63,815 nucleotides of DNA, filler included, from Polymyxa betae A26-41 (GCA_003693705.1; 5 parts of 5 records of this genome joined end to end with filler, not necessarily neighbours in it), one strand, 5' to 3'; counted from the first letter of the whole stretch, positions 1-63,815 are shown. A program made the numbers and translations. The notes: generated by a model from the sequence alone, not told the origin.

Positions 1-82
1 AAGCGATTTGATTGAGGAAGTTGTCGAATGTACGTATGAGCTAAGAGAGATGGAGGGAGGGGATACCCCTTGTATAGGAGAA

Positions 83-160
83 ACTCGCAGAAATAATGCG
101 CGTACGAGTACTCGTACGCGCAACTATTTCTGCGAGTACTCGTACGCCTAGCAAGGTCGA
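83..160. repeat. Partial copy of palindromic hairpin element (CGCGTACGAGTACTCGTACGCG core)
   Basis: Near-identical to 49212-49313 and 61185-61230; outer part of the left arm is missing. Confidence 0.85.
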
Positions 161-483
161 TTAATTATACCCAGGTTTATGCCCCTGTACAGAAGTTGGA
201 TACTTTTCGATTGATGTTGACGCTGTTACTGCAGAATCCGTCATTGACTGCTGAACAAAATGGATGTCAAGACAGCGCTTTTTAATACACACCTGACAGA
301 GGATATATATATTTTAGCCCCTGAAGGTAGCAGTATCCGAACAGGAACTGAAAGCTGTAGAAATCGCTATTTGGGTTAAGGCAAGCACCTCTAGAGTTTC
401 TTAAGATGATCGATGACTTCCTGAGAGAAACGTGATGAACAATTCTGAAATATAACAGCTTAAAGTTGAGATTGGCTGTCTTA

Positions 484-498
484 GAGCATCTCCACCGG
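484..498 (+). mobile_element. PIF/Harbinger-type left TIR (GAGCATCTCCACCGG) preceded by TTA
   Basis: TTA target-site triplet; 14/15 identical to the TIR of the Harbinger MITE at 54832. Confidence 0.65.
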
Positions 499-680
499 TC
501 ATAGTTATAGCAAAAGGTATTTTGATAAATTTTAACTGGTTGCCCAACAGCCAGCTATTTGGACGATAGCTCGAGTTAATGCAACCAGTTTCAGCTATTT
601 GCGTTGAAATAAATTGACAGCTATTGCATCGAAGTTAAATGGGTCGATCGCTCAGTTAAAAGCCTATTGAGGACCAGGCC

Positions 681-1450
681 TTGGCCAGAGCCGTTGCTTC
701 TGCAAGTAATGACCCTAAAAGAGGCAGCAATACGAAAGCTGCAGAATACTGGGGGACAGTTGAGAACAAATTTAAACTAATCATCCAAAATTGTGGTGAC
801 ATCAGCGTGCGCTCTCGAAAATTCTGGAGCAATGTTCAACGTGATGTTAATGCGCTCTGCGTATTTTTCGAACTAGCTACTCGCACGCCACGTAGTGGAG
901 CGACCGAATATGATTATATTGAGGACGCGCTGCAAGCATTTTTAACGATAGAAAAAAAGCGCTTAGAATATTTAGAAGAATGGAGGATTGTCAGGAACTT
1001 CTGCACGTGAAAGAGTCTGTCGTTCTGTGCCAAGACTTTATCTCCGATAGTCGGTAAGCATGAAAGCAAAAAGCGCAATCTTTTGTTGGAAGAGTACGGC
1101 AACTCCATCAATCAGATCGATAGCTCTTCCAGAACCGACAGCTCCTCGGCCAACAATTCGGCGTTGCCTTCAGGCGATGAGAACGAATCATTAGTTGAGT
1201 TTATAAAACAATCAGATGGGCGTCCCATAGGGAACAAGGCTGCCAAAAAAGCTAAAAATGACTCTGGGATTGAGTTAATCGATCTCAGCAAAGAGGAACG
1301 CCGTCAGCAATCTGTTGAACAAGAATCTAAGCGGAATGCTCTGTTTGAAGAACAAAACCGTCTCTTCAAAGAGCAAAATCAGCTGAAGCTTTTTTAAGAT
1401 CCGACAGACACTATTTGCCAGAAATGGCTCAAAACATGCTGGAGATGAAG
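681..1450 (+). pseudogene. PIF/Harbinger accessory ORF (Myb/SANT-like, NAM-associated type), disrupted
   Basis: Motifs SNDP..G...KA.EYW, PRSG, EEWRIVR, RPIGNKAAKK typical of Harbinger ORF1; broken by stop/frameshift; lies just inside the TIR. Confidence 0.7.
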
Positions 1451-1574
1451 AAGGTCGAAGAAGAAGCACGAGCCAGTGTTACAGACAGGGATTGTAAGGA
1501 TGTCAATAAAAAAACAACTGCTGTTTATTCTTTAAATAGAAGACCACGATTAGCTGACACCATCTCGCTTTTCC

Positions 1575-2095
1575 TCATCCAGTGAAAAATCGTTGGATGT
1601 AAGAGCCAGTATGGTTGCGGGGTCCCCTTTTTCGCAATGAGCGCCGAGTTGAATTGGAATTGTTTTCATTCGGGCTTGCCGATGCATCGGCTTCGATCTG
1701 AACTTCTTGCTCTGAATTGTTGAGAATGGGATGTACATCAAGGTCTGGGATCGAATGTGAGGACACGCCGTCATTTCCGATCCATGTGGTAATTGGAAAT
1801 TCGATTATCTCGTAGTTGTGTGGGTGAGGGGTATCTGAAAGCATGTGTACACCCGGAAACTCGGATTCATCGAACGCAAAGTCCCGACACACAGTGATCT
1901 GGTATTGTGTGGGATTCCAAATGCAATATCCTTGTTCAGTGTTGCTGTATCCTATGAAGATTCCTTGTTCTGCTCGGAAGTCCAATTTACGCCGTTTTTC
2001 TTATGGAATTTGTTGGCAAGCTTTACATCCGAATGTTCGCAGTTGGATAAGGTTTGGCGGTTTGCCGAAAAATGCTTCGAATGGGACGTGGAGCC
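1575..2095 (-). mobile_element. Ty1/Copia pol fragment (post-integrase SH3-like region)
   Basis: LRTFGC...KLDFRAEQGIFIGYS..EQGYCIWNP...CRDFAFDESEFP; internal stop; no LTRs seen. Confidence 0.85.
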
Positions 2096-5000
2096 ATGTC
2101 AACATCTATCACTATAAAATAAAGAAATCCGTAAACGTCGACCGCAGTTTCACCGACAGTTTTGTTATAAAAACGCGGTGACCCGCAGTTTGTGCTGATA
2201 TCCGCAAACTGGTCCCTGATTTCAATATTTCGCCGGCAGTTTTTAAAAAACTTTATTTCTTGTGTGATTAACGAATATTTGGGACGAGATCGCCCTTGCC
2301 GACGGTTCTGATGCTGGTGTAGACAACGGCTTCGACTAAACCAGAAGCAAAGCGGTCAGCACTGCTCTCCATATAGAGACTGTCGAGGTCCAAAGAACAT
2401 GACATTCCTGCAGTGACGTCACCAGTATCTGAAAGGCAGACGTAGCCAGAACAGCTGCTGAAAATGGCTCCCTTCAATGCTGGTGCAGCCCGTGGTCCAA
2501 AACTGAAGGCGAAATTATGCCACCCCCCAGTTTCGGTAGTCATTCCAGTTTCACCAGTAGTCTTTTTGTATGGAGGCTCCGCCGCATTTTTCGCGCAGCC
2601 CACCGTTAGTTTTGGAGAAACTGCGGGTGACTACCGGCAGTTTGGCTACGTTTACGGATATCTGTACTACATAACAATAATTCTATGATTTCTATCTATC
2701 AAATTGGAGGGTGTTTGAGAAACAAAACTTTTGTATTAAATATTATAAAAAACTACAGCTTATACGAATTTTGACTGTACAATTTGGCTGTGCTACCAAC
2801 CAAATCCTAGGACCCGACCATCACCATGCAGTCCATGCTTCCGGGTACAGAGATAGTTAAAAACGAATCGAACGGACGCTCTTCAGGCGGGCGAGAGCAA
2901 GGACAGAGCCGGTTTCTTTGCTTGTCGGCTCTGACATGGTCTTCTTTTGGAACAACAACTTTAGCACTGAAACCATTGTCAGCGACAGTAGATCAGTAAA
3001 CCGACCTATGATCTTCGAACTTTAGCATTCAATCGTCAGGGCAGCCAACGAGAACCGTTTCAGTACGACAAGTTTATCCAAATTTCTTCAACAAAACCGC
3101 GAGAATTTAAGAGATTGACTCGAGTTCGTGCTTAATTAACAACCTATAATATAATCAGCTGGATTAGGAAAACACAGTAATGACAAACATGAATCCTTTC
3201 AACAAATATAACAATTAGGTACTGTAGAATATAAGACATTGCAAACATAAGCCCAATTTATTACACCAAATATTCAATTTTAAAAAGATATACAGAGGAA
3301 ACAGGTGAACGATGGATGCTTAAAAACTTCATAAACCCCTAACAGTTGGCCATAATACCCTTTCAACCTACAGTGCAGTTCTTGTAAACTGGCCATCACC
3401 TAAACACGCTTCAAACACGAGCGAGTTATCATTAGCAACATACTTTCTGTGATAATCAGACACCAGATCGTTAAGTATAAGCTCTTTGAGACCTGTTATG
3501 GTTCCGTTTCGTGATTCAGAAAGCTCCTAATGCTACAAAACATCAGCTTACCGAACATTAGGGCACCTTCGCCCAGCACTTGACCTCAGCGATGATCGGC
3601 ACGTCATCATTCTGCTTCTGTGTCAATCAAGACATCAGCCAGCCATTTCGCCGACTCCTTCTGTTGGAGATTAGTCTTAAGATCGCTCATACAAAGGAAA
3701 ATATAAAAGATAGGCGCCCGTGTTATATAGGTGCAGAAAACCAAGTGACAGAGACCTGCCATGCGATAGTTTCGCCGAACGAGGTTGCAGGCGGGTCTAC
3801 TACAGCGGTGTCGGTACGAGCCAACATTGCCAACGATGGTTTGATAATTGAAGAACTCTCCCACCAAGCGTCACGGCACGCCCGAGAGACACCTGAGGCA
3901 AACAGCGAGGGTTGCGCTTGGACTGTAACTTAAATATTTAAACTTGGTTTATGTCGCTTGGCGTCGCTCGCCACTCAGTATGTTTTATTCAAAGACTTAT
4001 TCTTCAATGCTGTGTGAGAATGAGCCTTTTCAATTCTCTCATGGCTATTGTCAGAACCTTAACTGCAACAGCACTTTTGTTTGTGACATTAGCAGAAAGG
4101 TGGTTGTTCTCCTTGCAGAACTCTGAGTACATGGACCAGAAAGACCCATCAAACGCGTCAGAGCTGGAAACGGGTTTACAAACTTTTCCGGGACTGGCCG
4201 GCGTTCTGAAATCATCGTTGGCCGCTAACGCGATCTGGTATTTATCAATCAGGTACGATTCTGAATAGCAATTGAAATGAAAATCACCAGAAATAGATCG
4301 TTTGCGAGGGTAATGTTCTCACATTCCGCGCGGCTGGATCCGTACTCGGAAAGAGCCAGTCCCGGTCGCGCTTTCATCAGGCGACCATACCGTTTTTCTT
4401 TCGCTTACGATGCCAACGTACTCAACATCGACGTATCAACATTGCTGCTACTGTTCATGTACTTTTTGCAAATTTCCTTTGCCTGCCGCTTGGTTTTGTT
4501 TCTATTGGCATTTATTTTAGAGATGATCTCTTTTGTTGCCCGAGAATTTTGAAAGCATCTCCTGTACCAGAGCAGCATTCATCAGATTTTGGGACCCAGT
4601 CCAAACATAATTTTACGGTGATTTGGTCGCCGCTGAATTAACGTTCGGGTATATGCACTATCCGAACTCTGCATCATTTTCGATTCAAAGAACGAAATGG
4701 CAACGTCGGTTATTATTCCTGGCGGAGGCACCCAGGGCTGGCAATGATTGGCCTCAGCAAATTTTTTAAGTCGGACACTTCTGGTTATTGCGGTCAATTT
4801 TGTTGGCAAGCTGCGTAAGAGCTGTAACCACTCTGTACTGGAAGTCAGCTTTGACCAAAAGGATGGCATCTAGGAATTCAAACATTGTTTTAACCAGAAC
4901 AGTTGCTGCGTCGACTACCATTTGCATCAATGAACTGGTGCTCATCAGTGACCTGGCCTGCATAAACCGCTTTTTCAATTAGCTCTTCAACAAAATTGGT

Positions 5001-7279
5001 TGATCCAGTCTCAAGCTCAATCGGCATTTATTCCATCCATATGTTTCGAATATGATCACGATACAGCTGATGATGATCATGGTGTCTGGAACGGGCGTAA
5101 AGGCCGGATAGGTATTTAGAAAGCTCGGAATGCAAGTAAGTGAAGTCGAATGAGCTAATAAAGCGTAAGATTCAGGAATGTATTATATTGTCACAATTTG
5201 TAGGAAAAGAAGGAAAGTTGAGTCAGCGGGAAATAACTGGTGACACACAGTCGGGATCAGGATCATGAGTCATGACAGTCATGTGGGACTGTGAATTTTG
5301 CGACTTGTTTGCTGACACGCATTGGTTAATCTGTTTCAATAACTGCAGCCACAAATAGGGTAACGGGCTCCGTTCACACAATGCAAATAGTGTCCAGTTG
5401 CCTCGATCTCGGAATCTTTTTTGGCAACGATGTACAGGTTACATATCTGTGTTCGTAAAGGTCACGTAGAGCATTATCATATCCACTCCATTGTCAGACT
5501 TACATACTATTGCCGAAGTTAGCCTTTGCCCGACTTACATTCAGGTCGTCTCCACCTGCACCTAACAAAGAATACGGGTACTGGCCGCTCAGAGCCATTA
5601 ACATATTCTGTAGCTATACCTTTATATCGATTAACTGCAATCTTGGTGACATGTTCGCGCTCGCTGTCGGGTAATCGACGAAACGAAACATGCTTCACAG
5701 AATCGCAGGCGACATGCCTCACATTGCAATAGAAGGATTCCAGTTTTTTCCATAAGACATATTCATCAGACGATGTGTTAAAATGATAATCAAACGAAGC
5801 AACATTAAGACTTGGAACTGAATATCGATTCGAGTCAATGGAAGCGCGAAGTAGGGCTCCATGATGGCAGTATAATCATCCGATTTTGACACACCTTGTC
5901 AGAAGACAGAAGGGATTCACCTTCGATGAAGAAGGAAATCGCCAACCCAGAAGACCAGCTCCTGCTCGGCGATATCATTTGGGTGGAATCCTGAACAAGT
6001 TGCAGGCTATTGTGCTCTCCAAGGAGTCGATTCATTCAGCTAAGTCTCCTGAATCTATTGGTAGTCTTGGATATAAATCCATTTCAGAAGCGAGCTTCGG
6101 ATTGGTAAATAAACGGTGAATAAACTCTCTGAGGCTGAGCATCAAGAAAGGATGCGGCCCTGTCTCTCGACTTCTAACGAGCCGAGTGAAGGCAAACAGA
6201 TTGTTCTATTCTCCCTCAGCAGCTTTTTGCCAACATCTCTTTTTAAAATGGAACTTTTCGCTGTACCAATTGCCCACTTGGGATGCGGTTGGAAAGTTAT
6301 ACGGTAAATGATGATCAAGATCGCAATATTTCATCCACTCTCGATGTATAGAGTCTGAATATTCTCCAAGATGTGCGTTCCAGATGATAGCTAACATTCA
6401 GTACTTATTTGGCCATGGCCAATACAGAGAATCCGGATGAATTGAAGGCGTTGGAGCTCGGAACTCTCGAACAAGCTTTTACAAAGCGCTACAATCTCTT
6501 CTGATAAATTTCAATTGTAAAGTGTCAAGGTATTGCATACCTGTGTTTGGAGAATCACAATCTATGACAGCATCGTGAATTGAACCTTCGATGTCTGAAG
6601 ACAGGCTGCACAACAAATTTTTGTCAAGAACCATATTATCAGCATCTACTGCAAGATCTTCTAGCGGTTTTTCGTACTCTTCTTGCTTTGATTCAGAAGA
6701 TACGCCAAACTAATTTTAGAATTGAACCGTTAATCATCCAATAAAATTGAGAGAACTTGAATGTCAACGACCGTATTCTCCTTCATCAGTTCAATGAAGC
6801 GTACTAACAAAGAGCTTTCCCGGCAAATATGCTCCAATTGTGTGCTGGAGTCGATACTGCTCATACCCTGTGATTGTTGATTCAAGAGTTCATTCATATT
6901 GTCAATATGCGATATTATAAAATCAATATCCGAGCTATACATTTCCGTCATTGCAGGTTGTTGACAGAAGTATAAATTGTCAACTCACGCAGATGCTTGG
7001 ATATATCCGCGAATGATGGCGGCCGCTTTGTTGTGGTGGATTTTGCGTTATGATGAGATCGTAATACGTATGGACGGCAATGCTGCTTCTTTGCACCTTG
7101 GCAAACGCAGGCCCAATATGACTTCATGACAGCCTACAGCAGTAACAAAAGAGGTGTGAAAAATTGAGTGAGCTGCAATTTTGTTACTGTAAAAACGTGG
7201 TCGGGAGATCGCGATATGGGCCATAATGTACCATCAAGCTTTCCATTTTATAATGCCATAAAGAGATTTCTGCGAATGT

Positions 7280-8115
7280 CTACTGTGGACCATAATAGTG
7301 ATGGACCGACAATGGAGGAAAAGCCCGATTATTCATGATTTCCAACATGGACCATAAAGAGTTGCGTATTGACCCATTTTGGAATTTCCTTATGAACTTT
7401 ATAGATGTTCCATTATGTACCATAATGGAGCTTGTATTAAAAATTTCCTTTATGACCCATAATGGAACACACAGCAAATCATAAGGATATACTCAAATAA
7501 ATCTCCGCCATGATCCATATACGTTTTACTTGCGCGGTGCCATGGACGTGCTGGGTTCTCGATGATGGCAAATCGACTTTGCAATACACCAAAACCCCTT
7601 TCAACATCTTTCCGCGCTGATTCATGCATTTCTGCGAAATGTCGTTCTGACTCTTCGATAGGCCTCTGAACTGACTTTACAAATACTGCCCATTTCGGAA
7701 ATATTCCGTCGACTAACCAATAGGGGAGATCATACCGATTCCCATTAACTATATACTCTATCTGAAGAATGTTTCCGTCTATAATTGAATCCAGAAGGTT
7801 GGATCTCTGCTGCACGTTGATATCGTTCAACGATCCAGGAACCCAGAACCCAATAAATTGAGATATGCTATAAATTTTCGGAGTGCCTTTCTGTTCCAAA
7901 AAAACAGTGCCAGAGCCACAAGTCGTAAGACACTGCAACTTCCAAAATCACGGATGTCCCCTTATGACCATGATACTGGCCTTGCTAAGCTTTAGGACAG
8001 TTCTTCCATATCCATGCATCGTAATCCACGGATCCTATCATTCCTGGCCAACCTCGAGATTCATTGAATTCAAGTTTCCTTTTCATATCGTCTGCTTTGG
8101 GCGATCTTAAATATT
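7280..8115 (-). pseudogene. PIF/Harbinger DDE transposase, truncated and disrupted
   Basis: RGWPGMIGSVD..WIWKNCP, PGSLNDINV, YWLVDGIFPKW, ESARKDVERGFGVLQSRF motifs; stops and frameshifts. Confidence 0.9.
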
Positions 8116-8366
8116 TTTCGAGGTTTTGTGGAGACAAAATATCTTCATCGGCAAGTCGCTTGTGGTTAACGAGCACCGAAGAGTATCGTTCTACTTTGAA
8201 AGATTTATTAATTTTCTACAAAGACAACGGTTGCGAAAAGTCACCTGCAATGAGTACAATCCCATCGTTTGAGTGAAATTGCAAGAAAACTCTATTGTGT
8301 TTTCGTAAAATAATGTGGAGATGAAATATAATAGGATTTTGATTATCACTTCGGGGATTAGCAGCA

Positions 8367-8758
8367 TGTAAGGCTTACTCAAGAGACTCCGTTTATTGGT
8401 AGACTAGAAGATGTTAGGACGGTAGACGAGCCTGATTACTTGACGGTGGGAATAGACGATCGGCAGTGGAGCGGGTGGGGCGTGGATGTAGGCGAGATCT
8501 GGTCGGCAGCGAGGCGAAGCAGACGCTGGAGTGAGACAGACGATGGAGAGAGGCAGACGATGGACCGAGTCAGACGATGGGGCGAGACAGACGGTGGGAA
8601 TTAGACAGATGATGGGACGAGATAGACGACGATGATAGGATCGGCGTTGATCAGAGTGGCTTGGAACCCTGGGTGCCGCGGACCGGATTCCCGTAGTCCG
8701 CGCCCTCTACCCTCCTGGGATAGGGCGAGTCTCGAGTGTCGTGGCTGGGGGCACGACA
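8367..8758 (-). repeat. 3' LTR of chromovirus (392 bp)
   Basis: TG...CA ends; purine-rich PPT adjacent at ~8759-8780 (minus); homologous to 13117-13611. Confidence 0.9.
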
Positions 8759-11700
8759 TCACGCCCCCCATTAAGCCCCTGGCCTTGTCGCTTGCTGTTA
8801 TGAGGACCGGGATTGGACGGGTATCGGTGGTGAAAGTCGTCGATATGGCTCTGTAGTATTGGGGTCGGGTTCAGTGTTTAAGCCGGTTCCCAGGTGCGCT
8901 CCTGGATGCTGAAACCCTTCCAGTGAATAAAATATTGTACCTGTGATCTGTAAAATCGTGAGTCCATAATCTGCTCAACTTCGAAATACTCTTGTCCGGT
9001 CTGGTAATGCGTTTGCAACTTGTTTTTCGAGCTGAGAAACGTGAAAAACGCGATGCAGGCGAGATATACCGGAAGCTCGATTTCGTGGGCCCTGGAATAA
9101 ATTTGGCGAATGACCTTATAAGGTCCTAGAAACACGTATTCAAGTTTGTTAGATGGGCGGTTGGTGGGTATATCTCCTCTTCTGAGCCAGCCGAGATCAC
9201 CTGGCTGGTATTGCGGGGAAGGCATGAGCTTCGTGTTGGCCCAGAGCTCCATGTGTTGTTGAGAATTCTTCAGTTGCGCCTTCAAATAGGTTCGAATGGC
9301 TTGAATGTGCTCGACGCGCTGGTGCGCAGTGGGATTGGGTTTGGAGCCAGCCGTGGCCAGTATATCGTGAAACTGAGGATGAAAGCCGTAATTAGCGTAG
9401 AGGGCGACATGCCGATTGAGGAATGAAGAGTATTATTGTAGGCAAATTCTGCGAGTGGAAGGTCGAACCAATTGTCCTGTAGCAAGTCGGCGTAGCACCT
9501 GAGATATTGCTCGAGACAATGATTCACACGCTCAGTTTGCCCGTCGGATTGTGGATAACGAGATGATGATTTACCACTCTGAATTTTGAGACGGTTGAGG
9601 AGCTGTGTCCAGAACTTCGACACGAACTGAGGTCCCCGGTCGGTAACGATATCCTGTGGTAATCCATGGAGCCGGAAGACGTTTGATAAGACTAGATTGG
9701 CTATGTCCTCGGCAATGCATTCTTCGTTGCGAGCATGAAATGCGACATTTTTGAAAAGCGATCGACAACAACTAGAGCGGAATTGAAGCCATGCGATACT
9801 GGCAGATTTACAATCAGGTCCATGGATATACATCGCCATATTTCCGAAGGGATGGGTTGTGGTAGGAGTAGGCCTTGACTCTTGTGTCGGGTATGCTTGC
9901 AGCGCTTACACATATCACATGAAAAAATATAGCGTTCGTCATACTGGCGAAGACCCGGCCACCAGAATTGTCTTCTGATAAGTTCAACTGTCTTCCTCAC
10001 GAAGGGGTGTCCTGCAGCCTCCGCGTCGTGACCCATGCGCATAACGAATAGCATAATTTTGCCGCCAGCGATGACGACGGAGTCACGGCGATATAACAGG
10101 TTGCTGACGAGTCTAAACTGCGAATCCTGCTGCTCTGATGTGCGTAGGCTTTCCAGCATTTGCATTGTACAGCGGTCTCGTAGCTGGCCTGCGCGGATTG
10201 ATTCGTCGTTGAACTTGGTGTGTCTAGGAAAGCATGGAGAGTGTTGGGGCCCTGCACCAGGTGATGGCTCTTCAGTATGGTTTGCCTTTGTTTTTTCCCA
10301 CAGTGGGTCGCCTGGTAAGAATTCGTATTCAGGCCTGCGCGATAACGCATCCGGGACCCCTGAAAGCGCTCCCGGTCGGTGTATGATCTCGAAGTCGTAA
10401 AGGGAGAGGATCTGCGACCACCGAGCTTGGGGTCGGTTTAGGACTTTGCTTGTCATATCGAATACAAGGTGTTTGTGATCTTATAAAATAGTGTCTCCTT
10501 TCCTTGAAGGCCGTTACCACAGCTAGTAGTTCTTTTCGGACGAATTCAGCTTCCGGGAGTAAAATGCCACCGGCTGTAACTGTGCATATTCGCCGGGTTG
10601 CGATAGAACCATCCCTATAGCGAAATCAGAAGCATCGGCTTCAATGGTCACCCGTAGAGCAGGGTTGAAATGAGCGAGTAAAGGCGCCGGCAAGAAGGCC
10701 GTTTTCAATCGCCGAAACGCTGTCCTTTCAGTTGAGCCCCACGAGAAAACGACGTCTTTTGGGGTCAGACGAGTTAGCGGTGAGGCGATCTCGGAGTAAC
10801 TCGTGATGAGCCCCCTTTAAAAATTTGCAAACCAGGAATTTTTCTGGACCCCTAGGACGCCTTTCGGATCCTCCCAGTCGGCAATAGTCTTGACTTTGCC
10901 CTCATACATCCGGGTGCCACCCGGTGTGATGACGCATCCCAAGAGGTCGACTTCTTTAACATTCAATGCACACTTCTCATGCTGGACCGCGAGGCCAAGG
11001 TCTGATATTCTTTGTAAGACCAGCTTAACATGTTCGGAATGCTTGCGTTCGTTATCTGAGTATGTCAGTAGGTCATCCAAATAAGATACCAAGAAACTGT
11101 CGATCGTTCATGAAAATACTGAAAGAATAACGGCGCGTTCGTCAGACCAAAGGGCATCACACAATATTCTAAATGGCCATATTTACACGTGAAGGCCGTC
11201 TTCGACTCGTCGCCTTTCTTGATCCGCAGAAGGTTATCGTGTAGATTTTTGCCGAACGAAGTTGCAGAAGGACATCGCCGATTACCGGAATGGGGTAAGG
11301 CACTTTTCGTGAAATCTGGATAAGGCCTCGGTAATCGATACACGGTCGCAGGCTGCCGTCCTTTTTTTCGGTAAATAATACAGGCGCTCCTAGTGGTGAC
11401 TTTGAATGTCATATGAATCCTTTTTCCAACATGTCGTCGATATATTCTTTCAAGGCTCGTTCTTCTTTGATCGACAAGCTGTAGATCTTCCGTTTTGGGC
11501 ACGACTCTTCCCCTTCGGTCAGTTCAAAGGCGCAATCGTAAGCGCGGTGGTCGGGAAGCTTGTCATCTTGGCATTTTCCGAAAACACGAGCGAAACTCTG
11601 GAATTCGAGAGTCTCAGGTACCGTGAGCGTAGACAACCCAAGGCCTTTTGGCTTCACGGGGTGCCCACTATTTTGCAACGGCCCAGATTCCCAGTCGATT

Positions 11701-13116
11701 ATGGGATTCATGGACCGCAGCCAGGTGATGCCCAACACAATAGGGTATTTCGGGGAGTGAATCACGAGCAGGTTTCCATAGTGATAACCCGGGGCATTTT
11801 TGAGTGCTATCCCGACTATTCGAGTTTCTTGAGTCACGTCCATAATTAGGCTTCCATCTACGGCCTGTACAGGTGGGGTGTGTCCAGATTTTCCAAGGGA
11901 ATGCCTCTGGATAGGGCGAAATCACGATCGATAAAGCTCGCTGCAGCACCGGAATCTAGCAGGGCTGCGGATTTGGCCGGATGCGAATCGAAATCTACAA
12001 TTATAGTTAAAGCGATGAGGTCGCCAACAGGCGCTATGGGTGGTAGACGTTCAGATTGCCAGGAACTTGTGCCTGCAAAAGATGGGGATTGGGACGGATA
12101 TTGTAAAGTCTGGTTTGTATCTTCTGAATGTTTTGTCGTCGGTGACCGCCTCAGCGACGACTTGGCGCGTTTTCCGGCTGATGACAGCGACGTTGGATCA
12201 GGGAACATGATGCGATAGCGTGACCTTCTTGGCAACAATACAGGCATAGGCATTCGTTCGAACGACGTTGTCGTTCAGTAGAATCAGGCGGGGGCGGTGG
12301 TAAGTATTTTGGTTTTGGAGCGTCGGGGTTGTGACCGAATCCAGTTGCATTGGTGACGTCCCAGAGCATGATGTCTATCGTGCGGGAGGAGTTGGTACAT
12401 GAGGTCGGCAAGGGCTGCGCTGCTCGAGACGACGTTGATATATCCTCTCGTCGCAATCAATAGCCTGCATGACAAGAGTTTGCAGGTCTGCAGGTTCTGG
12501 GAGGGAGAATAATAGGTCTTTGACTTCAACGTTTAAGCCGGTTTTGAAAATGTGCATGGCCGCTGCGTCATCCCATCCGGCATCCGCAAGTAATTGGAAT
12601 TCCGTGGCGTAAGCAGAAGCTGGGCGCCGACCTTGTCGGATAGCTTGCAAGCGAGATGCTGCAGTGCGCGGTCAGGGGGGGTCGCCGAATCGAGCTCTGA
12701 GGGCGCACATAAATTGATCGACATTTGTCAGAAGAGGGTCATTGTTCTCGAATAGTGGTGACAACCAGGTGAGGGCGTGGCGACTTAGTAAAGAGCCGAC
12801 CAATGCAACCCGTTGAGTTTCGGTGCCATATGAACCGGGACGCTGTTAAATAACAAGCCAGATTTGATTGATAAAGCCAGGATTCCTTTGGCGACAGCCA
12901 TCGAAAACTTCCGGCAGTGGGACCCTGGGTTCGCTTGGAGTTGGCTGAGGACGAGTTGTGAGAGCAGTCTGAAGTAGGTGCTGCAGATTCGAGATCTGTT
13001 GCTGTTGGGCGCTGAGGATGGCGACCCAATCTTGAGCGGTCCGATTCCGTTCGTTTGAATCCATGGAACAGGGACTTGAAGGTTTGGAAAACGTGAAAGG
13101 AGGACTCAGTTCAAAC

Positions 13117-13611
13117 TCTAAGGTTTACTCAAGAGACTCCGTTTATTGGTAGACTAGAAGATGTTGGGACGGAAGACGAGCCTGATTACGTGACAGTGGA
13201 AATAGACGATCGACAGTGGAGCGGGTGGGTCGTAAATGTAGGTGAGATCTGGTGGTCCGCCGGAGGAGGCAGACGATGGGAGCGAGGCAGACGATGGAGC
13301 GAGGCAGACGATGGAACGAGGCAGACGATGAAGCGAAGCAGACGATGGAGCGAGACAGACGATGGAGCGAGGCAGACAATGGAACGAGTCAGACTATGGG
13401 GCGTGTCAGACGATGGGGCGAGGTAGTCGATGGGACGAGATAAACGGTGGGAACTAGACAGACGATGGGACGATATAGACGACGATGATATGATGGGCGT
13501 TGATTAGACTGGCTTGGAACCCTGGGTGCCGAGAACCGGATTCCCGGACTCCGCGCCCTCTACCCTCCTGGGATAGGGCGAGTCTCGAGGGTCGTGGATG
13601 GGGGCATGACA
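13117..13611 (-). repeat. 5' LTR of chromovirus (495 bp) with ~17-bp AGACGATGG tandem array
   Basis: Direct repeat of 8367-8758 with more copies of the internal repeat. Confidence 0.9.
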
Positions 13612-14049
13612 CTGCAAGTGTGGTATCATAAACATCACCAACGTCGACGACAGGAACAGCAGAAGACCCTAACAACATTGCAACAACTATTATGGGCAAT
13701 TCAATTGGCAGCAAACATGTTTTTTTACGTAGGTCTTGGGAGATCTGACTAAAGTCTTGATAATCTGGTTTGCGACGCTGCTCCTTCCTTCGTTTAGCGG
13801 GCTTTGTTGACTTGAAGGTCAACTGCCGCTTGATATCCTGGTTAGGGGAGATTCTCATTGGCTGGACGCCAGAGAACGTCGGCTGCTCAGGAGTCCCAAT
13901 CCTATCGCCATTCGACCCAGTGAGACGCGTTCTCAGTTCCTGGACTAAACAGTGGCCTCGTGCCACAGTCCAGGAGAGCTTCGGCTTCCGAATGAGATGA
14001 TCGTTCGAAAGTAGTAGCGTGAACCGATGCGGAACATCAGCCACGCTCT

Positions 14050-14676
14050 AGAGGTTCTGTTCAATTTGATATGGTGGAAGGCTTCTGATACGTCTTCGCT
14101 TTAAATCAAGACGTGATCGTGCTGTCTCTTGATCGCATCGATAATACTCATCACGTCCTTGAGGCGTGGTAGCTTGATATCGAACTGGCTCGGATCGATA
14201 TGGGAGTTCACGGCGTCAGGGTAATCATTGCATGATAAATCATGGATAAGTCGGTCTAGATGTCCATTCTTTGGAACGGTATAGACTGGACAGTTTATGA
14301 AGAGAGGAAAGGGAATTTCGTCACGCATGAAGGGGCCGACGAAGTGCCCTTGCATGTGCTCTTTACGTAAGGTCGCGAGGAATCTTTGCCGTGAATCGCC
14401 ATGCTTTTCCGGTGAATCCCATTCTCTTGTTCGATTGGTCGAGCCAGTGTATCGGATATCTGCTCCTTCTGTGATACTGTTGTAAAACAGGGAGGCTCGT
14501 TGCTGCTCTGGGTGCTGCTGGAGCTCCACAGCCAGGTTGAGCCATGGTTGGACTTCGAGTCCTTGTTCCATCAGTTGAACCCGATCTGATCGTGGGGAGA
14601 ATCGCAAGACGGCTTCTGGGTCGTCGTATGGGTTCGTTTTGCTAGTATCTTCTCTCACTAGACTAGGGTTCTGATC
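14050..14676 (-). mobile_element. DIRS/Ngaro-type (tyrosine-recombinase retrotransposon) reverse transcriptase fragment
   Basis: KE..QG..VGPF, P..VPK, RLIHDLS, VNSHI, then stop and DVSEAFHHI; runs into the contig gap. Confidence 0.7.
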
Positions 14677-14776
14677 NNNNNNNNNNNNNNNNNNNNNNNN
14701 NNNNNNNNNNNNNNNNNNNNTTAATTAATTAANNNNNNNNNNNNNNNNNNNNNNNNNNNNNNNNNNNNNNNNNNNN
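14677..14776. other. Artificial contig spacer (N-TTAATTAATTAA-N)
   Basis: Same 100-bp linker with six-frame stops recurs four times. Confidence 0.97.
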
Positions 14777-16564
14777 TTGAATCTAGTCGATATCAATTAT
14801 AAGACAGCGACTTGTAAACAACCATACTTCTTTTGAATTTGATTAGCGCGTCGCCAACAGCAAAGAGAGCCATTACACTAAGAAATGAGATCGAGTAAAC
14901 ACCGGCAAGAATCTCTTCTCTGCCTCGTAAAAACCAATGCATTGATGAGCACACCGCAAAGAATGCAATTATGATCCAGTGAGAGGTATTTCTCCTGCAA
15001 AGAAGATATTAGCAAAAGAGTGTGTGAGCTCATAGTCAAAGATACCATTTATTCTGATGCAAAAGGATCTCTGGGAGGCATCTATCGAATGACATTCTGC
15101 TAACTAAACCGATGACACCCACATAGGCTGTCAACACAGAGCCAGATAAAACGATGAAGGCATCGATTCCAATTAGAGTTTCAAATATACGGCCATATGC
15201 ATCTCCTAAACAAATTCTAAGTGCGAGCCATAACACAATACGTGACCTGAATACCGCCAACAGCACGCGCCATTCTGGAAAGAATATAGTTTTGCGACAG
15301 CCGAATGTCTTCAATGGGCAATATCATCAGGGAAAGGAAGCTGATTGTCGGATTAATGACCATACTAGCGATCCACATGTTTCTAAGTGTTTTGGGGAAA
15401 ACACCTTCTTGCTGATCCTATCCTCGAAATGATTTATACCCAAGTTCGAAAAGTACTCGAGTCAAACCTCAATAAAATTCGCACTCGTTTCGAAACCGGA
15501 AATACCAAGAGATGCCTTAGAGAATCCCAGCAGCAATAAGCCAAAGTTAACATCAAAGGATTTCCTTGATAAAATCAAGGAAGTGTATAAGCAACGAACT
15601 TGCTGGAGTTACCAATTATGTAATAAGGAGTTTTGTTCAGAAAACAAAACGAAACCTAACGACCCAACAATTAATAAAGACAGCATACCTATAGATGAAC
15701 GTCAGTGATTAGCACGGTTTGAAGAACAACATACTCAGATGAACAGCAAAGATAACCTGAGCAACAGAGCCAGATTCCCGCATACCGCAAAGGCTTATAA
15801 AAGCAAATGCTGCAAGTAAGCCCTGGGCCGCAAGAGGGACATTTATACTGGGAAATACGGCGCTCAGATATTGACTTGCCTAAGAAACCTGTTATCTATA
15901 CAAAAGTTGATGGCGCAAACAAATCACGAACTGAAACAGCGCTGACAGTTCCGGTAGCGACGTATGATAGTATAGACAGGCAGGCTGCTAATGATGCAAG
16001 CAGCTTCGAGGTTGTGTTAAGTAAACAGCTAAAATAGCTTTAGCAAAAATCGTGACTTGAGAAAAAAGTCTTACTTATACACACCACCGTTTGATGGTAA
16101 AGCTAAGACCACCTCACTATATACAGAGCGAAACAGATATAGCATGAGCCCAACTAAAAGCAGAGAAAATGGAGCGAACACTCCTGATGCTGCAGCCGTA
16201 ATGCCAACAGTATCTATTATACCAAATGTCCTTAGTCTCCAAAGCGATACATGAATGTTATATATACATAGACAGCTAGACGTAATATCGTTCCCACAGA
16301 TTGCAGTAGCCATCAACTCTCCTAATTTGTGACGTTTAACATGATGTTCGGGAGGGACTGAAATGTCACTAACACGAACAACTTCATGCCTGAAAGATCC
16401 ACGTGAGTAATTAGTAGTAACAAATTGAATGCCCTAAACCTTCCCCATCCAGGGAATTGCCAGTTTGGTACTCCAGCAGGAACAACCCGATGGTCAATTT
16501 GCCGGTCTTCGTAAAGAAGCCGTCGTCTAATATCGCTTGACATAAAACGGGGTGTAGATGACAT
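14777..16564 (-). CDS. APC-superfamily amino acid permease, multi-exon, 3' end cut by gap
   Basis: ATAICGNDITSSCL, LALPSNGGVY, GISGFETSANFIE, LSGSVLTAYVGVIGL.RMSFDRCLP; multiple TM segments; GT-AG introns. Confidence 0.88.
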
Positions 16565-16727
16565 TAAATATGAGAATGTCTCTGTCTAAGCGGCTGCACT
16601 TGCTATACACATTGAAACCATTATGGATACACACTTTGAGACATATAGATGGGCTGCGCTATCATGTATAGGTAACTGATAGTGAGATACCGGCTCTGGG
16701 TCTCCCTCTGACTGCATCTTCATCATC

Positions 16728-18522
16728 ATGACATTATCTACATGCACAAGATATCTTACCTCACTTTCCAGGTCACACGCCAAGGTAGACTATCCGGTCT
16801 AATTTTCTGTCCGAAATTGCTGATTTGCCCAGGAGCTTAGTCAATTACCAAAGAGAAAACAAGTGTTCGCTTTCGGCGCAGGCATTTATGGAGAGCTAGG
16901 AAATGGCGAATACACCCCCTCTGTACATAAATAATGGTCGAGGTTCTTCATCAGATATTGATTGATATTGTATCAGTCAATTCCTGTAGCTATCGATAAG
17001 CGTTTCTTTACTAAGACATCAGACGAAGATATTGACATTGTCGATGTTGGATGTGGCTGGGCTAATTCTCATGCAATAACAAGGGATGGCCGTGTATATA
17101 TATGGGGATGGCCACATGGTATCATTCATATATATCACAGTCATTAGAATCAACAACTCAATTGCTCTTCCAGATCATCGTACCAGTATGTCTTGTGCAC
17201 TCATGTACAAACGAACTCCCAAGTTGCTTCGTTGGCTTCAGCGACAGAACTACTTAGGGGCTTTAGCGTTTCGCTCGGGAATTACGAAACCTGAACTGAT
17301 TCCTGAGTTGGAAGAGGTTGTTCAGTTCTCATCTGGAGCTGGATGGAGTGCTGCTGTCACTAAACAAGGCCATCTATATACTTTTGGTGATGGGTTCTAT
17401 GGACAGGTATTTGTACTGGATATTCTCCTGAGCCTTTCCTAATTAACTTTTCAGCTTTGCCAAGGGCCGAAAAAAACATATGTTGATTTACCTACTCGAG
17501 TTGTGTCTGATACGAGAGGGAAGTTCGAATTTGGAAATACAGAGATTGTACAAGCTTCATGTGGATTCGTTCACACTTTGATTCTGGATAAGAGCGGACA
17601 GGTTTTCTCTGCTGGCCGTCTAGATTGTTACGCTGTTGGGTATGTTCGATGAAATGATGTCATAATACTACTTCTTATATTACCTAGGATTGGTCATGTC
17701 GATGACCATTTTGATGAGAATATTCTGTCGTTGTGCACAACACCACAGAGTCTCTGGAAATGGCATTCCAAACTGGATCGCATTGGGGAAGAGCCTATGG
17801 GTCCTGTAATAAAGATATCAACTGGCCGAAATATCAGTGCATTCTTAACTCAAGATGGATGTCTATGGACCTGTGGGAAGAATGGAGGTGGAGCTCTCGG
17901 TATCAAATCGTTTCAATCGAAACCAATTCCAACTAAAATCGATCCGGGAACCTTTGATGGTGAGCGAATTACTGATGTTGCCTGTGGATTCTACCACATG
18001 GTGGCATTAACGGAATCTGGACGAGTCTTCACTTGGGTAACTAGTTTCTCATTTTCTAGTGATTGCTTATTATAAAATGGTCAGGGTATAGCCAACCATG
18101 GCCAAACTGGTCGATCTCCTCAATCTGGCGTCCTTAATATGGAAGCAAAAGCAAATACTTTGGGAGACCATCGCTATGCATTGTATAATCATGAGCCAGG
18201 CCAAATATTGGAAGGAATTCAAGCTAACTCTATATCAGCAGGTGGATATTACACTGCAGTTTTGACATCAGACGGTCTGTGTATTGTTATGGGAGGCGAT
18301 CCAACAGATTTCAATGCATATATACCCAAGCTGCCTTTCAGTAACAATCCTGTTCACAAGATCAGTTTCGGATTGTCACATGGTATTGCACTGTGTTATG
18401 AAGAGCATCAGCCTAATGATCGCTTTCGATCCGATACTGAAGCCATCACAGAAGAGATTGAGAGAAAGCTATTTGGACAGAGATCAATTCCTGGACCATT
18501 CGACCATTTCGCGAAACAATAA
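16728..18522 (+). CDS. RCC1-repeat protein (possibly mitochondrial RCC1L-like), multi-exon
   Basis: Repeated RCC1 blades (VFAFGAGIYGELG, GCGWANSHA..GRVYIWG, VACGFYHMVALTESGRVFTWG); N-terminus resembles a transit peptide. Confidence 0.88.
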
Positions 18523-18590
18523 AGTTATGATGCCCAGATTTTATCAATATTGGACAGTGATGTACAAAGCCTATTTTTTAACGGGAATAT

Positions 18591-19597
18591 TTAATGACTC
18601 GTCAATGTTTTCGGAAAACGAGCGATCTCATCGTAAACCATCATAAGGATACCTGTAGTGAAATGAGCTATCTAAATAAGGCAAGAAAACCTGTAGAAAC
18701 CTGTTCCCAAAGTGACACGCCATAATTTGATTGGCAGACCAGCAAATAAATGGCGTTTTGTTATGGAAGGAAACTGCAACAGAGATTGCGACCTAGCCTT
18801 AATGACATCTAATGGATTCCCAATAATGATAGTCATGGCACTAATAAAACAACACACCCCTAAATGACTAGCACCTGATGCTACATCCTATCACAATTAG
18901 CCATACATCTTATAGCACCTACGAAAAGGCAGACCCGATTTTGTATATCGCCCAGTAATTTTACTGACGAGAATGTAACTGTCCCATATATGCTGAATTC
19001 AGTCAGTGTTGAGGCAAATTGAGAAGCTGTAATCGAGTTACCTTTGCCTAGCAACTGTTGGCAATAATCCCCGAAATAAACCTCGATAATCAGTTCCATT
19101 CTGGGTTACCGACTTGAAACCCTCTCGTCTAAATTGGAAGATCAACATCGACTATCAAACATGATCGGCAATATAAAAATACAATGACATTCTGGACTCA
19201 GCAACCTGCATTGGGATCTTGATAGCCTCAAATGGAGTGATGATAGCTCCTTCAATTGCCCCAAATGCAGCTCCGGCTAAGGCAGCGGCCGGTAAGGCAT
19301 GCTGTTTAATGTTGACCTTTTGTGCAGCAAAATACCGAAAAGATAGCAATGGTATATTAGAGGCCATATGTGGAATAAAGCCATTATAAAGAATACGATT
19401 GGTATACAATCTGGCAATGATACTGGATGCAGATCTTGCTGGGACATAGATGGGAGACGTCTAGGTAGATGATCAGGGAGGTGATTGATGATCTATCTGT
19501 GCAATACCTGAAGCCTAGTGACAGCAACATCTAATGGATATAATACTGATGTCTCTATAATAGATGCAGATAACCATGATATTACTGAATACATCAT
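18591..19597 (-). CDS. Mitochondrial carrier (SLC25 family, ODC-like), multi-exon
   Basis: Three PX[DE]XX[KR]-type signatures: YPLDVAVTRLQ, TPFEAIKIPMQ, NPLDVIKARSQ. Confidence 0.85.
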
Positions 19598-19911
19598 ATG
19601 ACATAATCATTGCGTCCCAACAAACTATAAATTCCATTTCAATTCTACACATTGCTAATGTAGTCCTAATACATTCCATCACATTATCACAACTTTGCAT
19701 CTCTATGATGCTGATAATAACGCATATGATATGAAGATGATAATGTTCACACGACCAGTTTATTGGATACAAGCAATCAGGATATGGAAGAATGTATTAG
19801 GATAGGATATATTAAAGAGGTATCTTGATATGTGAATATTTATGCAATGAGATTAATAAATCAAGATTCACAGTAAATAGCAGGATGAGAATTTCATGGT
19901 ATGAATCAGTA

Positions 19912-20838
19912 TTAACCTTGCACATGTTGTTCTGATAGACGACATTCTATTGGTACAATACCACCAAACAACTCTCTCTGTCCATTAATAAAATAATCGC
20001 TTTGCTGATCGAACCTCTCTACAATAGGTCTACCAACATAATCACCATGCCATTCTCTTGGTCCAGGAAATGGTCGAGATACAACTTCAGATTCAAATAC
20101 TTGACAATGAAATGCATCATGAACGAGAACATTAGACTTAATTAAAGGCCAGATAAATGTTGTTAACCAGATATGTTCTAGAGATGAACCATCATCCATA
20201 CTGCTGCCATATTTATCAGATATATATTGTAGAGTCTGAAGTGTAGATATTCGAGATCTAATATGCTGTGCAGTAGCTGACCACTGACCAGGTACTATCA
20301 ATTGCATTTGATTTGGATGATCTCTCATAATATGATATCTAGGTGCAGATCTCATCCAGGTATTAACAGCTTCTAATTCCCGAGTTGAGATTCGGGTATC
20401 AGTATCACGAAACATGACTCGATTAACATCTTCATCATCTAATGCCAGATATCGCCATAATCGACCATATATCATCCATGGTTTATCATGAGATATTGGA
20501 ATAACTTCAGCACCAAGTCTATGAAGTTGCTGAACAATATCGGATGGAACTGATTCGTCAATATAAAATCTTGGAATCCATCCAGGATATAATGCAGGTA
20601 TTTGTTCAGCATTACGAATAGCACCAATTGTATACAATGTGCTATTACCAAATAGACTAAATGCAATAACTTGTTTGGTACCAGGTGATAGATTCAAGTT
20701 ATCAGAACGTATCATATCAGAATCTGATCCCGAATCTATCATCAGATAGCATCCGATTATGAAGCTAGTTAGATTAACGATTACAACACGAAATATGGAT
20801 TTATGAGACCATCGCTGATGATGATGCTGGAATGGCAT
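19912..20838 (-). CDS. Intronless type II membrane protein, uncharacterised glycosyltransferase-like family
   Basis: N-terminal TM; VIAFSLFG..Y..GAIRNAE..YPGW..RFY.D; RDTD (DxD); HIMRDHP. Confidence 0.7.
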   Translation of the reverse strand: MPFQHHHQRWSHKSIFRVVIVNLTSFIIGCYLMIDSGSDSDMIRSDNLNLSPGTKQVIAFSLFGNSTLYTIGAIRNAEQIPALYPGWIPRFYIDESVPSDIVQQLHRLGAEVIPISHDKPWMIYGRLWRYLALDDEDVNRVMFRDTDTRISTRELEAVNTWMRSAPRYHIMRDHPNQMQLIVPGQWSATAQHIRSRISTLQTLQYISDKYGSSMDDGSSLEHIWLTTFIWPLIKSNVLVHDAFHCQVFESEVVSRPFPGPREWHGDYVGRPIVERFDQQSDYFINGQRELFGGIVPIECRLSEQHVQG

Positions 20839-20923
20839 CTGGAATAACTAAATAGCCATGGTGTTGATATTCCCCCAAAATCCCCTTCTTCTTTCTGTGA
20901 CAAATAGCTCCTAGTTCATGTGA

Positions 20924-21322
20924 CTATCCTGGTCCAACTTTAGGAATATCATAATGTTCAGATAAAGTGGACAAATGATTGTTAAACTGTTCGATTTTTT
21001 GCCGATGTGTCTTTTCGATTTTTTTCGCAATCAGCTTCTCTTCCTGCAAAGCACATCAATGATGATTATATGAAAAACTTTAACAACCTACCAATTTTTG
21101 GCGAGTTTGTTCGAACTTAATTTCAGCTTGGGTTTTTGTCGGCGGTACGATTACAACAGGAGCTGGCTGTTCAGACGGTTCAGGCAGCTTCTCTTCGTCG
21201 GCTGCAGGCTGCTTTGATTTTTTCTTTCTCTTTTTTGGTTGCCCGGATTCTGTAGTCGAAACGGTAGATCGTTTGAGCTTGAGTCGGCCACCGATGACAT
21301 TATCGAGAGCAGAACTGCTCAT
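20924..21322 (-). CDS. FAM32A: FAM32A-like protein (one intron)
   Basis: [45 protein letters not shown]-terminus. Confidence 0.9.
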
Positions 21323-21548
21323 TGATGTCAAGGAGAGAGAAATCTCTAATGAAATAATTGCGTATGATTGGGAGGAGATTTTATCTGTGTAACTTCAGCA
21401 ATTACATCGTTGACATTGATGAAAGACCCTGATTGTTGTACACTCTGTAAGTCTGTGACTTTGAGTCTGGCCATATTCTCTTCCATTCTCATCCATGACG
21501 TCACGCTTTGTGCAAAATCAACAGGCATTTGAGCACCTTGTATGTGCA

Positions 21549-23279
21549 ATGGATGCCTCTCGGGACATCGATAATGATGTCTGTTAGTATTCGATATTTC
21601 AGAAAAAGAAGAATGAGCATCGTCTGATCAGTAATAGAAAACAGCAGCAATTTCAATGGATCCAGGAGAACAATTATCTACGGAATAGGCAGTAAATCAA
21701 CCCCAATAAGATGAATTGCACCAAATGATGTTAATATTTGTCAATAGGAAACAATTGGAGATGCAGATTGATGGGCTTTGTAGTCTGAATAATATTACCA
21801 AACCTGATTTTAACGCTAATATTGATGAAGACCAAGCTGAATGTAATGCAGAAGATTTTATCAAACAATTAACTGATGAGATTGAAAATGATATGAAGGT
21901 CATTCATCATGATACATCGAGTAAGAATATCGCTATCGAACTTCCCCAATCCCATCGAGACTGTTCATGCATACGAAATATCGAACGTATTTTTAAAGAG
22001 AAGAAGATGGAATTGGAACAGTGTTATGAGATGAAATTACATGAATATCAGGATAAATTTGAGAAGTATTGTGAGCAGATCAATGTTTCAGTTAGGTCTA
22101 GAACTGGTAGATGGGATGTTTGTTTACATGAAAGGTTGCATAAACTTCTCAGTTCCATATCTGATCTCAATTTTCAATTAGGTTTGAGTCCGTTTATTCA
22201 AGTTACTTTCGAGAGCAGAATTCTAGACAAAAATTATTTCTACAACTGGTCCATTTGATCCCTTCGAAATCCAAATCCGATATCAAGCAGCATATGGATT
22301 GGTTTCAGAAATATCGCACATATCATGTTGCTATGAAAGATCACAAAAACGCCTTCAAACGGTTCAACAATATTGTAGTCTCTGTGCACTATGATAATTG
22401 AATATTTCGTAGAGATACGGAAACTTTGCAAAACGAACTAATCTCGGCTCAAATCGAGGTATACCGTGTGAAATTGTAGTTCACAGGATAAATCAATAAT
22501 GTAGATACTATAGGCACTTAGCAAATGTGAAGCAGAACGTGAATCTTTCAGGCAGAAACAGCTTTTAGATCAGAAATGTGAATATCTCCATAGCAGACTG
22601 GCTCATCTTCGAACAGAATGGGATGATAGAATTCAAGAAGTTCAACAGCGACAAATAGAGCAACAATTGATTGATGAGCACAACCAGAGCAAAGAGCGGG
22701 TTGGTGTATCAGCAAATTTGTATCAGTTTAGCTAACTAATGCTGGCAGATGAAGTGGCGAAAACATCAAGAGATGAATCACAAATTGATTGAGCAATTCA
22801 GGAAGGAAAAAGCAGAACATGCTGCTATCGAATTTGAAATTCTAAAACAGATCGAAGAGCATCATAGACAGACACAAATAGATGTTAATGGAATTAATCA
22901 AGAACGTGTCAAGTACCGTCAGAAATGTCTTGAAGAAAGACATGCTCAGAGGCAAGCCATGATTGAGGCGGGATTATTAGAAGTCGAAAAACGACGTCAT
23001 CGATTAGAATCGATCAAGAAACTAGTGGAGGTTCATGCAGAACGTGATCCCGAGCGAGTTCTTCAGGAGACGATCTCCTCCAAATGTAGGCATGATGCCA
23101 CTATGAACTCGAACTCGACTGATTGTGCACCATTTAAACATGTACATGGATATAATATGGACCAACTGATTGCAGATCGAAGATTTGCAGTGGGTTTGGC
23201 GCTTTCTGAATCTGGATTATATAATAGTGACTATGGACATTGGTTAATGCTATCTGGTCAATATAATCAAATGTTATAG
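21549..23279 (+). CDS. CCDC148-like coiled-coil protein, multi-exon (start approximate)
   Basis: Long coiled coil; C-terminal V.AERDPERVLQET and GYNMDQLIADRRF..ALSESGL..SDY motifs. Confidence 0.7.
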
Positions 23280-23294
23280 TTTCTCTTATCTACA

Positions 23295-24950
23295 TTATCT
23301 GTTGGAAATCTTCTCGATGAAGCATCACTGTATTATTGGGTCCGAAATCGCTTTCGTCGGGTCCCCCACATTACTTGCTGCTGGATTTGTTCTGTCCACA
23401 TTGTTTTCTGGAGTTTATTGTTGCTTTAGAAGAATTACTGGCAGCTCAGCTGCAGTGCAATGAGATCTGGTCGATATGAATGGCGGCGACCCATCCGAAA
23501 AGATTGTTTTGTGCCAGAAAATCTTCCAGAGCCCGAGAACGAAATTTGAGTAACACGAAACCAGACCAAGGTGAGGGCAAGCGAGATTGCCTGACATTAT
23601 TCGTTGCAACCTCAGCGCGTTGGTGTGTTTCCCTGCGTGCGAAGTTGCAATCATTGAGGAATCTTCCCCTAAGGTCATTTTATGGGTGAAGTTATAGACA
23701 TCTGAATGCTTGAAGCTTTACCTTCACTAAAATTGTGATCGAATGAAAAAGCCATTGAATTTGATCACAAGGCTTTGCTGCTCTTCCTGTGAGGACATTG
23801 GAAAGATTTTTAGTCGAAACCGATGCTGTTTACACAGAGCTTACCAACGAATCAAATTAAATGTTGTGATCTCTCGGAGATTTGACCAGATTGGATAGTG
23901 AGTGAAGTCTTCCAGACCCCAAAACGTCGTTGCTGATGTTGCTGTAAGCTTGTCAACCTCCCCCAGATAATGTAATCAAGCGCTGACATCAGAACAACTA
24001 ATGAGGAAATGATAGGCAACTTAATGTATCTGAGATTGATATTCAGTTCTTCAATGCCGTGAACTATACAATGCTCTTCAAATTGGAGAACACTGGCGAT
24101 CGTCATCGCTAACGTGATAGGAAGCGGCGGCCGAATATTGACGTAGGACGTTAACCGAATGACAAAGGTGCTGGAAGGTAAATGATGAATGCATGATTAT
24201 TGACTGCATTGGAAATAGTGGTTAGTGATGATTATAATGAATGGGCTCATATACTGAATCTGTAAGATCTAAGTGATATATTACAGCATCATGTGAGCAT
24301 GCACATGATACCTGCACCATTATCAATGTATTTATCATATGTTGCTTTCAACTGAACCATCATCTTATCTCAGAACAACCTGCAATCTGAGTTCAATCTC
24401 TACATCATTACTTGAGATTATAAAACATAAATATACATAAGGGAGACTCAGCTCCTGTTCGATTGCTTTCTTGAGAAAGCCTCGTTCGGTGGAGCAATCA
24501 TTTTTCGATCCCGTGAATTGAATTGCAATTAATGAATATCTTTGGATAATTTTTACTCTGGATAAGCACTACCTAGACCTCGTGATGTCAATCTGTTCGA
24601 TCATAAGAGTTGGCAGTTAGCAAGTGCAGATCAGCGAGATGTTGAGACCTAATACTTGCCAATGTTCTGGTAGGAAGATATGCTCCATTAACTGAAACCA
24701 GTGTTGCTGGTAGTTCTGGAGCTTGGCTGGAACATCAGATATTGGTCTTGGGCTGAAGGTGACAGCACAGATTAGACGATTTCATTCCATTGCATGAACG
24801 GAACAATCGCACATCATAATACAATACATGTTCTGCACAGCATCGCTTACTGTACAGAACTGTCTCATCAAAGACATATTGATCGAATTTCAAGACGAAA
24901 CACTCCAGAGTACAGTAAACGCATTGCAATTCGACTAAAGATGTATTTCC
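23295..24950 (-). CDS. Probable multi-exon gene of unknown function (boundaries uncertain)
   Basis: Chain of open segments with GT-AG-like junctions filling the space between CCDC148-like and HslU; no family recognised. Confidence 0.3.
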
Positions 24951-25011
24951 ACATGAAAATATATTTTGATTTCTTTTGATTTTGGTGGATGAAAGCCGTT
25001 TAGATGGATGA

Positions 25012-27003
25012 TCATAAGACAAATTTAGACAAGTCGGTGTTTGTTATCAAAGGAGCTAGTCGCTGTCGAACATATTCGGCATCAATTGTTATCTCACGCT
25101 GATCTTCAGGATAATCAGGAGCGTTAAAACTGATGTCTGCCACGATTTTCTCAATCACTGTATGTAGTCGCCTAGCTCCGATATTCTCCACCTAAACATC
25201 AAATCATTCAGAAATCGATCTTGTGATATGTAATTGTGCCCAGACCGTTCTATTTAATAAATTAGCGATACGAGCAATTTCTCGAATAGATTCGTCAGAA
25301 AATTTCAGAGCCAAATTTTCGGCCGCCAGCAGTGCAACCTGCAAAGAATCTCAACGAAATCAAGAAATATGATTGCTTAAGCGTACCTGTTGTTTGATCA
25401 AGTTAAACTCCGGCTCTGTTAAAATACGATAGAGATCCGCTTCCTGATCGCATTTCAGAAGGACAAAAATTCAATTCAATCATGAATGTCATACATCGAG
25501 TCCCCTCAGTTCAACGCGAATTGGAAGGCGCCCTTGAAGCTCAGCTAGAAGATCGCTGGGCTTAACCGCATGAAATGCCCCGCTAGCTATAAACAAACTT
25601 TACAATATCAAATCAGCAAGGGCAAACGGCAGGTTAATATCTGCATACATATGATCTGTTGTGATATTGCCATATTTGGTATTTACAACTGAACCCTCGA
25701 TTAACGGTAGTAGGTCTCTCTGTACACCTATTTATGGGTCAGAACACAGACTCCGATATTTGAGCAATAAAAACTAATCAACCTTCAGCTGAGGCATCCG
25801 CAGACGGCCTATGAGAGTCTTTCCGTGTACAAATCTTATCAATCTCATCAATAAAAACAATGCCATTCTGCTCTGCCAGCTTGATGGCATCAGCTGTCAA
25901 ATCGCCAGTTTCAAGTATTCGTTCTGATTCAGCTTCCTTCACAATAAAATTAACGTGGGGTCTCTATCTGATTTCATTGATAACTTACGATCAGAATGGG
26001 TCGAGCTTCAGCAACCGTCATCTCAGTTCGAATCGTTTTTTTGGCACTAACCAATTTCTTAATATTTGTGATGATATCAGCCTGATCTTTGAATGAATCA
26101 ATACGATCTTGGTCGTCTTTGAAAGGAACATCAACAGTGATGACCTGCTGCTCCAGACGCCCTTCCCGGAGCAGCTTTCTTTAAGTATCTCAGCATAACC
26201 ATGTCATAAGACACAACGCTGAAACTACCTAAAAGCGTTCTTATATTGTACATCATCGCCGACCAGGCAAGAGAGAATCTTCTCCTCAGTAAGATCGTCG
26301 ACATGTTGGGCAGTCTGTTTCCTCCTCTGAGCTCGAATCATTGCCATCGATGCTTCGATTAGATCTCGTAGTATATGATCCACATCTCTGCCGTGGAATC
26401 CCTGAAATTTGATCTTTTGGTATCACTGATAAAACTAAGTGTTGATATCCTACCGTCTCTGTACGAAACTTTAATGAGTTGATTTGGTTTGTAATTGCGA
26501 TCTCTAACCAGTAAATTTTGTTGCTTCTACTTTGACAAAGGGAGCCTGAGCAAGCAATGCAAGTCGCCTTGCAATTTCTGTCTTTCCACAGCCAGTTGGT
26601 CCTATCATAAGTATATTTCTGGGTGTAATTTCACTAAGCATTGGCCCAGATAGATGCAGACGTCGCCATCTATTCTCAGCAATTAGCAAAGCTTATTATG
26701 ATATCAAGTTAACACTGACCTATTCCTCAGAGCAACAGCAACAGCGTGCTTAGCATCGACCTGACCAACAATAAACCTCTCAAGATTTTCAACAATTTCT
26801 CTCGGCTTCAAAGCTGCTTATTGAACATTAATATCAAATAACAGTCGTCGAGCAGCACCGAGACACCGACCATAATCTAGATCAACTGACTTCCTGGACG
26901 AAGCCGCCTTGGGATTGACTCTGGCCTGAGCTGAAGCTGTAGAGAAACCCTGGCGAATAGTGGTGGAATGAGGCCTAGTAAGACGACGTAGAAGAGATGT
27001 CAT
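25012..27003 (-). CDS. hslU: HslU ATP-dependent protease ATPase subunit, mitochondrial, multi-exon
   Basis: Arg/Ser-rich presequence; [71 protein letters not shown]. Confidence 0.95.
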
Positions 27004-27201
27004 ATCATGAAAGTGGTGTTAATGAGTGAAGTAGGACTAAAGACCACACAGAACTCACACAACTAAATTTACTATCACTTTACTACAGACGCAATCCCGC
27101 AATAGTCTAATAACAACCAGCGACATCTACTGAATGGTGTGAAAGGAAAGCAGCAAACGTCAATCTGGCTAAGGCCAAAACGTCATTCAAATAGAAAATA
27201 T

Positions 27202-27862
27202 TTATTCGCTGATCATAGAGGAGTTTGAAAAATCGGCAATTGCAGATGGTTGTGGTCTGATTATAACAGCCTCTTCGACCCCGCTATTTGTAATAGCAGT
27301 TTGTTTCAAAGCGCCCCAACCACCACGGCCGTAATCATAGTCTTGGCGAAACTCATCACGAACCTGCTCAAAATATCCATCAAGCTGAAACTTGATAATG
27401 GAACACCGAGAATTACCTGGCCACCTGCTCGCCCACGACCAAACTGACGTCCTTCAATAAATCCGACATCGATATCGATTTTGATTGAGCGGGAATCAAT
27501 TTTCAATCCGCTACTGCAGCAATTTAAGATAGTGGCGAATAAAATTTGTTCAGAACTAACATATAGTTTACAGCATCCTTTGCATGGTTGTGTGAATAGA
27601 ACTGAACGAAAGCAAATCCACACGGTTCCTTGGTCCTAGAATTCAGGCCCATGATAACACTCTTCACAGGACCAACCATGAGAAACAGCTCATAGAGCTG
27701 ATCCTCAGTCGTAAAGAAAGACAGATTTCCAATATAGATGGTGCAGGACTTACGAAGGTCGTGCTTGATCTGGTCCCATTCCTGATCGGAATACCTTCGC
27801 CGCTTGGTCAAGACATAGGCAGTAATTCCTTCACAAGCTCCAAGGCCATATAGAGTGGCCAT
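27202..27862 (-). CDS. NCBP2: Nuclear cap-binding protein subunit 2 (CBP20)
   Basis: TIYIGNLSFFTTEDQLYELF, PCGFAFV, GRQFGRGRAGGQVRDEFRQDYD.GRGG; two introns. Confidence 0.95.
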
Positions 27863-27993
27863 GACGATTTGTTAGTAAATGAAATATAAAACCCTAGAGA
27901 GAGCTAGTGCGACTGCGTGGAAACAGCTCATTTGTCAATCCGTCTTTCAGCTTAACAGCTTTCAACTTCTCATTTACAATAAGTACATAATCA

Positions 27994-29494
27994 TTAGGAG
28001 ACATTTATATCGACTTGATCGCCGTCTTCTAAATCCATTCCAGAGACCGTCTCAGACTCATCTACGCGATCGCCATCCATCAAAAATACAACTTTTGAGA
28101 ATCCGTTTTCATTGCATAATCTCTGACGAATCTTGGCAAAGGTATCCTCACACATGACCTGTGCGGCAAAATCATCACCATGAATAGTGGAATACTGGAG
28201 AATTAACCTTCAAAGAAATCTCTTGTTTACCAGAGGGACAAAACCTTAACGTTATAGATCCTGCTACATCATCACTTGTTTGAATCCCTGCCTCTGTGGG
28301 TGTATAAAATCCTTTGGATGGCTTCGCGATTGCGATTATAAGAGTTTCCCCGTCTTGAAGCTGAAGCTGAATAGGGGTTGCCTTCTGATCAATTTCGAAT
28401 CCATTGATAGTGAGCCAGATCTGTCCATAATACTAGGAAAATGCCATCATAAGCTGATATTCAAAGCCAAGAGATTTTTGACAGACCTGAGAAACTTTCT
28501 TATAAAGATCAGAAAACTCATCGTCAACGAACATGTGCGTGTTCGTAAAGAGATTCGAATCGGAATCGAGAATCCGAAAACAAACTCTCATACGAACATC
28601 CTACAGAGAGGTTAGAAAAAATGAAGATGAGATTATGAATGGCAAACCGAATTTTGGCCATCGCGAAGCACTTTATCCATTGCGACGAGATCTGGTAATT
28701 TCTGGGCTTCTGGAGTTTTGGTTGGACTAAGTGGAATGTTCTGATCCACTTGAATTGGTGCTCGAATCTCTTGAATTAATTTGGAGGTTTCAGCTACAAT
28801 TACCATAGACCTGTTAAAACTCATAAATAGCGTGTTAACACGAATCAAGACGAATTAACTGGCGCAACTCTAGATTTTGGTTCTGTGCTTGTCTAATATT
28901 ATGCTCAGAGCACATTTGGTTAAGATCGATTTTCTTGAGCAAGGGATCCATTGGTTTCCTGGCTTTCGCTCTTGACAATTTTCAGTCAGCATTGTGTTAT
29001 TATATAAAAGAACGAAAAGAATACCTTCCAGTTCGTTTAAAGGCAGATATCTCAACCACATCGGAGTCGCTGGAATCACTAAGGGCTTCGTTCTTGGAGA
29101 ATTTCCTCCTGCCCCGTTTCTTGCTATCAAGAGGTGATTTTCTTTCGGGTCTCTTCTCTTCCACTTCATCATCTTGATCCAACATTTAATCACCGAATCG
29201 GGTAATCGGGTGATAGAACATCTCACCAGATGATATATCAATGGCGATTCTTCGTTCCTTCTGCCGGTTGCCGAAATCGAATATATCGATGGGTCCGTCT
29301 GATTTTCCCATTCGTATCCGTTGATTACGTAAATCCTGGGCATCTTTCAACTACAGTAATAATGAAAAGGAGGCCCTGCTACAACATGCATTAGTCCATG
29401 CCTTCTCCTGGTATCTCAGACGTCGTTCATTATCACCATCAAGTCCAGGTACGAATTGGCCAAGGCCTGAATCGCTGTCAGATGTTGGGGCCAT
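27994..29494 (-). CDS. Rad60/Esc2/NIP45 (RENi)-like protein with two C-terminal SUMO-like domains, multi-exon
   Basis: Spliced reading gives low-complexity N-terminus, then ...INGFEIDQKATPIQLQLQDGETLII and FLMDGDRVDESETVSGMDLEDGDQVDINVS* (no di-Gly). Confidence 0.7.
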
Positions 29495-29684
29495 ACTAAT
29501 AGCCAATAGGCAGGCAGTTCTAAAATCAGTAAATGCGAGATATTTCTCCTGATCGCATAAAATTCCATTCCTTGTCTCTATCAAGGTATATCTTTCTGAA
29601 GCTTCAATCTATCTGTATAGTATATCTGCGTTCTGTTTAACCTCTCTATCTCTCTATAACTGTATTGTCTCTTGTACGGCTCTC

Positions 29685-30346
29685 ATGGAAGAGAAATTCG
29701 ACCTACCTATTGCTAGCATAGCTCGCATCATCCGGAATGCTCTGCCAAAGCATTATCAGGTTCAGGTTTCTTTTATGGCTGCTATAAAGCTTTAACGTCT
29801 GTACAGGTCGGTAAGGATGCTCGGTTGGCGATGGCAAAAGCGACCAGTGTTTGGATATTGTATTGTGCAACGGTTGCTAATACAATATCAACCTCCCGCA
29901 AACGAAAGACAATTTCTGGAGATGACGTGTTAGCGGCCCTTGCCGAGATGGATTTTGAAGATTTCGTGAGTCCTTTGAAAGAAATGCGTTCTGGTATGTT
30001 AATTTCTGTGTGAATTTCTAAGTTTTGACTCGATAATGAAGAATTGACGATATCTTCTCGAAAGAAAGCAAAACTGTCGCGGCTTGCAAACGCAGGGGCT
30101 GGAGAAGACTCTTTAGAAGGCGCTGATATGAAACGAGATATGGATGACGAGACTGAAGATGAACAAGTAGGTAATCATCAAGAAATGAAGCACGCCGAGG
30201 ACGAAGATATTGAACGCGAAGATGTTGAATCCCATGAGGATGATCCTGCCGAAGAGGATGACTTGCAAGATGAGAGCGATGTTGACGAGCAAGAACATGA
30301 TGATCACAGGCCTATCGTCGATTCGTCTTTAACGACAACGGATTGA
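29685..30346 (+). CDS. POLE3: Histone-fold protein POLE3/DPB4 (NF-YB-like) with acidic tail
   Basis: DLPIASIARIIRNALP, KDARLAMAKATSVWILY, RKTISGDDVLAAL; two introns. Confidence 0.85.
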
Positions 30347-30375
30347 TTGTATGTTTTAAACAATTTTATTGATTG

Positions 30376-31037
30376 CTATTGAAGAGCGATTTCAGCAATG
30401 AGATTGCGAATCCCATGACCGTTGATATTGTTTATAGAAATGGTTTTAATAGAACCACGTGATGCTTTCAGATCTTCTAGTCGTAGAATACATTCAAGCT
30501 CCCACTTCTTTATTTGTTCTGGGGCATCTTCGTGGGTGAATACTATGACAACAGGAATATCTTTTGGGAGCTTCACAAGGCAACTCATGAGCTCGCAGCA
30601 AGCCACTGAAAATATGACTCGATTGGAGCTGTCAATGGTAAACTAATCGAAACGATTACTGAAGGCCAGAAAATGTTTCGGTTACGAACGATAAGCATTG
30701 AACAATGGGGAAGATATGAGCTCCAAGTTGTCATCATCGTCGATCCAACTTCTTTAAAGACGAACTTTCGGGAGCTGATCTCAATAATATCACGCTCAAC
30801 TCCCATCTTCGTCAGTCGTTTAACAATGTGTTGACATTAGGATCGACTTACAGTCGGTCTGGTCGTATTAGTAATGACTTCATCGGGAGCACCTTGAACA
30901 AAAACTGAATCATCAAGTCAGTCTATGAAAGACATAAATCGATTCTGCTCGCTGATACGTTTGAGACGCCTGACAAGCAGTGATTTGCCTGAACGTTCGG
31001 GTCCCAGAATCAATATCTCAGGAATAGCCTCTGCCAT
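30376..31037 (-). CDS. ARL16: ARL16-like small GTPase, multi-exon
   Basis: LGPERSGKSLLVRRL, TRPT.G, KEVGSTM..WSSY, ILRLEDL, GHGI: ARL16-type divergent G boxes. Confidence 0.8.
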
Positions 31038-31124
31038 CCCAGATGTGATGGCAGTCTATCACAGAAACTGATAGTGCATAGTACAAAGGCGAGACATGAA
31101 AATAAAATGAATGTATTGTCAAAT

Positions 31125-31469
31125 TTAATCGAACAGCGAGAAGCCCATGTCTTCTTCCTCTTCTTCCTCTTCCTCTTCAGGTTCGGGTTCAGCAGCAGCG
31201 GCAGCGGCAGCACCACCAGCAGCAGGAGCAGCACCAGCGGACATAGATGGACCAGCAGCGCAGGCATTGGCAACCAGAGAGCCGACGTCTTGTCCCTTCA
31301 GGGCAGACACGAACAGCTTAGGCCAGTAAGGTTCGACGGTGGCGCCAGCGGCCTTGATCATGTTCTTGACGGCTTCCTCGGTGATTTCAGCGCCGTCGTC
31401 GTACAAGGCGAGGCAGGCCAGAGTGCAGAGCATCTCCTGGGTTTGAGTGGCATCAACGGCGATCGACAT
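31125..31469 (-). CDS. RPLP1: 60S acidic ribosomal protein P1
   Basis: LALYDDG, VEPYWPKLF, Ala-rich hinge, EEEDMGFSLFD C-terminus. Confidence 0.97.
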   Translation of the reverse strand: MSIAVDATQTQEMLCTLACLALYDDGAEITEEAVKNMIKAAGATVEPYWPKLFVSALKGQDVGSLVANACAAGPSMSAGAAPAAGGAAAAAAAEPEPEEEEEEEEEDMGFSLFD

Positions 31470-32085
31470 GATGTTTGATAGATGTGGGTAAGGCAGCAGC
31501 CGGCAGACGTTTCAATCGAATGGGCGAATTAAGCTGTGTCCTTTGGTCCGTACGGACTGCGACGAATCCGTAGCTATAACGCCATTAGTGCAACTATTCA
31601 TACATATCTCTTGACAGGACGTTTATCTCTGTTGTGCTTTCATAGATTTCAATCTGGATTGGGATTTCATTTTACGATTTAACAAAGGCAAAACCTCAAT
31701 TCGGAGAGCTTCAATACATGCTGAAGTAAACGAATTTCGATTGTGAGACTCGGAAAAAACCCCTGCATTTCGTAGCTTCCGATAGCTCAGGTTGCAGGAA
31801 TATTTGTAGCACAGAAAGAATCATGCTTCCCTAGAGCTGATTTCATGAAATCGTATAGCGATGCATGCTAACTGTTCATACTCGCACTTGGAATGGAACT
31901 GCCCATATCCCCTCCATGCATTAAAATTCCAGAAACAGATAGTAAAGCAAAGCAAACGAAGTCGAGAGATTTCCCAAGCATCCATATGATAACAATCATG
32001 CTATCATCAATAATTTTAAGAATGCCTTTTCGTTCCAGCTACCGATTGAGAGAGGGCTATTTCTCGAGTAGCACTATGAAAGGCT

Positions 32086-32959
32086 TTATGTGGCAGCCAA
32101 AGGTAGGTATTTAGATAGAATTGTATATCCAGCTGAATCATGTAAATCATGAAATGATGGATCAGATTCATCTTTACTGTATCTGGAAGCACACAGAATA
32201 CCTCAACATTGGCGATTACTGATTGGTAAATATGACTAACCTTAATTTGCGATATAACTCAAGAGCTCGCGTATTGCTGTTAAAAACCGTCAAACAGACT
32301 TTCTCAATGAGAAGCTGGCAGCCAGCCATCTCAATAGTTTGCATTATAAACTAGAGCACTATCTTAATAGGTAAATGATTGAGGCAAAGACCCCATACCT
32401 TGCCAAGACCAATTCCCTGGACTGATTGCTCCAATTGAATTTCATAGAGATAGATCTGAGCCAGATCATCTTCAACTTCATATCGAATATGGCCAAATGC
32501 TAATGGGGATCCAGTACTATCAGCTGCATTATGGGCAAGTATATAACGAGCATGATTGCTTTCCAGTTCCTTCCTTTTCTTCTTATCGCTCCATTTCCAT
32601 TCACCACCGCCTACACTAAAATAAATAAGATGAAATAATCTCATATTATAGCTATCTTGACATCGAGATATCGGCATAAAAGATATAATGAAATCATAAA
32701 ATTGAAACCACAATTCTTAGCGCCTAAAAGCAAACAGAGACGTACAGAGATCGTATTGGGACTTCATATTGTCTCGCGTTAAAGCCAACGCCCAGTCAAT
32801 GTCAGTTGGTGCCATATCTGATCTATGTTTGTATGACAGTAGGATAGAATGACCATGCCTAGTAAATCTGGAGAAAGGTTGCATATTGGCGAATATATCT
32901 CGTGTCTGTTCAGCTGCCCGAAGCCGTGATATTGGACTTGGTAGCTTGGATCTCATCAT
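32086..32959 (-). CDS. NAA40: N-alpha-acetyltransferase 40 (NatD), multi-exon
   Basis: LTRDNMKSQY, WSDKKKRKEL, YLYEIQLE..QGIGLGK, LTVFNSN..ALELY, GYTILSK. Confidence 0.9.
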
Positions 32960-33239
32960 CGTTCTAAGAACTGCGAACCTCTCATCTAAAAACTCTCAAC
33001 TTGCTCAAAAGGCATCTATAGACCATAGCACAATCGGACAAAGCCATACTAGTTTAGTTTATTATCAAGGCATCTTTATCACATATGCACATATCGTGAG
33101 GAGCATTTATTGGTGTGCAAACTTGAAATGGTGAATATGGCGATATTCTTGTCACTGACGAGATCGCGAAATGATTCTGGAAAAACGATTGACGCGCTCT
33201 ACGAGCACGATTGCGGTTACTATCATCTAAGACATGGAC

Positions 33240-36200
33240 CTATTCACAAAGTAAATGATCCTGATGAAGAGAGATTATATGACAGACCTTAACAATAGCC
33301 TTAACTTGGCCTGTGTCGATATCGCTAATCACGAATCGCCATTGATCGGCTTTTAAGAACGTCCATGCCCCAGATACTGTGCTTCTAGACGAAGACCACT
33401 AGACACAAACTTAGTATACTTTTAAGGAAAATTGAACGCAAGCAAAATCGCAAACGAAAATTTCGAAAAGAATGACAGAAGAATTACCCCTTTCTCAACA
33501 GTAGTAGTTTGTGAAAACTGTACTTGACCGGAAGAGTCAATAAACTGGAACTTAAGCTGTTTAGTCTTTTTTATACAGCTGGTCTCGTTCCAGCCAATCG
33601 AGATATCTGAACAACATAGTGAGAATGTGATAAATGGGACTTTAACTATACTTAACAGATATTATCGGGTAATCCCAACAGAATATTGGGACGGGATCCT
33701 GATTCAACTGACACATCATCAATCTGTACGAATGTGATACATTTATCAGCTTCAGGCGGTCTCCACCTGAAAGTTTGGAAATTTCAGTCTGGGCACACAT
33801 TCTTTATTGCCCTTTACCAAGAAGGATTTGCTTGTATTTCCAGCATAAACCTTTCAGGATCCATCTTAGCTCCAGAAGCTGCTTTTCCAGCATCGACATC
33901 AACTGTGATTTGAAAAACCGAGTGCTCTTCACCTAAACTCATCTCAACACTTGGCCATATAATTCCTATCATGAACAAAGAATAATAGCGAACCTCTGGA
34001 AATATCGTTTAGATTAGCGTCGAATTTAGTGTTGCTTGCTCGAATCTGTCTGACACTGATAATAGATTCTAAATTCAATTGCCGACAGCCCAGTTGTCGC
34101 CATGACTCTGTCTCATTATTAATTAAGGAGACAGCTTTCTCAGCTGATATATGATTGAACATTTCGACATTATGGGCACAATGAAATCTTACCAACAAGC
34201 CTCCATAACGTCGTATTTGTTCTTTCTTCTGTATAAACCGAGCAGCTGCATCTCACAGATGGTATGCTAAGGTCTTTACATGATCTATCTGGAACTGTTC
34301 TTAACAGAGACACTCCATCGGTTATCTCGTCCAGGTCATCCTGGCTTGGTTTCAGCAACATATCAGCCTGGTAATATATTTCAGCTTCATCAAGATATGT
34401 CATGGTGGATAGATCTTGCCAAGGTAGCATGAAGATCTAATCCAGTCATTAGTCGATCTGTATTCGAGCGAAGCTGGTTATGATATCCGGTGTGATTCGG
34501 TGTAAAAAAAAACAAAGCTGGCAGATTGTACTCGATAGTTAACGTCATCGTCTCTGATAGCTTCCCATATCCTGTATACCAGAATTAATTCGGCAACATC
34601 CCGTAATCATCAGATAGCATCAAACAAATAGCATCGAACAAATGCACAAAAAAAGGCCAACTTCAACAGCTCAGCATTACAGACACCAAATGTAGAGAAA
34701 ACACTGCTTTGTAAACGTTAATAAACCAGATGACGATCACGAGAAAAGAAGCCATCGGAGGCATGAATTCTTACCAAGACCATGATCTCCCATAAGGATG
34801 ACGGTTGTATCATCATCGATAGATCGCATAAACATCTCCAGATCTGCATCCAACAATCCAACACGGCTATACGTTCTTTCATGAGCTTCGTTTGTTTTCA
34901 GAATCGAAAAGGTCGGTTTAGATACCGCCTGTGATATGAGAGAGTCAAATCATAAGAACAAACATCGTCCTGCTGGATTGATAGACCTTATACTGCGATA
35001 TGAATTGATTCAAATAACTGAACAGATGTCGATGCATGTACTGGCCCGCGTAGCAAATATGCTTAACAGTCGAATCGCTGAAGAAATCGTGTACTCGCAT
35101 ATGCTTCATAATCATGCACATAACATTGCCTAATGTATGATCTGCAATCGTTGTGAATCTTGTTTGAAAGCGATCAGTGACACATTATGAACAAACAGCA
35201 GAATGCATACGTGTCCATGAATGAGGCTATCTCTACATCTGTCAAATCTGCTTTCACTTTACGACGAATTATACGAGCCATGGATCCCGTATTCTTAACG
35301 CATCCTTCCTCGATAAATCTGATTAATGAAACCCCATTACAAAATTGCTGTAAGATGTTCCTGCTCGTAAGAAAACATACGATGTCGCATAACCCGCATG
35401 TCGGTATCGATCAATGATGGACACGAAGCTTTCATTACTGTCTGCATACTTGCTCGATGACATTCCAAACATGACAGGTGTGAAATTCATCTTGGTTCCT
35501 TTCCCAACTGTGTTGAACCTAAACCTGATAAGAACAGATATTTAGTAACTGGATTATGACATAATCACCGAATAAAATCACTGAGCCGATGGCTCTTGCT
35601 CTGCATCATAAAGGACAGCGTCCTAGGCAACGTTCGTATAGCATGTTCTCTTGTTAAGGAATCGACAAGAATTAAGACGACGTGGTTTGGTCGGGAACTC
35701 TTCCGCCCAATCTCATCTCGGGGTTGAACACGAAGATGCCAATCTCGAATCACACGACCATCTTCATTGACACATTTTACGAATATAGCTTCATCATTCG
35801 GATTCAGCTCAACATCATCTATCTATATTGACATTAGAATACGAGATATCAATAAATACAGATGATGCTACGAGTGGTTTCGGATAGGTGACATTGATTG
35901 AATTGGCAGTCTGGTAGAGAACACGTCCAGGACAGCGATTTGGAATGAGTTGAAGATATCGATTACCTACTATACGACTAACTCGAGCTGAAGGTCGTTT
36001 ACAAGGTTCTGGTATAGATAAACCCGGATCTCGCCATTGGGAATAAAACTGGTCATCGACCTGATCCGGTATTTGAACTGGGCATGATCCAGCACGTAGG
36101 CTTGGGGTATCCTAATGAATATCCTATTAAGATACGAAATGTGGGAACATAACAGATTAAACGAACAGAGCAACACCAGATGTTTAAGCGACAAATACTC

Positions 36201-36457
36201 GAAACGTGGATCATAAAAACATGGTAAAATAATAGTAAAACAAGTAGCAAGCAAATTGCAGATGTTACGAAGGTGTATCAATATACCCAGATAGATTTCG
36301 GGAGCAAGTAATTAGGTCTTTTGACAATAACGGATCTCTGCTGTAGACTAAAAAATTGTTGTGATAGCTGAGTAAAGACATAGATGAAGGTGAATGAGAG
36401 AATAGCGGCAACTAGATGAAGAGGTCGTCGTCCTACATGAAGACCCGGTCCTCTCAT
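33240..36457 (-). CDS. DUF229-like (alkaline phosphatase/sulfatase superfamily) membrane-anchored protein, multi-exon
   Basis: N-terminal TM; HVVLILVDSLTR.HAIRTLPRT, FNTVGKGT..N; many short introns. Confidence 0.75.
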
Positions 36458-36747
36458 GAATTCATTCCAGATACGACAATCGATCAGATATTCATATCAC
36501 GATCTCTACCTAATCTTGAATCTAGGTATGGCTTAAGAGGTGGAAATCGTTTTTAATGAACCCTTAGTCGTAACTGGCATCACAATATAGGCCATAACAG
36601 TCCAGACGAAGAGCACATTCGAATGAATAACACACCCAATCCTAATATGGTTTTACCTACATCAAGGTAGAAGTAGAAACAGATGATTGTTTGTTAATTA
36701 TAAGTTGTGGCTCCTTTTGACGATTGACTCGGCAATGAAAACATTGT

Positions 36748-36869
36748 CGTCCATCTCCTGCCATTTCATTTGATATTGTGTATTTAAAGAGCCTGTTGGC
36801 GTCCATCTCCTGCCCTTTCATTTGATATTGTGTATCTATAGGGCCTGTTCACCTGCCATTTCATTTGAT
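36748..36869. repeat. ~52-bp tandem repeat, about 2.3 copies
   Basis: GTCCATCTCCTGCC(A/C)TTTCATTTGATATTGTGTAT repeated. Confidence 0.85.
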
Positions 36870-39084
36870 TGTAACACAAGTTATATCTCCGTGATATCCT
36901 TCATTCTATATATGTAGAGATACATTCACTTTTTTGTTATTTCTAAGGCACTTGTGACTGCTTCCAGACGAAATAGCCTCCTCGCGAACTCGCTCTAAAT
37001 CGCACTTCTGACAGACCATTTATCAAAAACAGTGGATTTTTGAACCTAAAAAGCTGCCCTGGTTATCTGGTTGATCATTCGTTTGACGTTTTCGTGATCG
37101 TCAATTCTTGGTGATGAGACACTCAGGCATCGAATGTTCAGCACTAGTATTGCTTTGTACAGCAAGCTCTCGATAAGGCTTTTGACAGGAACCGCAAAGG
37201 CGCAAATTAGGTTCGAATCCAGTCGATTGATATATTGCTATGAGCGGAGATGATTTCAACTTATCAACGAGTTCTCATCTCGGTCTCGAATGCAGCAGAA
37301 TGACCAGGGTGATTTGAATGGCTCAGTGATAGGAGCTTTTTGTTAATTTAATCAATATAACCAGGAGGGGCTATCAGGGTTGATTAGAGTTAGTGTTAAC
37401 TGAATCAATTAAATCATATTATCAACACTGCTAACAAAAGGTATTGGAGCGAAACCAAATATCCAATGGGACATTGGCACATCAGCTTTAGGATTTGCAA
37501 ATATACGGTACAAAGGTTCATTGTTATCAAGCTATTATTATCGTTTAAAGCAAGGAAACAAGTCGCCAATGGAATTCTGGTCGTGCCCTTCATTGCCACA
37601 ATCGCAGAACAAATTCGCATTGGATGCTGAAAATGTGGTAGCCTGAGACGTTTCAGATTGGTGAAGCTGGCTGAGGGAGGGACATGGACAAGAATCTTAT
37701 CTGGTCACTCTTCTCGCATCATTTGTACATGTGTTGTGGTCATCGAACAAGCGTTGCATCCTGATTCGAATAAGCTGAATAGACCAGCAATAGCGCCTCT
37801 ATAGTTTGGCAGTGATCGATACGCTGCCTGAAAAGTAGTGACGATGCTTGAGAGCATAAGACGTCTTCGGCCGTTACAGAATTAACAACTATGAGCTTCA
37901 CGAGTCGGGAGAAGCCAATTCTATACTTGAAGGCGAGAAGCAAGAATAACAACTTAGGAAAGATACAAATAAACAGGAGCTGACAGAGATTGAAGTGTTC
38001 TTAAGACCAGGTTCGGCAAATACACCATCAACCGAAGATTCCGATCCCATCACCAACCGCATTGACTGAATGAGCAGATACGTAGAATCGAACTTAACAA
38101 TTATGCTGTATAGTGGTAGAAGCATCAAAGTTAAAGATGAAGAGTGAAGTGTCCATTGGTAATCACAATCATTGCAATATCATCAACCTTGATGAATATG
38201 ACATAGAACAGAAACTTTTTGATCGATGCGATTTTTGGGTACGACAGCCTTCCAGCAAAAGCATTCTGCTCTTTACCATCATAATCGTTCGCTCTCTTCG
38301 TTGGTGGGAGGAGAAATTTTCGCTTTGGAACGCTAAAGCAGAGACTGCAGGCAAAAAATTTGTAAGACAGGAAGTATAAAGACACAACAGACTTACCTTT
38401 GAAAGATTGGTCAGTATGGCGTATTCTCAAAGTCACAGACGTTCAGGAGACGTCGCCAACGAGCCGTTAGCAAGCGATCACCAGAGCATAATGGAATCGG
38501 GCTCTTCAAAGAAATTAACAGGAGGCATTTTAATAGCAAGGAATCGTTAAAAAAAGAGGCAATCGCCGTGTGTCGAGGAATCAGCATTTTCTGAGGGCGA
38601 AGAGGAGCATTCTGGACAACATTATGACTCATTTACTCAGTGTACAATTCTGATACCGAATAGACAGATCATCTGATTTTGTTTGTTGGGCTTGCAGTGG
38701 ATTGCCGGCAAAATCGTGTCGACGAAGACATTCGCCAAAAGCTTGGATAATGATAGGGCCATGCTTTCGTCTTCGATACAAAAGCACTGATAGTTGAATC
38801 TGCAAGATGTTTCCAAGCCAGGTAAGGGTTTGATCCCCCCCAAGAGAGAACTGAACAGAACTCTCAGCATCATCTGAATCTGCATGAATAAATGAATAAA
38901 TACGTAAGAATGTGGATGGGCGTGGAGGTCGCCGTGTGTGCGATTGCATTAATACTTTCTATGTGGAGAATGCAACAGGATATTGGGATCAGTAACATAG
39001 TTGGCTTTTCCCTCTCAGTTTAAACAAGTTTCAACCCAAAGTCAGGTATTGGACTTTTATTCGAAACGACAGAATGGGCTGAAA

Positions 39085-39657
39085 TCACAGAATCTGGGAA
39101 GCTTTGGAGATGTGTACGGCAAACCGATGTCCTATTACTACAACATAACATAGAATGGAATCATACAAATAAAACAGATGCATCCACATGGTAGCAACTT
39201 GAATATGACCAGACATAACGTATTCATTGAGGATCCGGCAACAAAACGGAAGAATAAGGAGAGCGAACACGAAATACTGAACTTGCTTATGACGCCACTG
39301 CTTATTATTCCAATTACATATTATTACTTGCAAGTAAAAGTATATGAACGGGATCGGTAATGATAGAGCAGAGCCAAATGCATGATTTGATAGGATTGCT
39401 GCATCGAGAATAGATAGAGAGAAACCTAAAAAGAACAATGCCAATGCCAATAGCTTGTAATTGTGCTGTCCACGTTTAAACCCACGGTTGAACACGAATC
39501 CTGCATAAAGAGCAGTTAGCATGGAAAATGCAGCAGCTCTAAACATGAAGTTCATGCAGAGTTTCGACCAAGGTTGAACATGGGGTCGGATAACAGCAGC
39601 GAATATACAGCCTGAGATAGAAGGGGCAGTGTTGCAAGTAGACAGGCCATTATCCAT
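39085..39657 (-). CDS. Putative multi-pass membrane protein (segment), function unknown
   Basis: 190-aa ORF with 4-5 hydrophobic helices; further hydrophobic minus-strand fragments at 37400-38950. Confidence 0.4.
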   Translation of the reverse strand: MDNGLSTCNTAPSISGCIFAAVIRPHVQPWSKLCMNFMFRAAAFSMLTALYAGFVFNRGFKRGQHNYKLLALALFFLGFSLSILDAAILSNHAFGSALSLPIPFIYFYLQVIICNWNNKQWRHKQVQYFVFALLILPFCCRILNEYVMSGHIQVATMWMHLFYLYDSILCYVVVIGHRFAVHISKASQIL

Positions 39658-40402
39658 CGTTTGGCATTATTGTTGGAAGTCTTGGTATCGGGAATCGGTC
39701 CATCAAACAGGATAGATTCCATTGCTTTTAAGATGGTGCATTAATTTGGTTTAGCAACGGTTTGCGTAATCTGCGAGACGAGTGAGCATTGGCAGTGATT
39801 GGTTGGTATCACTGATATCAAGGTATGATGAGAAAATGAGTCTGTTTTACAAATTCGTCAATGATGTTCTCACTACTCATTGTACTGTTTTTGTTAAATC
39901 AATCTGGTAGACGAAATCATCTGTTGCCGAGATCAAAATTGGACTGAATTCAGCTCGCTACAGTCAGCTGGGATCTCAATAGATCCTGTGTGGAAAGAAT
40001 CCCTATTTCGTAATATGCCAATGAATGTTATCGATAACGAATACATTGATGAGCACATCTGCTGAGATATTGACCTGGAAAAGGGACAATTACCTACGTT
40101 GCTGTTATAAGGAGTATGTCGTATTACCTGATCATATGGTGGGGTGGTATCCATGAGTCTATTATTTCCCAGCATGACCTTATGGCTTCCAACATGTGCT
40201 ATGTATCACGAGTCATGATCCACGATCAGTTCTGGTAGGTGTCAGATACAGTCGTCCTTTGCAATTGTTATTGCCTTATTGGATACTCGGTCGTGGTAAA
40301 GCGTTTCCTCTCTGAAACCAGATCTTGATCGTTTAGCTATGTTCGCCCTGCTTCATGACTGAATGTGTTTGACTTTTTTTAGTACATCCTGATCTGATTC
40401 GC

Positions 40403-40502
40403 NNNNNNNNNNNNNNNNNNNNNNNNNNNNNNNNNNNNNNNNNNNNTTAATTAATTAANNNNNNNNNNNNNNNNNNNNNNNNNNNNNNNNNNNNNNNNNN
40501 NN
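40403..40502. other. Artificial contig spacer
   Basis: N-TTAATTAATTAA-N linker. Confidence 0.97.
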
Positions 40503-41024
40503 CGATTGCTCGCTTCAGCTGCACATCTTCTGATTCTCTTTTACTCCGGCTCCGTGTGTTTCGGACCGAGTATGCATTGTTCGCCATGTAACTCTTAAAG
40601 AATTCTTTAGAGCACTTCACTACGTAGTAATAAACGAGTCTGTGATAGTGCTGAGAATCGATTGTATATTATTTCAGGGAGTCAGGGCCCAAGGTAGTTC
40701 CGCAGTCCGTGACGCAACTTCCGGACCTGATCACTTCCGACGGAATGTCCAAGAGTCTGCCCGCAGTCTTCTTAGCGCAGTCGCGCACTTATTGCGACTA
40801 ACGGAGAAAATATAGATTGATACACTCGATGAAGAAATCGGCAACTAGCAAGTAGAGCGGTTTCGTCAGATCGTGATAAAGTTGCTACAATAATCGGCAG
40901 CACTTCAGTCAGTGATAATGAATTGTGTTCTATTTCCAGCTCGAATCCCAGCTTCATTCAGCTCAGTCCGTACGGATACCGTACGGACTCCGCGGGAGTC
41001 GAGCCCATTTATACTACGGTACGT

Positions 41025-41197
41025 TGTGTCAGATGTCAGCGATACGTTGTTTTCAGGCAGATTAGAATAATGTATTCATTAGTAGGAATAAAGAACAGCA
41101 AGCTTGGACCCGATTACCGATCTCCATAAGTAGTTTCCGTTCCGATCATTCATATAGTCCGTCACCACAGAATGGCCGTAAGCTGCTATCCACCACA
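41025..41197 (-). repeat. 3' LTR (173 bp)
   Basis: Direct repeat of 48633-48796; PPT adjacent. Confidence 0.92.
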
Positions 41198-41883
41198 CCG
41201 CCTTCTCCCAAAACAAGTTTCATGAGTGACGAGAGTGAACTTGAGTAATAGAAGTATATAAAAATTTGATTGTTTGAGTTTTGAAGCACCAGTAAAACTT
41301 ACAGGACTATCCGCTGCCCTCGGTATAGATACAAGTAGGAAAAAAGGTCTCCTTCCTCATTGTTGCACAGTGAGATGAGGCAAAGTGTCCGTGCTTATCT
41401 AAGGAATCACTGGGTGATTTGGGTTATTTTGAAGAAATTCTAGTATGACTTGAGGATTCTCAGTACGGACACTGAATCCTGGGCACCATGAATTCTCAAC
41501 ATTGTCAAATCCCCGCTATTTAATAAGAAACTCTATATCTGTTTTTGTAGAATTAATCCTTGCATCAATAATTTTCTCAATATCACGCAATGCAGTATCA
41601 TAGGCAAATTGATTCAAAATTTCTTATGTATCATTAAGCGATTTTTCAGAATAAAATTGAATACGATCACCATGTGCCTTTTGAATCTCATTAGTGAGTA
41701 GGTTTTCAACTGAGAAAACATAGCCTTTATGAATATCAACTATTCTAAATGGTCCATGCCATGTTAATGATAATTTGCTGAGTCTCTTTTTTTCTGGAAC
41801 TGCAACCAAGACATAATCACCAATTCCAAAGTTTGGAAAAATCGATTGCGAGAGGAGTGTTCTCTATGACGCGATCCTTCAAG

Positions 41884-42736
41884 TAGGGTTCCGATCGGTA
41901 CCGTTCGGGTCGGGTACCGGTAGTACCGGCTACCGAAGCACATATAGACTGAAAGTCTCAGAAAACCCCACTCAGAAAAACCCAAGTTTCAGTATAAAAT
42001 TAATCTGTCATTTCAATCATTTAAAGCGCATTCCCCAAATATCAGGGAATTTAAATTTTCTTGAGTCGATGACTGTGGAGACCAATATATTCGCGACCGC
42101 AGTTCATAATCAGCTCCACTGAGACCGATGAACCTGGGATAGAGAGAACATCTTTCCCAACTTCACTAAAACCCGATTGGATCGACCTGGGGGCCGTCGC
42201 GAGGAAGGCTGATAATCTTATCAACTTCGTCCATGATCTCACCGTTTGAGAAGAAAAGGTGATGATCCCATCAGTGTCTGTCTTGTTTATCTGATCATAA
42301 ACAGTCCCCTCGGATTGATCGGCTGTTGAATAATTTCCATTTGAACAGATTTCAACATGTTTGGGGTCAATCTCGGTTCCAGATGCTGAAAAATGTTATA
42401 ACACGTTTGACACAAGGCTACTGCCGGAGCTTTCACTCAACAGTATGGGCTCGTAATCGCTCAAGACAGGATCGAAAACTCCAATCCCCAGATTGGCGCG
42501 AAGGAAAGGTGCATTTACGGGTCACAGTGGAGCGTCAGCCCTTCGCTTCCGAGTATGAAACAAGGTTACAAGAAGGGTTTCAAAGTCCGCAACGCAGACT
42601 TTCCTAGCACTCTCTATTCCTAGGCCGGTAGTGTCGGTACTGTAGTCGGGTCGGGTACCACCCATCTACCGGTATCCGACCGGGAGACTACCGGAGCGCC
42701 GGCAGTCGGGTAGTACCGGTATCGTTCGGAACCCTA
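41884..42736 (-). mobile_element. Non-autonomous hAT derivative inserted in the Gypsy integrase region
   Basis: TIR TAGGGTTCCGA/TCGGAACCCTA; ACCG/CGGT-rich subtermini; hAT dimerisation motif DVLSIPGSSVSVE..MNCGR..IG...RL; degenerate 8-bp TSD CCTTCAAG/CTTTTAAC. Confidence 0.82.
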
Positions 42737-45105
42737 CTTTTAACTTCAGTGATATCATATATGTCCTTATGCATATCATTTAGGCTTTCGATCAACTTAT
42801 CAGTAGCCTGAAAAATTATAACAGATTCTACTTCAATTGGACTAATTCCAATTTCAGGATGAAAGAAGATTGAATCAAATGGATTGTCAGCTGGTAGGCC
42901 AGTCATGACTGTAATGGGTGCGCGACCTCCCAAGCGCTGTTGCGGCCTATGATTTAGCGTGTGCTGAACCAAGTTAATTAACAATGGCCATTGCAATTTG
43001 TTGTAACGTAATTCTGAGATTAAGGATCGTAATAGATTCAAAATCTCTCTGCTTATAATTTCAATAGAGCCATTTGAGTAATGAGAATATGATGTAACAA
43101 AATGTTGATTTGTACCAATTCGCTTTGAACTCTTTCATGGTTTGGGATAGGAAAATTGATGCTTGGTCAGAGACATAAATCTCTGAATTCCCAAATGTCG
43201 CACGCCATTCCAACAATGCTTCAGCCGTTACTCTTGTATTCGGTATCAAAACTGGTCTTAACAGAACCATTCCAGAGAAATCGTCTCTGATGACAAATAA
43301 CCATTGATAGTCAACAGTATTATCCTCTCTAGGAGAAATATACATATAGTCAAAGTGTAGGACCTGATTAGGACGTACTCCATGACACGCAGTTCCCAAC
43401 GGGCGCGGGATGAGAAAACCCTTTCGTGTTGGTAAACAGTGCAAACATTCGGAGCAGATTTTTCGAATATCTTGCTCCATTCCTATCCAGTAGACCCATT
43501 GTTTCAATAAACTTAAAGCCGCGTGGTAACCTAAATGTCCACTATGGCATCCAGCATGAGCGATTATACACAATCGGAGTCGTAGACTTTCACATTGTAT
43601 TAGAATAATAATACGCCCATTAGAATCCACCAATAATCCATCAGAATCCCGAGCGCTTTGGCTATTTGGAAAATATTGATTTTGCATCCCTGCAATTTCT
43701 GAAGTCTCTGGCCAGAGCATATTTTTGAATGGTTGGATTCTAAAAGAGGAATCTACAGAATAGGGTTCATTACAGTGATCAGAAATGCGTAACGCATTAA
43801 TTTGAGTCACTGGCTGCGTATCAAATTTGCCTGCCCCCCAGCGAGACAGTAGATCAGCCCAATGATTCTGTTCACCAGGGATATGATGGATCACATACTG
43901 ATAATCACGTAATTCAATACCCCATCTGATTAGACGCTCTGCAGACTGTTTAGAGCATTTACATGGATTATACATCGAAATGAGATTTCGATGATCCGTA
44001 TATAGCCTAAACGGTTGAGGCATATGTAGTGGATACGATAATTTGCGAAAAGTATCTTTGTTTGCGAACGCTTCTTTATCTACAGTAGCCTAGTTCAGCT
44101 CTGATCCATTAAAACGATGTCCAGCGAAACCAAGTGGCTGATGTCGCTGTTGATGAAACGGCACATGTAGATCTTCTGTCGGAATTTGAGTTACAATTTT
44201 TAAACTAGAATGATAGCTGGCATCACAGAATACACATTGTATCATGTTTTCATTTGGATATGCCAATTGAACAGAAGCAGCAATTGCCATTTTCAGTTTA
44301 TTGAAAGCATTATCGTGAAGGCTGTTCCAACCAAAGTTAGATAATTATATACGATTCGTAACCGCTTTTGTTCGTTTTTTCTTTAACTTCATAGTAGTTT
44401 CAATCAAATCCTGCAATGGAGTTATAATTCCGTTGTAATTTGGAATAGATCGACTCATCCATTGAGAAGCCATTAAAGTCTGCTGTAATTCACGAGCAGT
44501 GGTTGGTGTTGTCATATTAGCTAAAGCCTGAATCCGAGATGGATCATGAGAAACACCATCGGATTTAAAAATTCTCCCACAAAACTTTAACCTCTTGCAG
44601 AAGGAATTGGCAATTTCCAATGTTGAATTTTAGGTTAAATGTTTCCGCTAATTTCAGAGTTTTACTCAGCTCTTCTAACAATTTTTCCTGAGCTTCTGCG
44701 TGTCCAAGTAAATCATCTATCCAAATGATCAAGGATTTATATAATAAATCACTAAATATCTAATAAATCACTAAATATCTGAGTCATTCTTGCTTGGAAT
44801 TGTGTCGCAGAGTTCAATGCTCCTTGAAAAAATCGAGTTGGAGTAAACACCCCACGATCAGAAATAAAGGAGAACATTTCCTGACAGGTTTCATCTAAAG
44901 GCATAATCCAAAACCCTTTAATCGCGTCTAAAATAAACCAATAGTTTGATTTGGAAAAATATTGAACAATAGATTCCAAAAATGGCATAGTCCAGGCTGT
45001 TGAGATACAATGAGAGTTGACAGCTCTGTGATCAAAATATCATTTCCCAAAAGGACTTCAGTGTTTAATTGATCCCATATGAGACATCTCTGATTTGGAA
45101 ATATC

Positions 45106-45278
45106 AGATTTCCTGCTTTTGTCTCAAACTTTATGTCAATAACAACTGCCTGCTTAATCTCTATAAATTCTGAGTTCGGCATTTGTAATTCAGTGATATT
45201 TCCTGCTTTTGTCTCTAACTTTATGTCAATGACACCTGCCTGCTTAATCTCTATAAATTCTGAGTTCGGCATTTGTAA
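45106..45278. repeat. ~90-bp tandem duplication in the Gypsy protease region
   Basis: LQMPNSEFIEIKQA.VIDIK.ETKAGN encoded twice. Confidence 0.9.
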
Positions 45279-45660
45279 ATTCAGAGATGGCTTAACTGAT
45301 TCGATCTGTAAATTATGGTCAAGTGCTCTTAGTTTATATAAAACGTTAGTTGACATAATAGTGGCATCAGTTCCACTGTCGAGAAGTGCGTTACAGATCA
45401 ATTTGCCGTCAGCCAGTACGACTTTAACAGTACTTTCAGTTTTCAAAAAATCACTGGCTACCTTCGCTATAGTAATATAAGCAGAAGATTTTGATGATTT
45501 ATTATTATTTTTAAGTACCGTATAGTGCGGGACTTTGTACACTACGGGACTTTGTACCCCCCCAGTGAAAATTGATGTATATTTTATAATATTTCTTTTG
45601 TGAGGACATTTATATTGGCGCAAATGAAATATCTGCGTAGGCCACGTCAAGCCGAGTCGA

Positions 45661-46143
45661 TTGATGTATAGAATGTCAATCTTTGTCTTTTTCTGTGATG
45701 GTGAGGGGCTCCATCAGCACCAGCCAGGCGAGGTCATCGACATCGTTGGAGTTGCGTCTGGCGATTCAGGCCGAACCTGTGAGAATCACTCAGTTTGTGG
45801 GTCGTCCGTCAAGCTGGGCTCTATTGTCAGGATTCGGGCGATGCAAATTTTAACAAGTAAACGTCTGAGTGTGTATTCTGAAACGAAATGCGACCCTGTT
45901 TGCTATCTCGTAGGCAATAATGTCGAGGAGACTGCACTCGCTGTGTTTCTCGTCACAGATGGCGTAAATGGCTGCCGAGTCGGCTTTATGCCCAGACATT
46001 TTGTGTTCCTGAAACACAGATACGATAAGCAGCTTGCGAAAGTCATTGAAGATCTTTCGGTCTCCGATTTAAAAGCTGATCGAGCAAATTCCAACCGGAA
46101 TTGTGGACAGCGCGCGGTGCTACTTCCTGATCAACTGTATTAA
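45661..46143 (+). CDS. pogo cargo gene: HIRAN-like beta-barrel protein with C-x2-H-x2-C motif; likely in-frame intron 45857-45913
   Basis: IDIVGV..GRTCENHSVCG..V..G..V, EETALAV..V.DG..CRVGFMPR; open ORF inside the TIRs. Confidence 0.65.
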   Translation: MMYRMSIFVFFCDGEGLHQHQPGEVIDIVGVASGDSGRTCENHSVCGSSVKLGSIVRIRAMQILTSKRLSVYSETKCDPVCYLVGNNVEETALAVFLVTDGVNGCRVGFMPRHFVFLKHRYDKQLAKVIEDLSVSDLKADRANSNRNCGQRAVLLPDQLY

Positions 46144-46174
46144 AAATAAACAAAGCCGATGAACCAGAGCCAGT

Positions 46175-47447
46175 TCAATCGTCGAAGTAATTAAACCCTT
46201 GACGGCGCCATGAATTACGAGCCGTTTCACTATTAATTTCTTTAAGTGAGGCAATAATCCATTCGGATAAGAGCTCTCTTGACGGCGGCTTGATTTTTGC
46301 GAAACGATCTTGTGTATCCAGCCATTCCTCAAATCGGTGACGCATTCGCGTTTTCAAAGGCTTGCCAATTCCTACATCGATTGGCTGTGCGAGGCCTGTA
46401 CATCCACCTGGTATATGCTCAACCTGAATTCCGAGGTCTTGAATTCTGGTAACGATAGGTGCCATCAAATGGCAAAGGTACGAGTCAAGTAAGAGCACAG
46501 CTCTTTCTTGATTTGGGTTATTAGCCCGAATGTAAGGTTCCAACACCTGTCGAACAATCATGATAGAAACCAGGAGCACAATTGTCTTTTTTACCTTATC
46601 GATCCATTTGATCATCATCTTTTCGTCCATCCAGGCCTTATCCTGGCAAGCATAAACTGCACCTTCTGAAAACGAAGAGAAGGACCGAGCAATTAAACCA
46701 GAAGATTTGCCCTTGAAAATTATCATTGGAGGAAGAATGTTGCCATTCGCTGTCACAGTGACGCCAACAGTAACGGGTAAAGTCGAATCTGTACTTGAGC
46801 GAATGTTAACCGTTCGTTCTCCAATACGATTCAATGTAGTGCGGGGTTCCATGGAAAAGAATACAGGAGTCTGATACATGTTAAGAATTAAACTCTGCTC
46901 CGGAAACCAAGGCAGTTGCTTTCGGACAGATTGAATGAAGTCCACAGCCAATTCACGGGTTTCGGCAGGATTTTGCTGGGCCACATGTGTCCCAACTCTG
47001 ATTCCATAACGATGTTTTTTCAAAAACCGGCGGACGGTTGCAATTCTAGCCTCTTCGGATTTTTCCGTAAAGTCCCTGTCAAGGGACTTCGCGTAGGAAT
47101 CGACCATCCGCGTCGAAACCGCTGTTTTACACAATTATTTAAATTTTTTAAAAAATTAAAATGATAGAGGCAACGTTACCAAATCTGCATTCCCGTCTTT
47201 TGAAAATGTAGCTTAAAATGTCTTCTTGGTAGACGTCCAAAATGGACGGTGCACCAATGCAAATACTTTTAGCCGAACGTCGAACAGATTTTATTTGCTC
47301 GATATTTTTCCTCCAGCGAGACACTTGGCCTTGCTGGACGCTGAGACTGGCGCAAACAGCCTTGGCGGACATGCCAGGCTCGCGTTCGTCTATTGCTTTC
47401 AATATATCGAGCTTTTGAGCCGCGGTATAGGTCTTCCGTTGAGGCAT
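46175..47447 (-). CDS. pogo transposase (HTH + CENP-B HTH + DDE_1, DD35D); first Asp mutated to Tyr
   Basis: NMYQTP (normally NMDQTP), AWMD, LLLDSY, IPGGCT..AQPIDVGI; introns ~47122-47179 and ~46547-46594. Confidence 0.92.
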
Positions 47448-48632
47448 GATATCAGATATCGATTGGAATGAGCTGGGTAGGCTGTATATAGGTAGAAATT
47501 AAATTTCGCGCGCGGACATTGTCCGGGACTTTGTACCCCTCCATCCAGAATCATGTATATTTGGGGGGTACAAAGTCCCGCACTATACGGTAGTTTGTAC
47601 TGATCAATAAGTTGCTTTTGCTCTGTAGCAGAAGGCTTCAAAGGACAAACTTTGATGTGATGACCCTCCTTGTGGCATTTAAGACACTTTATAGTAGTGC
47701 GTGCTTTTTTCGCAACAGTATTAGCTGAAGACGAAGATGAGGGTGATGATGACGAAACGGGCCGTTTCGCAAACTTGTTATGATTCGGTCGGGAATATTT
47801 AAAAACATTATCATAAGTTTCGACCTTTTCATATAATTCAGCTACGAAACCGCATCATTCGTCCTCTAACTCCGACCGCTGCCACTGAATTTGGTCTTTC
47901 ATATGCAGCTTAAATTCAATTGGCTGCAAAACTTCGCAAAGAAGACGGACATAGTTTTTCGGGCCATTTTTTTGAAGAAAAGGCTGCCCGAAAATTATTT
48001 GATTCGATGAGATAAACAAAATCATGGACCAAATGTGAAATTCGGTCCCGAGGGGGTAAATCCATCCTCATTCGTAAATTGGAGACGACAGTCTCACGAA
48101 TTTGATGAACAGAAGAAGCATCAGCCTCTAAATATTCATCAAATACATGTTCCAGCATCTGGTACGTGACGTTGTTGCGGGTTGTGCCTTCCGGAAGTTT
48201 GTGAAAATGATGGTTCTCCAAAAAGTTCATCAAGCTATCGTCAATCATATACTTGATCGCCACTGGGAAAGCCGTAGCACCAGCTCCTCTCTATGAGCAT
48301 CCAGAAGAATGTCGCGATATCGACGAACTTGTTTTTTAAATTCAATAATGGATTTGCGATCCATTTTCATCAACAGAGGAGGTTGCGTCGGATGAAACAT
48401 AACTGCAGTATTCACTGCTGATGATGCAGTTGATGACTGCATGCGAGCGTTAGCACCGAACTGGCCCAAATTCTCCCCTTCAAAATCCATGCGGTCACTG
48501 TCTCGAGTGTTCCCATCACTCTGAGTATTCAACCGATTCCCCGCTCGGTTTAACACTTCTGTAAGAGCTTCCACCGCCGCAGATGCTGATAACGATGTCA
48601 TAGTATAGCCTTTTTTTAACTACAGAAATTTC

Positions 48633-48796
48633 TGTGACAGGAGTCAACGATACGTTGTTTTCAGGCAGATTAGAATAATGTATTCATTAGTAGGAATAAA
48701 GAACAGCAAGCTTGGACCCGATTACCGATCTCCATAAGTAGTTTCCGTTCCGATCATTCATATAGTCCGTCACCACGTAAGCTGCTATCCACCACA
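48633..48796 (-). repeat. 5' LTR (164 bp)
   Basis: Matches the 3' LTR except a 9-bp indel and a few substitutions. Confidence 0.92.
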
Positions 48797-49106
48797 TACG
48801 TCTTCATACTTTAATCTTGTTCGCATCTTTGTCACGCATCAGATTCATGCGTGAGTCTTTAAGGCTTCTCTGCGTGCGCTGATCTTCAATCTGCGTTCGC
48901 ACTTTAAAAGTGATAGAAGATTTTATAATGTTTTTAATAAATCTGATGCACTCCCCTCCTCAAAATATGTCCTCAGTTGAATTTCCTCTTAGCTAGCTGT
49001 TTACATCCATCGAAAATATCGAAGATTGATCAAATAATCAAATTTCAGTTTCCTTAGGGTTTTGGGGTTTAAGGGTTTAAATAAATTCCCATATGAAAAA
49101 GTATAT

Positions 49107-49206
49107 NNNNNNNNNNNNNNNNNNNNNNNNNNNNNNNNNNNNNNNNNNNNTTAATTAATTAANNNNNNNNNNNNNNNNNNNNNNNNNNNNNNNNNNNNNN
49201 NNNNNN
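49107..49206. other. Artificial contig spacer
   Basis: N-TTAATTAATTAA-N linker. Confidence 0.97.
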
Positions 49207-49211
49207 AATTA

Positions 49212-49313
49212 ACGACCCTGCTAGGCGTACGAGTACTCGCAGAAATAGTTGCGCGTACGAGTACTCGTACGCGCAACTATTTCTGCGAGTACTCGTACGC
49301 CTAGCAGGGTCGT
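49212..49313. repeat. 102-bp perfect palindrome (hairpin/MITE-like element)
   Basis: Self-complementary about the centre 49262/49263; AT-rich flanks. Confidence 0.95.
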
Positions 49314-49341
49314 ATTCATAATCAGGAGGATGTACTTGTAA

Positions 49342-49961
49342 AAACTATCTCCCGGAAACGTCCTCGTAATGACAAGATCATCGCGAACCGACCTTCTGCA
49401 TTGTTTTAAAGCGACACACCCATCCGAGCGCCCATCAGAGAGATCCCCGCCATAACCGTACCGTCCCTCTGGCGCACATCCTCCTCTCGTCCGAGAAAGT
49501 CCGTTACTGCACTCGCTGACTCCATTGACTGAAGCAACTGAGTTGTGACTAAAATGGATCCCGTTCCCCAGCCGGACCGTACTGCAATAGGAGGCTCTGG
49601 GGAGGAGGAGGAGGAGGAGGAGGAGGTGAAATGCTCGTCAGAAGCGGGGCTACCTCTGCTCCGTAGTCTGCTGAAGTGTAGGCACGGAGCACCTACTGAC
49701 GTTCCGTTCGGCGGATCACTCAGTTGCGTGGTGCTGCGACTCGCCTTTCGGCTGGACCTGGTCGGATATCGGATTGCTCTCACCAACAACATCTTCATTA
49801 CACCGTACAATTATTGTTCCGGATTTACCTCCTGTTCAGGAATCTATCAATGTAATATTTCCTTATCAAGTCTCATGTCATAGCATCCTCTGAGCCTGAA
49901 ACTATCTCCCGGAATCGTCCTCGTATTAACAAGACATCATCGCCAACCGACCTTCTGTATT
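49342..49961 (+). repeat. Pair of ~62-bp imperfect direct repeats (49342-49402, 49899-49961) flanking ~500 bp with a (GAG)n tract
   Basis: AAACTATCTCCCGGAA.CGTCCTCGTA..ACAAGA..ATCGC.AACCGACCTTCTG.ATT twice. Confidence 0.75.
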
Positions 49962-49979
49962 CCTTCAATCATAATGTGA

Positions 49980-51640
49980 CTGATATCAATGACTATAACA
50001 GTCTCTGCAAGTTTCTGGTGAATTTTAAGAAGCCGTTTTGTCCCACTGTATATTGATTTTAGATTAGTTCAAAGAGCCGAATAATGAGGAACTTCAGTTT
50101 CTATCTTCAAAGTCTGGTATTGATTCAGGTCAATACTCCATGATCAACTGTCCATTAATTATTAACGTGAATGGACATGATCTTGATGTGAGTGAAATTC
50201 AACAAATCTGCCGTGCTCAGAGCACATTACAAAAACTGATTCTAATTTCGAATCTGTATCGGAAATTGACCTGGGCCTCCCGGAAATAATGAATGGTCTC
50301 TAAGCAAAGCTGATAAGAAAATTCGGAATTGGATGTATCAGTTGGGTCGTCCTGTATTACGATGTGTTATGAACTGCTGTGAGAAAGATCTCCGAATGTT
50401 TCAGAGAGTATGGGGGAATCCCTTCTGTCATTACAACCATCATGAGAAATGTTCCGGAAATCAATGCCCATCCAAACTGTTGACTTCCGATCAGTCTGTG
50501 AATCACGACGTCCGAGACAGTGCTTTCCTGTCTATTGACCCCCCGGATCTACTGAGTGACACAAATCCCTCCGTAAAACGGAGGAAAGTTTGTTCACCAC
50601 CAAAGAATTTCATTCGGCCAAAGCTTAGCGCGCTGTCTGATTTCTTGGACTTGTTTGATTTTGATGTGGAGAAGATTTCAGACTACACTACTCTGTGTGC
50701 TTTTCTGGTGATATTTATTCATATTGAATGGGGAATTTCACATTGAATCTGTAATTTAGAAGAAGCAGCCTGATTATGACGAATACGCGTTTTTGCTTAC
50801 ACAAATACATTGATCACATCAAAGGGCAGCATAAAACAAGTTGCAAAAGACCCCATTATTATCAATGTTCTCGATGATCAGATCATATTGACCGAAATCT
50901 CGGAAATTTCGTCTCTGGAGACCACGTTACAGAGGCTGATATTGGTGGCCAGTTTATGTCTGAGAATAATTCGGGCCATAATTACCGACCCGAAATTCAA
51001 CATCAGCCGTGAAGGCTGTGAGAATTGACTATACCGAACATGTTACCCAGTTCTTTCATGTGTTACAATATGCTGTCAGAATGATCATCGGACTTTTCAA
51101 TCTCGATGGGGAAATCCGTTTTCGCATAGCAGTTTTAACAAGCTTTGCTCCAGGCACAAAGGCAAGAGTAAACAGTGCGGATTTGAGACTCTCATTGTCA
51201 GTGACAATGGAAGATACTCCATCAAATCACAGCTAGTTTGTGATAGAGACGGTCTCGCTCATTGTCTATTGAGATATTCTATGAAAGGATTGGAGACGGT
51301 ATTTTATGCTCACGTTTATTTGTATTTTCTGAATATATCACAGAAGCTCATTTTGGAGTGTATTAAGTTAATGATGGATGAACTGAAGAAGCGGAATTTG
51401 TACTCATCATCTGATCTGAGTGAATATCTCGGACATTCTCTTCATCCAATATTATACTGTCTTGAACATCATTGTAATAATGATGTCAATTATTTCTCTC
51501 ATATATTGGAGATTTTATAGATCATTATCAATTTCATCACAAATACTGTCCTGGACCTACTGGAAAACGTCCTGCTCAATCTGCTGTAAATTCCATCATG
51601 AGTATTTAATCAGTAAAGAATCTTGAATTTGACTCATCTC
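49980..51640 (+). CDS. Probable multi-exon gene or pseudogene of unknown function
   Basis: Series of plus-strand open segments with intron-like junctions; no family recognised. Confidence 0.3.
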
Positions 51641-51661
51641 AACAAGTTCCTAAAGCTCCCT

Positions 51662-51875
51662 ATCTTGCCATGTTCTGGATCCTCCAAACCAATGACCGAT
51701 CTAAATTGCCTCCGAATCTGTTTGTCTGCCCTAAGTTTTGTGCGAGCTCTGTCTTGGTTGGGGCAGCGATCTTGCCATGTTCTGGATCCTCCAAACCAAT
51801 GACCGATCTAAATTGCCTCCGAATCTGTTTGTCTGCCCTAAGTTTTGTGTGAGCTCTGTCTTGGTTGGGGCAGCG
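51662..51875. repeat. 107-bp tandem duplication (2 copies)
   Basis: 51662-51768 and 51769-51875 nearly identical. Confidence 0.92.
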
Positions 51876-51950
51876 GCCTCTCTGTGACTCTGTTGGAGAA
51901 GGCGAGCTCTCTGTGAGCTGTGGTTGGGCTGCGCCTCTGGGAATCCCGAT

Positions 51951-53525
51951 TCAGCTGTCAAAGTGGCTCCAGTCCATCGTCGGAGTGAAGTCGCTGTCTC
52001 GAATCCCGACAGTCAAGTGTCTCCTACATTCCGAGCCACGATATGGAATGTAGATAAACATTGAATCTTTCATCAGATGGACAAGGGTTTTAGGGTTTGG
52101 CAGAGCTTGAACTTGCTCAACCTCCGTCTTCATAGATATAATGGGGTGTGAGTATTTCCGGGGTTGTCCTGTAACGTCATCTTTTAACAAGATCATACAG
52201 GTATCGGATCGGTATCTTACATCTAGACTGAGCGACCGATGGAGCCTCCTCGATCCTGCGATAGGCTTCATACCGATATCATTGAAAGATGTGGTCTTCA
52301 ATCGCATATGGGGATGTTCTGCTATACTGACAGCAATATTACGATGAAGCACGGCTCTATGTAGGTCGGCGATCCTGGAGTCCTGTTCTGGTGATAAATC
52401 GCTTTCATTTGACCAGATGATGCGCCTGATACAAATGTTACATAGAGTACAAGATAAGCCAGATCTGATATTGTCATTACCTGTAGAACTGCAATAAATC
52501 CAGATAGAATTTCGAACAGTTTGAGACATGATGAATGACCTGTATCACGGATACCGACCCAGACTTTAACAGATTCTGGAACATCTTTGACAACGGGTCG
52601 CTGTATTCTCCATCAGTGCAAATTGTGACAGGAACGCAGATTCGGAGCCAGACCTTGGTATCGTTTCTGTAACGTATATCCGTATGAAATCCACATTCGC
52701 ATTACGAGTGGCCATAAAACTCCGAACCACGCCTTCATTGAAATAGTGATTCGGCTTCGAACTGTTCCGTGAGATCATACGCCGAATAGAGTTGAAGAAT
52801 CTGTCCGCATCCTTCAAGCAGACAATGCGATTTGTAGGCAGTCCCGCATATCGAGCCAGTACGCGGAGTAGCTGAGGTCCGAACAATTCCGCCCACCAGA
52901 ACGCCGATAGTCTCTTCGAAGCTCGACGGGACAATACTCGGACCAATTGGTCCGGGCAATGAGCCAGCAACAACTCCCAGAACCGCCGTGTAACCGTACC
53001 GGAATCGAACTGTACGGCGAGGGTATCGTTAACGGAGGCCGCGTCCAGGTAACGATCATAAAACTGGGTGATGAGAATCTCGAATTCAGTCGCGGACATT
53101 CCTCCCACAATCCATCGATAATTCGGCTGAAATCCGGCGCCGTACTGGGCGCTGCCGAACAGGGCCAGTACAAGCGAGGCCGGGGCCGGGGCCAGCACGC
53201 CCAGCAATACGGCTGCGAATTGGAAGCGTTCTGCGGACCCCGACTGGATTAGACCATGAATAAAGTCGGATTCGTCTGCAGAGATGGGCTGGCACCACGA
53301 TATCCGCCACAGCCACGTAACGTGTAACATACTGGACGATGGTGCGTAATGCTGGACCAACAGGTAGAGATGGCGGGCGGAGTCCGCATCATCCAAGGCC
53401 AATCCGTGTTGTAGACGGCTGTGTAGAGAATGGAGGTGGTGCGTAGCCTCTTGGTCCGACAAGCCTAAGACGGTCCAGCCATCGACCATGATGACGATCA
53501 TGGCCACCGACAATGACCACATCAT
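51951..53525 (-). CDS. Predicted secreted protein of unknown function (candidate effector); 3' end uncertain
   Basis: Signal-peptide-like N-terminus MMWSLSVAMIVIMVDG; 319-aa first exon, downstream 192-aa segment probably joined by a short intron. Confidence 0.55.
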
Positions 53526-53739
53526 GGACGAGACCAGATTCGATTCTTCAGAATGGAGAAAATGCGTGGCGCACTCCGACCCGGCAATTGCTGAACATTC
53601 TATTTAAGGAAAATCATCCTCACTCTCATCGCATTAATTTCAACTTATCTTATACAGATCAGCTCCATACATCTCCTCGTCCTATATGAAAATATCTTTC
53701 ATAAACGGTAAGAAACATGTCTGGAAAACTAATGCTTTG

Positions 53740-55400
53740 AGTCTGAACGAAGAAATTGTGATAAATTTCTTACATATTGCATATCTATGTTGATGGATAT
53801 CGAAGAATTGTTCGTCTTCATCGTGGCAGCTGGTAAGTCACTCTTTACTCTTGAAGGAGCCATGTTGATACTCCAAACTAACAGGTCGAAAATGGGTGGA
53901 CGACGATGTGCTCAATGGGAATCCCAATCGTTTTCGAAAATAAATTTACTTGACGAAATAAACAAGCTTTAGGTTGTAAGACAGGCCTCGTTAAATTTGG
54001 CAAACTATTATTAGATGCCAAATTTACCAAAATTAAGGAAAAAAATATGCCAAAATAAAGAGTAAAAATGATAGCGGTTTTGAACAGAAAACAAAGCTTC
54101 AACGATTGATACTCGTCGTTCAGTCTATAGTGAATTTTTTGGGCCTCTTTCGCCTGAGGAAATCGCTGGTCGTGAACAGCATGAGCATTCTGGGTCTTTT
54201 TCTGTCTTCCACGATGATGTTTCATGATTTCTTAAAGATCAAAGATTGTTTATTTCCGCAATAATAAAAAAGAACATGGCCAAATGGGATCAGCAAATGT
54301 GGCAACAAGAGCAGGGACAGCTTTTGGTGGGGTTTGTTGACGGAGTTGCAAAATTTTATGCTTTGAGAGATTCGAAAACAACCCAATCGACCACTGCAAT
54401 CCCACCATTTTCCCCCATAAGCTTTGCCGTCTGCGTGGTCGTGAGTTTGGGATAATTATTACACAATACCACGGTTTGATTCCGGCAATCGTGGCTTCTG
54501 GTCAAAGACCTGATTCCCCACACTGCAATCATTTGCAGGAGCCTTGGCAACTCTGTTTCCAAATACTTCCACTGTCGAGTAGGACTTCTCCACTCTAGGG
54601 TGGAAAACGAGTACCGCCAGTCAATTGCTGATCTTTTCACTTGAAAGAGTGATGCAATCAAAACAGTATGAAACAATCATGAAATTGATGATATAAAATT
54701 TAATAAACGACGCTTCCTGGCTGATTTTCTAGCAATTCCAAAAATACCAAAATTAGAGCCAGATCTGGTGCCAAAAATAAGCTATTTTTGGTAATTCTGG
54801 AATTTGCCAGGTTTAACGAGGCCTGTTGTAAGAGCAACTCCACCGGACCGGTTATTCGCGCAATTTTTATAATTTTACGGCAAGAAAATAACCGGCACTC
54901 TATCCACCGGGCGGTGTGGTGCAGCCTCTGGCGGTTAAATATTTTAACCGCCGGGCTTTTGCGCATTCAAATAATAAAAAACCGCCAGGATAACCGGGGG
55001 CTAAAAGGCTGCGCGAAGGTCGCGCACACTGTGGCGGGCTGCGCACTCCACATCTGGGTCATTTTATGCAAATATTTTTATTGAATTCGTTTCAATGTTT
55101 TTTCATCACAGCGTGGACTTTCACAGATATGATTTTCCATAATATTTGTCCATCAATACGTGATCCCGTTTTTCGTTAGTCTTCTTTCCGGGTGTGGAAC
55201 CACCCAAGAAGAGGGCATTCGTTATACTGCCGCAAGAGCGTTGAAAGCAGCTCCAATTCATCGCCAGATGATCAATCAGATAGCTACATTTCAAGAAAGA
55301 GTGCATACAATTGAAATTTAACAGCCCAAATAACCTGCAGCCCGGTGGAGTTGCTGTAACGGGCAATCATGACATGAGAATATACGATCACGATACAAGT
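53740..55400 (+). pseudogene. Highly decayed DDE_Tnp_4-like transposase remnant, interrupted by a Harbinger MITE
   Basis: LVGFVDG and weak downstream motif remnants; many stops. Confidence 0.3.
54832..55356 (-). mobile_element. Non-autonomous PIF/Harbinger element (Tourist-like MITE), 525 bp
   Basis: TIRs GAGCAACTCCACCGG / CCGGTGGAGTTGCTG; TAA TSD on both sides; internal remnant GGSTPGKKTN..RD....ESP.CDEKT.KR of a transposase N-terminus. Confidence 0.85.
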
Positions 55401-55619
55401 GCAACTTTTTGGATTCGACTCGACTAGTTCGCTGATTTATGGTCAACAGGCGGCGCTCTTTCCAAAACGCATGGCTGGACAATTTAGGCAAATTGCCCAA
55501 ATAGATTCCAGAACCGCTACTACCAAGTTCGGGGCATTGCAGTAATTCACCCGTTTAAATAATTGTTGATCGTAAACGGCACTATCAGCAGGACCTAAGA
55601 GTGCCTCGATAATGTAAGG

Positions 55620-55730
55620 TAGGCACCTGCCCAATCCAACAGGGACTCGAACCCATGTACCCAATCCTTATCTAATACTCCCCCTACTGGTTTCCCAGCT
55701 TTAACCATGCGTCGCTAAATGTAACAGCCG
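55620..55730 (-). other. Possible tRNA-derived SINE head (Pol III A/B boxes)
   Basis: Minus strand TAGCGACGCATGG (A-box-like) and GGTTCGAGTCC (B box); no convincing cloverleaf. Confidence 0.35.
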
Positions 55731-55759
55731 ATAGAATATGCTTTTGCTAGATATTTTGA

Positions 55760-57770
55760 CATGAGTTTGGCGTGTGTATACAGTGCATCGTTGAAGTCTG
55801 TAATGTTACTTTGTTCGTATTTCCTTCGATACTTTTTCAGTTGCTTTTTAAATTTTTTACATTTCAGGAGTTGATGTCCTATAGTCTCACTCTTTATATT
55901 GCAGTGTCGACATTCACCGCTGGGCTCTATATTTAGATTGTGTAAATGTAATCGAGCTCGAGTGTGTCCTGTTCTTCTCTGTTTAGTAGAGGGCTATCAG
56001 AGTAGATCTGGTAGTCTGTATTACCATCTCTATTCTGTGTTCGAGAATAACCGTCTATTAGAGGAGTTCGTTTCGGGTAGTTTGCAAATCCGCTTGGTTT
56101 CACCTTTTTCAATAAATAATTATGTAGTTTCTGTCTTTCTAACTGCTTATAGATTTCTTTATATGAAGAACCTAATGGGTCGTGTTCTATCAGTTCTCCA
56201 TCTATTGCAGTCTGCTTGGCTAGTTCATCTATCGCATCACTTTCTGCAATCTGCTGTGTGTGACTTGGAATAAAGTGAAGTTCGACTTGGTTTTCTTCGC
56301 TAAGTTCAGCTAGCTTTTCGGCAACATCATTTACGACAGCGTTGACGAATTATTTGTATTTGTATGGAAGGCATGTCAGTTGTTGCAAACAAGATAATAA
56401 ATCCGTAAAGAAAAGAATGATTCTATTTTCTGGATACAGCTCCAGTAGAGAGGTAATGCCAGATTGTAATGCGATGATTTCTGCTTCATAGCTTGACGTC
56501 ACGTGTTCTATCTGTATTGAGGTGTGGATCCCAAGCTCAAATATTGTACTGTGTGGATCTGGGTCCGAGATGTGTATTATTGAAGCAGCTCCACTTGTTA
56601 TGTACTCTGTATTTAAACTGTCTCTGTTGAATCTGCCATCTGTCCATAGTTAAATATCGGGATTTGTGGGAATCAATTGAGCGTTCTCGAGTTTTTCTAA
56701 CGCTTCGGCTCTGGAACTCATGTGAAATTTACATTGCGCAAGTTGTTCTAGTATATAGGATTTCACTATTATTTGTGAGTGGATATGAGCGCTATATCAC
56801 TTTGCTGTAACGTCTACTGCTCTTCTGAAAAGTCCATAAGGGGTCCATCCATCTGCTGCACATCCTTGTTCGTCCCATTTTCTAAAGTCGTCTCCTAGTA
56901 AATAGCCCTGAGCTTCTGCCTGGAGGACTGTTAGTGCAGAATCTGTAATGATTTTAGCTTTCAGAGAAGGGAATTTTAAAGTTGCATGTAAAAGTGGAAT
57001 TGGTGTTGATCTCATACATCCAGTGTATGTTCTCATATATTCATTATATGCAAGTTCTAACGGTCGTATCGTGCTCTTGATCGTGGTTTCAGCTCCAGTC
57101 CATGATGTGAAAAAGTTTAATATTCCTCCTATGAAGGCATGACAGGCTTGGCGAAAGATTTTTCAGGGATTCTATATTTTCGCAGCTGTTTGATGTATTG
57201 GCACCTTTGATGATGTCTTGTGCTACGGACTTTCTCTGTGCCTATCAAGAATGTCGATTTATTTGTCTCTTTGTTAGCAACTGGCTGTTGGTTTTTATGA
57301 TCATGTTTCCAATTTGTATGCTGTCCTTCTTACTGTACTCATTGTATATGATGTGCTTCTTATCTGCATTGATTTTGATCTTGTTTTTCTCGCACCAGCT
57401 AATCATTTTTCTTAACTGCGTTTTTAAGCTGCTTTCCAACGTCGACCTTATCATATCCGAGGGCCGGCCGACAGTATCGTCTACATAAGTGTTCGCCGTT
57501 TCTGGTTTCAGAGGGATGTCATAGACAAATAGGATCCATAGCAATACGCTGAGACCGGATCCCTGCGGGATCCCGTTCTCTTGCATTCGTGGTGCCGTTT
57601 CGTAATTTCTGTATGTCCCTGTAAACTGTCGATCTGTGAGCCAATCATATACGACTTTGATCAGGTATACGGGAATCTCCAAATTTATCATCTTTCTCAG
57701 TAATATGCGCTTAGGCACTCTGTCGTATGCTTTTGTAAAATTATATAGAATCGCAAACGAAAATGTCTTT
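55760..57770 (-). mobile_element. 5'-truncated, decayed non-LTR retrotransposon (LINE) with RT, RNase H and C-terminal zinc knuckle
   Basis: KAYDRVP, GIPQGSGLS..LW..FVYD, YVDD; WTDG and SSYEAEIIAL (RNase H); CRHC....ETIGH..L.C. Confidence 0.9.
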
Positions 57771-58094
57771 GCATCTGTACGGTACCAACTAAATTATTTA
57801 CGGAATTATTGACCGTACCCGGTATTCTTTTTAAAGATGGATATGTTTGACTGCGCAATTTAGTAAAGTGCGCCCACGTTATGCTTTTGTTGGACGCAGT
57901 TTTTTGGAGCTGCGGCCCTCTTCATAAAAAGCAACGGACGTTTGAGAACTCTGCACAAGACGATACGCCGGCATTTTGAGCCATATAGTGACCAAATGTT
58001 CCAAATTGTCAACAATTCCGATCATATCGGAGACAGCAATCGTTCGCGGTTTATTATGTCAAGACTTTAATGATTTACGGACCGGATTATGGAG

Positions 58095-61000
58095 TTAAGA
58101 ACGACTGCGCACATAGGAGACGATATCGTTCAAGTTGTACAAACTTGTACGGCACATTGGACATCCCATACTAGATTCTAACCAGTTCATGACACAATTC
58201 CAGTGGAAATAATGTCCGCAAGGAGTCCTGTATGTGCAGGTTTCTGCAGCGACTTCCTGATTTGGGGCGGACTTGGCTGCATGATGCGCATTCAGACAGA
58301 TCGAGCACAGGTCCTTCATACTACTCAGCTCCTATCAACAGTCAGAATCGATTGAGCGTGACAGCCTTGAACCGACCTGCTGCGATGCCGGAGTCAGCAC
58401 TGATATTCGAAACCAATCGGAATAGTTCCGTGCTATAACTGCAGCAAAACGTAGTCAGCCAGAGCCCCAAGAAACAAAATTGAAAAACCTCAGAGTAGAA
58501 ATGACAAAAAGCGAGCGAAAACAGGCCATACAGGAGATTGCGAAGCGCAAGGCACCGGGTGGCCATCTAATCATAAACATTCGGTTCAACATAGGATCAT
58601 CATCGACAGAGAACAGGATGCGGACCAGTGCGTTGACCGGCAGCGACTCGAGCAGATCGCAGATGAGGAGTTGCGTGTCGGACGTCGGAATCCGGCCGTA
58701 GCTGGTCATTTCGGGCCTGGTTTTTGGATGGGAGAGGAAAGCGCAGATAGCTCGAATCGCCGCGTCCTTCACATAATCGTGTTCGACGCTGCTGATCATC
58801 TCTGTTACCAGAGAAATCAAATCCGGCCAGATATCACGGACTCCGAGGATATCGACTCGTGTGAATGTCGCGGACCAGGCTCCGATTAGCTCGGGATTCT
58901 GATAGTGCCCGCAAACTAGATAGAGAGCGACACGGAGTAGATTACTTCGCAGATGGCCGGACCCAGATCTCAGTGCAGTCTCGGCGATCCGATCGTACAC
59001 CCCCACATCGTCGATATTCAAATCTGGAATAGTCCTAACACGGAATCTGTTATTAATAAAGCCGTGGATATAAAAGGAGAAAGAAACTGCGAGAGTGTTG
59101 GAATTAGAAAGGACATACAGAGAGAGTATGAGAGGTCCAATAATGGCAGCCGTGTTGGAGTCTAACAGTTTACTCGCACGAAACTCGGGGGCGTGATGTA
59201 AAGCCATATCGAATATTGGCCCTAGAATGGAGATAACTCCTTGATGATCATCGAAATTATCATCAGCGGGCTCTAACATACTGAGATACATGTCAACATC
59301 AGCAAAATTGAAGTCGCCGCATTGCCTAAGAAAACATGAAACTCGAGAATATAAATCACAAAATATATGTAAGGAAAAGTGGAACTAAATATTGGCATAA
59401 ATTGCACCCAATGAGCATACAAGTCCACAAACAAGTGTATATCAGGAGCCTCATCCGGAAACAGACATTGACTGATAACATAAGTGCTGGTAGCGGCCCC
59501 GGACTTGACCCAAATCATACAGTCCAGGATCAGAAGACGGAGACCGCCCTCCCTACCCATAGTGTCAGTGATTAGATGACTGTCCATATATGGATACAGA
59601 CAGGTGAATCATGTCGCAGAGAATATCGGGGAACTCATCGCGGGGCCTGTATATCAATAATCAGAGCACTACAATTAATTATCATGAGTCCGTTAACAGC
59701 TGGCCATAAATCGTTTCTTGCACGCGGAGAAATAGTCAAAAGACAGGATATCAAAATCAACAAAACAAGCATTCGGGAACAGAATGTTCTGACGCTTGAA
59801 TCAGAACCGAAATAACTGATGGCAGGAAAGACAATGGTGGACTGAAACGTAAAGATGTGTTACACAGGGTCGCCACTGGGTCCCACGGTCCCAATATCCG
59901 GGAAGAACAGGTATAAGAAGGCCGGCAAGAAACCATGACGAAAGAACAGATATCGGATCCGGATGGCGGATTCGGCCCGATCACGCTGATAATGATCTTG
60001 GAGTCCGAGCTCGTCCAAGAATTCCTCCAGGTCGTAGTCCAGATCCGCCAACCGACTCTCGATCGCTTCGTCAAAGATCCGAGCCCAGCGGGCACCATCG
60101 ATACGGTCCAGTACGGCGCCCATCGCGCAGACCAGGTCGGCCGATGGCGTATGCTGAATTAAAGTGACGAGAATTTTATCGGCTTCGGGAATGACCCTAC
60201 ATACAAAGCTGAGTATCAGAGACATGAGTGAATGTTGAAAGATGTCGTACCGGAAAGCAGCCATGAGCGGAATCTCATTGAATTGATTGCGGGTTGAGAA
60301 AGCCTCGGATTTCATCATAGAAGCAACAAGGTAGATTTCCTCGTAGATATTCGATGGATACGGATACTTCAACGTTTCATGAAATAGAGCACCCAAATCC
60401 GAGACCGACACGGACGGATCACAAAGGAATACGCGGATACCATACATTATCATAAGCAGAGACAGCTCACGGACCAGATTCGGGTCACGTTGAGATAACG
60501 ATACAGCAATCCGAACCCATTGAATCAAATCGTTTTGAGAGCAGGTGATGGAATTCGATCGAGGCAGTGCTAGCACCGTAGACAGCATCATCTGAATTTG
60601 GTCCAGAATTGCCAGCAACTGGGAGTCCGCGACATCGTCTAACCTACAAAGGAGATATTCAGTCGAACATCACAGATACATAGCACACATCGGACTCGCA
60701 GCGCAAGATATCAATCTGCTTCAGCATTAACGTGGCACGCCAGTCCATGTCCGCCACTGTCGCGATGTGCGGGTCGTTAAGAGCCATGATTTCGCTGCCA
60801 CGGGTCAGCAGCGTATGAACACCGATGCCGTCAGCATTAAGAACAGGACTCAGAGTGAGCTCCTCCATCAAATCGCTGACTGCGGCAACATGATTATCTT
60901 GGAGGCGTGCCGATCCGGATGACGATTCCGAGATCCCCATACTGGTAACGGATTCGGGGAAAGAGCGCGGTCTGTCAGTAGAAGGGCCAGCAGGGTCCCG

Positions 61001-61102
61001 GGATATTGGGCTGGTGGGGTCGGGAGCATCGACAGCTCGAACCACAATCAGCCCCGGCTGAACGACTAGAAGGGCGAGCATGCATAGTGCGATAGTCATC
61101 AT
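58095..61102 (-). CDS. Signal-peptide protein with C-terminal RING-H2 finger (candidate secreted E3 ubiquitin ligase), multi-exon
   Basis: MMTIALCMLALLVVQPGLIVVRA leader; collinear long exons; PASQQ|ELSSMKDLCSICL...CGHYFHWNCV..W.....CPMCR; exon joining inferred. Confidence 0.65.
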
Positions 61103-61184
61103 TGTAAGGAAATGAATGGGATGTTGGGGTCACCCAACTTGCGGTCCGGGGTTGCATGGAAAAGTGCGTATTAAGTATTATAAT

Positions 61185-61230
61185 ACGACCCTGCTAGGCG
61201 TACGAGTACTCGCAGAAATAATGCGCGTAC
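61185..61230. repeat. Third copy of the palindromic element, running into the gap
   Basis: ACGACCCTGCTAGGCGTACGAGTACTCGCAGAAATAATGCGCGTAC. Confidence 0.9.
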
Positions 61231-61330
61231 NNNNNNNNNNNNNNNNNNNNNNNNNNNNNNNNNNNNNNNNNNNNTTAATTAATTAANNNNNNNNNNNNNN
61301 NNNNNNNNNNNNNNNNNNNNNNNNNNNNNN
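61231..61330. other. Artificial contig spacer
   Basis: N-TTAATTAATTAA-N linker. Confidence 0.97.
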
Positions 61331-63085
61331 AAGACGTCAGGCCACTGGGGGATACACATGCTGAATAACTCCGATCCAGTGGAGCTATTTAACGATTTTG
61401 AAATTCAGTGAAGATTATAATGGAATGGAACTCCACTGTAGATTCTCTTTATCTGAGATCATTTGGGACTGATGAAACCAATTCAACGTTCTGCTCCAAC
61501 CAGATAGCATTTCCGAGAAATATTAACCAGAACATTCCCCGCCTAGATCAAGAATCTATTTGCATGTATAGCTGTGGATGATGGTGTGTGATTATCTCGG
61601 GTGAGCACATCTTCGCTCCATCAGCATTGAACAACAATCTATCCTGGATTCCAGCTCGCCATCGTGCTTCACAATTTGTAAGCGATCCGTTCTTGATACC
61701 TAAGGCATCACTCAATGACCGGCTTCTGGAACAACGGGTCCATCAGCCCACTCAATGCTTTTTTCGTCGTTAAGCGACATCCCGAGTACAATCTTTAACG
61801 ATTTCTTACAAATGCTTGCACTGTTTTTTCTCTGGGAACTCTGTGCTGTTTGAAAAGATATTCATCTGATAGCCATGTTTAACAAGCATCGTCTGGTCTG
61901 AGAATGCCAATTGCCCAAATTGAAGAACCCTCTCTCATCGGAAAACCTTTCTTTCCTGATTCGCAATGTCTCGTCCGATGGGACCGATCTTGTCGATTCG
62001 GATCTAAATTCTACTACGGACGGAGTTTGCCCAGGACTCGATTGTTCTCCGTCAGACAATAAAGAAGACAATCAAGGAAGTGAAATCGACGAATGGGGCT
62101 CACAATCATGTCGTAGATTCGAAATCTGCCACTGTCGAAGAGACATATCTCATTCTGACTTCTTTGAAATTAATTCCGTATTAGATACGGAGTATGTAGA
62201 ATACAATACAAATGAAGGGAACTGCGAGAAACGCAAAAATACCAGATTTTGCGTGAATAGACCATAATCAGAAGGGAAAGAGAGCACGCACATTTTTGTA
62301 TGCGGGACGCAGCCCACCGTGCTCGTCGCACTGCGATTTTTAATTATGTACATACTGTACCTATCTTGCTATTTCATTTGAAATACAAATCAGGTCGGTC
62401 AAGAAATCAGGTCGATCAAGCGATTGGTCGAAGCGACAAGGATCCGTGAATAATCCGAAGGTTCAACTTTCAAAATTCCCTATTATTCTTGATGTTAGAT
62501 GAATGTTTTCCAATTCGGTTTGCTTTCGTTGTCACATTTGTTCCAAGTCTGCATAACCCTTACTGATGTTCTCTGCACTTGCTTCATAAGCTTAGGATTT
62601 ATTAGCAAGATTCAAGTTCGGTTTCCGCCACAACATCCACATCAGCTTCTGCAACATTTCCGAGTCCTGGCTGTTCTTGAACTTCGTGAACATTTTTTCA
62701 TGAGCTGATAGATCCCCGTCGATAGTCCCGAGAAGGCAACACCTACGGCACCCAATTTCTTGTACGAGGAACGCGAAGAGCGAGTTCGCCCTGAACCATA
62801 TATCAGGAATTCAGGATAGATTTGACAAGCACTGACACTCATCGAAAAACGCAAAATAACCCAACTGCCCCTTTTAGGTATTTACTACTTTCGAACGATC
62901 GTTGACAATCATAAAAAGATGAGGGTATCAATCAAAATAAAGTTGAAAAAACTGGCAACTTTCACAATTACCTTTTTTCTTGGAAAATGATGAAAGTAAT
63001 GAAGAGGGCGGAAGGTCAGACAACGAAGTCTGATAGGTTTTCGGCTTGTATGTGTAATAAGGATCTGTAGGTGGAGATGAACGTG

Positions 63086-63406
63086 CTAGACCCCCGGTAG
63101 TATTTGCTGTGTTGTTCGAATTAAGAAGCAGCGAATAGTTATAGACTGTATACCTTGTCGGGAGTCTTCTTCTTCACCAATCACTTTAGCAAGGGAGATG
63201 TAATTCCCTTGGTTGTTAGATTGAATGACATTCGAAGACTGTGATAGAGAGATTATTCTTGTCGCTTTAATTTCATCAGATCGGTGGCGCAGTTCACGAC
63301 GATGAGATGTAGCAGTAGGGTCGGCCGTTGTTTGGTCGATGCTGTGAAGTATGAAAAGAGCAAATGTCCATAGGGTCAGAATCGGCACGACCTCAAGCAA
63401 TGGCAT
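63086..63406 (-). CDS. First exon of a probable secreted orphan protein (gene may extend toward 61331)
   Basis: Hydrophobic leader MPLLEVVPILTLWTFALFILHSIDQTTA; further minus-strand open segments downstream. Confidence 0.35.
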   Translation of the reverse strand: MPLLEVVPILTLWTFALFILHSIDQTTADPTATSHRRELRHRSDEIKATRIISLSQSSNVIQSNNQGNYISLAKVIGEEEDSRQGIQSITIRCFLIRTTQQILPGV

Positions 63407-63815
63407 CTTTGAATACGAATATGGATGTAATGACCCTCTCCGTCATTTAACGATAAACATAACTCATGGAGCGGTGCGGCCTGCTGGTGCACATCACAAC
63501 TGTGGAGAAGGCCGCAGATCTTCCGTGACAGAGCGCCTTACTATGGTCTGATAATGGTAACCCATCACGACTTAACTTCTCAGACAAACCCGTTCAGCCC
63601 CATTTGGATACGCCAGTATTTGGGAATCAAATCGCAAGATCTAAATGGTGCTTTTTAGCGCTTAAGCAGCAATCCAGTTGCTGTTTATTGTTGCCGTCGG
63701 TCCGTCCAGCTCCACAATCCTGGGGACTTGAACGTTTCATCCGTCCGCCACGTTCAGTAAGGCTCCAAGTGTGATGCACTTTTTTCGTGTCTCATATTCG
63801 CCATTATTACCGGAT

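Follow-up and report, generated by a model that had tools for sequence, protein, structure and literature searches.

One-gene transposons are typified by the pogo and Tc1/mariner groups. Elsewhere a transposase can have a dedicated partner, as the Myb/SANT protein is the partner of Harbinger transposases. Surveys of pogo elements report no such additional gene. In the accessible part of the report on Passer, a pogo group, a listed oomycete element of 1,755 bp with a transposase of 485 amino acids leaves no room for a second gene, and the diatom names Fragilari- and Thalassiosira are absent among the listed rows of its table (PMC7386202). Ciliate transposons of the IS630-Tc1-mariner (ITm) group carry additional ORFs, some of them of unknown function (PMC7325037, PMC3464196, PMC5405496). 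The element described here lies in the window, by which we mean the whole stretch of 63,815 nucleotides from Polymyxa betae A26-41 that was analysed. It is a 2,073-bp DNA transposon (positions 45518 to 47590) in which two genes, a transposase and what we call the cargo gene, stand tail-to-tail within terminal inverted repeats (TIRs). A first-pass annotation had read the locus as a two-gene pogo transposon with a HIRAN-like, putatively zinc-binding cargo gene, and had suggested that it defines an undescribed family.

The ends of the element are as that annotation described them. The left TIR (45518 to 45540, plus strand) and the right TIR (47568 to 47590, minus strand) are complementary at all 23 of 23 positions, and the flanking TA dinucleotides (45516 to 45517 and 47591 to 47592) share one phase of the retroelement reading frame that is interrupted, as expected of a precise insertion with duplication of the TA, so that the boundaries of the transposon are exact. 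The left TIR starts with CCGTA and is of the Passer type when compared with the published Passer table. A direct copy of a 13-bp core of the TIR, a putative transposase-binding site, is found just inside the left end (45545 to 45557, plus strand), and a further copy, inverted with respect to the right TIR, lies at 47524 to 47536 (plus strand). The left subterminal copy is also present in a sister element, L001, which was found through a transposase 77% identical to that of the window and which has a nearly identical TIR and 67 to 69% DNA identity over most of its length. At L001 4518-4604, the transposase-side terminal TIR has apparently been replaced by another small inverted-repeat insertion, and a further, distant DDE_1 remnant occupies L001 7637-8125. 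The stop codons of the two window genes are 31 bp apart, with an AATAAA on the cargo strand between them (46145 to 46150), both as annotated. The AATAAA was considered as a family hallmark and rejected, being present in 7 of 25 other elements.

The target was a Gypsy retroelement, and the insertion point is between its gag-like and protease regions. The retroelement, analysed in the piece from 40503 to 49106, is a full-length LTR element on the minus strand (41025 to 48796), with LTRs of about 170 bp at approximately 41025 to 41197 and 48633 to 48796 that run TG...CA and are flanked by a 5-bp duplication, TACGT. It has protease, RNase H, and integrase matches and a purine-rich tract adjoining the 3' LTR, and its pol frames are broken at several places. 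A 90-bp tandem duplication (96% identity over 81 nt) occupies 45108 to 45278 in the protease region. A further insertion of about 850 bp (41884 to 42736), at the integrase end, has imperfect inverted ends of about 20 bp starting TAGGG, nested GTACCG-rich repeats, and flanks that agree at 5 of 8 bases; it is possibly an old hAT-like MITE. Related elements at four other loci (L005, L007, L008, and L153) adjoin LTR-retroelement genes (RVT_2), as the window element lies within Gypsy, which could be due to a target bias or to the repeat-rich nature of such regions. Sequence words of the element are common to the DNA runs of five organisms and two soil metagenomes, and more than 65% are shared in two.

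The transposase gene, on the minus strand, has three exons that sum to 389 codons, stop included. Exon 1 (47180 to 47447) carries an N-terminal helix-turn-helix (HTH), exon 2 spans 46595 to 47121, and exon 3 (46175 to 46546) holds the second and third catalytic aspartates. The two introns of the first-pass annotation are both GT-AG, of 58 nt (47122 to 47179) and 48 nt (46547 to 46594); at the site of the latter L001 has an intron of 360 nt (L001 5516-5876). The domain search gave DDE_1 (PF03184) at an E value of 2e-18. The annotated D-35-D spacing was counted on the translation and is present in 102 of 103 scored relatives. In Passer the DNA-binding region consists of BrkDBD plus HTH_Tnp_Tc5 or of HTH_Tnp_Tc5 alone. 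Among relatives, HTH_Tnp_Tc5 matched with a best E value of 6.5e-6 and BrkDBD weakly (E = 0.05), with HTH_Tnp_1 and CENP-B_N often scoring higher. A DDE_1 transposase, with a DDD triad in its relatives, together with a TA target-site duplication and TIRs are features that place the element in the pogo superfamily. It fits Passer by triad, target-site duplication, and TIR, and we call it Passer-like by these features, apart from transposase phylogeny. The first catalytic position, aspartate in 102 of 104 scored relatives, is a tyrosine in the window copy (46874 to 46876), as had been pointed out. To judge from the triad, this transposase is probably catalytically dead, and the copy is probably nonautonomous.

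The cargo gene lies on the plus strand, where the ORF from 45661 to 46143 is open throughout. It is not an antisense shadow of the transposase, with which it has no overlap, nor a fragment of the retroelement, since its place is within the TIRs and it shows no retroelement homology. Homology searches were made with the unspliced ORF or with single exons. A word search and an Atlas feature search with the unspliced ORF returned nothing, and an exhaustive search found 577 relatives (50% clusters) at E values of at most 0.001, 87 of them at 1e-10. The matches fall in two stretches, residues 18 to 64 and 85 to 150, approximately, and in columns 66 to 83 only 1% of homologs (n = 150) have residues. 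This gap marks the GT-AG intron of 57 nt, phase 1, that the annotation had placed at 45857 to 45913 and whose in-frame translation 99% of the 150 homologs omit. The cargo of L001 is interrupted by an intron of identical position and phase, there with an in-frame stop, and the matches of L035, L038, and L044 are split at this point of the profile. The intron separates exon 1 (45664 to 45856), whose conserved part runs from about 45718, from exon 2 (45914 to 46143). The beginning of exon 1 is less certain, and here the annotated ORF stood only in part. In homologs the protein starts some five residues ahead of an H-P-x-G motif; the first 15 or so codons of the ORF, which have no counterpart in them, are probably noncoding. 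The in-frame ATGs of the window align to ATA and TTG in L001, and the L001 start aligns to an ATG at 45698, common to both elements, that the window has shifted out of frame by one base, which indicates either a 5' frameshift or a new start in the window copy.

Selection on the gene was measured exon by exon. Between the window and L001, dN/dS was 0.19 in one exon, 0.12 in the other, and 0.15 summed (Fisher P = 2e-13), at a high dS of 1.6. The remaining divergent pairs gave 0.07 to 0.28, and a nonsignificant 0.56 was obtained for two closely similar copies of one assembly. In the comparison of copies that the first-pass annotation had proposed as a check, the ORF is maintained by purifying selection in related elements. 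On the evidence of splice position and substitution ratios, the cargo gene is protein coding and under purifying selection. Pfam and PHROGs searches of the family gave no match, and searches of PDB sequences gave none beyond decoy receptor 3 at an E value of 3, which we regard as chance. Hundreds of "hypothetical" proteins that have no Pfam model gain an identity as members of this cargo family.

A second proposed check was whether the cargo occurs with DDE_1 transposases inside TIRs, and here the association was found from both directions. Starting from the cargo, and including a metagenome scan, a convergent pogo transposase was present at 25 of 30 informative loci (those with at least 600 bp downstream), which are partly nonindependent, L019 and L025, and likewise L006 and L008, being near-identical families. 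On seven long cargo contigs, one of them from an assembly of the diatom Fragilaria crotonensis, the convergent transposase was there in all seven. Most loci have a TA-CC(G/A)TA TIR at a distance of 150 to 500 bp on the upstream side of the cargo; at L002, L004, L006, L007, and L009, both TIRs of a pair were recovered around the two genes. Starting from the transposase, all four families (L001, L044, L045, and the P0050 family) have a tail-to-tail cargo gene. The P0050 family shows one TIR at five different flanks, with four of those contigs extending to the cargo; it moves as a two-gene unit and is apparently intact. L042 has two divergent cargo copies at 79-1076 with TIR-like sequences in between, probably two elements back to back. 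Cargo and transposase proteins are each about 50% identical on average, and their distances are correlated over 19 loci (Mantel r = 0.54, P = 0.0002). The groups found in both trees are the window with L001, L010 with L011, L006/8/45, and L016/19/22/25/30, and the deep branches are weak. The window and L001 form a branch separate from the diatom-type elements. Matching clades indicate shared descent; physical interaction is no part of that. Across the loci compared, the cargo gene travels within the TIRs and has diversified alongside the transposase.

The five informative loci that have no clear transposase are short, decayed, or possibly deleted copies. They would also fit a captured host gene that either hitchhikes in the element or serves the host; two of them, L017 and L020, look open, and some stand-alone host copies may exist. 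Yet we found no nonmobile host counterpart, L038 keeps a transposase remnant, and the cargo of L020 differs by a dS of only 0.47 from its counterpart at L016, a locus with a transposase. Purifying selection over many separately inserted families is also unexpected of a passenger, and we regard capture of this kind as very improbable. At L017, no transposase lies within 1.2 kb downstream. Long low-complexity stretches are appended at the N or C terminus of some cargo homologs, among which are P0160, P0124, P0151, L017, and L020, candidate nonautonomous or domesticated copies. A pattern-based scan of low sensitivity found neither cargo relatives in viral contigs or prokaryotic genomes nor close transposase relatives in viral contigs. 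One homolog labelled cyanobacterial by NCBI (P0508), on a 3.3-kb MAG contig, most likely comes from a misbinned eukaryotic contig carrying a diatom transposon. A phage tblastn match (E = 3) was antisense to an annotated gene and was set aside as chance.

The tight one-to-one pairing and codivergence would be expected if the cargo were a partner of the transposase, whether a second subunit, a nuclear import factor, or a regulator, with its fold serving as a scaffold alone. Basic clusters in the C-terminal tail, present in 114 of the 211 homologs that have the motif, point in the same direction. That basic tail is absent, however, from the cargo of both the window and L001, and the transposase retains HTH domains of its own. 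We regard a partner role as rather unlikely.

The predicted fold of the cargo bears on what such a gene might do. Folds were computed on two natural intron-less homologs, P0126 and P0281. With a 110-sequence alignment, AlphaFold2 gave a model of a natural homolog with a pLDDT of 94 and a pTM of 0.86. Against 48,161 solved chains, the first model reached a Z score of at least 5 with three chains alone: lp_0118 (7.0, over 89 residues at an rmsd of 3.3), the HIRAN domain of HLTF (6.2), and Rad5 (5.5); the next match was at 4.2. The second model gave 7.4, 6.0, and 5.9 with the same three. Over both models, the HIRAN superpositions covered 84 to 93 residues at Z scores of 5.5 to 7.4. TM scores among the structural matches were 0.42 to 0.59. 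In the Atlas, HIRAN clusters were found both by shape (TM 0.54 to 0.59) and by features (0.92), as was an unnamed, mostly diatom cluster of 66 members that is probably the cargo family itself. A phage HIRAN profile was built from 44 proteins fetched by a short motif, 43 of which are Pfam HIRAN, and it matches HLTF and lp_0118 at an E value of 3e-11. Aligned to this profile with hhalign, the cargo family scored a probability of 72.7% (E = 3e-5), with the VG, AI-x-V, and VG-F/Y-L motifs in register. Foldseek gave no match at E values of at most 0.001, and Pfam HIRAN (PF08797) was among the families listed at E values of at most 10 for none of 110 family members and not for the window ORF. The scores are moderate but the methods converge on HIRAN, and the resemblance that the first-pass annotation had drawn from motifs is very probably one of fold. 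Prediction supports a core of about 120 residues with a HIRAN-type beta-barrel of six strands and two helices. The annotation had named beforehand three outcomes that would speak against its proposal, namely, loss or decay of the ORF in related copies, lack of transposase linkage, and lack of a HIRAN-like fold, and none came true.

The insert reported as C-x2-H-x2-C is well supported but was counted one residue short. In the loop after the first strand, which reads G-R-S-C-x2-H-x2-C-G, the residues Cys (45778), His (45787), and Cys (45796) are conserved in 98%, 98%, and 100% of 261 homologs, and a fourth cysteine (45973 to 45975), before the VGF strand in exon 2, in 99%. The arrangement suggests a putative structural zinc site, in the loop that bears Tyr72 in HLTF. 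In HLTF, Asp94 reads the 3'-OH, and Tyr72 and Tyr93 pinch two bases (PMC5773155, PMC4666394). The column equivalent to Asp94 holds Glu or Asp in 87% of the cargo family (Glu at 45925 in the window), a mapping that is transitive through the phage profile and uncertain in register by one residue. The Tyr72-equivalent column, which we take to follow the VG motif as in HLTF numbering, is aromatic in 1% of the family, and the Tyr93-equivalent column in 5%. The NPYD loop of HLTF is replaced by a hairpin. With both base-stacking tyrosines lost and this loop replaced, the known 3'-dinucleotide pocket must be remodelled, and 3'-end binding by the cargo would be presumptive despite the acid mapped to the Asp94 position. 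Several arginines are conserved.

These residues admit another reading, in which the zinc-stabilised domain would recognise DNA or RNA of its own element and guard it against host methylation or small-RNA silencing, or regulate its transcription, in the manner of VANC. The loss of the stacking tyrosines with retention of basic residues would be compatible with this, as would codivergence with the element. There is precedent in the VANDAL/VANC system of Arabidopsis (PMC5735166, PMC10398659), accessory genes have been proposed in algal transposons (PMC12477816), and convergent transcription of the two genes could yield double-stranded RNA that needs countering. Against this, the cargo core is strongly conserved despite very different TIRs and untranslated regions, which would fit a structure-specific role better than a fast-changing recognition of sequence. 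An acid is also apparently retained at the 3'-OH-reading position, and neither structure comparison nor Pfam revealed a link to VANC in sequence or fold. An anti-silencing or regulatory function strikes us as doubtful, if far from implausible.

We favour the reading that this is a Passer-like pogo clade with a dedicated second gene whose product binds DNA ends or forks and is tied to transposition or to repair of the donor site, and we put its probability at roughly 45%. The cargo protein would bind DNA ends, or junctions of single- and double-stranded DNA, that arise during or around transposition; its substrates could be replication forks, the ends of the excised element, or the break left at the donor site. 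Such binding would raise the net copy gain of the element, possibly through end protection, through a bias of donor-site repair towards the sister chromatid as template, or through jumps timed to replication. That the cargo binds nucleic acid to the benefit of the element is what we infer. Purifying selection on the cargo between families, near the level of the transposase, suggests that the gene is needed for spread of the element, and its retention across about 50% protein divergence would point to a step in the life cycle at which the transposase alone falls short in these hosts. Counting against the favoured reading, Passer elements with one gene are able to transpose with no helper of this kind, according to the accessible part of the report on them (PMC9976928). 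A broader and more tentative version would see an old, widespread pogo/Passer-like clade, present in diatoms and in further microbial eukaryotes, as a two-component system, in which a HIRAN-derived, zinc-bearing protein from the fork-repair or phage-replication toolkit couples transposition to replication or repair. If true, it would be an element-encoded answer to the problem of how nonreplicative transposons multiply. The HIRAN-like fold makes the copy gain of cut-and-paste elements, by fork timing or gap repair, testable with a protein of 120 residues and with the apparently intact P0050 family element known from five sites. Since Passer transposons serve as gene-transfer tools (PMC9976928, PMC11840574), a natural helper would be of practical interest.

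Compared with known systems, the cargo protein stands closest to HIRAN, both that of HLTF and Rad5 and the stand-alone phage and bacterial forms (PF08797). It shares with them the predicted barrel-plus-two-helix fold, the aligned VG, AI-x-V, and VG(F/Y/H)-L motifs, and probably an acid at the Asp94 position. It differs in having no Pfam match, a hairpin in place of the NPYD loop, and no equivalents of Tyr72 and Tyr93, in adding the C-x2-H-x2-C and the distal cysteine, and in being encoded in a eukaryotic transposon. A dedicated second gene inside the element is shared with VANC of VANDAL, Myb/SANT of Harbinger, and the ParB-methyltransferase of algal Sola, which belong to other superfamilies and have unrelated domains. 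Our search of the literature, which covered neither Repbase nor most subscription journals, so that an earlier annotation may exist, found no report of HIRAN within a transposon or of this cargo-transposase pairing. The proposal of an undescribed two-component family holds in so far as the second gene is linked, selected, and unreported in that search, but multigene ITm elements are already known in ciliates. Those elements (TBE, Tec, Sardine, Thon, Anchois, and Tennessee) likewise combine a transposase of the IS630-Tc1-mariner group with extra conserved ORFs. Their transposases are, however, of the DD34E/DD35E IS630/Tc1 type, and their extra genes, a tyrosine recombinase, a zinc-finger protein, or an ORF2 of about 200 amino acids, are set apart by description, none being described as HIRAN. 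Passer (pogo superfamily; Gao et al. 2020, PMC7386202) shares with the present element a DDE_1 DD35D transposase, a TA target-site duplication, TIRs of at most 40 bp starting CCGTA, and occurrence in stramenopiles, and differs in that the ORFs described there encode transposases only. With multigene ITm elements known in ciliates, the novelty of the system described here is a HIRAN-like gene in a pogo/Passer-like clade.
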